Source of the DNA: Escherichia coli | GTDB taxonomy: Bacteria > Pseudomonadota > Gammaproteobacteria > Enterobacterales > Enterobacteriaceae | Strand: one strand, 5' to 3' | DNA length: 64,000 nt | NCBI RefSeq assembly: GCF_041886205.1 | Contig: NZ_CP169029.1 | Shown here: positions 1-64,000 of the stretch, one piece after another | How the letters are laid out: every line of letters starts with the position of its first letter | Position numbering within the stretch: the first letter of the stretch is position 1 | Notes under the pieces: model-generated | The model's database searches: none | What the model was told of the DNA's origin: nothing | The model's input: only the letters and a program-made list of their open reading frames with translations | Translations under genes and position numbers: made by a program

Positions 1-603
1 GGCGGACCGGGGATGTTAATGATGGTGCAACCCTTGCGGGACGCCATTCATGCAGCAAAAGCCGCGGCGGGTGAAGGCGCAAAGGTGATTTATCTGTCAC
101 CACAGGGACGCAAGCTTGATCAAGCGGGCGTCAGCGAACTGGCAACGAATCAAAAATTGATTCTGGTGTGCGGTCGCTACGAAGGTATAGATGAGCGCGT
201 GATCCAAACCGAAATTGACGAAGAATGGTCAATCGGCGATTACGTTCTCAGTGGTGGTGAGTTACCAGCAATGACGCTGATTGACTCCGTTTCCCGGTTT
301 ATTCCGGGAGTACTGGGACATGAAGCCTCAGCAACAGAAGATTCCTTTGCTGAAGGATTGCTGGATTGCCCGCACTATACGCGGCCTGAGGTGTTAGAAG
401 GGATGGAAGTTCCGCCAGTGTTACTGTCGGGCAACCATGCCGAGATACGTCGCTGGCGTTTGAAACAGTCGCTGGGCCGTACCTGGCTTAGAAGACCTGA
501 ACTTCTGGAAAACCTGGCTCTGACTGAAGAGCAAGCAAGGTTGCTGGCGGAGTTCAAAACGGAACACGCACAACAGCAACATAAACATGATGGGATGGCG
601 TAA
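1..603 (+). CDS. trmD: tRNA (guanine37-N1)-methyltransferase TrmD, C-terminal portion; 5' end lies outside the window
   Basis: ORF 13..603 is open to the window edge; C-terminus ...[13 protein letters not shown] recognised as TrmD; immediately upstream of rplS as in the rpsP-rimM-trmD-rplS operon. Confidence 0.88.
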
Positions 604-641
604 GCCCCCGAGATATCAGTTTACCCAGGATAAGAGATTAA

Positions 642-992
<351 letters not shown>

Positions 993-1021
993 GATTTCGC
1001 TTAAGCGACATCCTGTTAAGA

Positions 1022-1051
1022 AGGGCTGGCCAATTGGCTGGCCCTTTTTTT
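1022..1051. terminator. Rho-independent terminator after rplS (GC hairpin around a ggccaattggcc core, then T-run); sits between convergent rplS and yfiB
   Basis: Inverted repeat agggctggcc...ggctggccct followed by ttttttt, read directly. Confidence 0.6.
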
Positions 1052-1068
1052 ATCTGTTTGCTCGTGTT

Positions 1069-1551
1069 TTAAGGGGTAGTAATCACCACTGCGACGCGGC
1101 GGTTCTCGGCGCGGCCCTGGGCGGTCTTGTTACTGGCTATGGGATATTTTTTTCCTAAACCCTGTGTGGTGAGATTGCTGCGCGGAATTTGTCCACCCTT
1201 AGCCCATGCATCGGCCACGACATTCGCCCGTTTCAATGATAAGCCTTCGTTGTAACTGTCTTCAACATAGTTATCGGTGTGTCCATCCATACGGGCATGT
1301 GTTAGCCCTGTCGAGGCCAATTTGGCTGCCATGGTTTGGATCTGTTGCTGGCTTTCCGGGAGCAATTTGTAGTCATTTTTGGCGAACAGAATGGCATCTG
1401 ATAAGCCCAGCGACCAGTCGCCGGCGGATTCAGTAAATCCATAAGATTGCATAGCGGCGACTTGCTCAGGAGTAAACTTTCCCTGAGGGGACTGGCAGCC
1501 AGTCAGTATTAGTGAGGTGAAAATCAGGGGTGCTACCAGGTGCTTTATCAT
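1069..1551 (-). CDS. yfiB: OmpA-like outer-membrane lipoprotein YfiB (Pal-like, lipobox LTGC)
   Basis: 160-aa ORF with signal peptide and lipobox cysteine, C-terminal OmpA-like peptidoglycan-binding region; last gene of the yfiR-dgcN-yfiB cluster. Confidence 0.88.
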   Translation of the reverse strand: MIKHLVAPLIFTSLILTGCQSPQGKFTPEQVAAMQSYGFTESAGDWSLGLSDAILFAKNDYKLLPESQQQIQTMAAKLASTGLTHARMDGHTDNYVEDSYNEGLSLKRANVVADAWAKGGQIPRSNLTTQGLGKKYPIASNKTAQGRAENRRVAVVITTP

Positions 1552-1566
1552 ATCGATATATCCTTG

Positions 1567-2793
1567 TTATCTCACCAGCTTTTCGGCACGCTGGTGTTTG
1601 GCCTGATACATATTGTGATCGGCAAGCTCTTGTAATTTTTCCGCAGAGGAGTGCTCAATGGTCATCGCGTAACCAATGCTTAATGTCATGGTGGTCTGAT
1701 AGCCATTATGAAGATCAAACGGGAGATTAAAGATTTGTGTCAGTGCTGAACATATCTGCTGCACTTCAGATTCCGACTGTACATCATAGAGCACCATAGC
1801 GAATTCATCGCCGCCTATGCGGTATGCTTTATGTCGCAGCCCGCCAAATTCAGCTAACCGTTTTGCGATTTCAATCAAGACTCGATCGCCCGTCGCATGA
1901 CCCCAGGTATCATTGATATATTTGAAATTATCGCCATCAAGAAATAGTAACGCCGACGTTTTTCGGGCATCGGAACTGTTCATCAACGTGTTGATACCGC
2001 TACGAAACGCTGCGCGGTTAGCCAGCCCGGTTAATGGGTCATGTAGTGCGGTACGTAGAAGCTGCGCATTTTTGGCCTGTAAACGAAGCTGCCACTCTTC
2101 CATTTCATCCAGCAGACTGTTGAAGTCGAGAGCGAATCGGTGAAACTCAGCGATACGTTCTTCCGAAACTCGTCGGGAAAAATTGCGGTTGGAACGCACA
2201 TCATGTACGACATCGGTGATATTTTTCAGCGCTTCCACCAGGCCATTGTGCAAATGGCGGGTGAGGGTAATTGCGATGCCTGATGCCAGCAGAATACAAC
2301 CGGTCAGTACGGCGAGCGAAAACCAGATAAAATGGCTGATTGAACTGTCGCGAGCGGTTAAGCGTACTTCGCCAATGGTTTCACCATTGTGACGAATCGG
2401 CTGAATGATGGGGGCAGGGAAGAGCCAGTGGCTTATGAAATTGCTGAAAGTATCGCCTGGATCCTTACGGGTGTAATGCCAGGATGCCAGAATATTTTGC
2501 TGCTTATCACGCACTTCTGCAGTTGAAAATTGGCCTTGCTGGCCCAGCGCTGCCAGCGTTTCAGTTGCTGCAGGGCCATCGGCAAAAACGACCGCTGCTT
2601 CCAGACTGTAAGTCATTGTTGCTGCTGTCAGTGCCAGGTTTTTTTGCGCGTACTGTTTCAGGGTCAGCACCGAGGTCACGGAAAGCAGCAACCAGATCAG
2701 CATCATAGTGATAAATATGCTGGTCATACTGATGTTGCGTAATGCTCTTTTAAACGTGGGGCGCTTATTAAGAGAATTATCGTTATCCATCAT
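1567..2793 (-). CDS. dgcN: Inner-membrane diguanylate cyclase DgcN/YfiN (periplasmic sensor, HAMP, GGDEF)
   Basis: 408-aa ORF with N-terminal TM segments and GGDEF motif ([10 protein letters not shown]); 11-nt overlap with yfiR upstream. Confidence 0.9.
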
Positions 2794-3301
2794 TTTTCTT
2801 CCGTGCGAGCATTAAGACATCCGGGTTGACCTTTACACCGCTACGCGATAAGGCATGCAGGTTTACGGCAAATCTGACGTCATTATTGTGGATGATCAGA
2901 CAAAAGGCGCTACCAATAATGCACTCGGTATTTTGTTCGGCAATTAATAATAACGCCTTTGACGGATATTGTTCGGTTAATTCCATCTGGAATGTCGGTG
3001 ACTCGTTGCCAAAATAAAAACCATTGCAGCCTGAAATCATCGCCTCTTGTTGAGTGTGAATGATGACAGGCAGATAAGGCAAAGATGTCGCGGCATTCTC
3101 TTGTAGGGCGGTACTAAAACGTGAAGATGAAAAGATACATAACTTTGGTGGCCCTGATAGCGCAGGCCAGCGGGTGTAACTGACAATACCGGAAACCATC
3201 ATACGCACGTTTTTCGCAACGTCAGAAGGCTCCTGAGCGAGTATTGGTGCTCCCGTCAGCAGGAGAATCAGAAGTAAGAACAGTCGGTGAGAAAAACGCA
3301 T
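2783..3301 (-). CDS. yfiR: Periplasmic repressor of DgcN, YfiR
   Basis: 172-aa ORF with signal peptide, first gene of the yfiRNB operon. Confidence 0.86.
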
Positions 3302-3450
3302 TCAGGGATCCCCACCATCTTCGCTCGAAATGCATCGATATTTTTTCAGAATACTCATTAAAATATCATTTTTTCATGCGATAGTCATCAATGTGAGAAA
3401 TAAAACACAATGAGTAAAATTTTATGTTTAATTTATTTGTGGGGTTTTAA

Positions 3451-3834
3451 TTAATTTAATCGTATTGTGCTGGCATTTTCATCAGCCCCTTTTTGCCATA
3501 CTTCATGCAATTGGCTGGCATTTTCAACATTGTTGCAGCTGGCAGGAAAGCTTTTACCGGAAAGTCCTCGGGCATAAGTAAAATCGGTCTGGCAAGTTTT
3601 CTTTTGTCCTTCGGCATATCCTTTAAGGTATAGACCGCGATCCGCCTGTGAATCGCTAAATGCATCGTCATCTTTTATGGCGCTGCCCGATATCGCATCT
3701 TCCATACCAACATCATACCAGTCGGTGCTGGTCAAGGTTGGCGCGTGAGTATAAGGATCAATCTGACATCCGCTAACCAGTAAAGCCAACAAGGGGGCGA
3801 TAAATTTTTTCATCATTTCTTTCTCCTTTTTCAA
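3451..3834 (-). CDS. yfiL: Small lipoprotein YfiL (true start may be an internal Met)
   Basis: ORF with signal peptide and lipobox (LVSGC); position between yfiR and aroF. Confidence 0.7.
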   Translation of the reverse strand: MKKEKEMMKKFIAPLLALLVSGCQIDPYTHAPTLTSTDWYDVGMEDAISGSAIKDDDAFSDSQADRGLYLKGYAEGQKKTCQTDFTYARGLSGKSFPASCNNVENASQLHEVWQKGADENASTIRLN

Positions 3835-3861
3835 AGCATAGCGGATTGTTTTTAAAGGAGG

Positions 3862-3953
3862 TGTAAATTTATTTGTACGAAAATAAGCGTCAAAGCGCGA
3901 ATAAATTGTTTTTGTAAAGAAAAATGTACGAAATATGGATTGAAAACTTTACT
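3862..3953. promoter_or_regulatory. Three TyrR-box-like sites (TGTAAA-N6-TTTACA family) in the aroF promoter region
   Basis: tgtaaatttatttgtacg (3862..3879), tgtaaagaaaaatgtacg (3913..3930) and tggattgaaaactttact (3936..3953, box on opposite strand) read directly. Confidence 0.6.
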
Positions 3954-4024
3954 GTATGTGTTATCGTTACGTCATCCTCGCTGAGGATCAACTATCGCAA
4001 ACGAGCATAAACAGGATCGCCATC

Positions 4025-5095
4025 ATGCAAAAAGACGCGCTGAATAACGTACATATTACCGACGAACAGGTTTTAATGACTCCGGAACAACTGAAGGCCG
4101 CTTTTCCATTGAGCCTGCAACAAGAAGCCCAGATTGCTGACTCGCGTAAAACCATTTCAGATATTATCGCCGGGCGCGATCCTCGTCTGCTGGTAGTATG
4201 TGGTCCTTGTTCCATTCATGATCCGGAAACTGCTCTGGAATATGCTCGTCGATTTAAAGCCCTTGCCGCAGAGGTCAGCGATAGCCTCTATCTGGTAATG
4301 CGCGTCTATTTTGAAAAACCCCGTACCACTGTCGGCTGGAAAGGGTTAATTAACGATCCCCATATGGATGGCTCTTTTGATGTAGAAGCCGGGCTGCAGA
4401 TCGCGCGTAAATTGCTGCTTGAGCTGGTGAATATGGGACTGCCACTGGCGACGGAAGCGTTAGATCCGAATAGCCCGCAATACCTGGGCGATCTGTTTAG
4501 CTGGTCAGCAATTGGTGCTCGTACAACGGAATCGCAAACTCACCGTGAAATGGCCTCCGGGCTTTCCATGCCGGTTGGTTTTAAAAACGGCACCGATGGC
4601 AGTCTGGCAACGGCAATTAACGCTATGCGCGCCGCCGCCCAGCCGCACCGTTTTGTTGGCATTAACCAGGCAGGGCAGGTTGCGTTGCTACAAACTCAGG
4701 GAAATCCGGACGGGCATGTTATCCTGCGTGGTGGTAAAGCGCCGAACTATAGCCCTGCGGATGTTGCGCAATGTGAAAAAGAGATGGAACAGGCGGGACT
4801 GCGCCCGTCTCTGATGGTAGATTGCAGCCACGGTAATTCCAATAAAGATTATCGCCGTCAGCCTGCGGTGGCAGAATCCGTGGTTGCTCAAATCAAAGAT
4901 GGCAATCGCTCAATTATTGGTCTGATGATCGAAAGTAATATCCACGAGGGCAATCAGTCTTCCGAGCAACCGCGCAGTGAAATGAAATACGGTGTATCCG
5001 TAACCGATGCCTGCATTAGCTGGGAAATGACCGATGCCTTGCTGCGTGAAATTCACCAGGATCTGAACGGGCAGCTGACGGCTCGCGTGGCTTAA
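4025..5095 (+). CDS. aroF: Tyrosine-sensitive DAHP synthase (3-deoxy-7-phosphoheptulonate synthase)
   Basis: ORF 3956..5095; start placed at internal ATG giving [11 protein letters not shown]... (356 aa); class I DAHP synthase motifs; followed by tyrA. Confidence 0.93.
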
Positions 5096-5105
5096 GAGGT
5101 TTATT

Positions 5106-6227
5106 ATGGTTGCTGAATTGACCGCATTACGCGATCAAATTGATGAAGTCGATAAAGCGCTGCTGAATTTATTAGCGAAGCGTCTGGAACTGGTTGCTGA
5201 AGTGGGCGAGGTGAAAAGCCGCTTTGGACTGCCTATTTATGTTCCGGAGCGCGAGGCATCTATGCTGGCCTCACGTCGTGCAGAGGCGGAAGCTCTGGGT
5301 GTACCGCCAGATCTGATTGAGGATGTTTTGCGTCGGGTGATGCGTGAATCTTACTCCAGTGAAAACGACAAAGGATTTAAAACACTTTGTCCGTCACTGC
5401 GTCCGGTGGTTATCGTCGGTGGTGGCGGTCAGATGGGACGTCTGTTCGAGAAGATGCTGATACTCTCGGGTTATCAGGTGCGGATTCTGGAGCAACATGA
5501 CTGGGATCGAGCGGCTGATATTGTTGCCGATGCTGGAATGGTGATTGTTAGTGTGCCCATTCATGTTACTGAGCAAGTTATCGGCAAATTACCGCCTTTA
5601 CCGAAAGATTGTATTCTGGTTGATCTGGCATCAGTGAAAAATGGACCGTTACAGGCCATGCTGGCGGCGCACGATGGCCCGGTACTGGGGTTACACCCAA
5701 TGTTCGGTCCGGACAGCGGTAGCCTGGCAAAGCAAGTTGTGGTCTGGTGTGATGGACGTAAGCCGGAAGCATACCAATGGTTTCTGGAGCAAATTCAGGT
5801 CTGGGGCGCTCGGCTGCATCGTATTAGCGCTGTCGAGCACGATCAGAATATGGCGTTTATTCAGGCTCTGCGCCACTTTGCTACTTTTGCTTATGGGCTG
5901 CACCTGGCAGAAGAAAATGTTCAGCTTGAGCAACTTCTGGCGCTCTCTTCGCCGATTTACCGCCTTGAACTGGCGATGGTTGGGCGACTGTTTGCTCAGG
6001 ATCCGCAGCTTTATGCCGACATTATTATGTCGTCAGAGCGTAATCTGGCGTTAATCAAACGTTACTATAAGCGTTTCGGCGAGGCGATTGAGTTGCTGGA
6101 GCAGGGCGATAAGCAGGCGTTTATTGACAGTTTCCGCAAGGTGGAGCACTGGTTCGGCGATTACGCACAGCGTTTTCAGAGTGAAAGCCGCGTGTTATTG
6201 CGTCAGGCGAATGACAACCGCCAGTAA
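5106..6227 (+). CDS. tyrA: Bifunctional chorismate mutase / prephenate dehydrogenase (T-protein)
   Basis: 373-aa ORF; N-terminal chorismate mutase, NAD-binding GGGGQMG motif. Confidence 0.95.
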
Positions 6228-6234
6228 TAATCCA

Positions 6235-6267
6235 GTGCCGGGTGATTCACATCATCCGGCACCTTTT
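6235..6267. terminator. Hairpin terminator between convergent tyrA and pheA
   Basis: gtgccgggtga...tcatccggcac inverted repeat followed by cttttc. Confidence 0.5.
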
Positions 6268-6269
6268 CA

Positions 6270-7430
6270 TCAGGTTGGATCAACAGGCACTACGTTCTCA
6301 CTTGGGTAACAGCCCAATACCTTCATCGAACGGGTGATGTCCCCTAACTCTTTCAATGCTTTTTGCATTTCCGCTGATTCAAGATTGGCCTGAATATCCA
6401 GATAAAACATCTCTTCCCATGGATTACCGTGAATCGGGCGTGACTCCAGACGGGTCATAATCAGATTGTGGTTGCGCAATACCAGCAATGCTTCAACCAG
6501 CGCACCAGCTTGTTGTCCGGTCGCCATTAACAACGTCGTTTTCGCCGGAACCTGGTCAGACACATTAATGGCTTTACGTGCCAACACCACAAATCGGGTG
6601 AAGTTTTGTCGCTGATTCGCTTCAATACGCTCCAGTACCTGCAAACCGTACAAAGTGCCGCCAGCTTCGCTTCCCAACGCAGCAACATGCGGTGATTTTG
6701 CCTGTGCAACCTTTTCCATTGCCGCAGACGTACTTTCGGTATATTCAATCTTCCAGTGCGGATAACGATTAAGGAATTTGCTGCATTGCTGGAATGGCTG
6801 CGGATGGCTGTAGACCGTATTAATGGTGGATAAATCAGTCGTGCCGGAGACCAACAAACAATGGTCGATAGTTAACGTCATCTCGCCAACAATCGACAAG
6901 CTGGTATGTTGCAGCAGATCGTAAACGTCGTTTATGGCACCGGAGCTGGTATTTTCAATCGGTACGACGGCATAGTCGGCCTGGCCGGTTTCCACCTGAT
7001 TAAAAATATCGGCAAATTTGGCGCAGCCACTTTCAATGAATTGCTCAAAGTGACGGGCAGCATACTGGCGCGCCGCAAGATGGGAATAAGAACCTTTGGG
7101 GCCGAGAAAAGCGATGCGTGCTGAGTGCGGATTAATTTTATTGAGATGTTGCTGGAGCAAAGCCTGCTGAGTTAATACGGAATCTTCAATGATGAGCTGG
7201 AACAGGCGAGTAATGTAATGGGCGTCCAGATGGTGCGCTTTACCGAGCGTAATTAATCTTTCCAGTAAATCGCGTTCACGATCAATATCACGTACCGGGC
7301 GATGCGAGAGCAGTTTGGCTTTTCCCACCTCGACGGCCAGTTCGCGCCGCTCTGCGAGTAATGCTAATAATTTTTCATCCAGCGCGCTGATTTTCTCTCG
7401 CAGCGCCAGTAACGGGTTTTCCGATGTCAT
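6270..7430 (-). CDS. pheA: Bifunctional chorismate mutase / prephenate dehydratase (P-protein)
   Basis: 386-aa [25 protein letters not shown]...; pheL leader upstream. Confidence 0.95.
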
Positions 7431-7450
7431 AGTGTTGCCTTTTTGTTATC

Positions 7451-7486
7451 AATAAAAAAGGCCCCCCGATTTGGGAGGCCTTATTG
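7451..7486 (-). terminator. pheA attenuator terminator hairpin (minus strand)
   Basis: On minus strand ggcctcccaaatcggggggcc followed by ttttttatt, between pheL stop and pheA start. Confidence 0.7.
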
Positions 7487-7528
7487 TTCGTCTTCGCATT
7501 CTGTTTCACACGACGAAACGCCTCCCAT

Positions 7529-7576
7529 TCAGGGGAAGGTAAAAAAGAATGCGAAGAAAAACGGTGTGTGTTTCAT
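7529..7576 (-). CDS. pheL: pheA leader peptide (15 aa, 7 Phe codons), translated here as MKHTPFFFAFFFTFP
   Basis: Manual translation of the minus strand; not in the ORF track because it is below the length cut-off. Confidence 0.85.
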   Translation of the reverse strand: MKHTPFFFAFFFTFP

Positions 7577-7631
7577 GTTTGTTTCCTTAAGTGACTTTAG
7601 TACAGTACCCGTACTGTTTTCACGCTGTCAA

Positions 7632-7655
7632 CAAAAAACGCGCCCGAAGGCGCGT
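7632..7655 (-). terminator. Rho-independent terminator downstream of raiA (minus strand)
   Basis: acgcgcccgaaggcgcgt hairpin preceded on the plus strand by an A-run (T-run on minus strand). Confidence 0.6.
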
Positions 7656-7679
7656 TGGCGATACACTCAATATAAAGGA

Positions 7680-8075
<396 letters not shown>

Positions 8076-8243
8076 TCAAAATGTGTGATGGAAATCTCAT
8101 AATTTTGTCACTTTTTGTCAACGAATCTTTTTTGTGAGAAATCGCAGGAAGAGGTGTTTTTTTACTTGAGGAATATCTCAAAGCGAGCCATATTTGATGA
8201 GATAGATAGTGACTAAATCGCTTCAGTTTCACAACTAACAGAA

Positions 8244-8272
8244 TAAAAAAACGGCAGCTCAAGGGCTGCCGT
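8244..8272 (-). terminator. Terminator downstream of bamD (minus strand)
   Basis: acggcag...ctgccgt hairpin with A-run upstream on the plus strand. Confidence 0.5.
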
Positions 8273-8291
8273 TTTGTGTTTCAGGTTTCTG

Positions 8292-9029
8292 TTATGTATT
8301 GCTGCTGTTTGCGGCGATGATTTTCGCTACTTTTTCAGCTTGCGCATTCATCTGCATCTGACGGTATGCATTTTCCATCAGCGGCAGCGCATCACGCGTA
8401 GCCTGGGTATCCGGGTAGTCGCGCAACATGCCTTCTACGCGGTTAACGACGGCAACCCATGCGCCACGTTCTGTATAGTACTCGGCCACGGAGTATTCAT
8501 ATTTCGCCAGACGATCTTTCAGGAATACCAGACGTTTGGTGGCATCGGTGGTGTACTGACTGTTTGGATAGCCGCGCACCAGTTTGGAAAAGTCACTAAA
8601 CGCAGCTCGTGCATGTTGAGGATCGCGATCGCTACGATCGACGCCAAAGAACCCTTGCAGCGCACTGTCATCCAGCGCCATATTGGTCAGGCCACGCATG
8701 TACATAACATAATCGATATTCGGATGGGTCGGGTTAAGGCGAATAAAACGATCGATGGCAGCCTGTGCTAACGGCAAATCGGCGTTTTTATAGTAGGCGT
8801 AGATGAGATCCAGCTGCACCTGCTGCGAATACGGACCAAACGGATAGCGATTATCTAACGCTTCCAGTTGCGTTATTGCCTGTCTCCAGTTACCGTCCTG
8901 CAGCTTTTGTTGTGCAGTCGCGTAAATTTCATTTGGCGGATTATCAGGTACTTCTTCCTTTGACCCCGAGCAACCCGCCAAAAACAGGCTTAGTGTGGCG
9001 GCTGCCACCAGATATTTCATGCGCGTCAT
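8292..9029 (-). CDS. bamD: Outer-membrane protein assembly factor BamD (TPR lipoprotein)
   Basis: 245-aa ORF with lipobox (LAGCSG); divergent from rluD. Confidence 0.93.
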
Positions 9030-9163
9030 GACGTTTTGACTTTCCTCAAAATGTAATACGGGAGATTCTCTGTTCCTGCTCCCGGTTAAGACCAGCTACA
9101 ATAGCACACTATATTAAACGGCAAAGCCGTAAAACCCCAACGATAAACGAAGAAGCAGTATAT

Positions 9164-10144
9164 ATGGCACAACGAGTACAGCTCACTGCAACGGTGTCCG
9201 AAAACCAACTCGGTCAACGCTTAGATCAGGCTTTGGCCGAAATGTTCCCGGATTATTCACGTTCGCGGATAAAAGAATGGATCCTCGACCAGCGCGTGCT
9301 GGTTAACGGCAAAGTTTGTGATAAGCCGAAAGAAAAAGTATTGGGTGGCGAGCAGGTTGCCATCAACGCTGAGATTGAAGAAGAAGCGCGTTTTGAACCG
9401 CAGGATATCCCGCTGGATATCGTCTATGAAGATGAAGACATTATTATCATTAATAAACCGCGCGACCTGGTGGTACATCCTGGCGCGGGTAACCCGGATG
9501 GCACGGTACTGAATGCGTTGCTTCATTACTATCCACCCATTGCCGATGTACCGCGTGCGGGCATCGTCCATCGTCTGGATAAAGACACCACTGGCCTGAT
9601 GGTTGTGGCAAAAACCGTTCCGGCTCAGACGCGTTTAGTCGAATCTTTGCAACGGCGTGAAATTACTCGTGAGTATGAAGCGGTGGCGATTGGTCATATG
9701 ACCGCTGGCGGTACAGTAGATGAACCAATCAGCCGCCACCCGACCAAACGTACTCACATGGCGGTGCATCCGATGGGCAAACCAGCGGTGACTCACTATC
9801 GCATCATGGAACACTTCCGTGTGCACACGCGTCTGCGGTTGCGTCTGGAAACTGGACGTACGCACCAGATCCGCGTGCATATGGCCCATATCACTCATCC
9901 GCTGGTGGGCGATCCGGTTTATGGTGGTCGTCCGCGTCCGCCAAAAGGTGCTTCGGAAGCATTTATCTCCACGCTGCGTAAGTTTGACCGCCAGGCGCTT
10001 CATGCAACCATGCTGCGTCTTTATCACCCGATCTCCGGCATCGAAATGGAATGGCATGCGCCTATTCCACAAGATATGGTGGAGCTGATTGAGGTGATGC
10101 GCGCCGATTTCGAAGAGCATAAAGATGAAGTGGACTGGTTATGA
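9164..10144 (+). CDS. rluD: 23S rRNA pseudouridine(1911/1915/1917) synthase RluD
   Basis: 326-aa ORF with S4 domain and RluA-family catalytic motif (HRLDKDTTGL). Confidence 0.93.
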   Translation: MAQRVQLTATVSENQLGQRLDQALAEMFPDYSRSRIKEWILDQRVLVNGKVCDKPKEKVLGGEQVAINAEIEEEARFEPQDIPLDIVYEDEDIIIINKPRDLVVHPGAGNPDGTVLNALLHYYPPIADVPRAGIVHRLDKDTTGLMVVAKTVPAQTRLVESLQRREITREYEAVAIGHMTAGGTVDEPISRHPTKRTHMAVHPMGKPAVTHYRIMEHFRVHTRLRLRLETGRTHQIRVHMAHITHPLVGDPVYGGRPRPPKGASEAFISTLRKFDRQALHATMLRLYHPISGIEMEWHAPIPQDMVELIEVMRADFEEHKDEVDWL

Positions 10145-10872
10145 GTAAGCTGATTGTCCCGCAGTGGCCGCTGCCAAAAGGTGTTGCGGCCTGTAGCTCT
10201 ACTCGTATCGGCGGCGTGAGCTTGCCCCCGTATGACTCGCTCAACCTCGGTGCCCATTGTGGCGATAACCCGGATCACGTTGAGGAGAATCGCAAGCGAC
10301 TTTTTGCTGCGGGCAATTTGCCTTCTAAACCGGTCTGGCTTGAGCAGGTACACGGCAAAGATGTGCTTAAGCTTACTGGCGAACCTTATGCCTCAAAACG
10401 AGCAGATGCCTCTTATAGCAATACGCCTGGCACGGTTTGCGCAGTGATGACTGCCGACTGCCTCCCTGTGCTGTTTTGCAATCGAGCGGGAACGGAAGTC
10501 GCCGCCGCTCATGCTGGCTGGCGTGGACTGTGCGCAGGCGTGCTGGAAGAGACGGTTTCCTGTTTTGCTGATAAACCTGAAAACATTCTCGCCTGGTTAG
10601 GGCCGGCAATTGGTCCACGCGCGTTCGAAGTGGGGGCGGAGGTTCGCGAGGCGTTTATGGCAGTAGACGCTAAAGCAAGTGCAGCTTTCATTCAGCATGG
10701 TGATAAGTATCTGGCGGATATTTATCAGCTTGCCCGGCAGCGTCTGGCGAACGTGGGTGTTGAGCAAATTTTCGGCGGCGACCGTTGTACATATACGGAA
10801 AATGAGACTTTCTTCTCTTATCGTCGCGACAAGACCACCGGTCGTATGGCAAGTTTCATTTGGCTGATATAA
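10141..10872 (+). CDS. yfiH: YfiH/PgeF (DUF152, purine nucleoside phosphorylase / laccase-like family)
   Basis: 243-aa ORF; start overlaps rluD stop (ATGA). Confidence 0.85.
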   Translation: MSKLIVPQWPLPKGVAACSSTRIGGVSLPPYDSLNLGAHCGDNPDHVEENRKRLFAAGNLPSKPVWLEQVHGKDVLKLTGEPYASKRADASYSNTPGTVCAVMTADCLPVLFCNRAGTEVAAAHAGWRGLCAGVLEETVSCFADKPENILAWLGPAIGPRAFEVGAEVREAFMAVDAKASAAFIQHGDKYLADIYQLARQRLANVGVEQIFGGDRCTYTENETFFSYRRDKTTGRMASFIWLI

Positions 10873-10934
10873 CCTAAAGAATCAAGACGATCCGGTACGC
10901 GTGATTTTCTTTTCACATTAATCTGGTCAATAAC

Positions 10935-10964
10935 CTTGAATAATTGAGGGATGACCTCATTTAA
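10935..10964 (+). promoter_or_regulatory. Sigma-32 heat-shock promoter of clpB
   Basis: cttgaa ... cctcatttaa, matching the CTTGAA-N13-15-CCCCATNT class, about 40-65 nt upstream of clpB. Confidence 0.6.
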
Positions 10965-11001
10965 TCTCCAGTAGCAACTTTGATCCGTTATGGGAGGAGT
11001 T

Positions 11002-13575
11002 ATGCGTCTGGATCGTCTTACTAATAAATTCCAGCTTGCTCTTGCCGATGCCCAATCACTTGCACTCGGGCACGACAACCAATTTATCGAACCACTTCAT
11101 TTAATGAGCGCCCTGCTGAATCAGGAAGGGGGTTCGGTTAGTCCTTTATTAACATCCGCTGGCATAAATGCTGGCCAGTTGCGCACAGATATCAATCAGG
11201 CATTAAATCGTTTACCGCAGGTTGAAGGTACTGGTGGTGATGTCCAGCCATCACAGGATCTGGTGCGCGTTCTTAATCTTTGCGACAAGCTGGCGCAAAA
11301 ACGTGGTGATAACTTTATCTCGTCAGAACTGTTCGTTCTGGCGGCACTTGAGTCTCGCGGCACGCTGGCCGACATCCTGAAAGCAGCAGGGGCGACCACC
11401 GCCAACATTACTCAAGCGATTGAACAAATGCGTGGAGGTGAAAGCGTGAACGATCAAGGTGCTGAAGACCAACGTCAGGCTTTGAAAAAATATACCATCG
11501 ACCTTACCGAACGAGCCGAACAGGGCAAACTCGATCCGGTGATTGGTCGTGATGAAGAAATTCGCCGTACCATTCAGGTGCTGCAACGTCGTACTAAAAA
11601 TAACCCGGTACTGATTGGTGAACCCGGCGTCGGTAAAACTGCCATCGTTGAAGGTCTGGCGCAGCGTATTATCAACGGCGAAGTGCCGGAAGGATTGAAA
11701 GGCCGCCGCGTGCTGGCGCTGGATATGGGCGCGCTGGTGGCTGGGGCGAAATATCGCGGTGAGTTTGAAGAACGTTTAAAAGGCGTGCTTAACGATCTTG
11801 CCAAACAGGAAGGCAACGTCATCCTGTTTATCGACGAATTACATACCATGGTCGGCGCGGGTAAAGCTGATGGCGCAATGGACGCCGGAAACATGCTGAA
11901 ACCGGCGCTGGCGCGTGGTGAATTGCACTGCGTAGGTGCCACGACGCTTGACGAATATCGCCAGTACATTGAAAAAGATGCTGCGCTGGAACGTCGTTTC
12001 CAGAAAGTGTTTGTTGCCGAGCCTTCTGTTGAAGATACCATTGCGATTCTGCGTGGCCTGAAAGAACGTTACGAATTGCACCACCATGTGCAAATTACTG
12101 ACCCGGCAATTGTTGCAGCGGCGACGTTGTCTCATCGCTACATTGCTGACCGTCAGCTGCCGGATAAAGCCATCGACCTGATCGATGAAGCAGCATCCAG
12201 CATTCGTATGCAGATTGACTCAAAACCAGAAGAACTCGACCGACTCGATCGTCGTATCATCCAGCTCAAACTGGAACAACAGGCGTTAATGAAAGAGTCT
12301 GATGAAGCCAGTAAAAAACGCCTGGATATGCTCAACGAAGAACTGAGCGACAAAGAACGTCAGTACTCCGAGTTAGAAGAAGAGTGGAAAGCAGAGAAAG
12401 CATCGCTTTCTGGTACGCAGACCATTAAAGCGGAACTGGAACAGGCGAAAATCGCTATTGAACAGGCTCGCCGTGTGGGGGACCTGGCGCGGATGTCTGA
12501 ACTGCAATACGGCAAAATCCCGGAACTGGAAAAGCAACTGGAAGCCGCAACGCAGCTCGAAGGCAAAACTATGCGTCTGTTGCGTAATAAAGTGACCGAT
12601 GCCGAAATTGCTGAAGTGCTGGCGCGTTGGACTGGGATTCCGGTTTCTCGCATGATGGAAAGCGAGCGCGAAAAACTGCTGCGTATGGAGCAAGAACTGC
12701 ACCATCGCGTTATTGGTCAGAACGAAGCGGTTGATGCGGTATCTAACGCTATTCGTCGTAGCCGTGCGGGGCTGGCGGATCCAAATCGCCCGATTGGTTC
12801 ATTCCTGTTCCTCGGCCCAACGGGTGTGGGGAAAACAGAGCTTTGTAAGGCGCTGGCGAACTTTATGTTTGATAGCGACGAGGCGATGGTCCGTATCGAT
12901 ATGTCCGAGTTTATGGAGAAACACTCGGTGTCTCGTTTGGTTGGTGCGCCTCCGGGATATGTCGGTTATGAAGAAGGTGGCTACCTGACCGAAGCGGTGC
13001 GTCGTCGTCCGTATTCCGTCATCCTGCTGGATGAAGTGGAAAAAGCGCATCCGGATGTCTTCAACATTCTGTTGCAGGTACTGGATGATGGGCGTCTGAC
13101 TGACGGGCAGGGGAGAACGGTCGACTTCCGTAATACGGTTGTCATTATGACCTCTAACCTCGGTTCCGATTTGATTCAGGAACGCTTCGGTGAACTGGAT
13201 TATGCGCACATGAAAGAGCTGGTGCTCGGTGTGGTAAGCCATAACTTCCGTCCGGAATTCATTAACCGTATCGATGAAGTGGTGGTTTTCCATCCGCTGG
13301 GTGAACAGCACATTGCGTCGATTGCGCAGATTCAGTTGAAACGTCTGTACAAACGTCTGGAAGAACGTGGTTATGAAATCCACATTTCTGACGAGGCGCT
13401 GAAACTGCTGAGCGAGAACGGTTACGATCCGGTCTATGGTGCACGTCCTCTGAAACGTGCAATTCAGCAGCAGATCGAAAACCCGCTGGCACAGCAAATA
13501 CTGTCTGGTGAATTGGTTCCGGGTAAAGTGATTCGCCTGGAAGTTAATGAAGACCGGATTGTCGCCGTCCAGTAA
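11002..13575 (+). CDS. clpB: Chaperone/disaggregase ClpB (two AAA+ modules)
   Basis: 857-aa product [18 protein letters not shown]...; two Walker A motifs ([16 protein letters not shown]); RBS gggaggag. ORF track starts 12 nt upstream at an in-frame ATG. Confidence 0.95.
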
Positions 13576-13584
13576 ATGATAAAA

Positions 13585-13608
13585 CGAGCCCTTCGGGGCT
13601 CGTTTTTG
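13585..13608 (+). terminator. clpB rho-independent terminator
   Basis: cgagcccttcggggctcg hairpin then ttttt. Confidence 0.7.
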
Positions 13609-13690
13609 TCTATAAGTTAGACGGGAAAGACTATATTTAAGATGTTTTGCCTGAAAAGTGAGCGAACGATAAAGTTTTTATATTTTTCGC

Positions 13691-13718
13691 TTGTCAGGCC
13701 GGAATAACTCCCTATAAT
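13691..13718 (+). promoter_or_regulatory. rrnG P1 promoter (-35 ttgtca, -10 tataat) with AT-rich UP-element-like sequence upstream
   Basis: Read directly: ttgtcaggccggaataactccctataat. Confidence 0.7.
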
Positions 13719-13808
13719 GCGCCACCACTGACACGGAACAACGGCAAACACGCCGCCGGGTCAGCGGGGTTCTCCTGAGAATTCCGGCAGAGAAAGCAAA
13801 AATAAATG

Positions 13809-13836
13809 CTTGACTCTGTAGCGGGAAAGCGTATTA
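13809..13836 (+). promoter_or_regulatory. rrnG P2 promoter (-35 ttgact, -10 tattat)
   Basis: Read directly: ttgactctgtagcgggaaagcgtattat. Confidence 0.7.
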
Positions 13837-13874
13837 TGCACACCCCGCGCCGCTGAGAAAAAGCGAAGCGGCAC

Positions 13875-13887
13875 TGCTCTTTAACAA
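13875..13887 (+). promoter_or_regulatory. rrn leader boxA antitermination element
   Basis: tgctctttaacaa in the leader between P2 and the 16S 5' end. Confidence 0.6.
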
Positions 13888-14018
13888 TTTATCAGACAAT
13901 CTGTGTGGGCACTCGAAGATACGGATTCTTAACGTCGCAAGACGAAAAATGAATACCAAGTCTCAAGAGTGAACACGTAATTCATTACGAAGTTTAATTC
14001 TTTGAGCATCAAACTTTT

Positions 14019-15560
<1,542 letters not shown>

Positions 15561-15645
15561 CCTTAAAGAAGCGTACTTTGCAGTGCTCACACAGATTGTC
15601 TGATAGAAAGTGAAAAGCAAGGCGTCTTGCGAAGCAGACTGATAC

Positions 15646-15721
15646 GTCCCCTTCGTCTAGAGGCCCAGGACACCGCCCTTTCACGGCGGTAACAGGGGTT
15701 CGAATCCCCTAGGGGACGCCA
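15646..15721 (+). tRNA. gltW: tRNA-Glu (anticodon UUC) in the 16S-23S spacer
   Basis: GTCCCCTTCGTCTAGAGGCCCAGGACACCGCCCTTTCACGGCGG...GGGGACGCCA; anticodon loop CTTTCAC; 76 nt including CCA. Confidence 0.95.
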
Positions 15722-15914
15722 CTTGCTGGTTTGTGAGTGAAAGTCACCTGCCTTAATATCTCAAAACTCATCTTCGGGTGATGTTTGAGATATTTGCTCT
15801 TTAAAAATCTGGATCAAGCTGAAAATTGAAACACTGAACAACGAAAGTTGTTCGTGAGTCTCTCAAATTTTCGCAACACGATGATGAATCGCAAGAAACA
15901 TCTTCGGGTTGTGA

Positions 15915-18818
<2,904 letters not shown>

Positions 18819-18911
18819 ACAACGCCGAAGATGTTTTGGCGGATTGAGAGAAGATTTTCAGCCTGATACAGATTAAATCAGAACGCAGAAGCGGTCTGAT
18901 AAAACAGAATT

Positions 18912-19031
18912 TGCCTGGCGGCCTTAGCGCGGTGGTCCCACCTGACCCCATGCCGAACTCAGAAGTGAAACGCCGTAGCGCCGATGGTAGTGTGGGGTCT
19001 CCCCATGCGAGAGTAGGGAACTGCCAGGCAT
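18912..19031 (+). rRNA. rrfG: 5S ribosomal RNA
   Basis: TGCCTGGCGGCC...GGGAACTGCCAGGCAT, 120 nt. Confidence 0.95.
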
Positions 19032-19042
19032 CAAATCATGCG

Positions 19043-19070
19043 AAAGGCCATCCGTCAGGATGGCCTTTTT
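19043..19070 (+). terminator. rrnG terminator hairpin
   Basis: aaaggccatccgtcaggatggccttttt immediately after 5S. Confidence 0.65.
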
Positions 19071-19090
19071 GCGCTGGCGGCAGAAACAAT

Positions 19091-19130
19091 GCCGGATGCG
19101 ACGCCAGCGCGTCTTATCCAGCCTGCGCGA
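19091..19130. repeat. REP-like (repetitive extragenic palindrome) element
   Basis: gccggatgcgacgccagcgcgtcttatccagcctgcg resembles the REP consensus. Confidence 0.5.
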
Positions 19131-19382
19131 GGACATAAATGATGTAATTTCAGCAAGTTATCTCGACATCCTCTACCTGCAAGTCAAAGTGCTTATTCAC
19201 GATCAATCCCAACCACATCGATTTTCTATATAACCAGAATCCCCCAAAATCATTCTCCTGCTAACGAATTCACATTTGTGGTTGTATAATTATATGCAAC
19301 AATTACATAACATTTAATTCACCAAAAAACAAACAAAGCAATCGACAGAAAACATCAGGTTTATGGCAGGAGTAATATTCAC

Positions 19383-20681
19383 ATGACAGAAAGCACTGTA
19401 ACGACAGGCGATGAACTGACGTCCAAAGAGACCCGCCGTCGCATATGGGCAATTGTAGGGGCATCATCCGGCAATCTGGTAGAGTGGTTTGATTTCTATG
19501 TCTACTCGTTCTGCTCCCTCTACTTTGCTCACATATTTTTCCCTTCAGGTAACACTACTACGCAACTATTACAAACAGCTGGCGTTTTTGCTGCGGGCTT
19601 TCTAATGCGCCCTATAGGCGGCTGGCTATTTGGCCGCATAGCCGATAAACATGGTCGCAAAAAATCGATGCTTTTATCGGTGTGTATGATGTGTTTCGGC
19701 TCACTGATTATCGCCTGTTTGCCAGGCTACGAAACAATCGGTACCTGGGCCCCGGCATTATTGCTTCTTGCTCGTTTATTCCAGGGATTATCCGTTGGCG
19801 GAGAATATGGCACCAGCGCCACCTATATGAGTGAAGTCGCTGTCGAAGGGCGCAAAGGATTCTATGCCTCGTTCCAGTATGTCACGTTAATTGGTGGGCA
19901 ACTGCTGGCGTTACTGGTTGTGGTTGTTCTGCAACAGACGCTTGATGACACCACGTTGAGACAGTGGGGCTGGCGCATACCTTTTGTGATCGGTGCCGTG
20001 TTGGCAATTGTGGCTTTGTGGTTACGTCGCCAGTTAGATGAAACTTCGCAACATGAAACGCGAGCGTTAAAAGAAGCGGGCTCAATGAAAGGGCTATGGC
20101 GCAATCGCCGTGCATTCATGATGGTGCTAGGCTTTACTGCTGCGGGCTCGCTCTGCTTTTACACCTTCACCACCTATATGCAAAAGTATCTGGTCAACAC
20201 CGCTGGTATGCATGCCAACATGGCGAGTGGCATTATGACTGCTGCATTGTTTGTATTCATGCTTATTCAACCACTCATTGGTGCACTGTCGGATAAAATT
20301 GGCCGCCGGACATCAATGTTATGCTTCGGTTCGCTGGCTGCTATTTTTACCGTCCCGATCCTGTCGGCATTGCAGAATGTCACCTCACCTTATGCAGCCT
20401 TTGGGCTGGTGATGTGCGCATTGCTGATTGTCAGTTTTTATACCTCTATCAGTGGCATCCTTAAAGCAGAAATGTTTCCGGCACAGGTTCGCGCCCTGGG
20501 CGTCGGCCTTTCTTATGCAGTTGCTAACGCCTTATTTGGCGGCTCTGCGGAGTATGTGGCGCTGTCGCTGAAATCGGTAGGGATGGAAACAGCATTCTTC
20601 TGGTATGTGACCTTGATGGCCGTGGTGGCGTTTCTGGTTTCTTTGATGCTACATCGCAAAGGGAAGGGGATGCGTCTTTAG
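19383..20681 (+). CDS. kgtP: Alpha-ketoglutarate:H+ symporter (MFS)
   Basis: 432-aa polytopic membrane ORF; position just after rrnG. Confidence 0.92.
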
Positions 20682-21022
20682 TGACGGGTCAGTTGCCAGA
20701 CGGTATAGCCGGTGCTTGCACCGGCGACATCCCAGGCCAAATCCTTCCAGCTCCAGCCGCTCCCTTCGGGGCGGCTATCCCAAAGCTCTTTTGACGCCCC
20801 CAAACTGACAGAGAACATCAATCCAAACATGGCACTGCGATCCCGGCTCATCCCCTGATGCTGTGAATATTCATTTCCGGCGGCGGAAAGCATCGCCGAG
20901 GCGATAAAGTGTTGAGCTTTATCCTGCCCGCTCCAGCTATCGTTAGCCATATGGCTGCATCCAGAAAGTAACAATAGCGAACAGACAAAAAGAATACGCA
21001 AAACGTGGCCTCCAAAAAACAA
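20678..21022 (-). CDS. yfiM: Lipoprotein YfiM (start may be internal)
   Basis: 114-aa ORF with signal peptide and lipobox (LLSGCS); convergent with kgtP, 4-nt 3' overlap. Confidence 0.78.
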
Positions 21023-21046
21023 ACCCCGTACAGGACGGGGTTGTGA

Positions 21047-22402
21047 TTACAGGATGCGGCTAATTAATCGGTCGATGCGGATACGGCGCAAACGGCGGAT
21101 GAGTTTACGAACCTTCACCGGATAATCGGCAATACTTTGCAGATCGCGATAGTGCTTAACGATGGTGGTATGCTCGCGGATCAGCTCCAGTTCTTTCTCT
21201 CGCTGCGGCGCAAGCTCCAGTTGTGGATCGTGGATCAAAATGGCGTTTTCCAGATCCAGACGCCAGGCGCGCGGGTTCAGGTTATTACCGGTGATCAACA
21301 TCCACTTATCATCAACCCACATCCCTTTTAGGTGATAGGTGTTGTCGTCATCTTTCCATAACCGAACCACTAGCTGGTCAGTATTGACGTAATACTGCAA
21401 ACGGCTCAGGAAACGACGCAGATTGATCTCATAGAGATAAGGCAATGCGCCAATTATCTTGAAAGGTTCATCTTCCGGAATGTAGAAGTCATTCGCGGTT
21501 TTATCACCAACAATAATTTCGACCTTTTTCCCTTCGCGCAGCAACTGGATAATATTGCGCACAAGGATTGCAGGCAGGTTGAAGTATGGCGTACAGATGG
21601 TTAGTTTCTGCTCGGCACAAGGCATAAGATGGAAAATGGTTTTGTTCAACAGACTCGATTTCCCCAGCCCCACTAGCGGCGTTACGGAAAGCTGATCGTT
21701 GTCGGCATCGCCCTGGAAATGATAAGCGGCATCACGCAGCTCCTGGCGGAACAGACGAATATCGTTCTTGATTTCCGGGCTTTTTGGCCGATTAACATCA
21801 TCCAGACGATTAACGCCGCGACCATTCATAATATTCTGTGTAACCCATTCAAACATAATGTCTGACATCTTACGGTTACGGATCAGATGATAACGGTCGT
21901 AGCGATATTTATCGTGCTGATGCAGGTAAACATCGTTCAGGCTGGCACCGCTATAAAGTACGCTATCGTCGATGATAAAGCCTTTAAAGTGCAGAACACC
22001 AAGAGCTTCACGGGTATTGATTGGAACGCCATAAACCGGAACATCTACGCCCGGATTTTCCTGCGCCATGCGGCAGTACCAGTCAGCGTTAGTGTTAGAT
22101 GCCGCAGCGCCAATGCGTCCACGTTGTGCACGATGCCAGTCGACCAGCACCCGCACATCCAGTTCCGGACGCTGCCTTTTAGCCTCATACAACGCGTTCA
22201 GAATGCCTTTGCCACCGTCATCCTGTTCGAGATACAGGGCGACAATGCAAATGCGCTGCTTCGCGCTGGCTATTTTTTCCAGCAGCGTCTCCCGGAAGTC
22301 GGCGGGAGCGTAAAAGAAATCGACATCATCAACTGATTGAGAAATCTTGGGTAGTTGGGCAAGGTGTTGTTGATGTTTATTACGCTTAAATTTTGACAAC
22401 AT
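21047..22402 (-). CDS. pssA: CDP-diacylglycerol-serine O-phosphatidyltransferase (phosphatidylserine synthase, PLD superfamily)
   Basis: 451-aa product MLSKFKRNKHQQHLAQLPK...; the ORF track adds one extra Met at the 5' end. Confidence 0.93.
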   Translation of the reverse strand: MLSKFKRNKHQQHLAQLPKISQSVDDVDFFYAPADFRETLLEKIASAKQRICIVALYLEQDDGGKGILNALYEAKRQRPELDVRVLVDWHRAQRGRIGAAASNTNADWYCRMAQENPGVDVPVYGVPINTREALGVLHFKGFIIDDSVLYSGASLNDVYLHQHDKYRYDRYHLIRNRKMSDIMFEWVTQNIMNGRGVNRLDDVNRPKSPEIKNDIRLFRQELRDAAYHFQGDADNDQLSVTPLVGLGKSSLLNKTIFHLMPCAEQKLTICTPYFNLPAILVRNIIQLLREGKKVEIIVGDKTANDFYIPEDEPFKIIGALPYLYEINLRRFLSRLQYYVNTDQLVVRLWKDDDNTYHLKGMWVDDKWMLITGNNLNPRAWRLDLENAILIHDPQLELAPQREKELELIREHTTIVKHYRDLQSIADYPVKVRKLIRRLRRIRIDRLISRIL

Positions 22403-22515
22403 CACAGTGCATTTCTTCTCTGTTCATTGAAGGGTCCTCTGTGCAATGCAGACGACATAAGCGGGCAATAATAACACCAGTCCCGATTAAGTGGTCAACA
22501 TTTCCAGTACCTTAC

Positions 22516-25176
22516 TCATGATTCCTCGCGCTGGGCAAGATTTAGCGTAAGCCCAACGATCCCCTCTTCGAGCTGGATATCAACGTTAAACCCGAGCTTG
22601 CGGGCCAGCGCCACCATGCCACGATTGTTTGGCATCGTAATACCATTCAGACGTTGTAGTCCGTGATCTCGCGTATAGGTAATCAACTTTTCCATTAAGC
22701 GTCGACCTAAGCCTAACCCTTTGAGATCCGAGCGAACCAGCACGGCAAATTCGGCATCGATGTTATCAGGATCGGAAATCGCACGCGTGACGCCGAGGAT
22801 CTCTTCCGTTTGATCAATACGTCGTACCGCTACAAACGCCATTTCCCGATCGTAGTCGATCTGTGTCATGTTGGCTAAATCTTCATGGGTAAATTCGTTG
22901 ATCTCGCTAAAGTAGCGGTAATAAAGATCTTCTTTGGTGACTCGCGAAATGAATTGCTGAAGTTGTGGCTCATCTTCTGGCAAAATCGGGCGGAACAAGC
23001 AGCGTTCACCGTTTTTCAATTCTACCCATTCTTCCAGCTGATGCGGATAAGGGCGCACTGCCAGCCGACTCTCGTTATCGCCTTCAAACGGCGAGATATC
23101 CAGCGTGACATCCAGCGCGGTAAATTCACTGCCAGAAGCCAGCAAAGGATGAATATCCAGACGCTGAATTTCCGGGCAATCGACAATCAAGTTGGAAACC
23201 TGCACCAGAAGCTGGCTCAAGCCTGCAACATCCAATGGGCGTAGCGCACTGCGCGCACGAATCTTTTTACTTTTGATCCCCTGAATAACCAGATAGCGGG
23301 CCAGGTTCATATTCAGCGGCGGCAGTGCGACGACGGCTTGATCTTCAGGACGCCACTCCACACCGCCTTCACCCAGCATGATCAACGGCCCGAAAACCGG
23401 ATCGTGCTCAACCACAACCCGCAACTCCTGAGCGCCAGCACGGTTAGCCATACTTTGCACCAACAGGCCGTGGACCCGCGCCTGTGGCCAGGCCATTTTT
23501 ACGCGATCGAAAATAGCGTTCGCCGCTTGCTGGACTTCATTGGCTGTACGCAGGTAAAGCATGACGCCCTGAACTTCCGATTTATGTGGAATATCCGGCG
23601 AACGCAATTTCAGCGCCACCGGATAACCAATCTGTTCGGCAATATGCACCGCTTCGGTGCTATCGCTGGCAATCCAGGTAGGGAGCGTGTTCATGCCATA
23701 CGCTTGCAGGATGGGCTGAACTTCATGGGTATCGAGCGACGTAGCCCCTTCGGCAATCGCCTGTTGCAACAGAAGATGCGCTTCTGCGGTATTGGAAGTC
23801 AGATTGCTGGGCAACGCCGGCGTTTCGCGTAGTTGCTTCTGATTACGCCGGTACTCCACCATATGCATAAAAGCAGTGATGGTTCCTTCCGGGGTACGGT
23901 AGGTCGGCAGCCCGGCTTCGCTGAATAAACGTCGTGCCTCTTGCGAGGAGTGCTCGCCGCACCAGTTCGTCAGCAAAGAGACATATTTGCTGCGGGGATG
24001 ATGCTTTACCGCTTCAATTAATACTTGCGCGCTTTCTGTTGCGGGAGCAGCGGCGCTGGGCGAATGAATAACCATCAGCGCATCAAAATCCTGGCTGTGG
24101 AGCAGAATGTCCAGCGTTTTGACATAATGCTCGCTGCTGGCGTCATCGCGCAGATCGAGCGGGTTAGAGACTGCCACATGTTCTGGCAATGCATCGCGCA
24201 ATTTCTGGCAGGTTTCTTCGCTTAGCGTTGCCAGCTTGCCATTGCGTGACCATAAGGCATCCAGCGCCAGCGCGGCAGGCGCAGCACCGTTGCTGATAAT
24301 CATCAGCCGGTCGCCACGTAGCGGGCGCATATGGCTAAGGGTTTCCACCGCCGAAAACAGCTCGTGGGTGTCCTGTACCCGCAACAAACCGGCACGCTGA
24401 ATAGCCGCATCCCATGCCGGGTCCATTCCTGCCGTGGTGTTGAGCAGTCGCTGTGCCGCCGGGCTACGTCCGCTTTTAATCACCAGTATCGGTTTATTAC
24501 GCGAGGCACTACGGGCCGCCGAAACAAAGCGTCGCGCGTCGCTTAACTGTTCGAGATAGAGCAGGATGGCGCTGGTTTTACTGTCGCGTGCCAGATAGTC
24601 AAGCAATTCATCAACGTCGATATCCAGGCTGTCGCCGAGCGCAATAAAGTAGGAAAAGCCCATCTTACGCTGTTGCGCCCAGTCGAGGATGGTGTTGGAG
24701 ACGGCAGCCGATTGCGAAATAAACGCCAGCTTGCCGCGTTTAATCGGCACAGGCGAAAAGCTGGCATTCAGACCTTGCCAGGGAGCCAGTAAACCCAGAC
24801 TGTTTGGTCCAAGCAGGCGCATGTTATGGCGCAGGGCGCAGACGCGTAGCTCTTCGTGTTGTGATGCCGGTGCAGAAAGAATAATGCAGGTTTTACAGCC
24901 TTTCTCGCCGAGCTCTTCCAGAAGAGCAAGATTACGGCTGGCATTGGTACATAAAACCGCAAGGTCGGGTGTAAAGGGCAAGCTGGCAATATCCGGCCAG
25001 GCCAACACACCCAACACCTCTTTCCAGGCTGGCGTCACCGGGAGTACCGGTCCGTTAAAGCCTCCCGCCAGCAGGTTACGCATCATCAGGTAACCTGCGC
25101 GATTGGGTTTCATCGACGCGCCAATTACCGCTATCGATTTTGGTCGCAGTAGTGCTTCCAGTCCTCGCTGACTCAT
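22516..25176 (-). CDS. patZ: Protein lysine acetyltransferase PatZ/Pka (NDP-forming acyl-CoA synthetase-like domain plus C-terminal GNAT)
   Basis: 886-aa ORF; CoA-binding N-terminus and C-terminal GNAT domain. Confidence 0.9.
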   Translation of the reverse strand: MSQRGLEALLRPKSIAVIGASMKPNRAGYLMMRNLLAGGFNGPVLPVTPAWKEVLGVLAWPDIASLPFTPDLAVLCTNASRNLALLEELGEKGCKTCIILSAPASQHEELRVCALRHNMRLLGPNSLGLLAPWQGLNASFSPVPIKRGKLAFISQSAAVSNTILDWAQQRKMGFSYFIALGDSLDIDVDELLDYLARDSKTSAILLYLEQLSDARRFVSAARSASRNKPILVIKSGRSPAAQRLLNTTAGMDPAWDAAIQRAGLLRVQDTHELFSAVETLSHMRPLRGDRLMIISNGAAPAALALDALWSRNGKLATLSEETCQKLRDALPEHVAVSNPLDLRDDASSEHYVKTLDILLHSQDFDALMVIHSPSAAAPATESAQVLIEAVKHHPRSKYVSLLTNWCGEHSSQEARRLFSEAGLPTYRTPEGTITAFMHMVEYRRNQKQLRETPALPSNLTSNTAEAHLLLQQAIAEGATSLDTHEVQPILQAYGMNTLPTWIASDSTEAVHIAEQIGYPVALKLRSPDIPHKSEVQGVMLYLRTANEVQQAANAIFDRVKMAWPQARVHGLLVQSMANRAGAQELRVVVEHDPVFGPLIMLGEGGVEWRPEDQAVVALPPLNMNLARYLVIQGIKSKKIRARSALRPLDVAGLSQLLVQVSNLIVDCPEIQRLDIHPLLASGSEFTALDVTLDISPFEGDNESRLAVRPYPHQLEEWVELKNGERCLFRPILPEDEPQLQQFISRVTKEDLYYRYFSEINEFTHEDLANMTQIDYDREMAFVAVRRIDQTEEILGVTRAISDPDNIDAEFAVLVRSDLKGLGLGRRLMEKLITYTRDHGLQRLNGITMPNNRGMVALARKLGFNVDIQLEEGIVGLTLNLAQREES

Positions 25177-25207
25177 ACCGGTCTCCCGCAGAAGTGACCG
25201 AATGATT

Positions 25208-25906
25208 TTAAACGCTTTCTAACTGTTCTGCTGTGATGCTACCCAGATGTTGCGTTTTTCCTGCCAGATAGCGTGTTTTAAAGCGGGTAAAATGCTCGCC
25301 TAACCCTGCTGCCGCCCCGGTATCGCCGGCCATATCTAACAGTGCGATGGCTACCTCGGCAGTACAATATTGGCCTTCAGCCTGGGCTTCACGCAGGCGA
25401 TAGGCAGAAAGCCGGGAAAGATCGACGGAAATGACGGGAAGATTATCCAGATACGGACTTTTACGAAACATCTTGCGAGCTTCCGGCCAGGTACCATCGA
25501 GCATGATAAACAGCGGTGGCTTACCGGCAGGTGGTGTGAAGATCACTTCCCGTTGCTCATCAGCATACGAGGCGGGAAAGACCACCATTGGCTGATAGTC
25601 CGGGTTTTGTACCAGATCCAGCAAATCTTGCGAGGGTTCGGTACGCGACCATTGAAACGCAACGGTATCAGGCAAAATATCAGCAATCAGACGCCCGGTA
25701 TTACTGGGCTTCATTGGCTCGGTGTCGAACATCAGCAAACAGAAGCGACTTTTTGCTTGCGCTGGGGTAATTGTCGAACAGAGACATAATTTCTCTGGTA
25801 AAAGGCAGCGTTGGCAGCGACGAACGCGATTACCGCGGGCAAGAAAAGGACGTGTTGCGCGCGCAATACGCTCGGCGCGTAACTGGAGAACAGCGTTTTC
25901 GGTCAT
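25208..25906 (-). CDS. yfiP: DTW-domain protein YfiP/TapT (tRNA-uridine aminocarboxypropyltransferase family)
   Basis: ORF 25208..25957; start placed at internal Met (232 aa); Cys-rich N-terminus and DTW-type region. Confidence 0.78.
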   Translation of the reverse strand: MTENAVLQLRAERIARATRPFLARGNRVRRCQRCLLPEKLCLCSTITPAQAKSRFCLLMFDTEPMKPSNTGRLIADILPDTVAFQWSRTEPSQDLLDLVQNPDYQPMVVFPASYADEQREVIFTPPAGKPPLFIMLDGTWPEARKMFRKSPYLDNLPVISVDLSRLSAYRLREAQAEGQYCTAEVAIALLDMAGDTGAAAGLGEHFTRFKTRYLAGKTQHLGSITAEQLESV

Positions 25907-25974
25907 AAGAGAGCGTCGAAAAAACGCCATTGTCGCAGAGGAGAAAACGGGGCACAAGATGCGCCCCGGTAAGA

Positions 25975-26394
25975 TTAAAGAGATTCGTTCAGCCAGCTAT
26001 CAAACGGCGCTTTCGGTACTGCGCCATTAAGCATGTCGACAACCTGACCGTTTTTGAAAATCATGATCGTCGGTATACTACGAATTCCAAAGCGGCTGCT
26101 TAATTCACGTTCAGCTTCGGTATTCACTTTCACAAAGCGCACTTTACCGCTACGCTCTTGCGCGACATCTTCAAAAATTGGTGCGAAATTACGGCAGGGG
26201 CCGCACCACGGTGCCCAGAAGTCGATCACCACAGGTAGATCATCTTTCAGCAATTTGTCGAGCGTTTCACCGGTCGCATTAATCACCTCTCCGTCAAACA
26301 AGTCGTGACCGCAGCGTCCGCATTTTGCCGCATCTTCGATCCGATCGTCGGGAATGCGATTGATGGCCTGACAATGGGTACAAACGGTATTCAT
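25975..26394 (-). CDS. trxC: Thioredoxin 2 (N-terminal zinc-finger extension, WCGPC active site)
   Basis: 139-aa ORF with two CxxC pairs at the N-terminus and WAPWCGPC. Confidence 0.94.
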
Positions 26395-26600
26395 AACTAA
26401 CCTCGGGATGAGTAAGGAGACTTATCGGCAACGACGCCGGTATGTTTCTAATATGTTACATATTATCGGGGACATTGTTCCAGACAACAATCTGTTTTAT
26501 TCAATAGGTATGATAGTCGCAGGCTTTGGTACGAAATCATGGCGAACCGCGCGGACTTCGGGTAATCTGCGCGCTTCGCGCAGCGCTGGTGGAGAAAAGC

Positions 26601-27638
26601 ATGAACGATGAAATGAAAGGTAAAAGCGGCAAGGTCAAAGTGATGTATGTCCGCAGTGATGATGATTCTGATAAACGTACCCACAACCCGCGTACCGGGA
26701 AAGGGGGCGGGCGTCCAGGAAAATCTCGTGCTGACGGTGGCCGTCGCCCCGCCCGCGATGACAAACAGAGTCAGCCCCGTGACCGCAAGTGGGAAGATTC
26801 GCCGTGGCGCACGGTTTCCCGCGCGCCGGGTGATGAGACGCCGGAAAAGGCCGATCACGGTGGCATCAGTGGTAAAAGTTTTATTGATCCGGAAGTTTTG
26901 CGTCGTCAGCGTGCGGAAGAAACCCGCGTCTACGGCGAAAATGCATGTCAGGCACTGTTCCAGAGCCGTCCGGAAGCGATTGTTCGCGCCTGGTTTATCC
27001 AGAGCGTAACGCCACGTTTTAAAGAAGCCTTGCGCTGGATGGCGGCAAACCGCAAAGCGTACCATGTGGTGGATGAAGCGGAATTGACAAAAGCGTCAGG
27101 CACGGAACATCACGGCGGCGTTTGCTTCCTGATCAAAAAGCGTAATGGCACAACCGTGCAGCAGTGGGTAAGCCAGGCAGGTGCGCAGGATTGCGTTCTG
27201 GCACTGGAAAACGAATCTAACCCGCATAACCTGGGTGGCATGATGCGCAGCTGCGCGCACTTCGGCGTGAAAGGCGTTGTGGTGCAGGATGCGGCACTGC
27301 TGGAGTCGGGTGCGGCTATCCGTACCGCAGAAGGCGGCGCAGAGCACGTTCAGCCGATTACTGGCGACAACATTGTTAACGTGCTGGATGATTTTCGTCA
27401 GGCGGGTTACACCGTAGTGACCACTTCCAGCGAGCAGGGGAAACCGCTGTTCAAAACCAGCCTGCCAGCGAAAATGGTACTGGTGCTGGGTCAGGAATAT
27501 GAAGGGTTACCGGATGCCGCACGCGATCCGAACGATCTGCGCGTGAAGATTGACGGTACGGGCAACGTTGCCGGGCTGAATATCTCTGTTGCAACAGGCG
27601 TTTTGCTTGGTGAATGGTGGCGTCAGAATAAAGCCTGA
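26601..27638 (+). CDS. yfiF: SpoU/TrmH-family putative RNA methyltransferase YfiF with basic low-complexity N-terminus
   Basis: ORF 26526..27638; start placed at [10 protein letters not shown] (345 aa); C-terminal SpoU-type methylase region. Confidence 0.85.
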
Positions 27639-27685
27639 TAAATCAGCCGGGTGGCAACGCTGCCATCCGGCATTTTCCCGCAAAT

Positions 27686-28375
27686 TTACTCACTCTCTGC
27701 CGGTAATACTGGCATCCAGTCAATCGGCGTCTCGCCATGTTGTTCCAGCCACTGATTTGCCAGCACAAAATGGTTACAGCCAAAGAATCCACGATGCGCA
27801 GAAAGCGGTGACGGATGCGGTGCTTTCAGTACGTGATGGCGTTGCTTATCTATAATCGCCCCTTTCTTTTGCGCATGCGATCCCCACAACAAAAACACCA
27901 CGCCTTCGCGATGCTGGTTAATCAGGCTGATGACTTTATCGGTGAAGGTCTCCCAGCCGAGGCTGGCATGGGAATGCGCCTGACCTGCGCGTACCGTCAA
28001 CACAGTATTGAGTAGCAGAACGCCCTGACGCGCCCAGCTTTCAAGATAACCATGATTAGGGCGGGTGAAGCCCGGAATAGTATTTTCCAGCTCTTTATAC
28101 ATATTCAGCAGTGACGGAGGAGTGGCGATTCCGGGGCGAACGGAAAATGCCAGCCCATGCGCCTGTCCCGGTCCGTGATAAGGATCCTGGCCGAGAATCA
28201 CCACTTTAACGTCACCCAACTCGGTAAAGCGGAACGCGTTAAAGACATCTTTTTGTGGCGGATAGATAGTGACGCCGGACTGCCGCTCGCTGGCGACGGT
28301 CTGAAGGGTATTAAGAAAATAGGGTTGCTTCTTCTCTTCAGCCAGCACGTCATGCCAGGTTAATTCGTTAGCCAT
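27686..28375 (-). CDS. ung: Uracil-DNA glycosylase
   Basis: 229-aa [23 protein letters not shown]... with GQDPYHGP motif. Confidence 0.96.
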
Positions 28376-28504
28376 CTCGCTCTCCTGCGAATCTTCAATC
28401 CGCCTAGCTTAACTGCTTCTTTCTACAGAACAAAATCATGCTCATTTTTAGACTTAAACGAGTGCAAAAAAATGTAAATTGGTAAAATTTCACACCTGCA
28501 TAAG

Positions 28505-28571
28505 TTGATGTAAAACAATAAAATCCATTTGCGACCATACTTGATGTGTGGTTTTTGTTGATTTAAATCAA
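28505..28571 (+). promoter_or_regulatory. Two FNR/CRP-family boxes upstream of grcA
   Basis: ttgatttaaatcaa (28558..28571, perfect TTGAT-N4-ATCAA) and ttgatgtaaaacaa (28505..28518). Confidence 0.6.
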
Positions 28572-28678
28572 AGATTCAAGGGTGTTTGAGGAGTATATAT
28601 ACACTCAAGCAACAATGGTTTTACCAATTGGCCGCGACAGGCTGAACAAATCAAATAATTTTGCCGGGGAGGCATCAC

Positions 28679-29062
28679 ATGATTACAGGTATCCAGATTA
28701 CTAAAGCCGCTAACGACGATCTGCTGAACTCTTTCTGGCTGCTGGACAGCGAAAAAGGCGAAGCACGTTGCATCGTTGCGAAAGCAGGTTTTGCAGAAGA
28801 TGAAGTGGTTGCAGTAAGCAAACTGGGTGACATTGAGTACCGTGAAGTTCCAGTAGAAGTGAAACCAGAAGTTCGCGTTGAAGGTGGTCAGCACCTGAAC
28901 GTTAACGTTCTGCGTCGTGAAACTCTGGAAGATGCAGTTAAGCATCCGGAAAAATATCCGCAGCTGACCATCCGTGTATCCGGATATGCAGTTCGCTTTA
29001 ACTCTCTGACTCCGGAACAGCAACGCGACGTTATTGCTCGTACCTTTACTGAAAGCCTGTAA
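28679..29062 (+). CDS. grcA: Autonomous glycyl radical cofactor GrcA (YfiD)
   Basis: 127-aa product [22 protein letters not shown]... with C-terminal glycyl-radical motif (RVSGYAV). Confidence 0.94.
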
Positions 29063-29084
29063 GGCTTAAGTAGCAAGTTACTAA

Positions 29085-29116
29085 GCGGAAGAGGGCGACT
29101 TCTTCCGCTTTTTTTC
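29085..29116 (+). terminator. grcA rho-independent terminator
   Basis: gcggaagagggcgacttcttccgc hairpin then tttttttc. Confidence 0.65.
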
Positions 29117-29117
29117 G

Positions 29118-29705
29118 TTAATAGAAAATGCGTACCGCGCAATAGACCAGCAACAGTGCAAGCACGATATTCAACTGGCGACCATACTGGCGAAACAATC
29201 GCTGAAACAGATGCCCCGCCAGCGCCCAGCACACATTGCCAAACGTCCCAATCATCGCCAGCAAAACGCTGACGCCAACTACCCAGCTTAACGCCTGTGT
29301 TTGCGGCAGAACAAATGTCGACAGTGCCGTAACACCGTACAAAATGATTTTGACGTTCACAAACTGCAAAGCAAAGCTGGCCCAAAAACTGATTGGTTTT
29401 GTCTGAAGTCCATCTTCCTTTGTTGGACTGGTAGCGATTTTCCACGCCAGCCAGACAATATATGCCGCTCCTGCCCAACTCAACAGATGCACTGCTGCCG
29501 GGTCGATAACAGCCAGTGAAAACGAAATGCCCGCACACAGCAACATGACGATTAAAAATCCCAGACTCATCCCTGCCAGCACGCGGGTACTCTGACGAAA
29601 TCCGTGCGTTGTAGCTGAGCTAAGGGCGAGAATATTGTTCGGTCCTGGCGTCATGGCGGTAATCAGGGTGTAAGTCCAAAAAGCACTTAAAAGGGTCGGT
29701 GTCAC
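29118..29705 (-). CDS. eamB: Cysteine/O-acetylserine exporter (LysE/RhtB family)
   Basis: 195-aa membrane ORF of the LysE family; position next to yfiE. Confidence 0.88.
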   Translation of the reverse strand: MTPTLLSAFWTYTLITAMTPGPNNILALSSATTHGFRQSTRVLAGMSLGFLIVMLLCAGISFSLAVIDPAAVHLLSWAGAAYIVWLAWKIATSPTKEDGLQTKPISFWASFALQFVNVKIILYGVTALSTFVLPQTQALSWVVGVSVLLAMIGTFGNVCWALAGHLFQRLFRQYGRQLNIVLALLLVYCAVRIFY

Positions 29706-29806
29706 TTGTTATCTCCTCTGTTTTGGTAGACAGTACCCGACACGGAACATTTAAAAAAATGAATGTTTTTACATTCTAAATTCGATATTTTCGATAGGTT
29801 TGGGTT

Positions 29807-30688
29807 ATGGATCTGCGCCGTTTTATTACGCTTAAAACCGTGGTGGAAGAGGGTTCCTTTTTGCGTGCTTCGCAAAAATTGTGCTGCACACAATCGACGG
29901 TGACTTTTCATATTCAGCAGCTTGAGCAGGAGTTCTCGGTACAGTTGTTTGAGAAAATTGGTCGACGGATGTGCCTTACCCGCGAGGGGAAAAAGCTGCT
30001 GCCGCACATCTATGAACTTACCAGAGTGATGGATACGCTTCGTGAGGCTGCCAAAAAAGAGTCGGATCCGGACGGGGAACTACGCGTTGTTTCGGGCGAA
30101 ACGCTGCTCTCTTACCGAATGCCGCAGGTGTTGCAGCGTTTTCGGCAACGCGCACCAAAAGTACGTTTATCGTTGCAGTCACTGAACTGTTACGTGATCC
30201 GTGATGCGCTACTGAATGATGAGGCCGATGTCGGAGTTTTTTATCGCGTAGGGAATGATGATGCTCTGAATCGACGAGAGTTGGGTGAACAATCACTGGT
30301 GCTGGTGGCTTCACCGCAAATTGCAGATGTCGATTTTACTGAGCCGGGAAGACATAACGCCTGTAGCTTTATTATCAATGAACCACAATGTGTCTTCCGG
30401 CAGATATTTGAGAGCACGCTGCGCCAGCGACGGATCACGGTGGAAAACACCATTGAGCTTATAAGTATCGAAAGCATCAAGCGTTGTGTCGCGGCAAATA
30501 TCGGGGTCAGTTACTTACCGCGTTTTGCGGTGGTAAAAGAGTTGGAGTGCGGAGAATTAATTGAATTGCCTTTTGGCGAACAGTCGCAGACCATTACGGC
30601 AATGTGCGCTCACCATGCCGGAAAAGCGGTTAGCCCGGCGATGCACACTTTTATTCAGTGTGTTGAAGAGAGTTTTGTGGCTGGATAA
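29807..30688 (+). CDS. yfiE: LysR-family transcriptional regulator YfiE
   Basis: 293-aa ORF with N-terminal HTH and LysR substrate-binding domain; divergent from eamB. Confidence 0.85.
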   Translation: MDLRRFITLKTVVEEGSFLRASQKLCCTQSTVTFHIQQLEQEFSVQLFEKIGRRMCLTREGKKLLPHIYELTRVMDTLREAAKKESDPDGELRVVSGETLLSYRMPQVLQRFRQRAPKVRLSLQSLNCYVIRDALLNDEADVGVFYRVGNDDALNRRELGEQSLVLVASPQIADVDFTEPGRHNACSFIINEPQCVFRQIFESTLRQRRITVENTIELISIESIKRCVAANIGVSYLPRFAVVKELECGELIELPFGEQSQTITAMCAHHAGKAVSPAMHTFIQCVEESFVAG

Positions 30689-30746
30689 AAATAATGTCGG
30701 GATTAAACCCGGCATTTAACTTGTCGACAAAGTGCGCTTTATTCAT

Positions 30747-30844
30747 GCCGGATGCGGCGTGAACGCCTTATCCGGCCTACAAGATCGTGCAAATTCAATA
30801 TATTGCATGAGCCACGTAGGCCTGATAAGCGTAGCGCATCAGGC
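30747..30844. repeat. BIME: two inverted REP elements
   Basis: gccggatgcggcgtgaacgccttatccggcctac (30747..30780) and inverted copy gtaggcctgataagcgtagcgcatcaggc (30816..30844). Confidence 0.65.
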
Positions 30845-30896
30845 AGTTTTGCGTTTGCCAGCACTTTTAATACCAGGCTTAAACCCGGCATTGAGA

Positions 30897-32231
30897 TTAC
30901 TCTTCTGTCGTTTGCGGTGGCACGCCCGTTCCGCTCGGTTTACGGCGCTTACCAATATTTTTGGTGTCGCGATGGCGTTTTTTCACCCGCGGCTTCTCTT
31001 TCTCTTTAGCTTTTTTCTTCTCGGCGCGTTTTGCCAGTACTTTCTTCGATGGCTTGCCGGTCTGCTTCTCGCTTGGCGCACGCGTTTTCGGGCGTAACTC
31101 ATCAATTACGCGAGCTTTAATTGGCTCTTCAATATAGCGACCAACTTTGCCCAGCAGCAGATGGTCATGGGCTTCTACCAGCGAAATTGCGGTGCCTTTA
31201 CGACCGGCGCGCGCGGTACGTCCGATACGGTGCAAATAAGTATCGCCACTGCGCGGCATATCGAAGTTAAAGACGTGGCTGACGTCAGGAATGTCGATAC
31301 CGCGCGCGGCAACATCGGTTGCAACCAGTACGTTTACGCGACCTTCGGTCAAACGCTTGATCGCTTCGTTACGCTTGCCTTGTACCATCTCACCTTCGAG
31401 ATAGCAGTTGTTGATGCCCGCTTCGCGCAGCCAGTTTGCCAGCTCATGCACACGTTCACGCTTACGCACAAACACAATTGAGCGGGTCGCTTCCGGCTGT
31501 TTTAACAGATGCACCAGCAACGCGGTTTTATGCTCAAGATCATCGGCGCGGTAATACCACTGATGAATTTTTTTGCGCTCACGGGTGGACGGATTGGCAG
31601 AAACTTCCACCGGGTCTTCCAGCAGACGCTCGGCAAAGTCCTGAATCGCATCGCCTTCCAGCGTTGCCGAAAAGAGCAGGGTCTGTTTACGCCAGCGCGT
31701 TTCGCCAGCAATATGTTCGATATCCTGAGCGAAGCCCATATCCAGCATACGGTCTGCTTCGTCGAGGATCAGCGTTTCAACCGCGCGGCAATCGAAGTTC
31801 TCTTCTTTTATGTATTGCAGCAGACGTCCGGTCGTGGCGACCACGATGTCCTGATTTTCGCTGAACACTTCCGCGTGGTTCATATAGGCTACGCCGCCGG
31901 TGATGGTGGCGATATCCAGATGCGTATGTTTCGCCAGTTCGCGGGCATGATCGGCTACCTGCATCGCCAGCTCGCGAGTTGGGGTGAGGATCAAAATACG
32001 CGGCGGACCGGATTTCTTACGTGGGAAATCGAGCAGGTGCTGCAACGCTGGCAGCAGATACGCCGCCGTTTTACCGGTGCCTGTCGGCGCAGAACCGAGT
32101 ACATCACGGCCATCGAGCGCAGGCGGAATGGCGGCAGCCTGAATGGCGGTCGGGCGAGTGAAACCTTTATCCTCGAGGGCTTCCAGCAGGCTTTCGTCGA
32201 GTTCAAGTTCGGAAAAAGTCGTTACAGTCAT
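30897..32231 (-). CDS. srmB: ATP-dependent DEAD-box RNA helicase SrmB
   Basis: 444-aa ORF with Q-motif, [10 protein letters not shown] Walker A, DEAD, SAT and a basic C-terminal tail. Confidence 0.94.
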
Positions 32232-32362
32232 GTTCTACCTCTGTGTGGGGCGCTGATTATAGACGTTACGGCTGCAATCTTCATCTGTTTGTATGGATAT
32301 CGCTTCTCGGGTATTGTTCTCACCCGGTGCTATCGCCGTTTTTCCTGCAAGGTTTTATTTTC

Positions 32363-34716
<2,354 letters not shown>

Positions 34717-35004
34717 TTAATTTACTAAACATGATTTGGTCAGAATAGCATCATGTTGTGCGAATAAACACCTGCTATTTTAATATTTGTTACAGTGGCT
34801 AAACACGCTGACGCAGGGCGGCGAGAAAAAGGGAAGTTACTGGCTGGTGGAGGATTAGGTGGTGAAATAAAAAGGCCGTTGGGTTACTCTTCAGGCAGTT
34901 AAATGGGCATTTCTACACAGATAATGCGATGTTCAGATTCTGTAGACTTATAATGATAGATAATGATCCGTCTACAGCATGACAAACAAAAACAGATGCG
35001 TTAC

Positions 35005-35032
35005 GGAACTTTACAAAAACGAGACACTCTAA
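35005..35032 (+). promoter_or_regulatory. Sigma-E-dependent promoter upstream of rpoE (autoregulated)
   Basis: ggaactt - 16 nt - tctaa, matching the sigma-E class. Confidence 0.55.
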
Positions 35033-35114
35033 CCCTTTGCTTGCTCAAATTGCAGCTAATGGAGTGGCGTTTCGATAGCGCGTGGAAATTTGGTTTGGGG
35101 AGACTTTACCTCGG

Positions 35115-35690
35115 ATGAGCGAGCAGTTAACGGACCAGGTCCTGGTTGAACGGGTCCAGAAGGGAGATCAGAAAGCCTTTAACTTACTGGTAGTGCGCTA
35201 TCAGCATAAAGTGGCGAGTCTGGTTTCCCGCTATGTGCCGTCGGGTGATGTTCCCGATGTGGTACAAGAAGCTTTTATTAAAGCCTATCGTGCGCTGGAT
35301 TCGTTCCGGGGAGATAGCGCTTTTTATACATGGCTGTATCGGATTGCTGTAAATACAGCGAAAAATTACCTGGTTGCTCAGGGGCGTCGTCCACCTTCCA
35401 GTGATGTGGATGCCATTGAAGCTGAAAACTTCGAAAGTGGCGGCGCGTTGAAAGAAATTTCGAACCCTGAGAACTTAATGTTGTCAGAAGAACTGAGACA
35501 GATAGTTTTCCGAACTATTGAGTCCCTCCCGGAAGATTTACGCATGGCAATAACCTTGCGGGAGCTGGATGGCCTGAGCTATGAAGAGATAGCCGCTATC
35601 ATGGATTGTCCGGTAGGTACAGTGCGTTCACGTATCTTCCGAGCGAGGGAAGCTATTGATAACAAAGTTCAACCGCTTATCAGGCGTTGA
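35115..35690 (+). CDS. rpoE: RNA polymerase sigma-E (sigma-24, ECF) factor
   Basis: 191-aa product MSEQLTDQVLVERVQKGDQKAF...; ORF track extends 11 codons upstream. Confidence 0.95.
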   Translation: MSEQLTDQVLVERVQKGDQKAFNLLVVRYQHKVASLVSRYVPSGDVPDVVQEAFIKAYRALDSFRGDSAFYTWLYRIAVNTAKNYLVAQGRRPPSSDVDAIEAENFESGGALKEISNPENLMLSEELRQIVFRTIESLPEDLRMAITLRELDGLSYEEIAAIMDCPVGTVRSRIFRAREAIDNKVQPLIRR

Positions 35691-35722
35691 CGATAGCGGG
35701 ATACTGGATAAGGGTATTAGGC

Positions 35723-36373
35723 ATGCAGAAAGAACAACTTTCCGCTTTAATGGATGGCGAAACGCTGGATAGTGAGCTGCTTAACGAACTGGCTCATAAC
35801 CCAGAAATGCAGAAAACCTGGGAAAGCTATCACTTAATCCGTGACTCAATGCGGGGTGATACTCCCGAGGTGCTCCATTTCGATATCTCTTCACGCGTGA
35901 TGGCCGCCATTGAAGAAGAGCCAGTACGTCAACCGGCGACATTGATCCCGGAAGCCCAGCCTGCGCCGCATCAATGGCAGAAAATGCCATTCTGGCAGAA
36001 AGTACGTCCGTGGGCGGCACAGCTTACCCAAATGGGCGTAGCAGCATGCGTATCGCTTGCAGTTATCGTTGGCGTCCAGCACTATAATGGGCAATCTGAA
36101 ACGTCCCAGCAGCCCGAAACGCCGGTATTTAATACACTGCCGATGATGGGTAAAGCCAGCCCGGTTAGCCTGGGAGTACCTTCTGAAGCGACCGCAAACA
36201 ATGGTCAACAGCAGCAGGTACAGGAGCAGCGTCGTCGCATTAATGCAATGTTGCAGGATTACGAACTGCAACGCCGACTCCACTCTGAACAGCTTCAGTT
36301 TGAGCAGGCGCAAACCCAGCAAGCCGCTGTACAGGTGCCAGGAATTCAAACTTTAGGAACGCAATCGCAGTAA
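35723..36373 (+). CDS. rseA: Anti-sigma-E factor RseA
   Basis: 216-aa product MQKEQLSALMDGETLDSELL..., single TM segment, Gln-rich C-terminus. Confidence 0.92.
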   Translation: MQKEQLSALMDGETLDSELLNELAHNPEMQKTWESYHLIRDSMRGDTPEVLHFDISSRVMAAIEEEPVRQPATLIPEAQPAPHQWQKMPFWQKVRPWAAQLTQMGVAACVSLAVIVGVQHYNGQSETSQQPETPVFNTLPMMGKASPVSLGVPSEATANNGQQQQVQEQRRRINAMLQDYELQRRLHSEQLQFEQAQTQQAAVQVPGIQTLGTQSQ

Positions 36374-37329
36374 TGAAGCAACTTTGGTTTGCCATGTCAT
36401 TAGTGACAGGTAGCCTGTTATTCTCTGCTAACGCCTCGGCCACTCCCGCGTCCGGGGCGTTATTACAGCAGATGAACCTGGCCAGTCAGTCACTGAATTA
36501 CGAGCTGTCATTCATCAGCATCAATAAACAGGGTGTTGAGTCTCTGCGTTATCGACATGCACGCCTCGATAACCGTCCTCTTGCACAATTGTTGCAAATG
36601 GATGGCCCGCGCCGGGAAGTGGTACAGCGCGGCAATGAAATCAGCTATTTTGAACCGGGACTTGAACCGTTCACGCTTAATGGCGATTACATTGTTGATT
36701 CTCTGCCATCGCTCATCTATACCGATTTCAAACGCCTTTCTCCTTACTACGACTTCATCTCCGTCGGGCGCACGCGTATTGCTGATCGTCTTTGCGAAGT
36801 CATTCGCGTGGTTGCCCGAGATGGTACACGCTACAGCTACATCGTGTGGATGGACACTGAATCGAAATTACCGATGAGGGTTGATCTCCTTGATCGCGAT
36901 GGTGAAACGCTGGAACAATTTCGCGTGATTGCTTTTAACGTCAATCAGGATATCAGCAGCAGTATGCAGACGTTGGCGAAGGCAAATTTGCCGCCGTTGC
37001 TTTCTGTTCCTGTAGGTGAAAAAGCTAAATTCAGCTGGACGCCAACCTGGTTGCCACAGGGTTTTAGCGAAGTTTCCAGTAGTCGACGTCCGCTACCGAC
37101 GATGGACAACATGCCTATCGAATCACGTCTCTATTCCGACGGATTATTCAGCTTCTCGGTAAACGTTAACCGCGCTACGCCATCGAGCACCGATCAGATG
37201 TTGCGCACCGGACGCAGAACCGTCAGTACAAGCGTACGTGATAACGCCGAAATCACCATTGTCGGTGAACTGCCGCCGCAAACGGCGAAACGCATTGCCG
37301 AGAATATTAAGTTCGGGGCAGCGCAATGA
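36373..37329 (+). CDS. rseB: Sigma-E regulatory protein RseB (periplasmic)
   Basis: 318-aa ORF with signal peptide; coupled to rseA (1-nt overlap). Confidence 0.93.
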   Translation: MKQLWFAMSLVTGSLLFSANASATPASGALLQQMNLASQSLNYELSFISINKQGVESLRYRHARLDNRPLAQLLQMDGPRREVVQRGNEISYFEPGLEPFTLNGDYIVDSLPSLIYTDFKRLSPYYDFISVGRTRIADRLCEVIRVVARDGTRYSYIVWMDTESKLPMRVDLLDRDGETLEQFRVIAFNVNQDISSSMQTLAKANLPPLLSVPVGEKAKFSWTPTWLPQGFSEVSSSRRPLPTMDNMPIESRLYSDGLFSFSVNVNRATPSSTDQMLRTGRRTVSTSVRDNAEITIVGELPPQTAKRIAENIKFGAAQ

Positions 37330-37805
37330 TCAAAGAGTGGGCTACCGTCGTCTCCTGGCAAAACGGGCAGGCGCTGGTCAGTTGTGATGTTAAAGCCTCA
37401 TGCAGCAGCTGCGCTTCACGCGCCGGTTGCGGTAGCCGCGTGTTGAATAAACTTGGCCCGCAAACCACGCATACCATTGTCGTACCCTGTGATGAGCCGT
37501 TAGTGCCGGGGCAAAAAGTGGAATTGGGGATCGCCGAAGGCAGCCTGCTTAGCTCCGCATTACTGGTTTATATGTCGCCGCTGGTGGGATTATTCCTCAT
37601 CGCTTCGCTATTTCAGCTACTCTTTGCTTCTGACGTCGCAGCATTATGTGGTGCGGTCCTCGGCGGTATTGGCGGGTTCCTGATTGCGCGTGGCTACTCG
37701 CGTAAGTTTGCTGCCCGGGCAGAATGGCAACCGATCATCTTAAGCGTGGCATTGCCGCCTGGCCTTGTGCGATTTGAAACATCTTCGGAAGACGCGAGCC
37801 AGTGA
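37326..37805 (+). CDS. rseC: Sigma-E regulatory protein RseC (SoxR-reducing system family)
   Basis: 159-aa ORF with Cys-rich N-terminus and two TM segments; 4-nt overlap with rseB. Confidence 0.9.
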   Translation: MIKEWATVVSWQNGQALVSCDVKASCSSCASRAGCGSRVLNKLGPQTTHTIVVPCDEPLVPGQKVELGIAEGSLLSSALLVYMSPLVGLFLIASLFQLLFASDVAALCGAVLGGIGGFLIARGYSRKFAARAEWQPIILSVALPPGLVRFETSSEDASQ

Positions 37806-38002
37806 TTTCACTGGCTTTGTTGCATTTTGCATAACAAATGCGAGGACGTTTCCAGATACCACAATCCATACGGTATGAACATTTCCTCGCCTCAATGTTG
37901 TAGTGTAGAATGCGGCGTTTCTATTAATACAGACGTTAAGCTCAGAACAGCGACTTCTAAAAGCCTGGTTAACCGGGCATTAAGGCACAATAATCATACT
38001 TT

Positions 38003-39802
<1,800 letters not shown>

Positions 39803-39817
39803 CCCTTAGGAGTTGGC

Positions 39818-40792
39818 ATGGCGAATATGTTTGCCCTGATTCTGGTGATTGCCACACTGGTGACGGGCATTTTATGGTGCGTGGATAAATTCTTTTTCGC
39901 ACCTAAACGGCGGGAACGTCAGGCAGCGGCGCAGGCGGCTGCCGGTGACTCACTGGATAAAGCAACGTTGAAAAAGGTTGCGCCGAAGCCTGGCTGGCTG
40001 GAAACCGGTGCTTCTGTTTTTCCGGTACTGGCTATCGTATTGATTGTGCGTTCGTTTATTTATGAACCGTTCCAGATCCCGTCAGGTTCGATGATGCCGA
40101 CTCTGTTAATCGGTGATTTTATTCTGGTAGAGAAGTTTGCTTATGGCATTAAAGATCCTATCTACCAGAAAACGCTGATCGAAACCGGTCATCCGAAACG
40201 CGGCGATATCGTGGTCTTTAAATATCCGGAAGATCCAAAGCTTGATTACATCAAGCGCGCGGTGGGTTTACCGGGCGATAAAGTCACTTACGATCCGGTC
40301 TCAAAAGAGCTGACGATTCAACCGGGATGCAGTTCCGGCCAGGCGTGTGAAAACGCGCTGCCGGTCACCTACTCAAACGTGGAACCGAGCGATTTCGTTC
40401 AGACCTTCTCACGCCGTAATGGTGGGGAAGCGACCAGCGGATTCTTTGAAGTGCCGAAAAACGAAACCAAAGAAAATGGAATTCGTCTTTCCGAGCGTAA
40501 AGAGACACTGGGTGATGTGACGCACCGCATTCTGACAGTGCCGATTGCGCAGGATCAGGTGGGGATGTATTACCAGCAGCCAGGGCAACAACTGGCAACC
40601 TGGATTGTTCCTCCGGGACAATACTTCATGATGGGCGACAACCGCGACAACAGCGCGGACAGCCGTTACTGGGGTTTTGTGCCTGAAGCGAATCTGGTCG
40701 GTCGGGCAACGGCTATCTGGATGAGCTTCGATAAGCAAGAAGGCGAATGGCCGACTGGTGTGCGCTTAAGTCGCATTGGCGGCATCCATTAA
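39818..40792 (+). CDS. lepB: Signal peptidase I
   Basis: 324-aa ORF with catalytic Ser box (PSGSMMPTL) and Lys box. Confidence 0.95.
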   Translation: MANMFALILVIATLVTGILWCVDKFFFAPKRRERQAAAQAAAGDSLDKATLKKVAPKPGWLETGASVFPVLAIVLIVRSFIYEPFQIPSGSMMPTLLIGDFILVEKFAYGIKDPIYQKTLIETGHPKRGDIVVFKYPEDPKLDYIKRAVGLPGDKVTYDPVSKELTIQPGCSSGQACENALPVTYSNVEPSDFVQTFSRRNGGEATSGFFEVPKNETKENGIRLSERKETLGDVTHRILTVPIAQDQVGMYYQQPGQQLATWIVPPGQYFMMGDNRDNSADSRYWGFVPEANLVGRATAIWMSFDKQEGEWPTGVRLSRIGGIH

Positions 40793-40805
40793 TAGCTCAT
40801 CTTCG

Positions 40806-40838
40806 TTCACGTTGTCGCCGTTATGGCGACAACGTGAA
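40806..40838 (+). terminator. Hairpin after lepB
   Basis: ttcacgttgtcgccgttatggcgacaacgtgaa inverted repeat followed by ttattt. Confidence 0.5.
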
Positions 40839-40937
40839 TTATTTATGAGATAAATCTCCCGTGGCTAACGACATCCCCCGTCGTTGTGTATAGAATATTC
40901 CCCCGAAGTTTAAGGTTGGCACCTCCAGGTTGCCACG

Positions 40938-41031
40938 GCACACGAAACAGCGTTGGTCCCCATATACCGCTAAACTGAAACTGCAGCGAAGCAGTTAGCA
41001 GAGCCATGTATATCAGGTCTGTTTCGTGTGC
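40938..41031 (+). promoter_or_regulatory. rnc leader: 13-bp perfect inverted repeat able to form a long-range stem, consistent with the RNase III autoregulatory cleavage site
   Basis: gcacacgaaacag (40938..40950) and ctgtttcgtgtgc (41019..41031) read directly. Confidence 0.5.
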
Positions 41032-41034
41032 TGA

Positions 41035-42647
<1,613 letters not shown>

Positions 42648-42658
42648 GAGTCACTCCG

Positions 42659-56344: not shown

Positions 56345-57668
56345 ACCTGCGCATTTATTATTGGTCGATGACGATCCGGGATTGCTGAAACTGCTTGGCC
56401 TGCGCCTGACCAGCGAAGGCTACAGTGTGGTCACGGCGGAAAGTGGCGCTGAAGGATTACGGGTACTGAATCGCGAAAAAGTAGATTTAGTTATCAGCGA
56501 CCTGCGGATGGATGAAATGGACGGTATGCAGCTATTTGCTGAAATCCAGAAAGTGCAGCCGGGAATGCCAGTAATTATTCTTACTGCGCATGGTTCTATC
56601 CCCGATGCCGTTGCTGCAACACAGCAGGGCGTTTTTAGTTTCCTCACCAAGCCTGTCGATAAAGATGCGCTATATCAGGCAATTGACGATGCGCTGGAGC
56701 AATCCGCGCCAGCCACCGATGAACGCTGGCGCGAGGCAATTGTCACCCGCAGCCCGCTGATGCTGCGTTTGCTGGAACAGGCGCGGCTGGTGGCGCAATC
56801 AGACGTCAGCGTTTTGATTAACGGCCAGAGCGGCACCGGGAAAGAGATTTTCGCCCAGGCTATCCACAACGCCAGCCCGCGCAATAGCAAACCATTTATT
56901 GCTATTAACTGTGGTGCATTGCCTGAGCAATTGCTGGAGTCGGAGCTGTTTGGTCATGCGCGTGGCGCGTTTACTGGCGCTGTCAGCAATCGCGAAGGTT
57001 TATTCCAGGCGGCGGAAGGCGGAACGCTATTTCTCGATGAGATTGGCGATATGCCTGCGCCGTTGCAGGTCAAACTGCTGCGCGTGTTGCAGGAGCGTAA
57101 AGTGCGCCCGCTGGGCAGTAACCGCGATATGGATATCAATGTGCGGATTATTTCTGCCACTCACCGTGATCTGCCAAAAGCGATGGCGCGCGGGGAATTC
57201 CGCGAAGATCTCTATTACCGTCTCAACGTTGTCAGCCTGAAAATTCCGGCACTGGCGGAGCGCACAGAAGACATTCCGCTACTGGCAAATCACCTGTTGC
57301 GCCAGGCGGCAGAGCGACATAAACCGTTTGTCCGCGCGTTCTCTACCGATGCGATGAAACGCCTGATGACCGCGAGCTGGCCGGGTAATGTGCGCCAGTT
57401 GGTCAACGTGATTGAACAGTGCGTGGCGCTGACCTCATCTCCGGTGATTAGTGATGCGCTGGTGGAGCAGGCGCTGGAGGGTGAAAATACGGCGCTGCCA
57501 ACCTTTGTTGAGGCACGTAATCAGTTTGAACTCAACTATCTGCGTAAGCTGCTGCAAATCACCAAAGGCAACGTCACCCACGCGGCGAGAATGGCGGGGC
57601 GCAACCGGACAGAATTTTATAAACTGCTTTCCCGACACGAGCTGGATGCAAACGATTTCAAGGAATGA
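56334..57668 (+). CDS. glrR: Sigma-54-dependent response regulator GlrR (QseF/YfhA)
   Basis: 444-aa product [18 protein letters not shown]...; receiver domain, AAA+ sigma-54 interaction domain (GESGTGKE, GAFTGA) and C-terminal HTH; 11-nt overlap with preceding gene. Confidence 0.92.
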
Positions 57669-57692
57669 ATTGGCGTTATGTGTTACGTTTAG

Positions 57693-58067
<375 letters not shown>

Positions 58068-58078
58068 ACCGCGTCAAG

Positions 58079-58104
58079 GGTTGCCGGATGTTTCCATCCG
58101 GCAA
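58079..58104. terminator. Hairpin terminator between convergent glnB and hmp
   Basis: gttgccggatg tttc catccggcaac perfect inverted repeat. Confidence 0.6.
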
Positions 58105-58111
58105 CATCAAA

Positions 58112-59302
58112 TCACAGCACCTTATGCGGGCCAAAGCATTCGTAATGAATGTTTTCCTGCTTCACGCCCAGATCCACTAACTGTTTCGCGGCAAACTGCA
58201 TGAAGCCAACCGGGCCGCAGAGATAGAACTGCATTGTCGGATCGCTGAACGCACCTTCCAGTTTGCTCAAATCCATCAGACCTTCGCTATCAAACTGACC
58301 TTTAGCGCGATCGGCTTCGCTCGGCTGACGATACCAGGTGTGCGCGGTAAAGCGCGGCAGTGACTGCCCCAGTTCCTTAACTTCATCGGCAAAGGCGTGA
58401 ACATCGCCATTTTCTGCCGCATGGAACCAGTTCACTTGTGCTGTGTGGCCTGCTTTTGCCAGCGTGTCGAGCATTGCCAGCATTGGCGTTTGACCAACAC
58501 CGGCAGAGATTAACGTCACTGGTGTGTCATCTGCGACAGCCATAAAGAAATCACCTGCCGGAGCGGCCAGTTTCACGACATCGCCAACATTGGCGTGATT
58601 GTGCAACCAGTTGGATACCTGCCCACCCTCTTCGCGTTTCACCGCAATACGATAGCCTTTGCCATCCGGTTTGCGAGTCAAAGAGTACTGACGAATTTCC
58701 TGATGCGGGAAACCTTCCGGCTTCAGCCAGACGCCGAGATATTGCCCCGGACGGTATTCTGCCACTGCACCACCGTCGACCGGCTCCAGTTCGAAGCTGG
58801 TGATAAGCGCGCTGCGCGGTGTTTTAGCCACAATGCGGAAATCGCGAGTACCTTCCCAACCACCGGCTTTGCTGGCGTTTTCGTTATAGATTTCCGCCTC
58901 GCGATTGATAAATACATTAGCCAGTACACCATAGGCTTTACCCCACGCGTCCAGCACTTCCTGCCCCGGGCTGAACATTTCGTCCAGCGTTGCCAACAGG
59001 TGTTCACCGACGATGTTGTACTGTTCCGGTTTGATCTGGAAACTGGTGTGCTTCTGCGCGATTTTTTCTACCGCTGGCAGCAGCGCAGGCAGGTTTTCAA
59101 TATTACTGGCGTAGGCGGCAATAGCGTTAAACAGGGCTTCACGTTGATCGCCATTACGCTGGTTACTCATGTTAAAAATTTCTTTGAGTTCTGGGTTATG
59201 AGTAAACATACGGTCGTAGAAATGGGCGGTTAACTTTGGCCCTGTTTCTACCAGTAAAGGGATGGTGGCTTTTACTGTAGCGATGGTTTGAGCGTCAAGC
59301 AT
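58112..59302 (-). CDS. hmp: Flavohemoglobin (nitric oxide dioxygenase)
   Basis: 396-aa [20 protein letters not shown]...; globin domain plus FAD/NAD reductase domain. Confidence 0.95.
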
Positions 59303-59321
59303 ATGGTCTTCCTTTTTTTTG

Positions 59322-59352
59322 CATCTTAATTGATGTATCTCAAATGCATCTT
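59322..59352. promoter_or_regulatory. NsrR-type operator overlapping the hmp promoter
   Basis: gcatcttaattgatgtatctcaaatgcatctt, AT-rich imperfect palindrome aagatgcatttgagatacatc on the hmp strand. Confidence 0.5.
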
Positions 59353-59630
59353 ATAAAAAATAGCCCTGCAATGTAAATGGTTCTTTGGTGTTTTTCAGAA
59401 AGAATGTGATGAAGTGAAAAATTTGCATCACAAACCTGAAAAGAAATCCGTTTCCGGTTGCAAGCTCTTTATTCTCCAAAGCCTTGCGTAGCCTGAAGGT
59501 AATCGTTTGCGTAAATTCCTTTGTCAAGACCTGTTATCGCACAATGATTCGGTTATACTGTTCGCCGTTGTCCAACAGGACCGCCTATAAAGGCCAAAAA
59601 TTTTATTGTTAGCTGAGTCAGGAGATGCGG

Positions 59631-60884
59631 ATGTTAAAGCGTGAAATGAACATTGCCGATTATGATGCCGAACTGTGGCAGGCTATAGAGCAGGAAAAAG
59701 TACGTCAGGAAGAGCACATCGAACTGATCGCCTCCGAAAACTACACCAGCCCGCGCGTAATGCAGGCGCAGGGTTCTCAGCTGACCAACAAATATGCTGA
59801 AGGTTATCCGGGCAAACGCTACTACGGCGGTTGCGAGTATGTTGATATCGTTGAACAACTGGCGATCGATCGTGCGAAAGAACTGTTCGGCGCTGACTAC
59901 GCTAACGTCCAGCCGCACTCCGGCTCCCAGGCTAACTTTGCGGTCTACACCGCGCTGCTGGAACCAGGTGATACCGTTCTGGGTATGAACCTGGCGCATG
60001 GCGGTCACCTGACTCACGGTTCTCCGGTTAACTTCTCCGGTAAACTGTACAACATCGTTCCTTACGGTATCGATGCTACCGGTCATATCGACTACGCCGA
60101 TCTGGAAAAACAAGCCAAAGAACACAAGCCGAAAATGATTATCGGTGGTTTCTCTGCATATTCCGGCGTGGTGGACTGGGCGAAAATGCGTGAAATCGCT
60201 GACAGCATCGGTGCTTACCTGTTCGTTGATATGGCGCACGTTGCGGGCCTGGTTGCTGCTGGCGTCTACCCGAACCCGGTTCCTCATGCTCACGTTGTTA
60301 CTACCACCACTCACAAAACCCTGGCGGGTCCGCGCGGCGGCCTGATCCTGGCGAAAGGTGGTAGCGAAGAGCTGTACAAAAAACTGAACTCTGCCGTTTT
60401 CCCTGGTGGTCAGGGCGGTCCGTTGATGCACGTAATCGCCGGTAAAGCGGTTGCTCTGAAAGAAGCGATGGAGCCTGAGTTCAAAACTTACCAGCAGCAG
60501 GTCGCGAAAAACGCTAAAGCGATGGTAGAAGTGTTCCTCGAGCGCGGCTACAAAGTGGTTTCCGGCGGCACTGATAACCACCTGTTCCTGGTTGATCTGG
60601 TTGATAAAAACCTGACCGGTAAAGAAGCAGACGCCGCTCTGGGCCGTGCTAACATCACCGTCAACAAAAACAGCGTACCGAACGATCCGAAGAGCCCGTT
60701 TGTGACCTCCGGTATTCGCGTGGGTACTCCGGCGATTACGCGTCGCGGCTTCAAAGAAGCAGAAGCGAAAGAACTGGCTGGCTGGATGTGTGACGTGCTG
60801 GACAGCATCAATGATGAAGCCGTTATCGAGCGCATCAAAGGTAAAGTTCTCGACATCTGCGCACGTTTCCCGGTTTACGCATAA
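59631..60884 (+). CDS. glyA: Serine hydroxymethyltransferase
   Basis: 417-aa product [18 protein letters not shown]...; PLP-binding [13 protein letters not shown] motif. Confidence 0.96.
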
Positions 60885-60908
60885 GCGAAACGGTTAATCT
60901 GTTGAAAA

Positions 60909-60930
60909 AAGGCTTCCTTCGGGAAGCCTT
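60909..60930. terminator. Bidirectional hairpin terminator between convergent glyA and yphH
   Basis: aaggcttccttcgggaagcctt flanked by an A-run upstream and tttc downstream. Confidence 0.65.
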
Positions 60931-60947
60931 TCTACGTTATCGCGCCA

Positions 60948-62147
60948 TCAAATCTGTCGTAACTGCGCCTCAACATACAAATAGCCAATTCCCAGCACCT
61001 GTTGTGCGCGGCTTAATTGCCCGAAGCCAATTTGCGTCGCTTTCACGCTCGGTCCTTCGTCGCGGTCGAACGGGTTAAATCCTGTCTGGCGAATAATAGT
61101 ATTAAGCCAGTTCTCACCAAAGGCACAACTGCGACCGTACAACCAAATCTGATTAATATTGAGGATGTTGAGGAAGTTATACAGACTCAAACCAATGGCA
61201 TTGGCAGAGCGATCAACCCAGCTGGTGATCCACGGTTCTCCACTCTGCCAGGCAGCGATTAACTGCGCGGTTGTCAGTTTTTCAGGATCAAGCTGAGTAT
61301 TAACCGGTTGTGATTTTAGCCATACCCGCGCCTGTTTTTTTAATGCACTTAACGAGGCGACGGTTTCCAGGCAGCCGTAACGTCCACAGTCGCAGACGAC
61401 GCCATCCGGATTAACGATGGTGTGACCAATCTGTCCGCTACCATACAAACTGCCGCGATAAATTTGCTCGTTAATCACGAACGACGAGCCAATGCCGTAA
61501 TCAACGTTGATCACGCAGAAATCCCGTTCCTGCGAATTATTTTGCCATTTCTCCGCCAGCGCCAGCATCACGCAGTCATTATCGACCATCACCCGAATGC
61601 CCAGCTTCTCTTCCAGCAGATACTTCACCTCAACCGGCGTTGTCCACGGCGCTTGCGGCATGGTTTGCGATACGCCGGTCACCGGATCAACCTGCCCGTG
61701 GATTGCCAGCGCCAGATTGATGGTGCGGCCCGGCCACAGTTTGCGATGACGATGCCAGCATTTTTCGATTTCGGACAGCAGCGCCTGCGGCGTCGGTGCA
61801 TCAATCTGTAAATACTCAAATTCACCTTTCGGACTTAAACAAGCATTAGCAACCTGACACTCAATACTGGTGGGCGTCACGTTCAGGCACAGCGTCCAGT
61901 CACCTTCCGGCGCAATCAGCCATGTACCGCTACTATGCCCGCGCGTCTGGCTTTCATCGTCAATATTCACCACCCGTTTTTCGCTTTCCAGTTCCTGCAA
62001 AATATTACTGACTGCCGGAATCGAAATTTGCGCCAGCCGGGCCAGCGTTGATTTATTGGCGCGCTTTTGCCGGTACAGCAGTTCCAGAATCACGCATTTG
62101 TTATGGTGGCGAATCTGTTGATTATTAATGCAGGCTCTCATCTTCAC
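60948..62147 (-). CDS. yphH: ROK/NagC-family transcriptional regulator YphH
   Basis: 399-aa ORF with N-terminal HTH and ROK sugar-kinase-like fold with Cys/His zinc motif (CDCGRYGCLE). Confidence 0.85.
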   Translation of the reverse strand: MKMRACINNQQIRHHNKCVILELLYRQKRANKSTLARLAQISIPAVSNILQELESEKRVVNIDDESQTRGHSSGTWLIAPEGDWTLCLNVTPTSIECQVANACLSPKGEFEYLQIDAPTPQALLSEIEKCWHRHRKLWPGRTINLALAIHGQVDPVTGVSQTMPQAPWTTPVEVKYLLEEKLGIRVMVDNDCVMLALAEKWQNNSQERDFCVINVDYGIGSSFVINEQIYRGSLYGSGQIGHTIVNPDGVVCDCGRYGCLETVASLSALKKQARVWLKSQPVNTQLDPEKLTTAQLIAAWQSGEPWITSWVDRSANAIGLSLYNFLNILNINQIWLYGRSCAFGENWLNTIIRQTGFNPFDRDEGPSVKATQIGFGQLSRAQQVLGIGYLYVEAQLRQI

Positions 62148-62258
62148 TAAACCTTGTTTAGTTAATTGCGTGATTATTCCGCGAAAACATTGCCAGATTG
62201 TTCAATACACTGCCACAAATCTTTTAATTCAGTATGTCTTGTTAATATTGAGGGCACC

Positions 62259-63031
62259 ATGACTCCAGTAAAAGTGTGGCAAGAGCGCGTTGAGATCCCG
62301 ACCTATGAAACCGGGCCGCAGGATATACATCCCATGTTCCTGGAAAATCGCGTTTATCAGGGATCGTCCGGCGCGGTTTATCCCTACGGCGTGACCGATA
62401 CGCTGAGCGAGCAGAAAACCCTGAAATCCTGGCAGGCGGTGTGGCTGGAAAACGACTACATCAAAGTGATGATCCTGCCGGAACTGGGCGGTCGGGTGCA
62501 TCGCGCGTGGGATAAAGTGAAACAGCGCGATTTTGTTTATCACAATGAAGTCATTAAACCTGCGCTGGTGGGGCTGCTGGGGCCGTGGATTTCCGGTGGG
62601 ATTGAGTTTAACTGGCCGCAACATCATCGCCCGACCACCTTTATGCCCGTTGATTTCACCCTCGAAGCCCATGAAGACGGTGCACAGACGGTGTGGGTAG
62701 GCGAAACGGAGCCGATGCATGGTTTACAGGTGATGACAGGTTTCACCCTGCGCCCTGACCGGGCGGCGCTGGAAATCGCCAGCCGCGTCTATAACGGGAA
62801 CGCCACGCCGCGTCATTTCTTGTGGTGGGCCAACCCGGCAGTGAAAGGGGGGGAAGGGCATCAGAGCGTCTTCCCGCCGGATGTAACGGCGGTTTTTGAT
62901 CACGGCAAACGGGCCGTCTCCGCTTTCCCCATCGCTACCGGCACTTACTACAAAGTGGACTACTCCGCTGGAGTGGACATTTCTCGCTATAAAAATGTGC
63001 CTGTTCCAACCTCATATATGGCCGAAAAATC
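62259..63031 (+). pseudogene. yphG: 5' portion of yphG (DUF5107-type large protein) interrupted by the IS1 insertion
   Basis: Reading frame MTPVKVWQERVEIPTYETGP... runs into the IS1 end at 63032 and terminates just inside it. Confidence 0.8.
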
Positions 63032-63046
63032 GGTAATGACTCCAAC

Positions 63047-63550
63047 TTATTGATAGTGTTTTATGTTCAGATAATGCCCGATAACTTTGTCATGCAGCTC
63101 CACCGATTTTGAGAACGACAGTGACTTCCTGCCCAGCCTTGCCAGATGCTGCCTCAGATTCAGGTTATGCCGCTCAATGCGCTGCGTATATCGCTTGCTG
63201 ATAACGTGCAGTTCTCCCTTCAGGCGTGATTCATAAAGCGGCCAGCCATCCGTCATCCATACCACGACCTCAAAGGCCGACAGCAGGCCCAGAAGACGCT
63301 CCAGCGTCGCCATAGTGCGTTCACCGAATACGTGCGCAACAACCGTCTTCCGGAGCCTGTCATACGCGTAAAACAGCCAGCGCTGGCGCGATTTAGCCCC
63401 GACATAGCCCCACTGTTCGTCCATTTCCGCGCAGACGATGACGTCACTGCCCGGCTGTATGCGCGAGGTTACCGACTGCGGCCTGAGTTTTTTAAGTGAC
63501 GTAAAATCGTGTTGAGGCCAACGCCCATAATGCGGGCAGTTGCCCGGCAT
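63047..63550 (-). CDS. insB: IS1 InsB reading frame (expressed as the InsAB' transposase by -1 frameshift at the A6C slippery site)
   Basis: 167-aa ORF recognised as InsB; A-run slippery motif lies in the insA/insB overlap (plus-strand gagttttttaag). Confidence 0.9.
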
Positions 63551-63744
63551 CCAACGCCATTCATGGCCATATCAATGATTTTCTGGTGCGTACCGGGTTG
63601 AGAAGCGGTGTAAGTGAACTGCAGTTGCCATGTTTTACGGCAGTGAGAGCAGAGATAGCGCTGATGTCCGGCGGTGCTTTTGCCGTTACGTACCACCCCG
63701 TCAGTAGCTGAACAGGAGGGACAGCTGATAGAAACAGAAGCCAC
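63469..63744 (-). CDS. insA: IS1 protein InsA
   Basis: 91-aa [33 protein letters not shown]... recognised as InsA. Confidence 0.93.
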
Positions 63745-63799
63745 TGGAGCACCTCAAAAACACCATCATACACTAAATCAGTAAGTTGGCAGCATCACC

Positions 63800-64000
63800 G
63801 AAAAATCGCAGTACGATTTTGTCGGCGCGTGGTGTCACGATGAAGATGGCGGTTTGCTGCACGTTGCCAACCACCATATTGCGCCAGGTAAAAAACAGTG
63901 GAGTTGGGGACACAGTGAATTTGGCCAGGCGTGGGATAAGAGTCTGACCGACAATAACGGCCCGTATATCGAACTGATGACCGGTATTTTTGCCGATAAC
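63800..64000 (+). pseudogene. yphG: Continuation of yphG downstream of the IS1 insertion (runs off the window)
   Basis: With IS1 and one copy of the duplication removed, the frame continues ...MAEKSQYDFVGAWCHDEDGG... without stops. Confidence 0.75.

Follow-up and report, generated by a model that had tools for sequence, protein, structure and literature searches.

The closest described systems and the identity of the locus

Tripartite envelope-to-c-di-GMP signalling has been described in Pseudomonas aeruginosa, where YfiBNR (PA1119, PA1120, PA1121) has the same three-protein architecture and the same yfiR-yfiN-yfiB order as the locus reported here, and in Escherichia coli K-12. Experiments on the P. 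aeruginosa and K-12 orthologues point to a scheme in which YfiR represses YfiN (DgcN) and YfiB relieves this repression by sequestering YfiR. Carried over from the K-12, Salmonella and P. aeruginosa orthologues (PMC3375315, PMC4887326, PMC4992967, PMC10127611), the mechanism would run as follows: with YfiR oxidised and bound to the periplasmic domain of dimeric DgcN, the cyclase stays inactive; DgcN would be freed by reductive stress, which misfolds YfiR, or alternatively when activated, peptidoglycan-anchored YfiB sequesters YfiR at the outer membrane. The signal would then pass through the second transmembrane segment and a HAMP-like linker to align the two GGDEF domains, which would convert two GTP into c-di-GMP. 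The expected outputs in E. coli are cellulose production and inhibition of motility; under envelope stress DgcN would relocate to the Z ring and division would halt, and gluconeogenic carbon sources would bring GTP depletion and growth arrest. Because E. coli YfiB is dispensable for the stress-induced midcell relocation of YfiN (PMC4992967), its contribution there is supported less firmly than in P. aeruginosa.

The window analysed (64,000 nucleotides) is E. coli core chromosome, running from trmD to yphG. Within it, three minus-strand open reading frames of 172, 408 and 160 aa (2783-3301, 1567-2793 and 1069-1551) form what is almost certainly the chromosomal yfiR-dgcN(yfiN)-yfiB operon, a core-genome tripartite envelope-to-c-di-GMP signalling system, and nothing contradicts this identification. 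The yfiR and dgcN frames overlap by 11 nt (2783-2793, ATGATGGATAA) and 15 nt (1552-1566) lie between the dgcN stop and the yfiB ATG; the three tightly packed genes are probably translationally coupled. Pfam returns DUF4154 for YfiR, CHASE8 plus GGDEF for DgcN and OmpA for YfiB, so that the YfiR, GGDEF and OmpA domains named in the original prediction were recovered and a HAMP domain in the 408-aa frame was not. Scores against NCBIfam equivalogs clear their cut-offs for DgcN (501 against 325 bits), YfiR (165 against 85) and YfiB (344 and 227 against 155 and 128). On sequence grounds, a chance origin of frames and domain matches together should be out of the question, the agreement lying far beyond chance. 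The gene identities, order, strand, overlap and gap originally proposed all hold against the open reading frame list, the sequence and the domain models, and the compartments predicted for the products (periplasmic YfiR, inner-membrane DgcN, outer-membrane YfiB) agree with transmembrane segments, lipobox and homology.

Strain wlxctx60 (E. coli) is 100% identical over the 2.7-kb segment tested (window 900-3600), and its RefSeq annotation has the same three coding sequences at the same coordinates; the nearest relative, LHM10-1, is 99.9% identical over that segment. The locus is found in 5425/5426 complete E. coli genomes, chromosomal in all, and is therefore an already known system; for so widespread and well characterised a core operon, the value of the identification to annotation is small. 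We rejected chance open reading frames and mobile DNA as explanations, as all matches are chromosomal and K-12 synteny is kept; the window carries no mobile element annotation.

Sequence around the operon was also surveyed. Where rplS and yfiB converge, a hairpin (1018-1049; terminator scan and folding) lies between the two genes; on the plus strand its 14 pairs run into a stretch of T, making it a canonical rplS terminator. Read on the minus strand it folds at -17.2 kcal/mol (z=-2.4), weaker for the yfi transcript and with a poor U-tract, and yfiB transcription may end there too. The AT-rich yfiL-yfiR intergenic region (3302-3450, minus strand, 149 nt) presumably holds the yfiR promoter; a sigma-70 consensus scan of its minus strand gave no match of at least 9/12. 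Two SNPs in this region, at 3353 and 3421, are absent from LHM10-1, 6EVA and K-12. An Rfam scan returned no RNA family in or adjoining the operon.

The features described below all lie on the minus strand. The yfiR gene (2783-3301) encodes the periplasmic repressor of DgcN, a 172-aa member of the DUF4154/YfiR-HmsC family by open reading frame, Pfam (PF13689, E=1.2e-30) and NCBIfam (sequest_YfiR, 164.6 bits, cut-off 85), and is homologous to P. aeruginosa YfiR of known crystal structure (E~1e-15). As to the signal peptide, for which the original prediction suggested a check, a hydrophobic segment spans residues 3-25 without a lipobox, and inspection places a likely signal peptide at residues 1-22 (3236-3301), with cleavage after residue 22, Ala at -1, before QE. 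Four cysteines (Cys55, Cys92, Cys127 and Cys134) are present, conserved cysteines being what makes YfiR redox-sensitive, and the protein is predicted to be exported and disulfide-bonded. A single change, D149H, separates it from K-12 YfiR.

DgcN and the linker between membrane and cyclase

The dgcN gene (yfiN; 1567-2793) encodes a 408-aa inner-membrane diguanylate cyclase matching the NCBIfam DgcN/YfiN equivalog. Kyte-Doolittle profiles (19-aa window) place a first transmembrane segment at about residues 20-46 (2656-2736, maximum 2.26) and a second at about residues 150-179 (2257-2346, maximum 2.15). In a full-length AF2 model built from a 23-sequence alignment (mean pLDDT 69.6, pTM 0.43), these fall inside helices 14-69 and 149-199, respectively. 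Between them lies a periplasmic CHASE8 sensor domain, residues 45-146 (2356-2661; PF17152, E=1.3e-33, model covered in full, 1-102/102), for which the model gives an alpha/beta fold (pLDDT about 70-87). The literature knows it as the 'PAS-like' domain that binds YfiR; the original prediction left it out.

The GGDEF catalytic domain occupies residues 249-403 (1585-2049; PF00990, E=1.5e-42, 145 bits) and aligns over its whole length with 7a7e, the GGDEF structure of P. aeruginosa TpbB/YfiN (E=1.9e-28). Its active-site motif, originally called intact, is so, with GGDEF at residues 327-331 (1801-1815) and Ile326 before it (RIGGDEF). In 23 orthologues, residues D286, N294, D303, GGDEF 327-331, K399 and R402 do not vary, and all are kept here; the metal-, GTP- and guanine-binding residues that mark active-class diguanylate cyclases are thus in place, and DgcN is predicted to belong to that class. 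At the primary I-site position, five residues upstream of GGDEF, DgcN has GLRH and RxxD is absent. The RxxD I-site, through which product inhibition acts, is common among diguanylate cyclases without being universal and is a feature of a subclass; its absence is no bar to membership.

Four substitutions distinguish this DgcN from that of K-12 (N273S, L326I, H365Y and A382S), and one could suppose that together they impair catalysis and leave the module a degenerate sensor. L326I does lie right beside the active-site motif and is by far the less common allele (RIGGDEF in 96 of 5426 E. coli genomes, against RLGGDEF in 5214), and among four sequences compared A382S is common only to this DgcN and that of 6EVA, whose dgcN is a pseudogene. 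Yet all four substitutions are conservative, positions 273, 326, 365 and 382 lie outside the columns invariant in 23 orthologues while the catalytic invariants are kept, the GGDEF Pfam score is high, and the very presence of RIGGDEF in 96 complete genomes counts against a lesion. We regard catalytic impairment as highly improbable and treat DgcN as a predicted active cyclase.

The segment joining the second transmembrane helix to the cyclase (residues 180-245 with its signalling helix, 2059-2256) had been labelled HAMP in the phrase 'HAMP-GGDEF'; the GGDEF half of that label stands, the HAMP half finds no Pfam match, and the linker is better called HAMP-like. A HAMP label for DgcN derives from the literature (Malone 2012, Kim & Harshey 2016) together with weak evidence here. 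Given the silent Pfam HAMP model, we treat the HAMP nature of the linker as putative. It could be argued that the linker is instead a divergent coiled-coil or signalling helix and not a true HAMP four-helix bundle, which would make 'HAMP-GGDEF' inaccurate for the enterobacterial protein. Several searches point that way: with full DgcN or the isolated linker as query, Pfam HAMP is silent at E<=10 and only a spurious Med29 match appears; PF00672 is carried by 0 of the 120 orthologues listed in precomputed annotation; phmmer with linker residues 159-252 against PDB sequences retrieves only chance coiled-coil matches; hhalign, comparing the linker profile with the GlrK/QseE HAMP that Pfam does recognise and that the same window encodes, gives a probability of 0.2%, not significant and uninformative; and AF2 confidence falls below pLDDT 50 over residues 188-221. 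Against this, a linker of about 55 residues straight after the second transmembrane segment fits a HAMP in length and place, and AF2 models a helix up to 199 and a second helix from 212, with 12 residues of break (200-211) between them. A profile of 17 orthologous linkers, searched against the PDB, has as its top match a de novo helical barrel (spurious) and as its second the HAMP of P. aeruginosa Aer2 (3vol, E=0.053, suggestive though not significant), the alignment to which is in register across connector and AS2 (linker N-F-S-R-R-V with G-D-F-S-K-R-V ... L-A-K-D-L-N-S-L-V-D). NCBIfam models of HAMP-bearing proteins, BaeS (E=6e-4), PRK15347 (E=3.8e-4) and LapD, likewise align across the linker. 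P. aeruginosa YfiN is described with a HAMP at this position, and its activating mutations fall at positions equivalent to HAMP signalling mutations of Tsr and NarX (PMC3375315). Weighing these, we think a non-HAMP coiled coil unlikely and retain a HAMP-like linker. In practice, automated checks on enterobacterial DgcN should expect CHASE8 plus GGDEF, the often-repeated 'HAMP' label being one that Pfam does not recover.

YfiB and the G96V substitution

The yfiB gene (1069-1551) encodes a 160-aa OmpA/Pal-like outer-membrane lipoprotein by open reading frame and NCBIfam models (PRK09967, 344 bits, cut-off 155; OMP_LP_YfiB, 227 bits, cut-off 128), and is homologous to P. aeruginosa YfiB of solved structure (E=8e-31). 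A regular-expression match bears out the expected lipobox, L16-T17-G18-C19 (1495-1506) with predicted lipidation at Cys19 and Gln at +2. In homologues the cysteine is kept in 67/69 and Gln20 in 54/69, and the +2 Gln suggests sorting to the outer membrane. In the N-terminal activation segment this YfiB has both F39, which never varies in the family alignment, and W46, which hardly does; F39 corresponds to P. aeruginosa F48, where F48S, like L43P, is an activating mutation. The OmpA-like peptidoglycan-binding domain spans residues 55-151 (1099-1389; PF00691, E=1.2e-17, match 1-98/98).

Three changes separate this YfiB from that of K-12 (V10I, G96V and M118K). Codon 96 (1264-1266) is GTT (Val), not GGT (Gly), and lies in the TDxxG peptidoglycan-binding motif, where it aligns with P. 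aeruginosa G105. Of 69 diverse homologues 67 have Gly at this position and none has Val; Ala is found in one real homologue. The remaining motif residues D93, R108 and N59 (a D/N column in the family), equivalent to P. aeruginosa D102, R117 and N68, are present, as is N101, position 96 alone departing from the pattern. Across 5426 complete E. coli genomes Gly is found in 5201 and Val in 2, and LHM10-1, the nearest relative, has Gly. The other complete Val96 genome is 6EVA, in which Y62* and W297S have left dgcN a pseudogene; the hosts were a Japanese bear for wlxctx60 and a human in Singapore for 6EVA. We considered sequencing error and rejected it, given two independent complete genomes and the exact G96V protein on 178 contigs in public data. 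The operon had originally been called complete, which is correct in that its three frames are whole and needs qualifying for a YfiB with a rare substitution at a near-invariant glycine. Since YfiB passes the equivalog models, its family membership stands, with full function in question through Val96; with the change at a near-invariant Gly, the activating arm may not work in full.

How far G96V matters can be judged partly from P. aeruginosa, where a D102A/G105A 'PG-' peptidoglycan-binding mutant of YfiB is expressed but inactive (PMC3375315) and where affinity for peptidoglycan is coupled to activation (PMC4887326). By analogy, G96V could weaken peptidoglycan binding so that YfiB no longer sequesters YfiR efficiently; the activating arm would be attenuated and DgcN controlled essentially by the redox state of YfiR alone, as in Salmonella without yfiB. 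The equivalence of V96 and G105 by alignment, the conservation of glycine and the rarity of valine in homologues and E. coli genomes alike, the Gly96 of LHM10-1 and the dead dgcN of 6EVA, which fits relaxed selection in the sub-lineage, all speak for attenuation. The P. aeruginosa test, however, was of a double mutant, and the direct ligand contacts in YfiB structural papers are D102, N68 and R117, not G105 (PMC4887326). One real homologue carries Ala at this position, the rest of the motif is whole, and the Val96 allele, spread over those 178 contigs and two such different hosts, is no dead end. We hold attenuation to be a real possibility that falls short of an even chance. Such attenuation refines the identification of the operon and does not replace it.

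Extended to the whole Val96 sub-lineage (wlxctx60, 6EVA and the 178 contigs), a tentative and rather doubtful proposal is that G96V decouples YfiB from the cell wall and silences the envelope-stress input, leaving only redox control through YfiR, with the independent nonsense and missense lesions in dgcN of 6EVA marking ongoing loss of the pathway. Were this true, G96V would do in nature what the 'PG-' mutant does in the laboratory, and would be the opposite of the activating yfi mutations that are selected in cystic-fibrosis P. aeruginosa. What YfiB does is far better understood in P. aeruginosa than in E. coli, and G96V is a ready natural allele for asking if E. coli YfiB needs its hold on peptidoglycan.

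Comparison with known systems

The more distant orthologues are Yersinia HmsCDE and P. fluorescens AwsXRO, likened here by description: both are homologous tripartite sets in which a YfiR-like periplasmic inhibitor is joined by a GGDEF cyclase in the membrane and a lipoprotein of OmpA type, in other genera and with different downstream targets. The Pfam name of DUF4154, 'YfiR/HmsC-like', reflects the first of these, and AwsXRO is given as a synonym in PMC3375315. P. aeruginosa YfiBNR shares about 40% identity or less with the present proteins, and equivalents of its YfiR cysteine pairs are present in YfiR here. It differs in output, which is Pel/Psl small-colony variants as against cellulose, motility, cell-division arrest and GTP depletion in E. 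coli, and in two sequence features: E. coli DgcN is without RxxD, and the present strain has Val at the G105 equivalent. Salmonella enterica YfiRN has the same YfiR-YfiN core, its DgcN orthologue being about 75% identical with the same CHASE8+GGDEF architecture (P0255). Salmonella has no yfiB (PMC4992967), whereas the present window keeps an intact yfiB frame.

E. coli K-12 b2603-b2605 occupies the same site between yfiL and rplS, with the same lengths, 11-nt overlap and 15-nt gap, and its YfiR, DgcN and YfiB are 98-99% identical to the present set at the protein level. K-12 DgcN has the same degenerate GLRH I-site, and K-12 YfiN is described as GLRH-bearing and without functional I-sites (PMC10127611). 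Eight amino-acid differences separate the two strains (YfiR 1, DgcN 4, YfiB 3). G96V occurs in 2/5426 complete genomes and L326I in 96/5426; five of the remaining six are also in LHM10-1, and the sixth, A382S, recurs only in 6EVA among the sequences compared. Set beside K-12, the yfiR-dgcN-yfiB described here is an ordinary, well-studied operon whose sole unusual feature is YfiB G96V.

Gene organisation and genomic setting

The operon is formed by three minus-strand genes, yfiR (2783–3301, 172 aa), dgcN (yfiN; 1567–2793, 408 aa) and yfiB (1069–1551, 160 aa). ORF list and sequence reproduce exactly the coordinates originally predicted, together with the 11-nt yfiR/dgcN overlap (ATGATGGATAA) and the 15-nt spacing from the dgcN stop to the yfiB ATG, and inspection places Shine–Dalgarno-like purine-rich stretches (GGTGGGG, GGAAG and AAGGA) before all three starts. 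A terminator scan with folding locates a hairpin at 1018–1049, between the convergent rplS and yfiB; read on the plus strand it is a canonical terminator, and its minus-strand form is weaker, the U-tract being poor. The gene 149 nt upstream of yfiR, on the same strand, is yfiL (mechanical ORF 3451–3834 from TTG 3834, 127 aa; ATG 3816 in RefSeq and K-12, 121 aa, MMKKFIAPLLALLVSGC..., lipobox present), encoding a DUF2799 lipoprotein. In the yfiL–yfiR spacer (149 nt) the minus strand shows no match of at least 9/12 to the sigma-70 consensus. This presumed yfiR promoter region carries two SNPs (3353 and 3421) absent from LHM10-1 (the nearest relative), strain 6EVA and K-12; on the minus strand, that at 3353 changes GAGCATTCT to GAGTATTCT, making a weak TATTCT −10-like hexamer.

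Domain searches uphold the gene identities: Pfam assigns DUF4154 'YfiR/HmsC-like' to the 172-aa protein (E=1.2e-30), CHASE8 (residues 45–146, E=1.3e-33) and GGDEF (249–403, E=1.5e-42) to the 408-aa protein and OmpA to the 160-aa protein (E=1.2e-17). All NCBIfam equivalog scores lie well over their curated cut-offs (YfiR 165 bits versus 85; DgcN/YfiN 501 versus 325; YfiB 344 versus 155 and 227 versus 128). Window 900–3600 is 100% identical to strain wlxctx60 (Japanese black bear faeces), whose RefSeq annotation names yfiB, dgcN and yfiR at matching positions. Among public E. coli proteins, three of 512–542 aa (P0198, P0199 and P0214) join CHASE8+GGDEF to YfiR (PF13689) or OmpA (PF00691); these apparent YfiR–DgcN or DgcN–YfiB fusions most likely arise from errors of assembly, or from frameshift or read-through where the genes overlap by 11 nt or lie 15 nt apart.

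By megablast with window 900–3600, all but one of the 5426 complete E. coli genomes (5425) have the locus, chromosomal every time. The 64-kb setting was read from the corresponding wlxctx60 stretch as proxy, identity to the window having been compared over 900–3600. This counterpart runs from trmD to yphG, with an rRNA operon, clpB, rpoE-rseABC and purL and no annotated mobile element, and is ordinary core chromosome. The Rfam scan found no family inside or adjoining the operon; matches elsewhere in the window, at the gathering threshold, are every one an expected E. coli element: the Phe leader (7452–7577), RyfD (10883–11021), a complete rRNA operon with tRNA-Glu (14019–19029), the ES036 (CssrF) sRNA (30781–30823), the rseC antisense AsrC (37290–38121), rncO (40905–41119), the shoB antitoxin ohsC (44532–44596) and GlmY (53797–53944).

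The YfiR repressor and DgcN cyclase

YfiR has a hydrophobic N-terminal segment (3–25), four cysteines (55, 92, 127 and 134) and no lipobox. Crystal structures of P. aeruginosa YfiR match it along a 138-residue alignment (E~1e-15), and it differs from K-12 only by D149H. In bovine E. coli XJ5.2 (NZ_CP074354.1), the annotation places an IS1A inside the locus, and yfiR (~window 2783–3301) appears in two pieces, a natural repressor disruption in which DgcN derepression would be expected.

The DgcN hydrophobic segments 20–46 and 150–179 flank CHASE8, and the predicted topology therefore has a cytoplasmic N terminus, a periplasmic sensor, and linker and GGDEF domain in the cytoplasm. The catalytic domain aligns with the P. 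aeruginosa TpbB/YfiN structure 7a7e (E=1.9e-28). The GGDEF motif is intact as predicted, at residues 327–331 (1801–1815), and D286, N294, D303, G327–F331, K399 and R402 are all kept and are invariant across 23 orthologues (65–98% identity). GLRH replaces RxxD at the primary I-site position; K-12 YfiN has the same GLRH and is without functional I-sites (Harshey laboratory, PMC10127611). Differences from K-12 are N273S, L326I, H365Y and A382S. By 30-mer matching in complete E. coli genomes, RIGGDEF is a minority allele (96 versus 5214 with RLGGDEF); L326I is conservative, and position 326 is not invariant among orthologues.

The original prediction described a HAMP–GGDEF protein and named failure to find 'GGDEF/HAMP' as a refutation; Pfam recovers GGDEF but not HAMP, and the sensor domain is CHASE8. 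HAMP gives no match at E<=10 to whole DgcN or the isolated linker between TM2 and GGDEF, PF00672 appears in 0 of the 120 best orthologues by precomputed annotation (all PF17152+PF00990), a phmmer search of PDB sequences with the linker returns nothing, and hhalign against the Pfam-positive GlrK HAMP from the same window is not significant. On the other side, a 17-orthologue linker profile gives a marginal but in-register match to P. aeruginosa Aer2 HAMP (3vol, E=0.053; NFSRRV... against DFSKRV...LAKDLNSLVD), and NCBIfam models of the HAMP-bearing BaeS, PRK15347 and LapD align over the linker. AlphaFold2 models a helix up to 199, a 12-residue break and a helix from 212 (pLDDT there <50), the pattern expected of AS1–connector–AS2. 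The orthologous segment has been treated as HAMP, with activating mutations placed at canonical HAMP positions (PMC3375315, PMC4992967). We conclude that the linker is HAMP-like, a candidate HAMP domain.

YfiB and the Val96 allele

The predicted lipobox and OmpA-like domain of YfiB are both present: L16-T17-G18-C19 is followed by Gln, Cys19 is kept in 67 of 69 diverse homologues, and P. aeruginosa YfiB structures align with the protein along its whole length (E=8e-31). Relative to K-12 it carries V10I, G96V and M118K. The second (GGT to GTT, minus strand, 1264–1266) alters the near-invariant glycine of TDxxG, the peptidoglycan-binding motif; this residue pairs in the HMMER alignment with P. 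aeruginosa G105, inside GHTD102-N-Y-G105. The module is complete as regards its three intact ORFs, but in YfiB a glycine belonging to a functional motif is replaced, a change that is rare.

The 69 YfiB-like lipoproteins, chosen to represent clusters at 50% identity, have Gly at this position in 67 cases, Ala in 2 (1 a garbled sequence) and Val in none. Typed by 30-mers spanning the codon, complete E. coli genomes encode Gly in 5201 (3918 + 1283) and Val in two (wlxctx60 and 6EVA), with ~220 unclassified. LHM10-1 differs from the window at four positions over 2.7 kb, yfiB codon 96 among them. The exact Val96 protein is on 178 recorded contigs, and the allele is real and circulating. Separately, E. 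coli CCUG 73778 and ExPEC XM (extraintestinal) have GTC (Val) for GGC (Gly) at YfiB codon 103 (1243–1245), with a synonymous GAT to GAC at D93, a context found in 1283 genomes.

That G96V weakens the YfiB arm is possible, if doubtful. Glycine 96 is extremely conserved and Val rare there; in P. aeruginosa, yfiB-D102A-G105A, altering 'two critical peptidoglycan-binding residues', is expressed normally and loses attachment and small-colony induction (Malone et al., PMC3375315), and YfiB activation brings 16-fold higher peptidoglycan affinity (Xu et al., PMC4887326). The P. aeruginosa evidence, however, is confined to that double mutant, direct ligand contacts are attributed to D102, N68 and R117 rather than G105 (PMC4887326), and in E. 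coli YfiB is dispensable for YfiN relocation under stress (PMC4992967). The sister genome 6EVA (NZ_CP138428.1), which alone among complete genomes shares Val96 with wlxctx60, has dgcN annotated as a pseudogene (668–1894 of the extracted locus L006, equivalent to window 1567–2793), with Y62* (TAC to TAG) and with W297S, which falls in a conserved stretch, DTWGH. Two independent lesions suggest, from sequence, cyclase decay in the Val96 sub-lineage, and this decay also favours attenuation. Taken furthest, this would mean that the attenuating allele of YfiB arose in nature and that one E. coli sub-lineage has begun to lose the pathway, a reading that is less likely than not.

Relation to known Yfi systems

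What is read here directly is how the genes are organised, the architecture of their domains and the predicted topology, together with the intact catalytic motif, the absent I-site and the altered peptidoglycan-motif residue; orthologues (sources include PMC3375315, PMC4887326, PMC4992967 and PMC10127611) suggest how the parts would work. Oxidised YfiR would bind the DgcN periplasmic domain and repress it, until reductive stress, or activated, peptidoglycan-anchored YfiB sequestering YfiR, frees the cyclase. A conformational change would then travel by way of TM2 and linker to the GGDEF dimer, which would make c-di-GMP, with cellulose production and motility inhibition as probable E. coli outputs. 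Under additional envelope stress DgcN may move to the Z ring and block division, and on gluconeogenic carbon sources a cyclase free of an I-site check could deplete GTP. The original interpretation is supported overall, with two corrections, CHASE8 without a recovered HAMP and the rare YfiB substitution. The yfi module is a well-known system; K-12 has the identical arrangement, yfiL / yfiR-dgcN-yfiB / rplS (b2602–b2606).

What the first reader, a model, noticed from the sequence alone, without database searches (positions are those of the whole stretch)
3862..3953. Cluster of three TyrR-box-like sequences in the yfiL-aroF intergenic region
Three 18-bp elements of the TGTAAA-N6-TTTACA family lie 70-165 bp upstream of the aroF start, two on the top strand and one on the bottom. 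This is the expected TyrR-mediated repression architecture for the aroF-tyrA operon.
Basis: partly seen in the sequence, partly recalled or inferred. Interest (0 to 1): 0.2.

Follow-up and report, generated by a model that had tools for sequence, protein, structure and literature searches.

The report
Known TyrR operator of aroF-tyrA
These three short palindromes are the well-known binding sites through which the tyrosine-sensing repressor TyrR shuts off the E. coli aroF-tyrA operon; the finding is correct but ordinary.

Summary
The observation and its interpretation both hold. The window is E. coli (yfiN-yfiR-yfiL | aroF-tyrA | pheA).

The three elements are:
- Box 3, 3862-3879, TGTAAATTTATTTGTACG, 10/12 consensus matches.
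- Box 2, 3913-3930, TGTAAAGAAAAATGTACG, 10/12.
- Box 1, 3936-3953, TGGATTGAAAACTTTACT, 8/12 (weak).

They lie 163-72 bp upstream of the aroF ATG (4025). They are orthologous to K-12 aroF TyrR boxes 3, 2 and 1.

- **PWM test:** a matrix built only from TyrR boxes of six other K-12 operons ranks them 1st, 2nd and 7th of 63,983 window positions.
- **Shuffle test:** none of 20,000 local shuffles reproduces even the two strong sites.
- **Layout:** all three keep the G-N14-C pair. Box 1 is 23 bp from box 2 and overlaps a conserved TTGAAA / TGnTATCGT promoter.
- **Conservation:** the three-box layout recurs in 45 of 116 Enterobacterales species. Box 3 to box 2 spacings there are only 51-54 bp.

The most likely mechanism is the textbook one: tyrosine and ATP drive a TyrR hexamer onto the three boxes, which excludes RNA polymerase.

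One detail is specific to this strain. It carries a rare allele (14 of 5,426 genomes) with a slightly weaker box 3 and a 51-bp rather than 52-bp box 3 to box 2 spacing. Both values fall within natural variation. Already known; low interest.

The parts
3862..3879 (.). TyrR box 3 (distal strong box), TGTAAATTTATTTGTACG, 10/12, G2 and C17 present
   Evidence: PWM rank 1 of 63,983, at 17.25 bits. Orthologous to K-12 TGTAAATTTATCTATACA at -164.
3913..3930 (.). TyrR box 2 (proximal strong box), TGTAAAGAAAAATGTACG, 10/12, G2 and C17 present
   Evidence: PWM rank 2, at 16.59 bits. K-12 has TGTAAATAAAAATGTACG at -112. Arm positions are near-invariant in 44 species sequences.
3936..3953 (.). TyrR box 1 (weak box), TGGATTGAAAACTTTACT, 8/12, G2 and C17 present. 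It starts 23 bp after the box 2 start and overlaps the -35.
   Evidence: PWM rank 7, at 10.39 bits, within the range of known weak boxes. Identical in all 7 E. coli alleles aligned. Right arm TTTAC is invariant in 44 species.
3940..3945 (+). Predicted aroF promoter -35 hexamer TTGAAA (inside box 1)
   Evidence: Consensus scan. Conserved across Enterobacteriaceae. The transcription start was not mapped here.
3959..3967 (+). Predicted extended -10, TGt-TATCGT (16-bp spacer from the -35). The inferred transcription start is near 3974.
   Evidence: Consensus scan with TG flag. The TG and T-A-T-x-G-T columns have high information in 44 species. The start position is inference only.
4025..5095 (+). 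aroF (Tyr-sensitive DAHP synthase), first gene of the regulated operon
   Evidence: plus RefSeq annotation of identical DNA.
5106..6227 (+). tyrA (chorismate mutase / prephenate dehydrogenase), second gene of the operon
3451..3816 (-). yfiL (DUF2799 lipoprotein), divergent neighbour. Its start codon lies 46 bp from box 3.

Best explanation
The interval is the operator-promoter of the aroF-tyrA operon. Boxes 3 and 2 are high-affinity TyrR sites. Box 1 is a low-affinity site that overlaps the -35 hexamer of an extended -10 sigma-70 promoter.

When tyrosine is scarce, TyrR dimers can sit on the strong boxes, the weak box is free, and aroF-tyrA is transcribed. When tyrosine (with ATP) is abundant, TyrR self-associates into a hexamer. 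The hexamer engages all three boxes at once. Box 2 and box 1 are adjacent (23 bp), and box 3 is about 5 helical turns upstream with the intervening DNA looped. Occupying box 1 keeps RNA polymerase off the promoter.

Shown here: the sites, their scores, spacing, overlap with the predicted promoter, orthology to K-12, and conservation.

Inferred from published K-12 work: actual TyrR binding, hexamerisation and promoter occlusion.
For: **Motif**
- An aroF-free PWM ranks the boxes 1, 2 and 7 of 63,983 positions.
- 0 of 20,000 local shuffles give two such sites.
- All three boxes keep the G-N14-C pair that the literature calls essential for binding (PMC4374768).

**Architecture**
- The weak box lies 23 bp from a strong box, exactly as in the aroL, aroP and tyrP pairs of K-12.
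- Box 1 covers TTGAAA of the only forward promoter-like site in the interval.

**Orthology**
- The boxes align with the K-12 aroF boxes at -164, -112 and -89.

**Purifying selection**
- Among 7 E. coli alleles the box arms vary at 2 of 36 positions, against 14 of 39 positions between boxes (Fisher p = 0.0016).
- In 44 distinct species sequences, G2 and C17 are invariant in all three boxes.

**Spacing**
- 71 of 116 Enterobacterales loci have the 22-23 bp pair.
- 59 of those 71 also have an upstream box, and the box 3 to box 2 distances cluster at 51-54 bp (45 loci) and 61-63 bp (6 loci). None fall at 55-60 bp. Six outliers lie outside these two clusters: 17, 42 and 95-109 bp.
- This points to whole helical turns, as expected for one protein complex contacting both sites.

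**Literature**
- Tyrosine-dependent hexameric TyrR blocks RNA polymerase at aroF-tyrA (PMC10170061).
- Dimers on three boxes form a repressing hexamer (PMC2831303).
- The aroF promoter is TyrR/Tyr-repressed (PMC11878033).
- Deleting tyrR raises aroF 39- to 52-fold in Yersinia pestis (PMC4325908).

**Regulator present**
- tyrR is present in 5,415 of 5,426 complete E. coli genomes.
Against: - Nothing found contradicts the explanation.
- No binding or expression data exist for this allele.
- Box 3 is one consensus match weaker than in K-12 (10/12 against 11/12; 17.25 against 20.19 bits).
- The box 3 to box 2 spacing is 51 rather than 52 bp, at the short edge of the natural range.
- Conservation of the left half of box 1 is confounded by its overlap with the -35.
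- The cross-species box statistics come from loci selected by PWM hits, which inflates apparent conservation inside the boxes.
- tyrR itself is not in the window.
- The transcription start was not verified.
Confidence: 0.95

Rival explanations
1. The matches are chance occurrences of an A+T-rich palindrome in an A+T-rich intergenic region, with no regulatory role.
For: The whole-window count of consensus matches is at or below chance: 2 against 2.26 expected at up to 2 mismatches, and 19 against 24.4 at up to 3. The intergenic region is only 35% GC. Box 1 alone has 4 mismatches.
Against: - 0 of 20,000 composition-matched local shuffles give two sites this good.
- The three boxes rank 1, 2 and 7 with an independent PWM.
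- P(3 of 7 random positions within 75 bp) = 1.3e-4.
- The layout is conserved in 45 species with fixed 23-bp spacing and helical-turn spacing.
- The box arms are protected from polymorphism.
Confidence: 0.01
2. Box 3 (possibly with box 2) also, or mainly, controls the divergent gene yfiL. TyrR bound at box 3 would occlude a leftward promoter, making this a bidirectional operator.
For: A minus-strand promoter-like site (TTGACG at 3893-3888, 16-bp spacer, TAAATT at 3871-3866) has its -10 inside box 3. Box 3 is only 46 bp from the yfiL start codon. TyrR does regulate a divergent pair in Enterobacter cloacae.
Against: - The site is only a 9/12 consensus match, and shuffles of the region give 1.1 such matches on average.
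- The TTGACG hexamer is allele-specific. K-12 reads TTCAAC there.
- The papers read here do not list yfiL in the TyrR regulon.
- The three-box layout tracks the aroF start in genomes scanned with an aroF-only pattern.
Confidence: 0.04
3. Conservation of 'box 1' reflects only promoter elements (the -35 and upstream contacts). Repression works through boxes 2 and 3 alone.
For: Box 1 is a poor match (8/12). Its left arm contains the -35 TTGAAA, which would be conserved anyway.
Against: - The right arm TTTAC (3948-3952) lies in the promoter spacer, where sequence is normally free. Yet it is invariant in 44 species, as are G2 and C17.
- The exact 23-bp register to box 2 matches weak-strong pairs at aroL, aroP and tyrP.
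- Its PWM score falls in the range of proven weak boxes.
Confidence: 0.03

Closest known systems
E. coli K-12 aroF-tyrA operator (TyrR boxes 1, 2, 3)
   Same: Same locus, same gene neighbours and same three boxes at -163/-112/-89 (K-12: -164/-112/-89). Box 1 is identical. Same -35 and extended -10.
   Different: - Box 3 right arm is TGTACG instead of TATACA (10/12 against 11/12), and its N6 position 12 is T instead of C.
- Box 2 has G for T at N6 position 7.
- A 1-bp deletion after 3891 makes the box 3 to box 2 spacing 51 instead of 52 bp.
- T to G change at 3954 in the promoter spacer.
- This allele occurs in only 14 of 5,426 complete genomes.
E. coli K-12 aroL (aroLM) operator
   Same: Same three-box design: a strong-weak pair 23 bp apart and a distal strong box 53 bp further upstream. 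Also repressed by the tyrosine-dependent TyrR hexamer.
   Different: It is a different operon. According to the literature aroL is additionally under TrpR control. The order of weak and strong boxes relative to the promoter differs.
tyrP and aroP strong-weak TyrR box pairs
   Same: Adjacent strong and weak boxes in a 23-bp register, with G-N14-C in each.
   Different: They have only two boxes and no distal third box. tyrP can also be activated by TyrR with phenylalanine.

Membership tests
TyrR box (TyrR operator site) | Match to the palindrome TGTAAA-N6-TTTACA: at least 10/12 is a strong box, fewer is a weak box (definition in PMC4374768) | tested here: met
   Box 3 is 10/12, box 2 is 10/12 and box 1 is 8/12. 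aroF-free PWM scores are 17.25, 16.59 and 10.39 bits, inside the known strong and weak ranges.
TyrR box (TyrR operator site) | Invariant G and C, 14 bp apart, in the two arms | tested here: met
   G at position 2 and C at position 17 in all three boxes. Both are invariant in 44 species sequences.
TyrR box (TyrR operator site) | A weak box lies next to a strong box, which it needs for occupancy | tested here: met
   Box 1 starts 23 bp after box 2, the same register as the aroL, aroP and tyrP pairs in K-12 and in 58 further species.
TyrR box (TyrR operator site) | Physical binding of TyrR protein (footprint or EMSA) | not testable with these tools
   From my own recollection of the literature, footprinting and operator-mutation data exist for the K-12 allele (Cobbett & Delbridge 1987; Andrews et al. 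1991). Only their citations and titles were seen here; neither paper could be read. There are no data for this allele.
aroF-tyrA TyrR repression architecture | A box overlaps the core promoter so that bound TyrR excludes RNA polymerase | tested here: met
   Box 1 (3936-3953) contains the predicted -35 TTGAAA at 3940-3945. The promoter elements are conserved. The transcription start was not verified.
aroF-tyrA TyrR repression architecture | The distal box is on the same helical face as the proximal pair (whole turns), allowing one hexamer to bridge them | tested here: met
   51 bp is about 4.9 turns. Of the 59 species loci with a third box, 45 have spacings of 51-54 bp and 6 have 61-63 bp, with none at 55-60 bp; six outliers lie at 17, 42 and 95-109 bp. 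51 bp also occurs in Salmonella enterica subsp. arizonae (L093).
aroF-tyrA TyrR repression architecture | Orthology to the characterised K-12 operator, upstream of aroF-tyrA | tested here: met
   Alignment A1. Gene identities.
aroF-tyrA TyrR repression architecture | The cognate regulator tyrR is present in the same genome | tested here: inconclusive
   tyrR is not in the 64-kb window. It is present in 5,415 of 5,426 complete E. coli genomes, so it is almost certainly present here.

The most novel reading that the evidence does not exclude
The rare allele in this strain could measurably retune regulation. It combines three changes:
- Box 3 is weakened from 11/12 to 10/12.
- The box 3 to box 2 spacing is shortened to 51 bp.
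- A new TTGACG hexamer creates a leftward promoter-like site whose -10 lies in box 3.

Possible outcomes are partial derepression of aroF-tyrA, or bringing yfiL under tyrosine/TyrR control.
Probability: 0.06. Interest if true: 0.25.

Novelty: already known. Interest (0 to 1): 0.06.

Why it matters
This is a textbook operator and its rediscovery adds nothing new biologically. It does serve as a positive control for the first-stage reader, which recognised a real, experimentally characterised regulatory site from sequence alone.

The by-products are mildly useful:
- An aroF-independent matrix test.
- A 116-species footprint showing that the box 3 to box 2 distance clusters at whole helical turns (51 of 59 three-box loci, with six outliers).
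- A description of a rare natural operator allele that could be used to probe tolerance of TyrR hexamer bridging to a 1-bp phase change.

Tried and rejected
1. Plain consensus counting over the whole window gave no enrichment. It was rejected as a significance test and replaced by a leave-aroF-out PWM, local shuffles and a clustering test.
2. Retrieval of the primary aroF operator papers (PMC208198, PMC212103) failed because they are not held. Searching the literature for the exact K-12 box sequences found only an unrelated primer.
3. Rfam found no RNA family in the yfiL-aroF intergenic region.
4. The 5'-UTR hairpin at 3974-3988 is no more stable than shuffled sequence (z = -0.08), so it was not pursued.
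5. A fourth box was looked for. The next-best PWM score in the intergenic region is 3.45 bits, and the 8/12 match CGCAAACGAGCATAAACA at -29 is therefore dismissed.
6. No tyrB boxes were recovered by my G2/C17 filter within -350 to +30, so tyrB was left out of the PWM.

Full report
**What is in the sequence**

Reading 3300-4500 and listing ORFs shows a 208-bp intergenic region between two genes. One is a leftward gene ending at its start codon at 3816. The other is a rightward gene whose real start is the ATG at 4025 ([11 protein letters not shown]...).

NCBIfam identifies the neighbours as follows:
- The rightward genes are AroF (NF009395, 601 bits; TIGR00034) and TyrA (NF008400, 691 bits).
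- The leftward gene is the YfiL lipoprotein (NF008518).

A megablast of 3700-4130 hits 5,425 of 5,426 complete E. coli genomes, always once, and always under yfiL and aroF.

- Box 3 at 3862-3879, TGTAAATTTATTTGTACG.
- Box 2 at 3913-3930, TGTAAAGAAAAATGTACG.
- Box 1 at 3936-3953, TGGATTGAAAACTTTACT.

Against TGTAAA-N6-TTTACA they match 10, 10 and 8 of 12 positions. By the published definition this makes two strong boxes and one weak box (at least 10 is strong, fewer is weak, PMC4374768). All three have the G at position 2 and the C at position 17, which the same source calls invariant and essential. The boxes lie 163 to 72 bp upstream of the ATG.

**Is it more than chance?**

A simple consensus count is not. 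The whole window has 2 matches at up to 2 mismatches against 2.26 expected. It has 19 against 24.4 at up to 3 mismatches. Box 1, with 4 mismatches, is not found at all by these scans.

I therefore built an independent test:
- I fetched the regulatory regions of the other K-12 TyrR-regulon operons.
- I recovered their boxes: aroL x3, tyrR, aroP x2, aroG, tyrP x2 and mtr x2. That gives 7 strong and 4 weak boxes.
- I made a symmetric PWM from them that contains no aroF site.

Scanning the 64 kb with this PWM ranks the three aroF boxes 1st, 2nd and 7th of 63,983 positions. With a strong-box-only matrix they rank 1st, 2nd and 12th.

- The chance that 3 of 7 random positions fall within 75 bp is 1.3e-4.
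- To allow for the low GC (35%) of the intergenic region, I shuffled it 20,000 times preserving dinucleotides. In 41 shuffles one site reached 16.59 bits; in none did two.
- The scores (17.25, 16.59, 10.39) fall inside the ranges of the training boxes: strong 16.1-22.2 and weak 8.5-10.4.

**Anatomy**

The only forward promoter-like site in 3780-4080 has these parts:
- -35 hexamer TTGAAA at 3940-3945.
- A 16-bp spacer.
- -10 hexamer TATCGT at 3962-3967, with a TG two bases upstream (extended -10).

The -35 lies inside box 1. Box 1 starts 23 bp after box 2. This is the same register as the weak-strong pairs of aroL (-128/-105), aroP (-88/-65) and tyrP (-109/-86) in K-12. Box 3 starts 51 bp before box 2. 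The inferred transcription start is near 3974; this is inference and was not mapped.

**Comparison with K-12 and other E. coli**

The alignment of seven alleles and the K-12 scan show K-12 boxes at -164, -112 and -89:
- TGTAAATTTATCTATACA
- TGTAAATAAAAATGTACG
- TGGATTGAAAACTTTACT

Compared with these, the window's boxes score as follows:
- Box 1 is identical.
- Box 2 differs at one N6 position.
- Box 3 differs at one N6 position and two arm positions. Its right arm reads TGTACG, the same as the box 2 right arm, which lowers it from 11/12 to 10/12.

A 1-bp deletion after 3891 shortens the box 3 to box 2 spacing from 52 to 51 bp.

Across the seven alleles the 36 arm positions vary at 2 sites. 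The 39 columns between boxes vary at 14 (Fisher p = 0.0016). That is the signature of purifying selection on the boxes in an otherwise fast-evolving spacer.

The window's exact allele of 3858-3935 occurs in 14 of 5,426 genomes. A related allele without the deletion occurs in about 180. Over 3700-4130 only 16 genomes are at least 99% identical, and K-12 is 95.4% identical.

**Cross-species footprint**

One scan of the species-representative genome collection used a degenerate pattern for the AroF N-terminus (MQKDALNNV). The pattern is blind to the upstream DNA. It returned 120 Enterobacterales loci, and 116 of them had at least 260 bp upstream.

PWM scanning and tallying gave these results:
- 71 loci have a box 2 to box 1 pair at 22-23 bp.
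- 59 of these also have an upstream box.
- 45 loci have the full layout of a 23-bp pair plus a third box 51-54 bp upstream. They include Escherichia, Salmonella, Citrobacter, Enterobacter, Klebsiella, Raoultella, Kluyvera, Leclercia, Lelliottia, Pluralibacter, Kosakonia, Cedecea and others.

The box 3 to box 2 distances among the 59 loci are distributed as follows:

| Spacing (bp) | Loci |
|---|---|
| 51 | 4 |
| 52 | 7 |
| 53 | 32 |
| 54 | 2 |
| 55-60 | 0 |
| 61-63 | 6 |
| 17, 42, 95-109 (outliers) | 6 |

These values cluster at about 5 or 6 whole helical turns. The window's 51 bp also occurs in Salmonella enterica subsp. arizonae (L093).

In 44 distinct sequences, G2 and C17 are invariant in all three boxes. 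The right arm of box 1 (TTTAC), which sits in the promoter spacer, is also invariant. The TG-n-TATxGT extended -10 is strongly conserved. Every base by which the window differs from K-12 is a common state among these species.

One caveat applies. The loci in this tally were chosen by PWM hits, so conservation inside the boxes is partly circular. The contrast with flanking columns and the spacing distribution are not circular.

**Mechanism**

The published model fits all of this.
- TyrR dimers bind strong boxes with high affinity, and weak boxes need an adjacent strong box.
- With tyrosine and ATP, TyrR becomes a hexamer that can contact several boxes.
- At aroF-tyrA and aroLM the hexamer blocks RNA polymerase access (PMC10170061).
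- aroF is repressed by TyrR with tyrosine as corepressor.
- In Yersinia pestis, deleting tyrR raises aroF 39- to 52-fold.
- tyrR is not in the window but is present in 5,415 of 5,426 E. coli genomes.

Shown here: site identity, quality, spacing, overlap with the predicted promoter, orthology and selection. Inferred: binding, hexamer bridging and occlusion on this allele.

**Rivals**

- Chance is excluded by the tests above.
- A role for box 3 in controlling yfiL is conceivable. A leftward 9/12 promoter-like site (TTGACG at 3893-3888, TAAATT at 3871-3866) has its -10 in box 3. However, the site is weak, its -35 is allele-specific (K-12 reads TTCAAC), and yfiL is not listed in the TyrR regulon in the papers read.
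- The idea that box 1 is only a promoter element is contradicted by three things: the invariant right arm in the spacer, the fixed 23-bp register, and its weak-box-range score.

**Verdict**

This is the long-characterised TyrR operator of aroF-tyrA, here in a rare but unremarkable natural allele. Novelty: already known. Interest: low (0.06).

The primary K-12 footprint and mutant papers could not be opened. That such footprinting and operator-mutation data exist for K-12 rests on my own recollection of the literature; only the papers' citations and titles were seen here. The statement that these are the characterised boxes therefore rests on three things: the alignment to K-12, secondary literature, and that recollection.

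Noticed in passing
window 3858-3935 (deletion after 3891; box 3 positions 3873, 3875, 3879; box 2 position 3919): This strain carries a rare operator allele, found in 14 of 5,426 complete E. coli genomes at 99% identity or more (for example CP61_Sichuan, CX08, LP5-1). A related allele without the 1-bp deletion occurs in about 180 genomes. Box 3 scores 17.25 bits against 20.19 in K-12, and the spacing is 51 bp against 52.
   Followed up: partly
window 3866-3893, minus strand: There is a leftward sigma-70-like site (TTGACG, 16-bp spacer, TAAATT; 9/12) facing yfiL, with its -10 inside TyrR box 3. The TTGACG hexamer is specific to this allele group; K-12 reads TTCAAC. It could couple yfiL to TyrR, but this is untested.
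   Followed up: partly
window 3974-3988: A perfect 6-bp hairpin (AUCCUC-GCU-GAGGAU) sits at the predicted 5' end of the aroF mRNA. It is invariant in 7 E. coli alleles. The 63-nt UTR folds no better than shuffles (z = -0.08).
   Followed up: partly
L002 (E. coli ESDR8), about 7 bp inserted opposite window 3857-3858: A G-run expansion (GGGGGGGGGGGG) lies immediately upstream of box 3 in one E. coli genome. It may be a homopolymer slippage or an assembly artefact.
   Followed up: no
L015-L134 (aroF upstream regions of other Enterobacterales): The layout differs by lineage:
- Yersinia and Serratia have only the adjacent pair (22-23 bp).
- Proteus, Photorhabdus, Xenorhabdus and Morganella have two boxes 41-42 bp apart (4 turns).
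- Pantoea and Erwinia have a very strong distal box at about -205 to -222, roughly 95-109 bp from a degenerate proximal box (TGGTAATAAAAGTGTACA).
   Followed up: partly
window 20862-20879, 61807-61824, 19371-19388, 31093-31110: These are the other top TyrR-PWM hits in the window, at 10.9-12.9 bits: TGTGAATATTCATTTCCG, TGTAAATACTCAAATTCA, AGTAATATTCACATGACA and CGTAACTCATCAATTACG. They are isolated and unpaired. Their gene context was not examined, and they are probably chance.
   Followed up: no
window 7452-7577 (-), 14019-19029 (+), 10883-11021, 37290-38121, 40905-41119, 44532-44596, 53797-53944: Rfam gathering-threshold hits elsewhere in the window: Phe leader upstream of pheA; a complete rrn operon (16S, tRNA, 23S, 5S); RyfD; AsrC; rncO; ohsC; and GlmY. 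This is consistent with the K-12 gene order around 58-59 min.
   Followed up: no

Follow-up and report, generated by a model that had tools for sequence, protein, structure and literature searches.

Nested start, heat-shock promoter and small RNA at the clpB locus of Escherichia coli

The region upstream of clpB in Escherichia coli raises the question of which of two neighbouring in-frame ATG codons begins the protein, from which promoter the gene is transcribed, and what else is encoded in the short stretch between them. The σ32 dependence of clpB is established, and its heat-shock promoter is said to have been mapped in 1991, by Kitagawa and by Squires. The analysis covered a 64-kb stretch of the E. 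coli chromosome (referred to as the window), which is 100% identical to K-12 over the compared interval 10860–11030; the region was matched in 5425 of 5426 complete E. coli genomes. With high confidence, the interval is read as a σ32 (RpoH) heat-shock promoter, followed by a short leader, a Shine–Dalgarno (SD) sequence and the true clpB start at ATG 11002, with a decoy ATG at 10990 and an internal start for ClpB80, everything from promoter to start being nested in ryfD (Table 1). All individual features of the clpB/ryfD locus were already known, and the finding of a first-pass annotation made from the sequence holds nothing new. The locus is that of the K-12 clpB promoter, a member of the RpoH regulon, here in another E. 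coli strain; CTTGAA, the 14-nt spacer and CCTCATTT are common to both, with no difference.

Table 1. Features at the clpB/ryfD locus, in window coordinates.
Feature	Position	Strand	Basis or remark
Candidate ryfD promoter, extended −10-like TGaTATAAc	10865–10873	+	inferred; overlaps yfiH stop TAA (10870–10872)
RyfD small RNA (b4609), ~143 nt	10880–11022	+	K-12 RefSeq, Rfam, Term-seq; encloses the whole clpB promoter-to-start stretch
RyfD closing helix, 5′ strand, AAGACGAUCCGG.ACGCGUGAUUU	10884–10907	+	pairs with 10997–11019 in the predicted minimum-energy fold
σ32 −35 element CTTGAA	10935–10940	+	consensus match, conservation
Inverted repeat TGAGG-GATGA-CCTCA across spacer and −10 element	10945–10959	+	short hairpin flagged by terminator scan
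σ32 −10 element CCTCATTTAA, core CCTCATTT at 10955–10962	10955–10964	+	consensus match, at least 90% conserved
UUAAUCUCCAGUAGC, discriminator and predicted σ32 start region; also anti-SD arm of the inner RyfD hairpin and lpp-complementary	10961–10975	+	
In-frame upstream ATG, decoy giving MGGV	10990–10992	+	opens the longest ORF
SD of the true start, GGGAGGAG	10992–10999	+	anti-SD duplex ~−10 kcal/mol
RyfD closing helix, 3′ strand (SD end, AUG, codons 2–6)	10997–11019	+	predicted minimum-energy fold
clpB CDS, full-length ClpB, 857 aa	11002–13575	+	RefSeq, NCBIfam NF008118, PDB chains
Internal SD GGAGG (Gly146–Gly147 codons)	11434–11438	+	anti-SD duplex −10.6 kcal/mol, 7 nt before GTG
ClpB80 CDS, 709 aa, from internal GTG at codon 149 (Val149)	11446–13575	+	K-12 RefSeq

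The start of clpB is ATG 11002, not ATG 10990. The longest open reading frame (ORF) runs from 10990 to 13575 and encodes 861 aa, the second ATG (11002–11004) lying 12 nt downstream of the first. By calculation of anti-SD complementarity, a single site was obtained (10989–10997, about −10 kcal/mol), which serves ATG 11002, the GGAGG core of the SD ending 4 nt before this AUG, and which contains the upstream ATG; no SD was found upstream of ATG 10990 by the same calculation. In the NCBIfam equivalog for ClpB, profile positions 1–857 aligned to residues 5–861 of the long ORF, leaving MGGV outside the model (NF008118: 1926.7 bits at a cut-off of 1417; TIGR03346: 1470.8 bits at a cut-off of 1232.1), RefSeq annotates ClpB as 857 aa, and ClpB chains in the PDB begin with MRLDRL. 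The first-pass annotation had listed a promoter, an ATG 12 nt upstream, a ribosome binding site (RBS) and a second ATG, each of which was found where it had been placed, and had taken the RBS-supported ATG as the true start, with which RefSeq, the profile, the PDB chains, the single SD and the variable codon at −12 all agree.

The reading frame also contains a second start, and Ribo-RET peaks in E. coli are located at both the annotated and the internal clpB starts. The CDS of ClpB80 in K-12 RefSeq begins at 2733729, corresponding to window position 11446, and databases list the identical 709-aa protein as ClpB80 or ‘Isoform ClpB-3’. Of 120 species, 107 have GTG at codon 149, and in Salmonella the exchange GTG-445 → CTT abolishes the short form of ClpB. 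The internal site, GGAGG at 11434–11438 with GTG 11446, gives the N-domain-less isoform ClpB80. Initiation at the AUG plus an internal GUG codon 149 after GGAGG is the same as in the dual ClpB95/ClpB80 initiation, which citing papers attribute to Park et al. 1993, and no difference was seen. The shorter isoform from an internal start had been anticipated without being located; its start coordinates are now fixed (GTG 11446).

For the promoter, all six bases of CTTGAA agreed with the −35 consensus CTTGAAA, the seventh base being T instead of A, and CCTCATTT, placed after a 14-bp spacer (TAATTGAGGGATGA), matched 7 of 8 positions of the −10 consensus CCCCATNT, for which a distance of 13–15 bp from CTTGAA was considered. 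The pattern CTTGAA-N12-16-CCNCATNT had a single match when both strands of the 64-kb window were scanned (0.06 expected; 5 of 100 shuffles contained any match). TTGAA was invariant in 108 aligned sequences and its leading C was conserved in at least 90% of them, and the motif as a whole hardly varies among about 120 species of Enterobacterales; in Ferrimonas and Pseudidiomarina, σ32-type boxes are likewise found upstream of clpB, with an unrelated remaining spacer. The single match in 64 kb, the conservation throughout the order and the boxes in the latter two genera mark the motif as more than chance, and the σ32-type promoter that had been proposed just upstream of clpB thus holds in sequence, spacing and conservation. 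The +1 position is predicted purely from promoter geometry, at 10968–10971. In the σ32 ChIP-chip data of Cho et al. 2014, region SigH_270 (2731757–2732618) covers the clpB promoter, at a resolution of hundreds of bp, if the coordinates are those of U00096.2; in favour of the corresponding offset (about −1978), a σE peak of the same study then lands on the bamD promoter. A σ32 TSS of clpB had no entry in Kim 2012 or Cho 2014, whose TSS tables and supplements were consulted, and a full-text literature search with the clpB promoter sequence returned only a primer table.

All three claims of the first-pass annotation on this region (promoter, RBS-supported start with the risk of an added MGGV, short isoform) stood, but the description was incomplete, as it overlooked ryfD around the interval. 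The K-12 RefSeq ncRNA ryfD (2734153..2734295) maps to 10880–11022, and Rfam RF02768 matched 10883–11021 with model positions 1–140 of 140 (125.3 bits, gathering score 42). RyfD, of the RyfD/Ysr155 family (RF02768), is credited to Kawano et al. 2005. Term-seq in E. coli (Adams et al. 2021) reported 2734153, which is window position 11022, as a very strong 3′ end, its score being among the highest of the rows listed. In Salmonella, dRNA-seq detected a primary TSS of very high strength (5513 reads), which precedes the clpB ATG by 120 nt and corresponds to position 10882. The abundant RyfD RNA, about 143 nt long, extends from just after the yfiH stop codon to 21 nt into clpB. The motif TGNTATAAY is present at the position of the candidate ryfD promoter in 91 of 121 species; a σ70 scan of 10500–11600 called no promoter, the −10-like TATAAC being missed because its last base is C and the scan requires a final T.

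The Yersinia RNA Ysr155 (138 nt) occupies the same position between yfiH and clpB, and RyfD is constitutive and Hfq-independent in that genus. With RyfD/Ysr155 (RF02768), the RNA described here shares the full-length family match, the yfiH–clpB position, the overlap with the 5′ end of clpB and the ends. It also resembles the leader- or 5′UTR-derived small RNAs of Adams et al. 2021 in being a discrete short RNA whose strong 3′ end falls shortly after the start of the downstream ORF; unlike these, the RyfD leader contains a second promoter of the downstream gene, which belongs to an alternative sigma factor, and it is without a canonical terminator, known ligand or riboswitch. A scan for G+C-rich hairpins with a U-run directly after them gave no intrinsic terminator at the 3′ end (11019–11030), where the helix is followed by ACUAAUAAAUU, and termination of this kind at 11022 is not supported. 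Regarding RNase III processing of the helix, clpB and ryfD are unmentioned in the transcriptome-wide paper examined. In the published view, RyfD is a small RNA of trans or unassigned function; we infer here that it contains the σ32 promoter of clpB and may act in cis by occlusion.

RyfD is predicted to fold with −52 kcal/mol (z = −5.6). In this model a closing helix would join the bases that shortly follow the yfiH stop codon to the clpB SD, AUG and codons 2–6, and in an inner hairpin UCUCC (within 10961–10975) is predicted to pair with GGGAG of the SD. The outer helix was independently recovered by RNAalifold, its outer 12 pairs being maintained to about 95% in 108 sequences, and 90% of alignment cells were paired versus about 40% in slid controls. 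Most changes were one-sided (A-U → G-U), double changes occurring in 6 pairs only; double-sided covariation in the closing helix was sparse, its 3′ strand being coding, and amounted to 2–25 cells per pair from few independent events. Synonymous-codon entropy, determined with a search pattern that admitted every synonymous codon, was 0.07–0.21 bits for codons 2–6 versus about 0.4–2.2 bits from codon 7 on. Among the 10 species with changes in codons 2–6, 4 compensate for them (duplex −26 to −37 kcal/mol) and the other 6 lack the helix (−8 to −17 kcal/mol, control level). The frozen codons 2–6, together with this pattern of either compensation or absence of the helix, lend indirect support to selection on the predicted closing helix. 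The layering is of interest in that the σ32 promoter, the RBS and the first six clpB codons would all be constrained by the fold of the enclosing, abundant RyfD, a constraint which would account for the frozen promoter spacer and synonymous sites across the whole Enterobacterales.

For transcripts of the σ32 type, the predicted probability of the AUG and codons 2–6 being unpaired was about 0.55 at 30–45 °C, versus 0.01–0.02 over the same range in RNAs that start at ryfD or read through from upstream; the SD was mostly paired in both types (predicted, about 0.15 unpaired), the contrast being confined to the AUG and early codons. Following this model, RNAs from the ryfD promoter would fold such that a closing helix of about −30 kcal/mol clamps the end of the clpB SD, the AUG and codons 2–6, with the inner UCUCC arm also pairing with the SD; these RNAs would thus be closed to translation, and most would end at +21. 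The σ32 polymerase would start inside the structure, downstream of its 5′ strand, so that the σ32 mRNA could be translated because the occluding strand is absent. That ryfD-start RNAs are translationally closed and only σ32 transcripts open, ClpB synthesis being set by the choice of promoter, has in our view a probability approaching, if not quite reaching, an even chance. More tentatively, a nested design may be envisaged, possible rather than probable, in which constitutive ryfD RNAs clamp the RBS by a helix of about 23 bp and stop at +21, insulating ClpB, the σ32 mRNA remains open, and the same RNA acts in trans, e.g. on lpp. If true, a promoter-choice switch for translation would be coupled to a dual-function small RNA, and the layering is suggested as a simple means to hold ClpB synthesis strictly σ32-dependent despite strong upstream transcription. 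RNA thermometers (rpoH mRNA, ibpA/ROSE, fourU) likewise hide the initiation region of a heat-shock gene in a structure. A thermometer was rejected here, the AUG in long transcripts being predicted as unpaired with a probability of 0.01–0.02 at each of 30, 37, 42 and 45 °C; unlike in thermometers, the RyfD helix is far too stable, and relief would come from another promoter, not from melting.

Several other readings of the locus were weighed. ATG 10990 opens the longest ORF, 80 of 121 species have an ATG at −12, and ClpB proteins of 861 aa have been deposited (AAG57705.1 and AAN81563.1, for EDL933, CFT073 and others); it is nonetheless extremely improbable that it is the genuine, conserved start and ClpB a protein of 861 aa. 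The codon is replaced in 41 of the 121 species (39 with non-start codons, TTG in 2 more), the substitutes being ATT (as in Serratia and Photorhabdus), ACG, CTT, CTC and others, with an in-frame TAG in 4 of 121; the ATG lies inside the only SD and has no anti-SD complementarity upstream, and MRLDRL is the N-terminus in the curated profile, in RefSeq and in the PDB chains. That the ATG is partly conserved is accounted for by its place within UAUGGGAGG, the hairpin arm that carries the SD. The 861-aa form was found on 89 contigs versus at least 1000 contigs for the 857-aa form, which bears out the warning that automated calls may add MGGV and confirms that longest-ORF gene callers put these spurious residues on ClpB, such database entries persisting. 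Very little probability is likewise given to the σ32-like boxes being incidental and clpB being transcribed from the ryfD start with a 120-nt leader. The late-stationary dRNA-seq of Salmonella labels the −120 site as the ‘primary TSS’ for clpB, with no σ32 start in its list, but it was no heat-shock experiment and its table is without a heat-shock condition. RNA from the ryfD start, moreover, overwhelmingly ends at +21 and has a start codon predicted to be 98% paired, while the consensus match has no second copy in the 64 kb, is kept in distant genera with an otherwise unrelated leader, and is covered by the σ32 ChIP-chip region (if in U00096.2 coordinates). RyfD could finally be a functionless, nuclease-resistant decay remnant of rluD-yfiH-clpB read-through transcripts, since both ends lie 3–4 nt outside the long helix, as exonuclease trimming would give, and there is no canonical terminator. 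This is improbable in view of the 5′ end, which is a TEX-enriched primary TSS in Salmonella, the conservation of the helix with compensated changes, the constrained synonymous sites and the extended −10-like motif in 91 of 121 species.

A different matter is whether the closing helix and the frozen codons serve only the stability of RyfD as a trans-acting small RNA, e.g. on lpp, with no effect in cis, which we consider a real possibility while not a probable one. A TRIC-seq preprint reports a specific contact between RyfD and the lpp 5′UTR, and consistent with it, 10961–10975 can form 15 bp with nt 1–16 of lpp mRNA, a match equalled by none of 2000 shuffles (duplex from a local calculation; the whole-length version gave a meaningless, long-looped structure). 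Over-expression of RyfD alters biofilm formation and swarming, and its constitutive, Hfq-independent presence in Yersinia points in the same direction. On the other hand, when 18278 sliding 28-mers of the window were taken as a sample, 6 bound lpp just as well, and the lpp-complementary segment is predicted to be partly paired within RyfD. An RNA carrying both strands of the helix would, moreover, necessarily have the clpB initiation region paired, so that some consequence in cis is hard to avoid, and roles in cis and in trans are compatible with each other, as in the nested design set out above.

Two minor signals were encountered nearby. At 10785–10830, Rfam gave a weak match to a fragment of a plastid group II intron (20 bits, gathering score 61), which was dismissed as chance. 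The TGAGG/CCTCA hairpin flagged by the terminator scan was considered as a yfiH terminator and rejected, as the RyfD RNA reads through it and no efficient stop can thus be assumed; in this repeat, 6 sequences, the majority from Xenorhabdus, have A-U in place of G-C at one pair, both sides being changed.

The region 10700-11700 was matched in 5425 of 5426 complete E. coli genomes, and 10860-11030 was 100% identical to K-12 MG1655, so that K-12 coordinates could be converted to window positions (w) by K12 = 2734173 + 11002 − w. The genes rluD, yfiH and clpB are followed by the rrnG operon, and bamD lies divergently upstream of them. The K-12 annotation contains the small RNA gene ryfD (b4609; 2734153-2734295) on the clpB strand, and Rfam model RF02768 (Ysr155_RyfD) matched 10883-11021 at 125.3 bits (gathering score 42). 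The clpB promoter, the Shine-Dalgarno (SD) sequence and the clpB start are therefore all located inside a small-RNA gene; the first-pass annotation, whose promoter and start assignments held, had overlooked it.

Both ends of RyfD are experimental. In E. coli Term-seq data (Adams et al. 2021, supplement) the 3′ end at 2734153, window 11022, is classed as primary for ryfD and internal to clpB; its scores of 2.7e7 and 7.5e7 exceed those of adjacent entries by orders of magnitude. In Salmonella, dRNA-seq (Ramachandran et al. 2014, supplement) places a primary transcription start site (TSS) 120 nt before the ATG of clpB, corresponding to window 10882, with 5513 reads against tens for neighbouring promoters. 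An abundant RNA with its own start, ending 21 nt into clpB, encloses both the clpB initiation region and a sigma-32-type promoter. No canonical terminator was found at 11022 by scanning. The same dRNA-seq table assigns to clpB a weak secondary TSS (16-28 reads) at SL1344 2805620, about 518 nt upstream and inside yfiH. In Yersinia, the RyfD counterpart measures 138 nt and is expressed constitutively, independently of temperature and of hfq. An extended −10-like element overlaps the yfiH stop 6-8 nt before the RyfD start; judged by its position and by the presence of TGNTATAAY in 91 of 121 species, it probably serves as the promoter of ryfD from within the 3′ end of yfiH. The closing codons of yfiH together with its stop (CTG ATA TAA CC) show nucleotide-level conservation that extends even to the rare ATA codon.

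Coordinates of features in the window
Feature	Position	Strand	Remark
pheA leader	7452-7577	-	Rfam match above gathering score
rluD	9164-10144	+	
yfiH	10141-10872	+	
extended −10-like TGaTATAAc	10865-10873	+	
ryfD	10880-11022	+	
sigma-32-type −35, CTTGAA	10935-10940	+	followed by 14-nt spacer
sigma-32-type −10, CCTCATTTAA	10955-10964	+	after 14-nt spacer
upstream in-frame ATG	10990	+	opens longest ORF, 861 aa
SD GGGAGGAG	10992-10999	+	
second ATG, clpB start	11002	+	
clpB	11002-13575	+	
internal SD GGAGG	11434-11438	+	7 nt before GTG; anti-SD duplex -10.6 kcal/mol
ClpB80 start GTG (Val149)	11446	+	
rrnG operon (16S, tRNA, 23S, 5S)	14019-19029		Rfam match above gathering score
ES036	30781-30823		Rfam match above gathering score
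AsrC, antisense of rseC	37290-38121	-	Rfam match above gathering score
rncO leader	40905-41119		Rfam match above gathering score
ohsC	44532-44596	-	Rfam match above gathering score
GlmY	53797-53944		Rfam match above gathering score

The promoter and start elements were found exactly where the first-pass annotation had put them, and sequence and spacing of the promoter fit the established sigma-32 consensus. The pattern CTTGAA-N12-16-CCNCATNT occurs once in the 64 kb on both strands (0.06 expected). Conservation was scanned in one genome per species using a degenerate pattern for a 13-residue peptide, with all synonymous codons permitted, which yielded 120 loci, nearly all from Enterobacterales. 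The CTTGAA...TTGAGGGATGACCTCATTTAATCTCCAGTAGCA block was almost invariant among them, and the two non-enterobacterial matches, Ferrimonas and Pseudidiomarina, kept CTTGAAA-N13-14-CCCA(T/C)(C/A)T-type boxes with unrelated spacers; the motif is confirmed as real rather than a chance occurrence. The clpB heat-shock promoter was reportedly mapped in 1991 by Kitagawa et al. and Squires et al. The sigma-32 ChIP-chip region SigH_270 (Cho et al. 2014) includes the site if its coordinates refer to U00096.2, an assumption supported by the fact that the sigma-E peak there then hits the bamD promoter. The TSS tables examined gave no entry for the sigma-32 start of clpB; a +1 at about 10968-10971, 6-8 nt past CCTCATTT, is predicted from the geometry of other sigma-32 promoters.

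An inverted repeat, TGAGG-GATGA-CCTCA (10945-10959), covers the promoter spacer and −10 element, with a G-C to A-U exchange on both sides in Xenorhabdus species (TAAGG...CCTTA), and a possible alternative hairpin (CCTTGA/TTGAGG, including the −35 element) competes with it. In one Xenorhabdus indica assembly, two contigs (L113, L114) share this clpB 5′ region and do not differ in the 75 nt before it, either by duplication or by assembly redundancy. A typical Enterobacteriaceae yfiH-ryfD-clpB junction on CACSKA010000005.1 (L105), labelled Chryseobacterium sp. 18061, probably reflects contamination or wrong labelling of the assembly.

ATG 11002 and not ATG 10990 is the clpB start. RefSeq ClpB has 857 aa in a matching strain and in K-12, profile positions 1-857 of the NCBIfam ClpB equivalog (1926.7 bits) fall on residues 5-861 of the long ORF, and solved-structure chains of E. 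coli ClpB begin MRLDRL, the N-domain crystal construct comprising residues 1-148. Within 10965-11002, complementarity to the 16S rRNA tail is confined to a single site centred on GGGAGG (about -10 kcal/mol); ATG 10990 lies within it and is without complementarity upstream of its own position. Of 121 loci, 80 have ATG as the −12 codon and the others ATT (17), ACG (4), in-frame TAG (4), CTT, CTC or further codons, a tally unbiased by the search pattern, which fixed downstream codons only. E. coli Ribo-RET peaks coincide with the annotated start and the known internal start. As had been anticipated, automated calls do add MGGV: the exact 861-aa protein is deposited (e.g. AAG57705.1, AAN81563.1) and was found on 89 contigs, compared with at least 1000 for the 857-aa form. 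The extended version (10990-13575) persists in public protein databases, among other places in a UniRef entry and in the annotations first deposited for EDL933 and CFT073.

The shorter isoform, mentioned earlier without a position, starts at GTG 11446 (CGT GGA GGT GAA AGC GTG), where K-12 RefSeq has a second CDS, ClpB80 (start 2733729). Databases list the exact 709-aa product as ClpB80 or 'Isoform ClpB-3', 107 of 120 species have GTG at codon 149, and in Salmonella the short form was abolished by changing GTG-445 to CTT. Promoter, true start, the ClpB95/ClpB80 pair and RyfD have all been described and annotated before, and the initial finding is correct and already known; for annotation, the MGGV extension should be left out and the GTG 11446 isoform recorded.

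The 143-nt RyfD is predicted to fold at -52 kcal/mol (shuffles -31; z = -5.6). Its predicted closing helix of ~23 bp pairs 10884-10907, just past the yfiH stop, with 10997-11019, the SD end, AUG and codons 2-6 of clpB, and UCUCC (10966-10969) is predicted to form an inner hairpin with the SD segment GGGAG. When 108 distinct sequences were folded together with RNAalifold, the outer closing helix emerged independently, as did pairing of the anti-SD arm; 90% of cells in that alignment were paired, against about 40% for slid partners. Variation was mostly one-sided (A-U replaced by G-U), with few double changes. Synonymous-codon entropy was 0.07-0.21 bits in codons 2-6 and increased to about 0.4-2.2 bits from codon 7, the first past the helix edge; 113 of 117 species use CTT for Leu6. 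Only ten species change any of codons 2-6: four maintain a strong duplex by compensation (-26 to -37 kcal/mol), two Erwinia species, for instance, balancing GAT to GAC by an A-to-G change in the facing strand, and six lack the upstream strand (-8 to -17 kcal/mol; control level -10), compared with a median of -30 kcal/mol in the 110 unchanged species. The closing helix is therefore under nucleotide-level selection, which accounts for the rigid promoter spacer and first clpB codons. This pattern is stronger, though indirect, support than alignment covariation, and the helix-less lineages serve as natural 'helix-loss' controls. The upstream strand is absent in Klebsiella sp. BIGb0407 (L013), Edwardsiella (L025, L076, L116) and Enterobacillus (L115), whose loci are among the few with synonymous changes in codons 2-6.

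RNAs begun at ryfD would carry both helix strands, most ending at +21, and the predicted unpaired fraction over their AUG and codons 2-6 stays at 1-2% throughout 30-45 °C, on which grounds an RNA thermometer was rejected. RNAs begun at ~10970 would be without the 5′ strand, with about 55% of the same segment predicted unpaired; in either RNA the SD itself is, by prediction, largely base-paired. ClpB translation may thus be set by promoter choice rather than by temperature-driven melting. This model is tentative, rather less likely than not or at best evenly balanced; it is the sole element absent from the literature examined. The helix constraint might instead serve only the stability of RyfD as a trans-acting RNA. 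Over-expression phenotypes have been reported, and a 2025 preprint describes a specific contact between RyfD and the lpp 5′UTR. Positions 10961-10975 (UUAAUCUCCAGUAGC) show complementarity to nucleotides 1-16 of lpp mRNA (GCUACAUGGAGAUUAA; 15 bp, one bulge), a match equalled in 0 of 2000 shuffles but in 6 of 18278 28-mers sampled by sliding along the window; the complementarity is suggestive and consistent with the preprint's pairing, yet not unique. Control of clpB in cis and a trans role of RyfD are mutually compatible.

UUAAUCUCCAGUAGC is also the most conserved run past the sigma-32 −10 element. The remaining Rfam matches of the window are those expected for this region of the E. coli chromosome.

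What the first reader, a model, noticed from the sequence alone, without database searches (positions are those of the whole stretch)
13660..14018. rrnG tandem P1/P2 promoters and boxA antiterminator
Two consensus-like sigma-70 promoters about 118 bp apart (ttgtca/tataat and ttgact/tattat), an AT-rich stretch upstream of P1 typical of an UP element, and the boxA motif tgctctttaacaa in the leader are all readable. The 16S, 23S and 5S lengths (1542, 2904, 120 nt) and the single tRNA-Glu spacer identify the operon type. There are no intervening sequences or unusual insertions in the rRNA genes.
Basis: partly seen in the sequence, partly recalled or inferred. Interest (0 to 1): 0.15.

Follow-up and report, generated by a model that had tools for sequence, protein, structure and literature searches.

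The report
E. coli rrnG promoters and leader

Summary
Window 13660-14018 is the promoter and leader of the rRNA operon between clpB and kgtP, the rrnG locus of E. coli. P1 is TTGTCA/16 bp/TATAAT. P2 is TTGACT/16 bp/TATTAT. They lie 119 bp apart and are the only sites in the 64 kb window matching at least 10 of 12 sigma-70 consensus positions. An exact boxA lies at 13875-13887, preceded by a boxB-like hairpin. It is followed by a leader strand that pairs over 40 bp with the sequence just after 16S, the RNase III stem. 16S is 1542 nt, 23S is 2904 nt and 5S is 120 nt. There is one tRNA-Glu spacer gene and no insertion in 16S or 23S relative to K-12. The region occurs in 5,425 of 5,426 complete E. 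coli genomes, and the window is collinear with K-12 MG1655 at about 98-99% identity.

Two small departures from K-12 rrnG exist. The stretch between P1 and P2 resembles K-12 rrnA/B/C. The 16S-23S spacer is the 354-nt rrnC/rrnE type, not the 431-nt K-12 rrnG type. This fits known exchange between rrn operons. Other E. coli genomes carry the same arrangement. The feature is already known and of low interest.

The parts
13584..13607 (+). clpB intrinsic terminator hairpin (CGAGCCC-TTCG-GGGCTCG followed by TTTTT). It insulates the rrn promoters from clpB read-through.
   Evidence: Readable. Folds at -20.3 kcal/mol. clpB stops at 13575. The pattern scanner did not list it.
13608..13666 (+). Upstream activating region of P1, with FIS-consensus-like 15-mers centred near -112 and -91.
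   Evidence: A crude FIS-motif scan gave GTCTATAAGTTAGAC at 13608-13622 and GACTATATTTAAGAT at 13629-13643. This is prediction only. Three or more FIS sites are reported for rrnG in PMC4696680. The sequence is specific to rrnG among the K-12 operons.
13667..13689 (+). UP element of P1 (A/T-rich, about -60 to -38).
   Evidence: 78% A+T against 48.7% for the window. Identical to K-12 rrnG.
13691..13718 (+). rrnG P1 core promoter: TTGTCA, 16-bp spacer, TATAAT.
   Evidence: Identical to K-12 rrnG/A/B/C P1.
13719..13727 (+). G+C-rich discriminator GCGCCACC and the expected P1 start (A at 13727).
   Evidence: The sequence is. The start site is placed by homology to rrnB P1 from established knowledge. 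It was not measured here.
13810..13837 (+). rrnG P2 core promoter: TTGACT, 16-bp spacer, TATTAT.
   Evidence: One spacer difference from K-12 rrnG, at 13828.
13849..13872 (+). boxB-like hairpin (GCCGCU...AGCGGC) of the leader nut-like site.
   Evidence: The fold gives a 6-bp G+C-rich stem. It is not distinguishable from shuffles by energy alone (z = -0.98). The position immediately 5' of boxA agrees with the rrnGnut layout in PMC6614801.
13875..13887 (+). Leader boxA, TGCTCTTTAACAA (NusB/NusE binding site).
   Evidence: Exact match, about 0.08 expected by chance. Invariant in all seven K-12 operons.
13888..13930 (+). 5' strand of the 16S RNase III processing stem. It includes the boxA-boxC linker and boxC (UGUGUGGGCACUCG region).
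   Evidence: Cofolding gave 40 intermolecular pairs with 15566-15607 at -81.1 kcal/mol. Shuffled partners gave -54.6 +/- 3.1 kcal/mol.
14019..15560 (+). 16S rRNA (1542 nt).
   Evidence: Rfam RF00177, 1575.6 bits. No gaps against any K-12 16S.
15566..15607 (+). 3' strand of the 16S RNase III processing stem.
15646..15721 (+). tRNA-Glu(UUC), the counterpart of gltW.
   Evidence: ARAGORN and Rfam.
15795..15807 (+). Spacer boxA-like element TGCTCTTTAAAAA, upstream of 23S.
   Evidence: One mismatch to boxA. It lies at the start of the Rfam StyR-44 match at 15799-15907.
15915..18818 (+). 23S rRNA (2904 nt), with no intervening sequence.
   Evidence: Rfam RF02541, 2874 bits. No gaps against the six 2904-nt K-12 23S copies; 3 gap columns against the 2905-nt rrlA.
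18912..19031 (+). 5S rRNA (120 nt).
   Evidence: Aligned to K-12 rrfG with one substitution, T at 18924 where K-12 has G. The Rfam match is 18914-19029.
19040..19072 (+). Operon intrinsic terminator (GCGAAAGGCCATCC-GTCA-GGATGGCCTTTTTGC).
   Evidence: Sequence. Folds at -23.3 kcal/mol.

Best explanation
Window 13660-14018 is the control region of the E. coli rrnG ribosomal RNA operon.

Shown here:
- The sequence, position and gene context are those of rrnG.
- Every named element is identical or nearly identical to the K-12 counterpart.

Inferred from established work on rrnB and rrnG:
- P1 is the strong, growth-rate-regulated promoter. The alpha-subunit C-terminal domains bind its A/T-rich UP element, and FIS bound upstream activates it further.
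- The 16-bp spacer and the G+C-rich discriminator GCGCCACC make the P1 open complex short-lived. Its output therefore follows the concentration of the initiating NTP and falls with ppGpp/DksA.
- P2, 119 bp downstream, gives basal transcription at slow growth and in stationary phase.
- Both transcripts carry the boxB-boxA-boxC nut-like site. NusB/NusE bind boxA. Together with NusA, NusG, S4 and SuhB they convert RNA polymerase into the rrn antitermination complex. That complex resists Rho, elongates fast and helps rRNA folding.
- The leader strand 13888-13930 later pairs with 15566-15607 to form the stem that RNase III cuts to release pre-16S.
For: - Sequence elements are as described.
- The rRNA and tRNA genes have the expected lengths and no insertions.
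- The flanking genes are clpB and kgtP, as in K-12 rrnG.
- The whole window is collinear with K-12.
- The 471-bp promoter region is found in 5,425 of 5,426 complete E. coli genomes. It is 100% identical in two of them, always between clpB and 16S.
- The full 6.1-kb operon with both flanks matches in one piece at up to 99.9%.
- Upstream of -35 the window matches only rrnG among the seven K-12 operons.
- The leader/spacer duplex has 40 bp and -81.1 kcal/mol, against -54.6 +/- 3.1 for shuffled partners.
- Literature: tandem P1/P2 about 120 bp apart, UP element, discriminator and FIS sites on rrnG (PMC4696680). The rrnG leader boxB-boxA-boxC RNA assembles NusA/B/E/G, S4 and SuhB on RNA polymerase, and boxC is part of the RNase III duplex (PMC6614801).
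Against: - Nothing contradicts it.
- No transcription start, FIS binding or Nus-factor binding was measured for this sequence. All function is carried over from K-12.
- The boxB-like hairpin is not energetically exceptional on its own (z = -0.98).
- The FIS sites are crude motif matches.
- The segment between P1 and P2 and the 16S-23S spacer are not the K-12 rrnG versions. They are K-12 rrnA/B/C-like and rrnC/E-like, and no functional hexamer, discriminator or box is changed.
Confidence: 0.97

Rival explanations
1. The operon is a different rrn operon (for example rrnC or rrnE) that was moved or mis-assembled next to clpB, rather than rrnG.
For: From the P1 -35 hexamer onward the window is closer to K-12 rrnA/B/C (2-3 differences) than to K-12 rrnG (11 differences). 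The 354-nt spacer is the K-12 rrnC/rrnE type. The 16S is 1 substitution from rrsH but 17 from rrsG.
Against: Both unique flanks are those of rrnG. They include the rrnG-specific UP element and upstream region, and kgtP downstream. There are no distal tRNA-Asp or tRNA-Trp genes as in rrnC. Several independent complete E. coli genomes have the same arrangement in one collinear piece at 99.4-99.9% identity. Mosaic interiors are what gene conversion among rrn copies would produce. That process is known from the literature as I recall it; I did not read those papers here.
Confidence: 0.02
2. The promoter-like hexamers and boxA are chance consensus matches with no function.
For: Random shuffles of the window give about 4 sites per strand matching at least 10 of 12 positions. 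A close pair arose in 4 of 100 shuffles. In the 1-kb scan, 3 sites were found against 1.0 +/- 1.0 expected.
Against: The sites are base-for-base the experimentally characterised K-12 promoters. They are conserved in 5,425 of 5,426 genomes. They sit directly upstream of a complete rRNA operon. boxA is invariant across all seven paralogous leaders, and about 0.08 matches are expected by chance.
Confidence: 0.01

Closest known systems
E. coli K-12 MG1655 rrnG promoter/leader (upstream of rrsG b2591, downstream of clpB b2592)
   Same: Same locus, with clpB upstream and kgtP downstream. The UP element and P1 core are identical. The P2 hexamers, boxB, boxA, boxC and the rest of the leader down to 16S are identical. 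Identity is 97.2% over 471 aligned columns.
   Different: There are 10 differences clustered at 13763-13803, between P1 and P2, where the window matches K-12 rrnA/B/C. One difference lies in the P2 spacer (13828) and one upstream (13625). The 16S-23S spacer is 354 nt rather than 431 nt.
E. coli rrnB P1/P2, the reference system for rRNA promoter regulation (UP element, FIS, discriminator, iNTP/ppGpp/DksA)
   Same: From the P1 -35 hexamer to 16S there are only 3 differences from K-12 rrnB. The hexamers, 16-bp spacers, discriminator and boxA are the same.
   Different: The UP element and the FIS region upstream of -35 are unrelated in sequence and are operon-specific.
rrnGnut boxB-boxA-boxC RNA used to reconstitute the rrn antitermination complex (PMC6614801)
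   Same: The leader from the P2 -10 hexamer to the start of 16S is identical to K-12 rrnG. It therefore carries the same boxB, boxA, linker and boxC.
   Different: None in sequence. Binding was not tested here.
Phage lambda nut sites (N-dependent antitermination)
   Same: A boxA linear element and a boxB hairpin recruit NusB/E and NusA to RNA polymerase (PMC6614801).
   Different: The order of the elements is reversed (boxB before boxA). There is an extra boxC. No N protein is involved; SuhB and S4 take part instead.

Membership tests
E. coli rrn P1 promoters | -35 TTGTCA, 16-bp spacer, -10 TATAAT. | tested here: met
   13691-13718, 11 of 12 consensus positions. Identical to K-12 rrnG/A/B/C.
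E. coli rrn P1 promoters | G+C-rich discriminator (GCGCCNCC) between -10 and the start site. | tested here: met
   GCGCCACC at 13719-13726. Aligned with all seven K-12 P1 promoters.
E. coli rrn P1 promoters | A/T-rich UP element at about -60 to -40. | tested here: met
   13667-13689 is 78% A+T and identical to K-12 rrnG. Binding by the alpha C-terminal domain was not tested.
E. coli rrn P1 promoters | FIS binding sites upstream of the UP element. | tested here: inconclusive
   There are motif-level matches centred at about -91, -112 and -153. Binding is reported for K-12 rrnG (PMC4696680). The window differs from K-12 at one base here, 13625.
E. coli rrn P1 promoters | Regulation by iNTP, ppGpp/DksA and growth rate. 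| not testable with these tools
   Carried over from the literature.
E. coli rrn P2 promoters | A second sigma-70 promoter about 120 bp downstream of P1 (TTGACT ... TATTAT or TAATAT). | tested here: met
   13810-13837, 10 of 12 positions, 119 bp from P1. 'Approximately 120 bp' in PMC4696680.
rrn antitermination (nut-like) leader | boxA consensus TGCTCTTTAACAA. | tested here: met
   Exact at 13875-13887.
rrn antitermination (nut-like) leader | boxB-like hairpin 5' of boxA, and boxC 3' of it. | tested here: met
   The hairpin at 13849-13872 is predicted. The sequence through boxC is identical to K-12 rrnG. The order of elements is as in PMC6614801.
rrn antitermination (nut-like) leader | Recruitment of NusB/E, NusA, NusG, S4 and SuhB, and resistance to Rho. 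| not testable with these tools
   Shown for the identical K-12 rrnG RNA in PMC6614801.
rrnG locus (as opposed to the other six operons) | Lies between clpB and kgtP, with the operon-specific sequence upstream of -35. | tested here: met
rrnG locus (as opposed to the other six operons) | Single tRNA-Glu in the spacer and no distal tRNA. | tested here: met
   One tRNA in the whole 64 kb window.
rrnG locus (as opposed to the other six operons) | K-12-type long (431-nt) 16S-23S spacer. | tested here: not met
   The spacer is 354 nt, the rrnC/rrnE type. This is a strain-variable trait, not a defining trait of the locus. Strain MB19 has the long form with an identical promoter region. Other genomes match the short form collinearly.
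16S RNase III processing stem | Long duplex between the leader and the sequence 3' of 16S. | tested here: met
   40 pairs between 13888-13930 and 15566-15607, at -81.1 kcal/mol against -54.6 +/- 3.1 for shuffled partners. Cleavage was not tested.

The most novel reading that the evidence does not exclude
The most novel reading the evidence allows is modest. In this strain the rrnG locus has kept its own UP/FIS region. It has acquired, by gene conversion from other rrn copies, the segment between P1 and P2 (rrnA/B/C-like) and the short rrnC/E-type spacer. rrnG output or processing might then differ slightly from K-12.
Probability: 0.1. Interest if true: 0.1.

Novelty: already known. Interest (0 to 1): 0.04.

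Why it matters
It matters only as correct annotation. It fixes the window as E. coli chromosome around rrnG and gives exact coordinates for a very well studied regulatory region. The mosaic interior is one more example of exchange between rRNA operon copies. That is relevant to typing by the 16S-23S spacer but is not new biology.

Tried and rejected
- A permissive Rfam scan of 13500-14060 gave only a sub-threshold match to Ysr197 (78.5 bits against a gathering score of 167) at 13646-13897. I read this as a Yersinia 'sRNA' family that appears to be built on an rrn leader. I did not check that family further. It does not indicate a separate gene here.
- The terminator scanner found nothing in 13300-14300. 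The clpB terminator is nevertheless plainly readable and folds at -20.3 kcal/mol.
- A weak promoter-like site on the minus strand at 13657-13630 (9 of 12 positions) is at chance level, and I did not pursue it.
- I tried to read Hirvonen et al. 2001 (PMC100122) for the rrnG FIS-site positions, but the paper is not held. The FIS sites therefore remain motif-level predictions.
- I considered intervening sequences in 23S or 16S and excluded them.

Full report
**1. What is in the sequence**

Reading 13300-14300 gives the following order.

| Coordinates | Element |
|---|---|
| to 13575 | end of an 861-codon ORF, the clpB counterpart |
| about 13584-13607 | G+C-rich hairpin followed by a T run; folds at -20.3 kcal/mol |
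| about 13608-13689 | A/T-rich region |
| 13691-13696 | TTGTCA (P1 -35) |
| 13697-13712 | 16-bp spacer |
| 13713-13718 | TATAAT (P1 -10) |
| 13719-13726 | GCGCCACC (discriminator) |
| 13810-13815 | TTGACT (P2 -35), 119 bp after the P1 -35 hexamer |
| 13816-13831 | 16-bp spacer |
| 13832-13837 | TATTAT (P2 -10) |
| 13849-13872 | GCCGCU...AGCGGC hairpin |
| 13875-13887 | TGCTCTTTAACAA (boxA) |
| 14019 | AAATTGAAGAGTTTGATC, the 5' end of 16S |

The promoter scanner lists both promoters, at 11 of 12 and 10 of 12 consensus positions. In my own scan of the whole window they are the only sites on either strand that match at least 10 of 12 positions. Shuffled sequence gives about 4 such sites per strand, and a same-strand pair within 150 bp arose in 4 of 100 shuffles. 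Motif statistics alone would therefore be only suggestive.

boxA is exact. About 0.08 matches at up to one mismatch are expected by chance. The only other match, with one mismatch, is at 15795-15807 in the 16S-23S spacer, where a second boxA is expected.

**2. The genes downstream**

- Rfam places 16S at 14019-15560 (1542 nt) and 23S at 15915-18818 (2904 nt).
- Rfam places 5S at 18914-19029. Alignment to K-12 rrfG gives the full 120 nt at 18912-19031, with one substitution.
- ARAGORN finds one tRNA in the whole window, tRNA-Glu(UUC) at 15646-15721.
- 16S aligns to all seven K-12 copies without a gap column. 23S does so against the six 2904-nt copies and shows 3 gap columns against the 2905-nt rrlA. 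There are no intervening sequences.
- A hairpin-plus-T-run terminator follows 5S at about 19040-19072.

**3. Which operon it is**

- The flanks are clpB upstream and a 432-codon ORF, kgtP, downstream. This is the arrangement of rrnG in K-12 MG1655.
- The window is collinear with K-12 2,745,174 to 2,681,780 on the reverse strand, at about 98-99% identity.
- I aligned the 460 bases before 16S with all seven K-12 operons. The sequence upstream of the P1 -35 hexamer is operon-specific. The window matches only rrnG there, with one difference at 13625.
- The 471-bp region occurs in 5,425 of 5,426 complete E. coli genomes, at a median of seven places per genome. The listed best matches all lie between clpB and a 16S gene. 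Two genomes are 100% identical.

**4. Small departures from K-12 rrnG**

- From the P1 -35 hexamer onward, the window differs from K-12 rrnG at 11 positions. Ten cluster at 13763-13803, between P1 and P2, and one is in the P2 spacer at 13828. The window differs from K-12 rrnA/B/C at only 2-3 positions over the same stretch.
- The 16S-23S spacer is 354 nt. It has 2-3 substitutions and no gaps relative to K-12 rrnE/rrnC. K-12 rrnG has a 431-nt spacer.
- The 16S is one substitution from rrsH and 17 from rrsG.
- None of the differences touches a hexamer, the discriminator, boxB, boxA, boxC or the processing stem.
- Strain MB19 has a promoter region identical to the window but carries the long spacer, with 171 nt between 16S and tRNA-Glu.
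- Other complete genomes, such as NZ_AP045833.1 at 99.9% in one piece, match the whole 6.1 kb including both flanks.
- The pattern fits sequence exchange between rrn copies. That phenomenon is known from the literature as I recall it; I did not read those papers here.

**5. How it works**

Shown here:
- The sequence is identical to the characterised elements.
- The leader strand 13888-13930 forms 40 base pairs with 15566-15607, just after 16S. The energy is -81.1 kcal/mol, against -54.6 +/- 3.1 for shuffled partners. This is the stem that RNase III cuts.

Taken from the literature:
- Each E. coli rrn operon has tandem P1 and P2 about 120 bp apart.
- P1 dominates in fast growth and depends on an A/T-rich UP element, a G+C-rich discriminator, FIS, ppGpp and the initiating NTP. 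P2 gives basal expression.
- FIS binds the rrnG promoter fragment at three or more sites (PMC4696680).
- The rrnG leader boxB-boxA-boxC RNA assembles NusA, NusB/E, NusG, S4 and SuhB on RNA polymerase into a complex that resists Rho-dependent and intrinsic termination. boxC is part of the RNase III duplex (PMC6614801).

Inferred:
- The start sites are A at 13727 for P1 and about 13845 for P2.
- The FIS sites sit near -91, -112 and -153. These are crude motif matches.

**6. Comparison and verdict**

The region is a member of the E. coli rrn P1/P2 and leader family, and specifically of the rrnG locus. Every sequence-level defining feature was tested and met. The one K-12-specific trait that is not met, the long spacer, varies between strains. 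The feature is already known in full, and interest is very low. Two corrections are minor: the promoters are 119 bp apart rather than 118, and the tRNA-Glu spacer alone does not single out rrnG.

Noticed in passing
window 63032-63799: A 768-bp insertion is absent from K-12. Its ends read GGTAATGACTCCAACTTATTGATAG... and ...CAGTAAGTTGGCAGCATCACC, which I recognise from memory as IS1 terminal repeats. It is flanked by an 8-9-bp direct repeat (C)GAAAAATC. It lies inside the counterpart of yphG (K-12 position about 2,681,972-2,681,982).
   Followed up: partly
window 15561-15914: The 16S-23S spacer at the rrnG locus is the short 354-nt rrnC/rrnE type, with 85 nt between 16S and tRNA-Glu. K-12 rrnG has a 431-nt spacer with 171 nt between 16S and tRNA-Glu. 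Strain MB19, whose promoter region is identical, has the long form.
   Followed up: yes
window 13763-13803: A patch of 10 differences from K-12 rrnG lies between P1 and P2. There the window matches K-12 rrnA/B/C, which looks like a short conversion tract.
   Followed up: yes
window 19117-19242: The stretch between the rrn terminator and kgtP does not align to K-12 by megablast. It is about 125 bp here and about 95 bp in K-12, in the region where K-12 annotates the small protein YfiS. It includes a GCCGGATGCGACGC...GCGTCTTATCC motif that looks REP-like to me.
   Followed up: no
window 13646-13897: There is a sub-threshold Rfam match to Ysr197 (Yersinia sRNA 197; 78.5 bits against a gathering score of 167). 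It covers the rrn promoters and leader as far as boxA. That Rfam family may therefore be an rrn leader fragment.
   Followed up: no
window 30728-30856: This stretch also matches K-12 2,684,233-2,684,105, near glyA, at 87.6%. It overlaps the Rfam ES036 (CssrF) match at 30781-30823, so it is a dispersed repeat.
   Followed up: no
window 18924: The 5S rRNA has T where K-12 rrfG has G, at position 13 of the RNA. This is the only difference in the 120 nt.
   Followed up: partly
window 7452-7577, 10883-11021, 37290-38121, 40905-41119, 44532-44596, 53797-53944: Other Rfam matches sit in their expected K-12 positions: the Phe leader, RyfD, AsrC (antisense to rseC), rncO, OhsC and GlmY.
   Followed up: no

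What the first reader, a model, noticed from the sequence alone, without database searches (positions are those of the whole stretch)
28505..28571. Two FNR-type boxes upstream of grcA (yfiD), one a perfect TTGAT-N4-ATCAA
ttgatttaaatcaa is a perfect FNR/CRP-family palindrome about 108 bp upstream of the grcA start, with a second near-consensus box (ttgatgtaaaacaa) 53 bp further upstream. This fits the strong anaerobic and acid induction of the glycyl-radical spare-part protein GrcA. Whether the distal site activates or represses cannot be told from sequence.
Basis: partly seen in the sequence, partly recalled or inferred. Interest (0 to 1): 0.25.

Follow-up and report, generated by a model that had tools for sequence, protein, structure and literature searches.

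The report
Known tandem FNR sites, grcA promoter
The two boxes are real and are the well-studied pair of binding sites for the oxygen sensor FNR in front of the E. coli grcA (yfiD) gene; the near one switches the gene on without oxygen and the far one damps it, so this is textbook biology, not a discovery.

Summary
The window is E. coli chromosome. TTGATTTAAATCAA (28558-28571) is the only perfect TTGAT-N4-ATCAA in 64 kb. TTGATGTAAAACAA (28505-28518) lies 53 bp upstream, centre to centre. Both sit in the 303-bp ung-grcA intergenic region.

They are the published FNR I (-40.5) and FNR II (-93.5) sites of the yfiD promoter (Green 1998; Marshall 2001). Myers 2013 lists exactly these two 14-mers under an FNR ChIP-seq peak. 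The proximal one has the highest score in the part of that table I read. The transcription start used by Park 2013 maps to window 28605, which gives -40.5 and -93.5 exactly.

Mutating or deleting it raises fully anaerobic expression (PMC10208419, whose primers mutate this very box).

New here:
- Both boxes are unchanged in 8 divergent E. coli alleles, while the spacer between them varies.
- 62 of 66 Enterobacterales promoters (65 sampled genomes plus the window) keep a distal box at 52-53 bp, nearly always with a defective 3' half-site.
- Pasteurellaceae show a different spacing of 42-44 bp.

Verdict: already known, low interest.

The parts
28505..28518 (.). Distal FNR box, FNR II (TTGATGTAAAACAA), centred at -93.5. 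Lower affinity, down-regulating site.
   Evidence: PWM score 15.90 bits. Myers 2013 Table S6 lists it as 2714632, score 13.87, at an FNR ChIP-seq peak. The yfiD-m primer m097 mutates exactly this box (TTGAT>TTTAT, AACAA>AAAAA). It is unchanged in 8 E. coli alleles. The exact 31-mer around it is present in 5101 of 5426 genomes. A distal box is present at 52-53 bp in 62 of 66 Enterobacterales promoters.
28558..28571 (.). Proximal FNR box, FNR I (TTGATTTAAATCAA), centred at -40.5. Class II activating site.
   Evidence: PWM score 21.16 of 21.80 bits. Myers Table S6 lists it as 2714579, PatSer 17.25, the highest score in the part of the table read. The Myers main table gives yfiD -40.5, activated. 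The core bases TTGA/TCAA are 100% conserved in 58 stacked Enterobacterales promoters.
28519..28557 (.). 39-bp spacer between the boxes. Its length is conserved but its sequence varies. It contains the inverted repeat GACCATAC/GTGTGGTT (28533-28553) and a T-run (28552-28556) that abuts FNR I.
   Evidence: Spacer length is fixed in 56 of 66 promoters and one base shorter in 6. No significant covariation supports a hairpin. The role of the T-run as an alpha-CTD docking or bending tract is inference.
28594..28599 (+). -10 element TATATA (-11 to -6 relative to the literature +1). There is no recognisable -35, as expected for a class II activator-dependent promoter.
   Evidence: TATA at 28594-28597 is 98-100% conserved in 58 species. 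The sigma-70 two-hexamer scan found no complete promoter in 28300-29200. The Myers sigma-70 ChIP peak at 2714546 maps to window 28604.
28605..28605 (+). Transcription start (+1) of grcA, as used in the literature. The 5' UTR is 74 nt.
   Evidence: Derived from Park 2013: the ArcA site at 2714524-2714555 is described as -10/+22, with the mapping window x = 2743150 - K-12 (U00096.2) coordinate. That mapping is validated by the exact match of both Myers box coordinates.
28595..28626 (-). Predicted three-repeat ArcA site overlapping -10/+22 (Park 2013), under an ArcA ChIP peak.
   Evidence: supplement files 1, 4, 7 of PMC3798270. The window sequence at these coordinates is the reverse complement of the listed TGGTAAAACCATTGTTGCTTGAGTGTATATAT.
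28613..28629 (.). PdhR-like palindrome CAATGGT-TTT-ACCAATT, centred at about +17.
   Evidence: Read from the sequence. 67-97% conserved per column across 58 species. PdhR repression of yfiD is documented (Wyborn 2002 as cited). Assigning PdhR to this box is my inference from the known AATTGGT-N3-ACCAATT consensus.
28679..29062 (+). grcA (yfiD) coding sequence, 127 aa, autonomous glycyl radical cofactor.
   Evidence: TIGR04365, 233.9 bits, cut-off 170.
29083..29110 (+). Intrinsic terminator of grcA (12-bp stem followed by a T-run).
27686..28375 (-). ung (uracil-DNA glycosylase), the divergent neighbour. It defines the 303-bp intergenic region 28376-28678.

Best explanation
This is the grcA (yfiD) promoter of E. 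coli, with its published tandem FNR architecture.

When oxygen is scarce, the [4Fe-4S] FNR dimer fills the near-perfect, high-affinity proximal site at -40.5. From there it activates RNA polymerase as a class II activator at a promoter that has a -10 but no -35. As active FNR rises further under full anaerobiosis, a second dimer fills the weaker distal site at -93.5, five helical turns upstream on the same face, and damps the activation. Expression therefore peaks under microaerobic conditions, when oxygen-damaged pyruvate formate-lyase needs the GrcA spare part. ArcA and PdhR sites around +1 add redox and pyruvate inputs.

Shown here: the sequences, their positions, their PWM strength, their identity with the published sites, and their conservation.

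Taken from the literature: FNR occupancy, the signs of regulation, and the microaerobic peak.

Inferred: that the conserved defect in the distal half-site is what sets the affinity difference.
For: Sequence and statistics.

Identity with K-12: the intergenic region differs from MG1655 at only 3 positions, none inside a box.

Published PWM and ChIP-seq data list exactly these two 14-mers. The FNR ChIP peak at 2714605-7 maps to window ~28543-45, between the boxes.

Geometry: +1 at 28605 gives -40.5 and -93.5, matching Green 1998 and Marshall 2001 as cited.

Sign of the distal site: yfiD-m carries point mutations in this box (primer m097) and yfiD-P1 carries the proximal box only. Both gave much higher anaerobic output than the weak yfiD-WT, and WT is reported to be more active microaerobically. 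Synthetic tandem FNR promoters are sharply repressed when the upstream site lies between -85 and -95 (Barnard 2003 as summarised).

Regulation: yfiD is FNR-activated in RNA-seq (files 8, 11, 12) and induced on the anaerobic-to-microaerobic shift.

Conservation: the boxes are unchanged in 8 divergent E. coli alleles while 9 spacer positions vary. 62 of 66 Enterobacterales promoters keep a distal box at 52-53 bp. The distal 3' half-site is nearly always defective, usually AACAA or AACAT instead of ATCAA. The proximal box stays near consensus.
Against: Nothing contradicts it.

Limits:
- The three primary papers (PMID 9767578, 11169114, 11932447) were not available, so their content is taken from titles and from papers that cite them.
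- No experiment exists for this particular strain. It has a rare G at -48 (28557) next to the proximal box where K-12 has A.
- The molecular mechanism of the distal repression is described as unresolved and as not involving alpha-CTD.
Confidence: 0.95

Rival explanations
1. The distal box is a second activating site: the upstream FNR dimer recruits alpha-CTD and acts together with the proximal one, as in many tandem CRP/FNR promoters.
For: Upstream FNR does activate at many positions in synthetic tandem promoters. 53 bp puts both dimers on the same DNA face. Sequence alone cannot give the sign.
Against: The Green 1998 title says 'downregulation ... by FNR occupying a site at -93.5'. Mutating or removing this exact box raised anaerobic output. 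Positions -85 to -95 are the repressing window in synthetic promoters.
Confidence: 0.03
2. The boxes are CRP (cAMP receptor protein) sites rather than FNR sites, since the two proteins recognise related palindromes.
For: FNR and CRP are relatives, and both bind inverted repeats that contain TGA-N6-TCA.
Against: Both boxes carry TTGA/TCAA. That is the FNR-type core, not the CRP-type GTGA/TCAC (established knowledge of the two consensus sequences). The proximal box scores 21.16 of 21.80 bits on an FNR-only PWM. Both lie under an FNR ChIP-seq peak, and yfiD expression depends on FNR.
Confidence: 0.01
3. The distal box mainly serves the divergent ung gene, as an FNR activator or repressor site for a leftward promoter.
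For: The box is 130 bp from the ung ATG in a shared intergenic region. Myers labels the sites 'yfiD/ung'.
Against: b2580 (ung) is absent from the b-number gene lists among the Myers supplements held as text (files 8, 11, 12), which do list b2579. No -10-like hexamer lies at the class II distance on the minus strand (my reading). The distal box keeps a fixed 52-53 bp distance to the grcA proximal box across genera, as expected if it works with that box.
Confidence: 0.02
4. The pair is a chance occurrence of AT-rich palindromes in an AT-rich intergenic region.
For: A perfect box appeared at least once in 13 of 100 shuffles of the window. Boxes with up to 1 mismatch are not enriched overall.
Against: PWM rank 1 and rank 3 in 64 kb, 53 bp apart. 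Conservation within E. coli and across Enterobacterales while the flanks diverge. Published ChIP and mutational data.
Confidence: 0.005

Closest known systems
E. coli K-12 yfiD (grcA) promoter with FNR I at -40.5 and FNR II at -93.5 (Green, Baldwin & Richardson 1998; Marshall et al. 2001; Wyborn et al. 2002)
   Same: It is the same locus. Both 14-bp boxes, the 53-bp spacing, the -10, the +1 and the 5' UTR are identical to MG1655. The published site coordinates map one to one.
   Different: There are three strain differences in the 303-bp intergenic region, all outside the boxes: a T5 run instead of T6 at 28445-49, T instead of C at 28497, and G instead of A at 28557 (-48, touching FNR I). Only 14 of 5426 genomes share the exact 67-bp stretch.
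Synthetic tandem FNR promoters (Barnard, Green & Busby 2003)
   Same: A consensus FNR site at about -41.5 plus a second site upstream. Strong repression occurs when the upstream site lies between -85 and -95, the range that includes -93.5.
   Different: Those are engineered melR-based promoters with two consensus sites. Here the distal site is naturally weakened, and that weakness is conserved.
Tandem CRP promoters with repression from upstream-bound CRP (Lee & Busby 2012, PMC3445967)
   Same: An upstream-bound dimer of a CRP-family factor reduces activation by the promoter-proximal dimer.
   Different: CRP repression there works through alpha-CTD. At yfiD, alpha-CTD is stated not to be involved.
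Other E. coli promoters with two FNR boxes (cydA, ompW, ydfZ in Myers Table S6)
   Same: Two PWM-supported FNR boxes under a single ChIP peak. For cydA the listed starts are 52 bp apart (770333 and 770385).
   Different: The regulatory outcomes differ. I did not analyse those promoters here.

Membership tests
FNR-dependent class II promoter | A 14-bp inverted repeat matching TTGAT-N4-ATCAA | tested here: met
   The proximal box is perfect, scoring 21.16 of 21.80 bits on a PWM built without it. Published PatSer score 17.25.
FNR-dependent class II promoter | Site centred near -41.5 (+/-1) relative to the transcription start | tested here: met
   +1 at 28605, taken from the Park 2013 coordinates, gives -40.5. 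The distance from the box centre to the first base of the conserved TATA is 29.5 bp. Myers lists -40.5. The start itself comes from the literature; I did not map it.
FNR-dependent class II promoter | A -10 element present and a poor or absent -35 (activator dependence) | tested here: met
   No two-hexamer sigma-70 promoter in 28300-29200. A conserved TATAta sits at 28594-99.
FNR-dependent class II promoter | FNR occupancy in vivo and FNR-dependent transcription | not testable with these tools
   From the literature, for the identical K-12 sequence: an FNR ChIP-seq peak and FNR-activated RNA-seq.
yfiD-type tandem FNR architecture (microaerobic peak) | A second FNR box about 53 bp upstream (-93.5), on the same helical face | tested here: met
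   Centres at 28511.5 and 28564.5. The same spacing is seen in 56 of 66 Enterobacterales promoters, and 52 bp in 6 more.
yfiD-type tandem FNR architecture (microaerobic peak) | The distal site is weaker than the proximal site | tested here: met
   15.90 against 21.16 bits, and 13.87 against 17.25 PatSer. The distal 3' half-site is defective in most sampled species, most often AACAA or AACAT. Affinity itself was not measured.
yfiD-type tandem FNR architecture (microaerobic peak) | Occupation of the distal site lowers transcription | not testable with these tools

The most novel reading that the evidence does not exclude
The tandem FNR module may be an order-wide, selected 'band-pass' design whose details are not yet described. 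Three observations point that way:
1. The distal site is kept deliberately sub-consensus at 52-53 bp in nearly all Enterobacterales.
2. Pasteurellaceae use a variant with boxes 42-44 bp apart, at positions inferred to be about -48.5 and -92.5.
3. The spacer in Enterobacteriaceae carries a conserved inverted repeat (ACCAC...GTGGT plus a T-run) that could bind an unidentified factor or shape the DNA for contact between the two FNR dimers. The mechanism of that repression is still called unknown.
Probability: 0.2. Interest if true: 0.3.

Novelty: already known. Interest (0 to 1): 0.08.

Why it matters
For this scan it matters mainly as a calibration point.

Biologically, this promoter is the textbook example of one transcription factor both activating and damping the same promoter to give maximal expression at intermediate oxygen. 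It is already used as an engineered oxygen-responsive promoter (PMC10208419).

The comparative data gathered here add modest value. They show that the weak-distal, strong-proximal design and its 53-bp spacing are conserved across Enterobacterales, lost in the three Pantoea genomes and the one Plesiomonas genome sampled, and replaced by a different spacing in Pasteurellaceae.

Tried and rejected
- Primary papers. Green 1998, Marshall 2001, Wyborn 2002, Barnard 2003, Ogasawara 2007 and the Thomason dRNA-seq paper are not held. Two literature searches for start-site data gave nothing useful. The +1 was recovered indirectly from Park 2013.
- Spacer hairpin. I asked whether the hairpin plus T-run at 28533-28553, flagged as terminator-like, is a conserved RNA or terminator structure. 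Spacer folding energies are somewhat lower than shuffles (mean z -1.1 over 65 distinct spacer sequences). The pair-count test showed no covariation above controls (71.6% paired against 69.2% in shuffles; covariation score reached by 205 of 500 shuffles). I rejected it as a supported RNA structure and left it as an unexplained conserved inverted repeat.
- Rfam. Nothing in 28376-29150 even at E<=1.
- ung as the target of the distal box. No support.
- Coordinate slip. My first translation request used 28680 as the ATG and failed. The correct ATG is 28679.
- Proximal-box survey. I did not run a population-wide exact-match survey of the proximal box, because polymorphic sites at 28557, 28572 and 28575 leave no 28-nt invariant word for megablast.

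Full report
WHAT IS THERE. The window is Escherichia coli chromosome. The 304-nt query (window 28376-28679: the 303-bp ung-grcA intergenic region plus the A of the grcA ATG) is found once in 5425 of 5426 complete E. coli genomes. It is 100% identical to strain LHM10-1 and several other strains. RefSeq annotates the flanking genes there as ung and grcA.

In window coordinates, ung is 27686-28375 on the minus strand. grcA is 28679-29062 on the plus strand: 127 aa, NCBIfam TIGR04365 'autonomous glycyl radical cofactor GrcA', 233.9 bits against a cut-off of 170. An intrinsic terminator follows at 29083-29110.

TTGATGTAAAACAA is at 28505-28518 and TTGATTTAAATCAA at 28558-28571. Their centres are 53 bp apart, and the proximal box ends 108 nt before the ATG.

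IS IT MORE THAN CHANCE. Counting consensus matches is only weakly informative. The perfect box is unique in 64 kb, but 13 of 100 shuffles contain one. Boxes with up to 1 mismatch are not enriched: 5 seen against 2.74 expected.

The matrix was built from 61 FNR sites that lie under ChIP-seq peaks in Myers et al. 2013 Table S6, with the two yfiD sites left out. The proximal box scores 21.16 of a possible 21.80 bits and ranks first in the window. No simulated sequence reached that score. The distal box scores 15.90 bits and ranks third, with 0.215 such sites expected per 64 kb. A second site of that quality within 100 bp of the first is expected roughly 7e-4 times.

IDENTITY WITH THE PUBLISHED SITES. 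The intergenic region differs from K-12 MG1655 at three positions, none inside a box: T5 instead of T6 at 28445-49, T instead of C at 28497, and G instead of A at 28557.

Myers 2013 Table S6 lists two predicted FNR sites in 'yfiD/ung'. One is 2714579 TTGATTTAAATCAA, PatSer 17.25, the highest score in the part of the table I read. The other is 2714632 TTGTTTTACATCAA, 13.87, the reverse complement of the distal box. Both are marked as lying at an FNR ChIP-seq peak. Using the mapping window x = 2743150 - K-12 coordinate, these are exactly 28558-71 and 28505-18. The ChIP peak centre (2714605-7) maps between the boxes, and a sigma-70 peak (2714546) maps to 28604.

Park et al. 2013 place a three-repeat ArcA site at 2714524-2714555 and describe it as -10/+22. 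That fixes the +1 they used at window 28605. The box centres then fall at -40.5 and -93.5. These are the positions in the Green, Baldwin & Richardson 1998 title ('...FNR occupying a site at -93.5...') and in the Myers main table ('yfiD ... -40.5', activated).

HOW IT WORKS. The geometry is that of a class II activator-dependent promoter. A near-consensus FNR site sits 29.5 bp upstream of a conserved TATAta (28594-99). There is no -35, and the two-hexamer scan finds no complete sigma-70 promoter.

That is true, but the literature gives it. FNR bound at -93.5 down-regulates even when the proximal site is occupied. The result is higher activity under microaerobic than under fully anaerobic conditions (Marshall 2001 as cited), and yfiD is induced on an anaerobic-to-microaerobic shift.

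A direct link to this exact box comes from PMC10208419. Primer m097 for 'yfiD-m' changes TTGATGTAAAACAA to TTTATGTAAAAAAA, and 'yfiD-P1' carries only the proximal box. Both were much stronger anaerobically than the weak wild-type fragment. In synthetic tandem promoters, the upstream FNR site represses strongly between -85 and -95 (Barnard 2003 as summarised). The molecular contact behind the repression is still described as unknown and as not involving alpha-CTD.

Additional inputs are documented. ArcA acts by anti-repression of FNR, and its predicted site is at 28595-28626. PdhR represses. I infer that the conserved palindrome CAATGGT-TTT-ACCAATT at 28613-28629, centred at about +17, is its operator. 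Acid induction of yfiD is documented, but nothing examined here assigns it to the FNR boxes.

CONSERVATION (new here). Within E. coli, I took eight alleles spread from 100% down to about 92% identity. All keep both 14-bp boxes unchanged. Nine positions in the 39-bp spacer and several flanking positions vary. The 31-mer around the distal box is exact in 5101 of 5426 genomes.

Across genera, a scan of one genome per species with GrcA returned 80 loci. Of 66 Enterobacterales promoters (65 loci plus the window), 56 have a distal box of at least 9 bits at 53 bp and 6 have one at 52 bp. Four have none: three Pantoea and one Plesiomonas MAG.

The proximal box stays near consensus, with the TTGA/TCAA core 100% conserved. 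The distal box nearly always has a defective 3' half-site, usually AACAA or AACAT. A conserved weakness is what the occupancy-ordering model predicts, but that link is inference. Between the boxes, per-column conservation is only 0.3-0.7.

SIDE OBSERVATIONS. Enterobacteriaceae spacers tend to carry an inverted repeat, ACCAC...GTGGT, followed by a T-run. In the window this is 28533-28553, which was flagged as terminator-like. Folding energies are somewhat below shuffles (mean z -1.1). The pair-count test shows no covariation above controls. In the Enterobacter cloacae group the repeat sits 6 nt further upstream inside a spacer of the same length. I therefore do not support an RNA hairpin, and the repeat remains unexplained. 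The T-run next to FNR I is where alpha-CTD would dock at a class II promoter, but that too is inference.

In most of the 15 Pasteurellaceae loci sampled, the promoter looks different. Two FNR-like boxes lie 42-44 bp apart, with the upstream one usually the stronger. They are followed by a -35-like TTGAnn and an extended -10, TGaTAAAAT. If transcription starts about 7 nt after that -10, the boxes would sit at roughly -48.5 and -92.5. This is unverified.

Rfam finds nothing in the grcA region. Elsewhere in the window it finds only expected E. coli features.

VERDICT. The element is already known in detail. Interest is low. The only residual novelty lies in the comparative details above.

Noticed in passing
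window 59330-59343: TTGATGTATCTCAA is the second-best FNR PWM hit in the window (16.89 bits). It lies 28-41 bp upstream of a 396-aa minus-strand ORF (58112-59302) and is divergent from a 419-aa ORF (59625-60884). It corresponds to the glyA/hmp site TTGAGATACATCAA in Myers Table S6, which is listed as NOT under an FNR ChIP-seq peak (Fis-enriched).
   Followed up: partly
window 9036-9049: TTGACTTTCCTCAA (14.27 bits) is the reverse complement of the rluD/bamD site in Myers Table S6, which is also unbound in ChIP-seq. Of the window's four best PWM hits, all of which appear in that published table, only the grcA pair is bound in vivo.
   Followed up: partly
window 28533-28553 (spacer between the FNR boxes): Inverted repeat GACCATAC/GTGTGGTT followed by a T-run. 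An ACCAC...GTGGT repeat recurs in most Enterobacteriaceae spacers and is shifted 6 nt in the Enterobacter cloacae group. No significant covariation was found, and its function is unknown.
   Followed up: yes
window 28531-28557 and 28572-28585: The E. coli population is strongly polymorphic here. 2157 of 5425 genomes are only 90-95% identical over 118 bp. There are two main spacer haplotypes: ...GCGACCATACTTGATG... (K-12 and the window) and ...ACGACCACAATCGATG... (B-like). The boxes themselves do not vary. The window's G at 28557 (-48, touching FNR I) is uncommon, and only 14 genomes match the 67-bp stretch exactly.
   Followed up: partly
L050, L052, L053, L055, L059-L062, L067, L069, L070, L073, L080 (upstream of grcA, locus positions ~800-1000): Pasteurellaceae grcA promoters carry two FNR-like boxes 42-44 bp apart instead of 53. 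They are followed by a -35-like TTGAnn and TGaTAAAAT. The inferred positions are about -48.5 and -92.5. One species (L065, Pasteurella bettyae) has no box of 8 bits or more.
   Followed up: partly
L056, L071, L077 (Pantoea), L083 (Plesiomonas MAG): These keep a proximal FNR box (14.6-18.0 bits) but have no distal box at 52-54 bp. The prediction is simple anaerobic induction without the microaerobic peak.
   Followed up: no
window 28480-28488: An extended -10-like TGgTAAAAT lies on the plus strand just upstream of the distal FNR box, next to a perfect PdhR-type half-site AATTGGT (28477-83). It is not conserved across genera (column conservation 0.3-0.5).
   Followed up: partly
window 14019-19029, 37290-38121, 40905-41119, 53797-53944, 7452-7577, 10883-11021, 44532-44596, 30781-30823: Rfam gathering-level hits elsewhere in the window: an rRNA operon (16S, tRNA, 23S, 5S, StyR-44), AsrC antisense to rseC, rncO, GlmY, the Phe leader, RyfD, ohsC and ES036. 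All are expected for this E. coli region.
   Followed up: no

What the first reader, a model, noticed from the sequence alone, without database searches (positions are those of the whole stretch)
30747..30844. REP/BIME elements at three intergenic sites
Canonical REP palindromes occur after rrnG (19091..19130), between yfiE and srmB as an inverted pair forming a BIME (30747..30844), and after purL (53489..53516). These are typical of E. coli intergenic regions downstream of convergent or highly expressed genes and can act as mRNA stabilisers or gyrase/IHF binding sites.
Basis: partly seen in the sequence, partly recalled or inferred. Interest (0 to 1): 0.1.

Follow-up and report, generated by a model that had tools for sequence, protein, structure and literature searches.

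The report
BIME-1 repeat that duplicated a terminator hairpin
The three sites are ordinary, long-known E. coli REP repeats, but the middle one is a 152-base mobile BIME-1 unit that landed on the hairpin between two genes and copied that hairpin onto both of its sides, a footprint that recurs at many other copies and bears on how these repeats move.

Summary
A consensus scan finds exactly four REP units in the 64 kb, at the three stated sites, all scoring above 200 random simulations.

- **Site 2 (30747-30844)** is a textbook BIME-1: Y REP, a 35-nt L linker with an IHF-type motif, and an inverted Z1 REP.
- **Sites 1 and 3** are solitary, degenerate REPs with GCAG in place of GTAG. Site 3 has a perfect stem.

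This is a known kind of element, so the finding as written is ordinary.

Follow-up added one thing. The BIME-1 core sits in a 152-bp unit (30717-30868) that is present in 2524 of 5426 E. coli genomes. It is absent from the other E. coli genomes and from E. fergusonii, Salmonella and Citrobacter, which all carry a single hairpin there. In the filled allele that 24-bp hairpin is duplicated on both sides (30693-30716 and 30869-30892).

In 93 BIME-1 copies from other loci and species, 33 have such a direct repeat exactly at the unit ends (about 1% expected). These represent 29 different targets, and about two-thirds fold as stable, terminator-like hairpins.

I infer hairpin-directed insertion with staggered joining at the two feet of the hairpin. 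I found no description of this in the papers I could read. The key 1990s papers were not available.

The parts
30693..30716 (+). Left (yfiE-proximal) copy of the duplicated target hairpin, AATGTCGGGATTAAACCCGGCATT
   Evidence: Direct repeat of 30869-30892. The empty allele has one copy. It folds at -12.3 kcal/mol as plus-strand RNA and -8.3 as minus-strand RNA.
30717..30746 (+). Left outer segment (A flank) of the BIME-1 unit, TAACTTGTCGACAAAGTGCGCTTTATTCAT
   Evidence: Conserved in paralogous copies. Family consensus is CAGATTGCTGACAAAGTGCGCTTTGTTCAT.
30747..30780 (+). Y-type REP, with its CTAC end facing the linker
   Evidence: 34/34 matches to the Y consensus. Sequence confirmed.
30781..30815 (+). 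L linker. The IHF-type motif ATTCAATATATTG lies at 30793-30805.
   Evidence: One mismatch to WATCAANNNNTTR. The 13-mer is exact in 49 and within one mismatch in 82 of 129 linkers from other loci. Rfam RF02751 (ES036/CssrF) matches 30781-30823.
30816..30844 (-). Short Z-type REP (Z1 in the BIME-1 definition), inverted relative to Y. GTAG lies at 30816-30819 on the plus strand.
   Evidence: 29/29 matches. Sequence confirmed.
30845..30868 (+). Right outer segment (B flank) of the BIME-1 unit, AGTTTTGCGTTTGCCAGCACTTTT
   Evidence: Conserved in paralogues. Family consensus is AATTTTGCGTTTGTCATCAGTCTC.
30869..30892 (-). Right (srmB-proximal) copy of the duplicated target hairpin, AATACCAGGCTTAAACCCGGCATT on the plus strand
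   Evidence: Direct repeat of 30693-30716. It folds at -12.2 kcal/mol as minus-strand RNA and only -2.9 as plus-strand RNA. MG1655 carries a compensating C>T.
19091..19126 (+). Solitary long-type REP, degenerate (CCAG for CCGG, tail CTGC). It lies after the rrnG terminator and before kgtP.
   Evidence: 32/36 matches. 5S rRNA is at 18914-19029. The MG1655 orthologue is more degenerate.
53484..53517 (-). Solitary Y-like REP after purL, with a perfect 11-bp stem and tail CTGC
   Evidence: 28/34 matches on the minus strand. It is intact in the window and in O157. In MG1655 it is removed by an 18-bp deletion between two CGGCAT repeats.

Best explanation
Site 2 is a BIME-1: a Y REP, the conserved L linker with an IHF-type site, and an inverted Z1 REP. 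This core sits inside a 152-bp unit (30717-30868) that has conserved outer segments and imperfect terminal inverted repeats.

**Shown**
- The unit is a derived insertion carried by about 46% of E. coli genomes.
- The ancestral site, kept in the other E. coli genomes and in E. fergusonii, Salmonella and Citrobacter, holds one hairpin between the convergent genes yfiE and srmB. The E. coli and E. fergusonii form is AATGCCGGGCTTAAACCCGGCATT.
- In the filled allele that whole 24-bp hairpin is present on both sides of the unit.
- The same signature is found at about a third of BIME-1 copies elsewhere: a direct repeat exactly at the unit ends, of variable length, with about two-thirds folding as stable hairpins.

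**Inferred**
- BIME-1 integrates at hairpin or cruciform targets, typically bidirectional terminators.
- The two strands are joined at opposite feet of the hairpin, so repair copies the hairpin onto both sides. Each flanking gene then keeps a hairpin at its 3' end.
- The enzyme is unknown. [quoted passage not shown]

**From the literature, not tested here**
- Once in place, the unit offers an IHF site.
- As part of the 3' untranslated regions it can act as a partial terminator and as a barrier to mRNA decay.

Sites 1 and 3 are solitary, decayed REPs. They lack the GTAG, and at site 3 also the stem mismatch, that RAYT needs.
For: - **Identity.** REP scores. REP pair, linker and outer segments shared at about 91% with copies at fepA-entD and fdnI-yddM. 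Linker motif conserved across 129 linkers. The REP pair folds at -47.5 kcal/mol, z = -5.9.
- **Polymorphism.** 2524 of 5426 genomes hold the filled allele. The rest match in two pieces spanning 176 bp less. The alignment shows the empty allele with one perfect hairpin.
- **Polarity.** Salmonella, Citrobacter freundii and E. fergusonii each have one hairpin and no BIME. The two copies in the window differ from the single hairpin at different positions, so the empty allele is not a simple crossover product of them.
- **Generality.** 33 of 93 elements have a direct repeat anchored at the unit ends, scoring above the 99th percentile of mismatched left/right flank pairs. These are 29 independent targets, 10-33 bp long with a median of 20. 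Mean fold energy is -10.1 against -1.9 kcal/mol for control segments. Flanks are A-rich upstream and T-rich downstream (junctions).
- **Age.** Repeat score rises with the element's identity to the family consensus (Spearman 0.52, p = 1e-7). Among elements with both outer segments intact, 25 of 49 have the repeat.
- **Second filled/empty pair.** At fdnI-yddM there are empty, single and tandem alleles.
- **Literature.** BIME-1 is defined as Y + Z1 + L with an IHF site, is about 140 bp, and is present or absent among isolates (PMC3333891, PMC1187871).
Against: - 60 of the 93 elements show no anchored repeat. Many of these have a hairpin on one side only. Duplication is therefore either not obligatory or is often lost.
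- IS200/IS605-type tyrosine transposases, the relatives of RAYT, make no target duplications (PMC3333891, PMC2817692).
- The outer segments and the linker of BIME-1 are absent from the REPs that flank rayT in K-12.
- The hairpins in the window are not followed by T runs, and the simple scan calls no terminator there.
- Preservation of each hairpin copy on the strand of its adjacent gene is clear at this locus. It is not significant across 20 other loci.
- No IHF, transcript or transposition data were available for this locus.
Confidence: 0.85

Rival explanations
1. The BIME-1 is ancestral at yfiE-srmB, and the empty allele arose by deletion through recombination between the two flanking hairpin copies. 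The literature describes this as 'excision of a whole BIME-1'.
For: The flanking 24-bp repeats could support such a deletion. Tandem and single alleles at fdnI-yddM show that the repeats do recombine. My recollection of the Bachellier 1997 abstract, which I could not read here, is that it speaks of excisions.
Against: E. fergusonii, Salmonella and Citrobacter all have the single hairpin. The empty hairpin is a perfect palindrome. To derive from the present-day copies it would need alternating left, right, left, right segments. Deletion also would not explain where the two hairpin copies came from in the first place.
Confidence: 0.05
2. The hairpin repeats are not made at insertion. The unit inserts beside a hairpin, and a second copy arises later by local duplication or gene conversion, selected because the gene on the other side lost its terminator.
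For: Many elements have a hairpin on one side only. Repeats are more frequent between convergent genes, 17 of 34, than between tandem genes, 6 of 30 (p = 0.019).
Against: The repeats abut the unit ends to the base at 29 independent targets. They are most perfect in the elements closest to the consensus, that is the youngest. A later event would have to recreate the same junction each time.
Confidence: 0.1
3. Site 3 (53489-53516) is an ordinary local hairpin after purL that only resembles a REP.
For: It has a perfect 11-bp stem, no GTAG and no stem mismatch. It occurs at one place per genome by megablast. A separate hairpin with a T run follows at about 53540-53568.
Against: 28 of 34 bases match the Y consensus, including an exact 13-base head GCCGGATGCGGCG. 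That exceeds the best of 200 random simulations.
Confidence: 0.15
4. The linker region encodes a small RNA gene (Rfam ES036/CssrF) rather than being part of a repeat.
For: RF02751 matches 30781-30823 at 49.9 bits, against a gathering score of 37.6.
Against: The same family matches the linker of BIME-1 copies at unrelated loci in other genomes. The matched stretch is the conserved L motif. The family therefore models the repeat.
Confidence: 0.05

Closest known systems
BIME-1 (also called RIB or RIP elements) of E. coli
   Same: One Y REP and one Z1 REP in inverted orientation, a conserved long linker with an IHF site, a single unit of about 140-150 bp, location at the 3' ends of genes, and presence or absence among isolates (PMC3333891, PMC1187871).
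   Different: Nothing at the level of the element. The hairpin-sized flanking duplication is not mentioned in any paper I could read.
REPINs mobilised by RAYT (TnpA_REP)
   Same: Two inverted REPs that fold into one long hairpin. A rayT gene is present in the species.
   Different: REPINs and IS200/IS605 elements are described as leaving no target duplication. The outer segments and the linker of BIME-1 are absent from the REPs around rayT in K-12.
Bacterial MITEs such as Correia and ERIC elements
   Same: Small size, no coding capacity, imperfect terminal inverted repeats (AGAyTGnTGACAAA) and flanking direct repeats.
   Different: MITE target duplications have a fixed short length set by the transposase. 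Here the length runs from 10 to 33 bp and, in about two-thirds of the targets, follows the target's own stem-loop.
IS200/IS605-family insertion sequences
   Same: Hairpin-dependent, single-strand tyrosine transposases related to RAYT. An IS200C copy sits directly after the T run of the fdnI-yddM terminator hairpin in some E. coli genomes.
   Different: That IS200C insertion did not duplicate the hairpin.
Group IIC introns, which insert just after terminator stem-loops (from my own knowledge, not checked here)
   Same: The target is recognised by its hairpin structure rather than its sequence.
   Different: They are retroelements, leave no target duplication, and are unrelated in sequence.

Membership tests
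REP (E. coli Y / Z1 / Z2 palindromic units) | Sequence match to a family consensus above chance | tested here: met
   34/34, 29/29, 32/36 and 28/34 matches, against a random maximum of 72%. Searches support it independently.
REP (E. coli Y / Z1 / Z2 palindromic units) | GTAG tetranucleotide at the 5' foot of the hairpin, required for TnpA_REP binding and cleavage (PMC3479197) | tested here: inconclusive
   Met at both arms of site 2. Not met at sites 1 and 3, which carry GCAG.
REP (E. coli Y / Z1 / Z2 palindromic units) | Imperfect stem with the conserved mismatch (PMC3479197) | tested here: inconclusive
   Present at sites 1 and 2. Absent at site 3, which has a perfect 11-bp stem.
REP (E. coli Y / Z1 / Z2 palindromic units) | Extragenic location | tested here: met
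   Site 2 lies between yfiE and srmB, site 1 between rrfG and kgtP, and site 3 between purL and glmY.
REP (E. coli Y / Z1 / Z2 palindromic units) | Many copies per genome | tested here: met
Site 3 gives one place by megablast, which is too insensitive for a 34-base degenerate copy.
BIME-1 | One Y and one Z1 REP in inverted orientation, as a single unit rather than a tandem array | tested here: met
   Definition taken from PMC3333891 and PMC1187871.
BIME-1 | Long conserved L linker carrying an IHF consensus | tested here: met
   35-nt linker. ATTCAATATATTG has one mismatch to WATCAANNNNTTR and is identical to the family core.
BIME-1 | IHF actually binds | not testable with these tools
   Needs a footprint or ChIP experiment.
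BIME-1 | Whole unit present or absent among isolates | tested here: met
   2524 of 5426 genomes are filled; the others lack 176 bp.
MITE | Terminal inverted repeats | tested here: inconclusive
   The consensus ends CAGATTGCTGACAAA and GAGACTGATGACAAA share 11 of 15 positions. The window copy is diverged.
MITE | Target duplication of fixed length | tested here: not met
   Duplications are 10-33 bp, and about two-thirds fold as the target's own stem-loop.
RAYT-mobilised REPIN | Cognate rayT gene flanked by the same element ends | tested here: not met
   K-12 rayT is flanked by Y and long-type REPs. No A flank, B flank or L motif is found there.
Intrinsic terminator (for the duplicated hairpins) | G+C-rich stem-loop followed by a U run | tested here: not met
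   The scan calls none in 30500-31050. In the empty allele the minus-strand hairpin is followed by AUUAUUUUUA.

The most novel reading that the evidence does not exclude
BIME-1 elements insert by a structure-directed reaction. The target is a stem-loop, usually a bidirectional terminator, and the two strands are joined at opposite feet of the stem. Every insertion then leaves a target duplication whose length equals the hairpin. On this reading the footprint has gone unrecognised and gives the first concrete handle on how REP/BIME elements transpose in vivo.
Probability: 0.4. Interest if true: 0.7.

Novelty: already known. Interest (0 to 1): 0.35.

Why it matters
As an annotation the finding is routine. 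REPs and BIME-1 have been catalogued in E. coli since the 1980s and 1990s.

The follow-up matters for a different reason. How these very abundant repeats get into new sites is still described as not established and 'semi-random' (2026 preprint 10.64898/2026.03.23.713779). This locus offers a clean pair of filled and empty alleles with outgroups. Together with 29 independent targets in five genomes, it argues that BIME-1 inserts at hairpins and duplicates them.

That would explain three things: why these elements sit at gene ends, why so many lie inside bidirectional terminators, and why they do little harm, since each neighbouring gene keeps a hairpin. It also gives a direct prediction for a transposition assay.

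Tried and rejected
- A fuzzy-regex REP scan allowing indels timed out. I replaced it with an ungapped scan.
- The degenerate head pattern with 2 mismatches was too loose to be informative: 70 hits against 42 expected.
- Reference repeat annotation could not be checked. The RefSeq MG1655 record lists only CDS in this stretch, and U00096.3 is not held.
- Key older papers are not held: Bachellier 1997, Boccard & Prentki 1993 and Gilson 1991. Whether the hairpin duplication was described there remains open.
- Nine full-text searches found no description of it.
- I tested whether the rule 'each hairpin copy is preserved on the strand of its adjacent gene' holds generally. It is clear in the window but not significant over 20 loci (p = 0.12).
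- I looked for a link between the BIME-1 ends and rayT. None of the motifs occur near rayT in K-12.
- The simple terminator scan found nothing around the BIME.
- A search for a third clean empty site (tsx locus, Pseudocitrobacter) gave single-hairpin alleles, but these carry a different REP doublet beside the hairpin, so they are not clean.
- A paper that mentions both srmB and REP (PMC4682653) proved irrelevant.

Full report
**1. Observation.**
I scanned both strands, ungapped, with the Y, short-Z and long-Z REP consensus sequences. This gave exactly four units:
- 19091-19126 (+), long type, 32/36 matches;
- 30747-30780 (+), Y type, 34/34;
- 30816-30844 (-), short Z type, 29/29;
- 53484-53517 (-), Y-like, 28/34.

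The best score in 200 Markov simulations of the window was 72% identity, and no other position exceeded that. The tail motif matches without mismatch only at the two arms of site 2. A pattern built from the two tails recovered 120 loci in other genomes. The window is E. coli, 100% identical to strain LHM10-1 and the reverse complement of MG1655 around 2.69-2.75 Mb.

**2. Anatomy of site 2.**
yfiE ends at 30688. srmB, on the minus strand, ends at 30897. Between them, in order:
- a 24-bp hairpin (30693-30716);
- a 30-nt outer segment (30717-30746);
- the Y REP (30747-30780);
- a 35-nt linker (30781-30815) with ATTCAATATATTG at 30793-30805;
- the inverted short REP (30816-30844), whose GTAG faces the linker;
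- a 24-nt outer segment (30845-30868);
- a second copy of the hairpin (30869-30892).

The literature defines BIME-1 as one Y plus one Z1 REP separated by the long L linker, which often carries an IHF site. It gives the size as about 140 bp (PMC3333891, PMC1187871). On that definition the short REP here is Z1, and the long type at site 1 is Z2. The REP pair folds into one long hairpin on either strand (-47.5 and -46.1 kcal/mol, z about -5.5).

**3. The unit is an insertion that duplicated the target hairpin.**
Of 5426 complete E. coli genomes, 2524 hold the filled allele. The rest match the flanks in two pieces spanning 176 bp less. An O157 genome shows the empty allele: a 32-bp spacer with a single perfect hairpin, TAATGCCGGGCTTAAACCCGGCATT.

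In genomes with the empty allele, the best match to the 150-bp insert lies elsewhere, at fepA-entD or fdnI-yddM. It covers positions 4-146 of the insert at about 91% identity. The whole stretch between the hairpin copies is therefore the repeated unit.

Three outgroups settle the polarity. Salmonella enterica, Citrobacter freundii and E. fergusonii each have one hairpin after srmB and no BIME, and the E. fergusonii hairpin is identical to the O157 one. The two copies in the window each differ from that ancestral hairpin at two positions, and the positions differ between copies. The empty allele therefore cannot be a simple crossover product of today's copies. Four filled alleles share the same left-copy substitutions and the two G>A changes of the right copy, which argues for one old insertion. 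MG1655 adds one further change in the right copy (see section 6).

**4. The footprint is general.**
I took 93 single BIME-1-type elements with enough flank and asked for a direct repeat anchored within 4 nt of the unit ends. The sources were E. albertii, two Pseudocitrobacter genomes, three Escherichia genomes and the window. Results:
- 33 elements score above the 99th percentile of mismatched left/right flank pairs.
- They represent 29 independent target sequences.
- Repeat length is 10-33 bp, median 20.
- Mean fold energy is -10.1 kcal/mol, against -1.9 for control segments.
- 66% fold at -8 kcal/mol or better, against 3% of controls.
- The 8 nt upstream are 52% A and the 8 nt downstream are 61% T.

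The junctions are uniform: hairpin | CAGATTGCTGACAAAGTGCGCTTTGTTCAT - Y - L - Z1 - AATTTTGCGTTTGTCATCAGTCTC | hairpin. The repeat score rises with the element's identity to the family consensus (Spearman 0.52, p = 1e-7). Among elements with both outer segments intact, 25 of 49 have the repeat, and most of the others have a strong hairpin against one end. With crude gene calls, repeats are found at 17 of 34 convergent gene pairs and 6 of 30 tandem pairs (p = 0.019).

**5. A second locus.**
At fdnI-yddM, E. coli genomes show four alleles:
- a single hairpin;
- hairpin - BIME-1 - hairpin;
- hairpin - BIME-1 - hairpin - BIME-1 - hairpin;
- an IS200C inserted directly after the hairpin's T run, without duplicating the hairpin.

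At the tsx locus of Pseudocitrobacter relatives, some genomes have hairpin - BIME-1 - hairpin. Others have the single hairpin with a different REP doublet beside it. These hairpins are repeated targets.

**6. What the duplicated hairpins do here.**
The left copy folds well as plus-strand RNA, the yfiE transcript (-12.3 kcal/mol against -8.3 on the other strand). The right copy folds well only as minus-strand RNA, the srmB transcript (-12.2 against -2.9). All three stem substitutions are transitions that leave G-U pairs on the strand of the adjacent gene. MG1655 adds a compensating change that restores an A-U pair. This fits selection for a 3'-end hairpin on each gene, but it rests on four substitutions. 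The same asymmetry is not significant across 20 other loci. Neither copy is followed by a U run, and the simple scan calls no terminator. In the empty allele the srmB-strand hairpin is followed by AUUAUUUUUA.

**7. Sites 1 and 3.**
Site 1 is a long-type REP 25-30 nt after the rrnG terminator hairpin, with CCAG for CCGG and tail CTGC. The MG1655 copy is more degenerate. Site 3 is a Y-like REP on the minus strand with a perfect stem and tail CTGC. It is intact in the window and in O157. In MG1655 and others it is collapsed by an 18-bp deletion between two CGGCAT repeats. Since GTAG and the stem mismatch are both required for TnpA_REP binding and cleavage (PMC3479197), these two are probably inert remnants.

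**8. What is known.**
REPs, BIME-1, the IHF site in L, and the presence or absence of whole BIME-1 units among isolates are all in the literature (PMC3333891, PMC2817692, PMC1187871). Current functional work describes REPs as partial Rho-dependent terminators and mRNA stabilisers in 3' untranslated regions. It places about 60% of them between convergent genes, and 78 within 306 bidirectional terminators. It calls the insertion mechanism not established and 'semi-random' (10.64898/2026.03.23.713779). IS200/IS605 relatives make no target duplication (PMC3333891). I found no mention of hairpin-sized duplications at BIME-1 ends in nine searches. The 1990s papers most likely to contain such a remark are not held.

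**9. Mechanism and rivals.**
What is shown: a precise 152-bp unit, insertion polarity at this locus, and hairpin-sized direct repeats at the unit ends at 29 targets. What is inferred: the target is recognised as a stem-loop or cruciform, and the two strands are joined at opposite feet, so gap repair copies the hairpin to both sides. Cleavage across the base of a cruciform would give the same product.

The enzyme is open. rayT is present in the species, but in K-12 it is flanked by Y and long-type REPs without the BIME-1 ends or linker.

The rivals fit less well:
- deletion from an ancestral filled site is contradicted by the outgroups;
- later duplication of the hairpin under selection fits poorly with the base-exact junctions and with the correlation between repeat quality and element youth;
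- site 3 as a plain hairpin is outweighed by its 28/34 match to the Y consensus;
- the linker as a small-RNA gene is undercut because Rfam ES036 also hits unrelated BIME-1 copies.

**10. Verdict.**
The finding as written is correct and ordinary: known repeats at expected places. The added value is the insertion footprint. It is robust in the data. Whether it is new to the field I could not settle.

Noticed in passing
window 30781-30823 (+); also L003, L022, L023, L063, L088: Rfam family RF02751 (ES036/CssrF 'sRNA') matches the L linker plus the start of the Z1 REP. It also matches the same part of BIME-1 copies at unrelated loci in other genomes, so the family appears to model a repeat rather than one small-RNA gene.
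   Followed up: partly
window 19133-19400: The stretch between the rrnG-distal REP and the kgtP start is a rare allele. Only 8 of 5426 E. coli genomes match at least 80% of 18900-19400. The alignment to MG1655 is poor across this stretch, with many mismatches and several gaps.
   Followed up: partly
window 53489-53516 versus L136 (MG1655): MG1655 and many other strains lack the centre of the purL-distal palindrome. An 18-bp deletion lies between two CGGCAT direct repeats, the classic slippage across a hairpin.
   Followed up: yes
L131 (E. coli MN06021, fdnI-yddM), about 250-955: An IS200C copy is inserted directly after the T run of the same terminator hairpin that is the BIME-1 target in other strains. 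The hairpin is not duplicated.
   Followed up: partly
L130 (E. coli C-SRM-3), 185-620: Tandem allele hairpin - BIME-1 - hairpin - BIME-1 - hairpin. The flanking hairpin repeats evidently support amplification of the unit.
   Followed up: partly
L139 and L142 versus L140, L141, L143, L144 (tsx-HNH spacer, Pseudocitrobacter relatives): The same terminator hairpin is flanked on both sides of a BIME-1 in some genomes. In others it is single, with a different REP doublet lying against its A run.
   Followed up: partly
L009 (E. albertii) 6973-7477; L030 (E. albertii) around 1650-1712: L009 holds four BIME-1-like units in tandem with a period of about 147 bp. L030 has a 72-79-bp direct repeat that includes a hairpin and the start of the outer segment.
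   Followed up: no
L128 (E. fergusonii) 2836-3313: yfiE is reduced to a 3' remnant and eamB is missing. grcA follows srmB, while the single srmB/yfiE hairpin is retained.
   Followed up: no
L132 (E. coli 2015C-3101), Z1 REP: In this filled allele the foot of the Z1 REP reads GTAGATACTGATAAG in place of GTAGGCCTGATAAG.
   Followed up: no
L086 and L121: Contigs of 261-262 bp labelled Desulfosporosinus sp. OT and Methylobacterium frigidaeris consist of an enterobacterial BIME-1. This is probably contamination of those assemblies.
   Followed up: no

What the first reader, a model, noticed from the sequence alone, without database searches (positions are those of the whole stretch)
35005..35032. 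Sigma-E consensus promoter upstream of rpoE-rseABC
ggaactt - 16 nt - tctaa about 80 bp upstream of rpoE matches the sigma-E recognition pattern, consistent with positive autoregulation of the envelope-stress operon. The four genes are tightly coupled (1-nt and 4-nt overlaps).
Basis: partly seen in the sequence, partly recalled or inferred. Interest (0 to 1): 0.2.

Follow-up and report, generated by a model that had tools for sequence, protein, structure and literature searches.

The report
Known self-activating promoter of rpoE
This is the long-known promoter through which the E. coli envelope-stress sigma factor switches on its own gene; it is real and strongly conserved, but it was mapped experimentally decades ago and is not new.

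Summary
The motif GGAACTT-16 nt-TCTAA sits exactly at 35005..35032 (+), 82 nt before the rpoE ATG (35115). It is the only perfect sigma-E consensus match in the 64-kb window (about 0.01-0.17 expected by chance). The window is E. coli chromosome and is identical to K-12 MG1655 from 34833 to 35130. The site is therefore the published sigma-E-dependent, autoregulated promoter, called rpoE P2 in 1995 and rpoEP6 since 2016. Published positions fit: a Tn10 at -90 lies 3 nt before its -10 element (so the -10 starts at 35028), and the mapped start at -75 is 35040. An insertion between the two elements abolishes stress induction.

GAACT[TA]-N16-TC occurs within 150 nt upstream of rpoE in 75 of 80 gammaproteobacterial loci. 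It occurs in 0 of 80 control segments, and the spacer sequence varies freely.

- The promoter lies inside the annotated leader-peptide gene rseD (34963..35118).
- rpoE and rseA are separated by 32 nt; they do not overlap.
- Five further promoters lie upstream, and a second sigma-E promoter (rseAp3) lies inside rpoE.

In passing: the invariant first 8 nt of this transcript (GCUUGCUC) are complementary to the rpoE start-codon region. I found no description of this.

The parts
34982..34994 (+). A-rich stretch (ACAAACAAAAACA) at about -58..-46 of the promoter; UP-element-like
   Evidence: sequence; 60% A+T in 34975-35004 against 49% for the window. AAAAACA is conserved in Enterobacteriaceae. Rhodius 2006 reports A/T-rich elements at -48/-49 and -57/-58 of sigma-E promoters. 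Assignment as an UP element is inferred.
35005..35011 (+). -35 element GGAACTT (7/7 to the sigma-E consensus)
   Evidence: GAACTT is invariant in 21 Enterobacterales sequences. GAACT[TA] is present in 75/80 gammaproteobacterial rpoE upstream regions.
35012..35027 (+). 16-nt spacer; length conserved, sequence free
   Evidence: the best match has a 16-nt spacer in all 80 loci, and the spacer columns are unconserved. A Tn10 at -90 (35025) and a Tn10dCam between -35 and -10 fall here.
35028..35032 (+). -10 element TCTAA (consensus TCAAA / TCNAA)
   Evidence: T, C, A, A conserved. PMC7461557 places the rpoEP6 -10 element 3 nt downstream of -90, i.e. at 35028.
35039..35040 (+). Transcription start of the sigma-E-dependent transcript (published -75 = C35040; G35039 fits the purine and 6-nt-discriminator preference)
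   Evidence: PMC8103513 citing Klein 2016. Geometry rules from Rhodius 2006. Coordinates computed. There is a +/-1 nt ambiguity from the numbering convention.
35040..35114 (+). 75-nt leader of the P6 transcript. It contains the invariant 5' octamer GCUUGCUC (35039-35046) and a hairpin (35093-35100 with 35109-35116) over the Shine-Dalgarno/AUG region.
   Evidence: The hairpin with bulged U at -20 is described as polyamine-responsive in PMC4951125. CsrA binding at the SD and AUG is described in PMC7652899.
34963..35118 (+). rseD, the 51-aa rpoE leader peptide. It contains the promoter, and its stop overlaps the rpoE ATG (ATGA).
   Evidence: RefSeq annotation; NCBIfam NF033697 leader_RseD, 104 bits against a cut-off of 35; translation.
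35115..35690 (+). rpoE (sigma-E, 191 aa)
   Evidence: TIGR02939 RpoE_Sigma70 equivalog, 328.7 bits against a cut-off of 236; annotation.
35461..35495 (+). rseAp3, the second sigma-E promoter, inside rpoE. My reading: -35 CGAACCC at 35461-67, -10 TCAGA at 35484-88, start G35495.
   Evidence: PMC8595263: start 228 nt upstream of the rseA ATG (35723 - 228 = 35495). RegulonDB position 2707654 is listed in a supplement of PMC5493296. Sequence. The hexamer assignment is my inference; the site has 3 or more mismatches and was missed by the scan.
35723..36373 (+). rseA (anti-sigma-E)
   Evidence: NF008116, 425.7 bits; annotation.
36373..37329 (+). rseB
   Evidence: NF006990, 543.9 bits; 1-nt overlap with rseA.
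37326..37805 (+). rseC
   Evidence: NF008115, 277.5 bits; ATGA overlap with rseB.
34734..34962 (+). Region holding the five sigma-E-independent start sites: P1 at 34734, P2/P3 at 34788, P4 at 34897, P5 at 34962
   Evidence: Positions -381, -327, -218 and -153 from PMC8103513 citing Klein 2016, converted. Sigma factors (RpoN, RpoD/RcsB, RpoS) from PMC6358824 and PMC5736990.

Best explanation
35005..35032 is the core of the sigma-E-dependent promoter of the rseD-rpoE-rseA-rseB-rseC operon of E. coli (rpoE P2 of 1995, rpoEP6 of 2016). RNA polymerase carrying sigma-E recognises GGAACTT (-35) and TCTAA (-10), separated by the preferred 16 nt, and starts transcription at about 35039/35040, 75 nt before the rpoE ATG. 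Envelope stress leads to proteolysis of the anti-sigma factor RseA and frees sigma-E. Free sigma-E then transcribes its own gene (positive feedback) together with rseA and rseB (delayed negative feedback). Because the promoter lies inside rseD, this transcript lacks the rseD start codon. Transcripts from the five upstream promoters carry rseD. What is shown here: the sequence, its geometry, its uniqueness in the window, its identity to K-12 and its cross-species conservation. What comes from the literature: sigma-E dependence, the start site and the in vivo role. What is inferred: the UP-element role of the A-rich stretch.
For: The motif is exact and unique in the window. No sigma-70-type hexamer pair is found in 34650-35200. 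The window is E. coli and identical to K-12 MG1655 over 34833-35130. The 51-mer around the promoter is identical in 5257 of 5424 complete E. coli genomes; the one variant examined changes the first base after the -10 element, not an element itself. In 80 rpoE loci from Enterobacterales, Vibrionaceae, Pasteurellaceae, Aeromonas, Shewanella and Alteromonadales, 70 have a match with at most 2 mismatches in the 250 nt upstream on the sense strand, against 2-3 of 80 in control segments outside rpoE and 10 of 80 in the first 250 nt of rpoE itself. 75 of 80 have GAACT[TA]-N16-TC within 150 nt upstream, against 0 of 80 on the antisense strand or in -300..-150. The alignment shows invariant -35 and -10 elements with an unconstrained spacer. 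Literature: consensus GGAACTT/TCAAA, 16-nt spacer preferred, -35 to +1 of 25-28 nt, and two conserved sigma-E promoters in the operon (PMC1312014); -10 element of rpoEP6 3 nt downstream of -90 (PMC7461557); P6 start at -75 (PMC8103513); P6 is the old P2, recognised by E-sigma-E (PMC6358824); a Tn10dCam between -35 and -10 blocks stress induction (PMC2909356); RpoE holoenzyme binds the rpoE-nadB spacer in vitro in genomic SELEX (PMC5493296).
Against: Nothing substantive. The -10 element is TCTAA rather than the commonest TCAAA, but the third position is variable in the family. With the published -75 start the discriminator is 7 nt, one more than the preferred 5/6; a start at G35039 gives 6. Sigma-E dependence and the start site were not measured for this strain and rest on K-12 experiments with an identical sequence. 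I could not read the primary mapping papers (Rouviere 1995, Raina 1995, Klein 2016), only papers that cite them.
Confidence: 0.97

Rival explanations
1. The match is a chance occurrence of a 12-base pattern and has no promoter function.
For: Short consensus patterns do occur by chance. With 2 mismatches allowed, about 47 matches are expected per random window.
Against: A perfect match is expected 0.01-0.17 times per window. It lies at the right distance and orientation before rpoE. It is conserved in position, spacing and both elements in 75 of 80 distant loci and in 0 of 80 controls. Published transposon insertions and start-site mapping coincide with it.
Confidence: 0.01
2. The sequence is conserved because it encodes part of the leader peptide RseD (codons 15-24), not because it is a promoter.
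For: The motif lies wholly inside the annotated rseD reading frame.
Against: The conservation pattern is that of two short DNA elements with a free 16-nt spacer, not of codons. An ATG-initiated rseD frame covering the motif is found only in some Enterobacteriaceae, and no such frame exists in Vibrio, Pasteurellaceae, Aeromonas and others, yet the motif persists there. Only ATG starts were searched.
Confidence: 0.01
3. The site is used mainly by another holoenzyme (sigma-70 or sigma-S), and sigma-E dependence is indirect.
For: The same spacer holds promoters for sigma-54, sigma-70 and sigma-S further upstream.
Against: No sigma-70-like hexamer pair is found in 34650-35200. The elements match the sigma-E consensus perfectly. 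E-sigma-E binds this spacer in vitro without other factors. The literature assigns the other sigma factors to start sites 78-306 nt further upstream.
Confidence: 0.01

Closest known systems
E. coli K-12 rpoE P2 (Rouviere 1995; Raina 1995), renamed rpoEP6 (Klein 2016)
   Same: It is the same element. The sequence is identical from 34833 to 35130. The -10 position, start site and autoregulation all match the published description.
   Different: Only strain background. There are five SNPs further upstream in the nadB-rpoE spacer (34734, 34744, 34763, 34797, 34832), none in P6.
Other members of the E. coli sigma-E promoter family (Rhodius 2006), including bamDp2 in this same window (9248..9221, - strand)
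   Same: GGAAC(T/A)T-16 nt-TCTAA architecture, with the start 5-7 nt after the -10 element.
   Different: They drive regulon genes, not the sigma factor itself. bamDp2 has one -35 mismatch (GGAACAT) and lies inside the divergent rluD coding region.
rseAp3, the internal sigma-E promoter inside rpoE
   Same: Same holoenzyme and same operon. It feeds the negative-feedback arm, rseABC.
   Different: A much weaker consensus match (my reading: CGAACCC-16-TCAGA), missed by the scan. It does not transcribe rpoE. It has a 228-nt leader regulated by RyhB and FnrS.
Autoregulated promoters of RpoE/AlgU orthologues in other Gammaproteobacteria, and autoregulation of ECF sigma factors in general
   Same: Orthologous (N)GAACTT-16-TC(N)(N)A sites 54-150 nt (mostly 62-101 nt) upstream of rpoE in Vibrio, Haemophilus, Aeromonas, Shewanella, Pseudoalteromonas and others. 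That ECF sigma factors commonly transcribe their own operons is general knowledge, not tested here.
   Different: The -10 element drifts by lineage (TCACA in Vibrio, TCTGA/TCAGA in Aeromonas and Pasteurellaceae, TCTAC in Shewanella). The distance to the ATG differs. These lineages have no rseD-like overlapping frame.

Membership tests
Sigma-E (RpoE, ECF group) dependent promoter of E. coli | -35 element matching GGAACTT | tested here: met
   7/7 at 35005-35011. Consensus from PMC1312014.
Sigma-E (RpoE, ECF group) dependent promoter of E. coli | -10 element matching TCAAA / TCNAA | tested here: met
   TCTAA at 35028-35032, differing from TCAAA only at the variable third position.
Sigma-E (RpoE, ECF group) dependent promoter of E. 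coli | Spacer of 15-19 nt between -35 and -10, 16 strongly preferred | tested here: met
   16 nt. The best match has a 16-nt spacer in all 80 related loci.
Sigma-E (RpoE, ECF group) dependent promoter of E. coli | Start site 5-6 nt after the -10 element, 25-28 nt after the -35 element, purine preferred | tested here: met
   The published start at -75 is 35040, giving a 7-nt discriminator and 28 nt from the -35 element. G35039 gives 6 and 27. This is within the published range. The start site itself comes from the literature and was not measured here.
Sigma-E (RpoE, ECF group) dependent promoter of E. coli | A/T-rich upstream (UP) region | tested here: inconclusive
   An A-rich tract at -58..-46 and 60% A+T against a 49% background, partly conserved. 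No functional model was applied.
Sigma-E (RpoE, ECF group) dependent promoter of E. coli | Transcription depends on sigma-E in vivo and is reproduced by E-sigma-E in vitro | not testable with these tools
   Literature only: E-sigma-E recognition; insertion between the -35 and -10 elements abolishes induction; holoenzyme binding in genomic SELEX.
Sigma-E (RpoE, ECF group) dependent promoter of E. coli | Conserved at the orthologous position in related genomes | tested here: met
   75 of 80 loci against 0 of 80 controls; footprint alignment.
rseD-rpoE-rseABC operon | Downstream genes are RpoE, RseA, RseB and RseC, preceded by RseD | tested here: met
   All five pass NCBIfam equivalog cut-offs. 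The RefSeq annotation of near-identical genomes agrees.

The most novel reading that the evidence does not exclude
The first 8 nt of the sigma-E-initiated transcript (GCUUGCUC, 35039-35046) are invariant at all codon positions across Enterobacterales and complementary to GAGCGAGC (35117-35124: the G of the AUG, codon 2 and most of codon 3 of rpoE). This may form a 5'-end-to-start-codon helix that exists in this form only on the autoregulated transcript. On transcripts from the upstream promoters, ribosomes translating rseD would run through it. The positive-feedback mRNA would then have its own translation or stability setting, for example damped translation or a protected 5' end. I found no description of this in the papers I could read, but could not read Yakhnin 2017, which studied this leader.
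Probability: 0.25. Interest if true: 0.4.

Novelty: already known. Interest (0 to 1): 0.07.

Why it matters
The promoter closes the positive-feedback loop of the main outer-membrane stress response of E. coli. Disrupting it removes stress inducibility while leaving the essential basal expression of rpoE (PMC2909356). It has been characterised since 1995, so confirming it here adds no new biology. It does show that a consensus-and-context reading of raw sequence located a true promoter to the base. The corrections matter for anyone annotating the locus: the promoter lies inside rseD, the operon has five genes, six promoters lie upstream of rpoE, and there is an internal rseAp3.

Tried and rejected
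- Primary papers were not held in the library: Klein 2016, Rouviere 1995, Yakhnin 2017. Positions were therefore taken from papers that cite them.
- The promoter tables of Rhodius 2006 and Rhodius 2012 are not held as text and no supplements are held. No published sigma-E weight matrix could be applied, so I used a consensus-with-mismatches scan. That scan recovers rpoE P6 and bamDp2 but misses rseAp3, so its sensitivity is limited.
- The RegulonDB list in the supplement of PMC5493296 gave rseAp3 and bamDp/bamDp2 positions but no rpoE promoter entry.
- The sigma-70 and terminator scan of 34650-35200 found nothing.
- The whole-leader fold is not unusually stable (z = -1.44, 19 of 200 shuffles as good). 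Thermodynamics alone therefore does not support the 5'-end helix.
- Outside Enterobacterales the 5'-end-to-AUG complementarity is mostly no better than shuffles. A possible exception is Alteromonadaceae/Colwellia (GUUUGCUU or GUUUGUUU with GAGCGAAC).
- The rseD coding constraint was considered and rejected as the explanation for the motif.

Full report
**1. Observation**

Reading 34600-35400 shows GGAACTT at 35005-35011, a 16-nt spacer and TCTAA at 35028-35032 on the + strand. The pattern search finds this single match in the window, against 0.01 expected from dinucleotide shuffles. A looser scan on both strands for GGAACTT-N15-17-TCNAA with up to 2 mismatches again gives this as the only perfect match. 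Random expectations in that scan are 0.17 for a perfect match, 3.1 for at most 1 mismatch and 47 for at most 2.

The only hit in that scan with a complete TCNAA -10 element and a single -35 mismatch is 9248..9221 on the - strand (GGAACAT-16-TCTAA). It lies 185-186 nt upstream of the bamD ATG (9029, - strand). It coincides with bamDp2 of RegulonDB. The simple scan therefore picks out two documented sigma-E promoters in 64 kb; the other 1-mismatch hits break the -10 element and match no documented promoter.

**2. Context**

The window is E. coli chromosome. The 1-kb stretch 34700-35700 matches 5425 of 5426 complete E. coli genomes at up to 99.8% identity, and 1-24000 matches one genome at 100%.

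RefSeq annotation of a near-identical genome, converted to window coordinates, gives:

| Gene | Coordinates | Strand |
|---|---|---|
| nadB | 33085..34707 | - |
| rseD | 34963..35118 | + |
| rpoE | 35115..35690 | + |
| rseA | 35723..36373 | + |
| rseB | 36373..37329 | + |
| rseC | 37326..37805 | + |
| lepA | from 38003 | + |

All five operon products pass NCBIfam equivalog cut-offs.

- The rpoE ATG is at 35115, so the -10 element ends 82 nt upstream of it.
- rpoE and rseA are separated by 32 nt. The apparent overlap comes from a TTG at 35687 in the mechanical ORF list.
Its stop overlaps the rpoE ATG, and it contains the whole promoter.

**3. Identity with the published promoter**

The window is identical to K-12 MG1655 from 34833 to 35130, so K-12 experiments transfer directly.

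- Rhodius et al. 2006 (PMC1312014) define the sigma-E promoter as GGAACTT and TCAAA. The spacer is 15-19 nt with 16 strongly preferred, the discriminator 5/6 nt, and the -35 to +1 distance 25-28 nt. [quoted passage not shown]
- PMC6358824 states that the autoregulated promoter, now P6 and formerly P2, is recognised by E-sigma-E.
- PMC7461557 places a Tn10 at -90 from the rpoE initiation codon, '3 nt upstream of the -10 rpoEP6 promoter element'. Position -90 is 35025, so the -10 element starts at 35028, exactly the TCTAA.
- PMC8103513 (citing Klein 2016) lists start sites at -381, -327 (P2 and P3), -218, -153 and -75. In window coordinates these are 34734, 34788, 34897, 34962 and 35040. The P6 start is thus 7 nt after the -10 element; G35039 would be 6 nt after it.
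- PMC2909356 describes a Tn10dCam between the -35 and -10 elements of this promoter. It abolishes stress induction of rpoE but leaves basal expression and viability.
- Genomic SELEX with reconstituted RpoE holoenzyme gives a peak in the rpoE-nadB spacer (PMC5493296).
- No sigma-70-like hexamer pair is found in 34650-35200.

It does not occur: the mapped start fits.

**4. Conservation**

Within E. coli, the 51-mer 34995-35045 is identical in 5257 of 5424 genomes. The one variant examined differs at 35033, the first base after the -10 element.

Across species, a protein-seeded search with RpoE returned 80 loci. They come from Enterobacterales, Vibrionaceae, Pasteurellaceae, Aeromonas, Shewanella, Idiomarinaceae, Alteromonadaceae, Colwellia, Pseudoalteromonas and Rheinheimera.

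- In the 250 nt upstream of rpoE on the sense strand, 70 of 80 loci have a match with at most 2 mismatches. In all 80 loci the best match has a 16-nt spacer.
- Control segments give 2 of 80 (antisense), 3 of 80 (-500..-250) and 3 of 80 (downstream). The first 250 nt of rpoE give 10 of 80, including the six Rheinheimera/Alishewanella sites described in section 6.
- The core GAACT[TA]-N16-TC is present within 150 nt upstream in 75 of 80 loci and in 0 of 80 for both controls.
- The alignment of 21 Enterobacterales sequences shows invariant GAACTT and T-C-x-A-A with an unconstrained spacer. This is the signature of two protein-contacted DNA elements, not of a coding sequence.
- An ATG-initiated rseD-like frame covering the motif is seen only in some Enterobacteriaceae and is absent in distant lineages that keep the motif. 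This rules out the coding constraint as the cause. Only ATG starts were searched.

**5. Mechanism**

Shown here: the sequence, geometry, uniqueness and conservation of the elements, and the identity of the downstream genes.

From the literature: E-sigma-E initiates at about 35040. Release of sigma-E from RseA under envelope stress raises transcription of rpoE (positive feedback) and of rseA and rseB (negative feedback). A second sigma-E promoter inside rpoE (rseAp3) adds rseABC-only transcripts.
- The rseAp3 start is 228 nt before the rseA ATG, i.e. 35495.
- My reading of its elements is CGAACCC at 35461-67 and TCAGA at 35484-88.

Five further promoters upstream respond to sigma-54/QseF, sigma-70/RcsB, sigma-S and other inputs.

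Inferred: because P6 lies inside rseD, its transcript lacks the rseD AUG (34963). Translation of rpoE from it therefore cannot use full-length rseD coupling. An in-frame AUG at 35059 (M33 of RseD) remains on it and could give a 19-residue peptide. I see no obvious Shine-Dalgarno sequence before that AUG, and it is not conserved beyond Escherichia and Citrobacter.

**6. Things seen in passing**

(a) A possible 5'-end helix. Immediately at the start site, GCTTGCTC (35039-35046) is invariant or nearly so in Enterobacterales at all three codon positions.
- It is complementary to GAGCGAGC at 35117-35124, which covers the G of the AUG, codon 2 and most of codon 3.
- RNAalifold and RNAfold both place this 8-bp helix in the best structure.
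- 28 of 30 Enterobacterales loci have 8-14 contiguous pairs there, mostly rare in shuffles.
- The few substitutions are C-to-U changes that keep G-U pairs. In Alteromonadaceae/Colwellia, GUUUGCUU or GUUUGUUU faces GAGCGAAC, where one position reads U-A in place of the C-G pair seen in Enterobacterales.
- Against this: both sides are otherwise invariant, so there is little true covariation. The whole-leader fold is not unusually stable (z = -1.44). Most distant lineages show nothing.
- I could not read Yakhnin 2017 to see whether this is already described.

(b) A known hairpin. The pairing 35093-35100 with 35109-35116 over the SD/AUG region matches the polyamine-responsive bulged helix described in PMC4951125. 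CsrA sites are reported at the SD and the AUG.

(c) A possible sigma-54 polymorphism. At 34763 the window has A where K-12 has G.
- In K-12 this G completes a GG-N10-GC pair at -26/-25 and -14/-13 of the shared P2/P3 start, which looks like the sigma-54 -24/-12 motif.
- The A allele, as an exact 59-mer, is in 2775 genomes. The K-12 allele is in 1031, and the window's own haplotype in only 8.
- I have not seen the published -24/-12 assignment.

(d) The P5 start (34962) is 1 nt before the rseD ATG and follows a perfect TATAAT (34949-54). rseD would therefore be leaderless on that transcript.

(e) Rfam hits in the window include AsrC, an antisense RNA of rseC (37290..38121, -), and GlmY (53797..53944, +).

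(f) Six Rheinheimera/Alishewanella loci carry CGAACTT-16-TCTAA inside rpoE at +101.

**7. Verdict**

The element is already known: it is the textbook autoregulated sigma-E promoter. Interest is low. The only thing with any novelty potential is the conserved 5'-end-to-start-codon complementarity of the autoregulated transcript, which remains a lead.

Noticed in passing
window 35039-35046 and 35117-35124 (+): The first 8 nt of the sigma-E-initiated transcript (GCUUGCUC) are invariant in Enterobacterales and complementary to GAGCGAGC at the rpoE start codon and codons 2-3. 28 of 30 Enterobacterales loci have 8-14 contiguous pairs, and the helix is in the best predicted fold. There is little true covariation. 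No description was found in the papers I could read.
   Followed up: partly
window 9248..9221 (- strand): GGAACAT-16 nt-TCTAA, the only hit in the window scan with an intact -10 element and one -35 mismatch. It lies 185-186 nt upstream of the bamD ATG (9029) and inside the 5' end of the divergent rluD gene. It coincides with RegulonDB bamDp2.
   Followed up: yes
window 35461-35495 (+), inside rpoE: The published second sigma-E promoter, rseAp3, with its start 228 nt before the rseA ATG. My reading is CGAACCC-16-TCAGA with start G35495. The match is too weak to be found by the consensus scan.
   Followed up: partly
window 34762-34775 (+): K-12 has GG-N10-GC at -26/-25 and -14/-13 of the published sigma-54/sigma-70 shared start (34788); the window has GA (A at 34763). 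Exact 59-mer counts among complete E. coli genomes: A allele 2775, K-12 G allele 1031, the window's own haplotype 8. The published -24/-12 assignment was not available to me.
   Followed up: partly
window 34949-34963 (+): The published P5 start (-153 = 34962) is 1 nt before the rseD ATG and 8 nt after a perfect TATAAT. rseD would be essentially leaderless on a P5 transcript.
   Followed up: no
window 34963-35118 (+) and loci L003-L041: Only the C-terminal part of RseD (EWRFD.AW..GLGR.YLG) and the ATGA overlap with rpoE are widely conserved in Enterobacterales. An ATG start giving about 51 aa is seen in Escherichia, Citrobacter and a few others. The NCBIfam model is 45 positions long and aligns to residues 7-51. 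Only ATG starts were searched.
   Followed up: partly
window 35093-35116 (+): A hairpin (35093-35100 with 35109-35116) covers the rpoE Shine-Dalgarno region and AUG. It matches the polyamine-responsive bulged helix (U at -20) described for rpoE mRNA.
   Followed up: partly
window 37290..38121 (- strand): Rfam AsrC (514 bits), an antisense RNA of rseC described in Salmonella Typhi as a positive regulator of rpoE-rseABC. It spans rseC and the rseC-lepA spacer.
   Followed up: no
window 53797..53944 (+); also 40905..41119, 44532..44596 (-), 10883..11021, 30781..30823, 7452..7577 (-): Other Rfam hits: GlmY (whose sigma-54/sigma-70 promoter pair is said to resemble rpoE P2/P3), rncO, ohsC, RyfD, ES036/CssrF and the Phe leader.
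   Followed up: no
L067, L072, L073, L075, L078, L080 at +101 of rpoE: Six Rheinheimera/Alishewanella loci carry CGAACTT-16-TCTAA inside the rpoE coding region. E. coli has nothing similar at that place.
   Followed up: no
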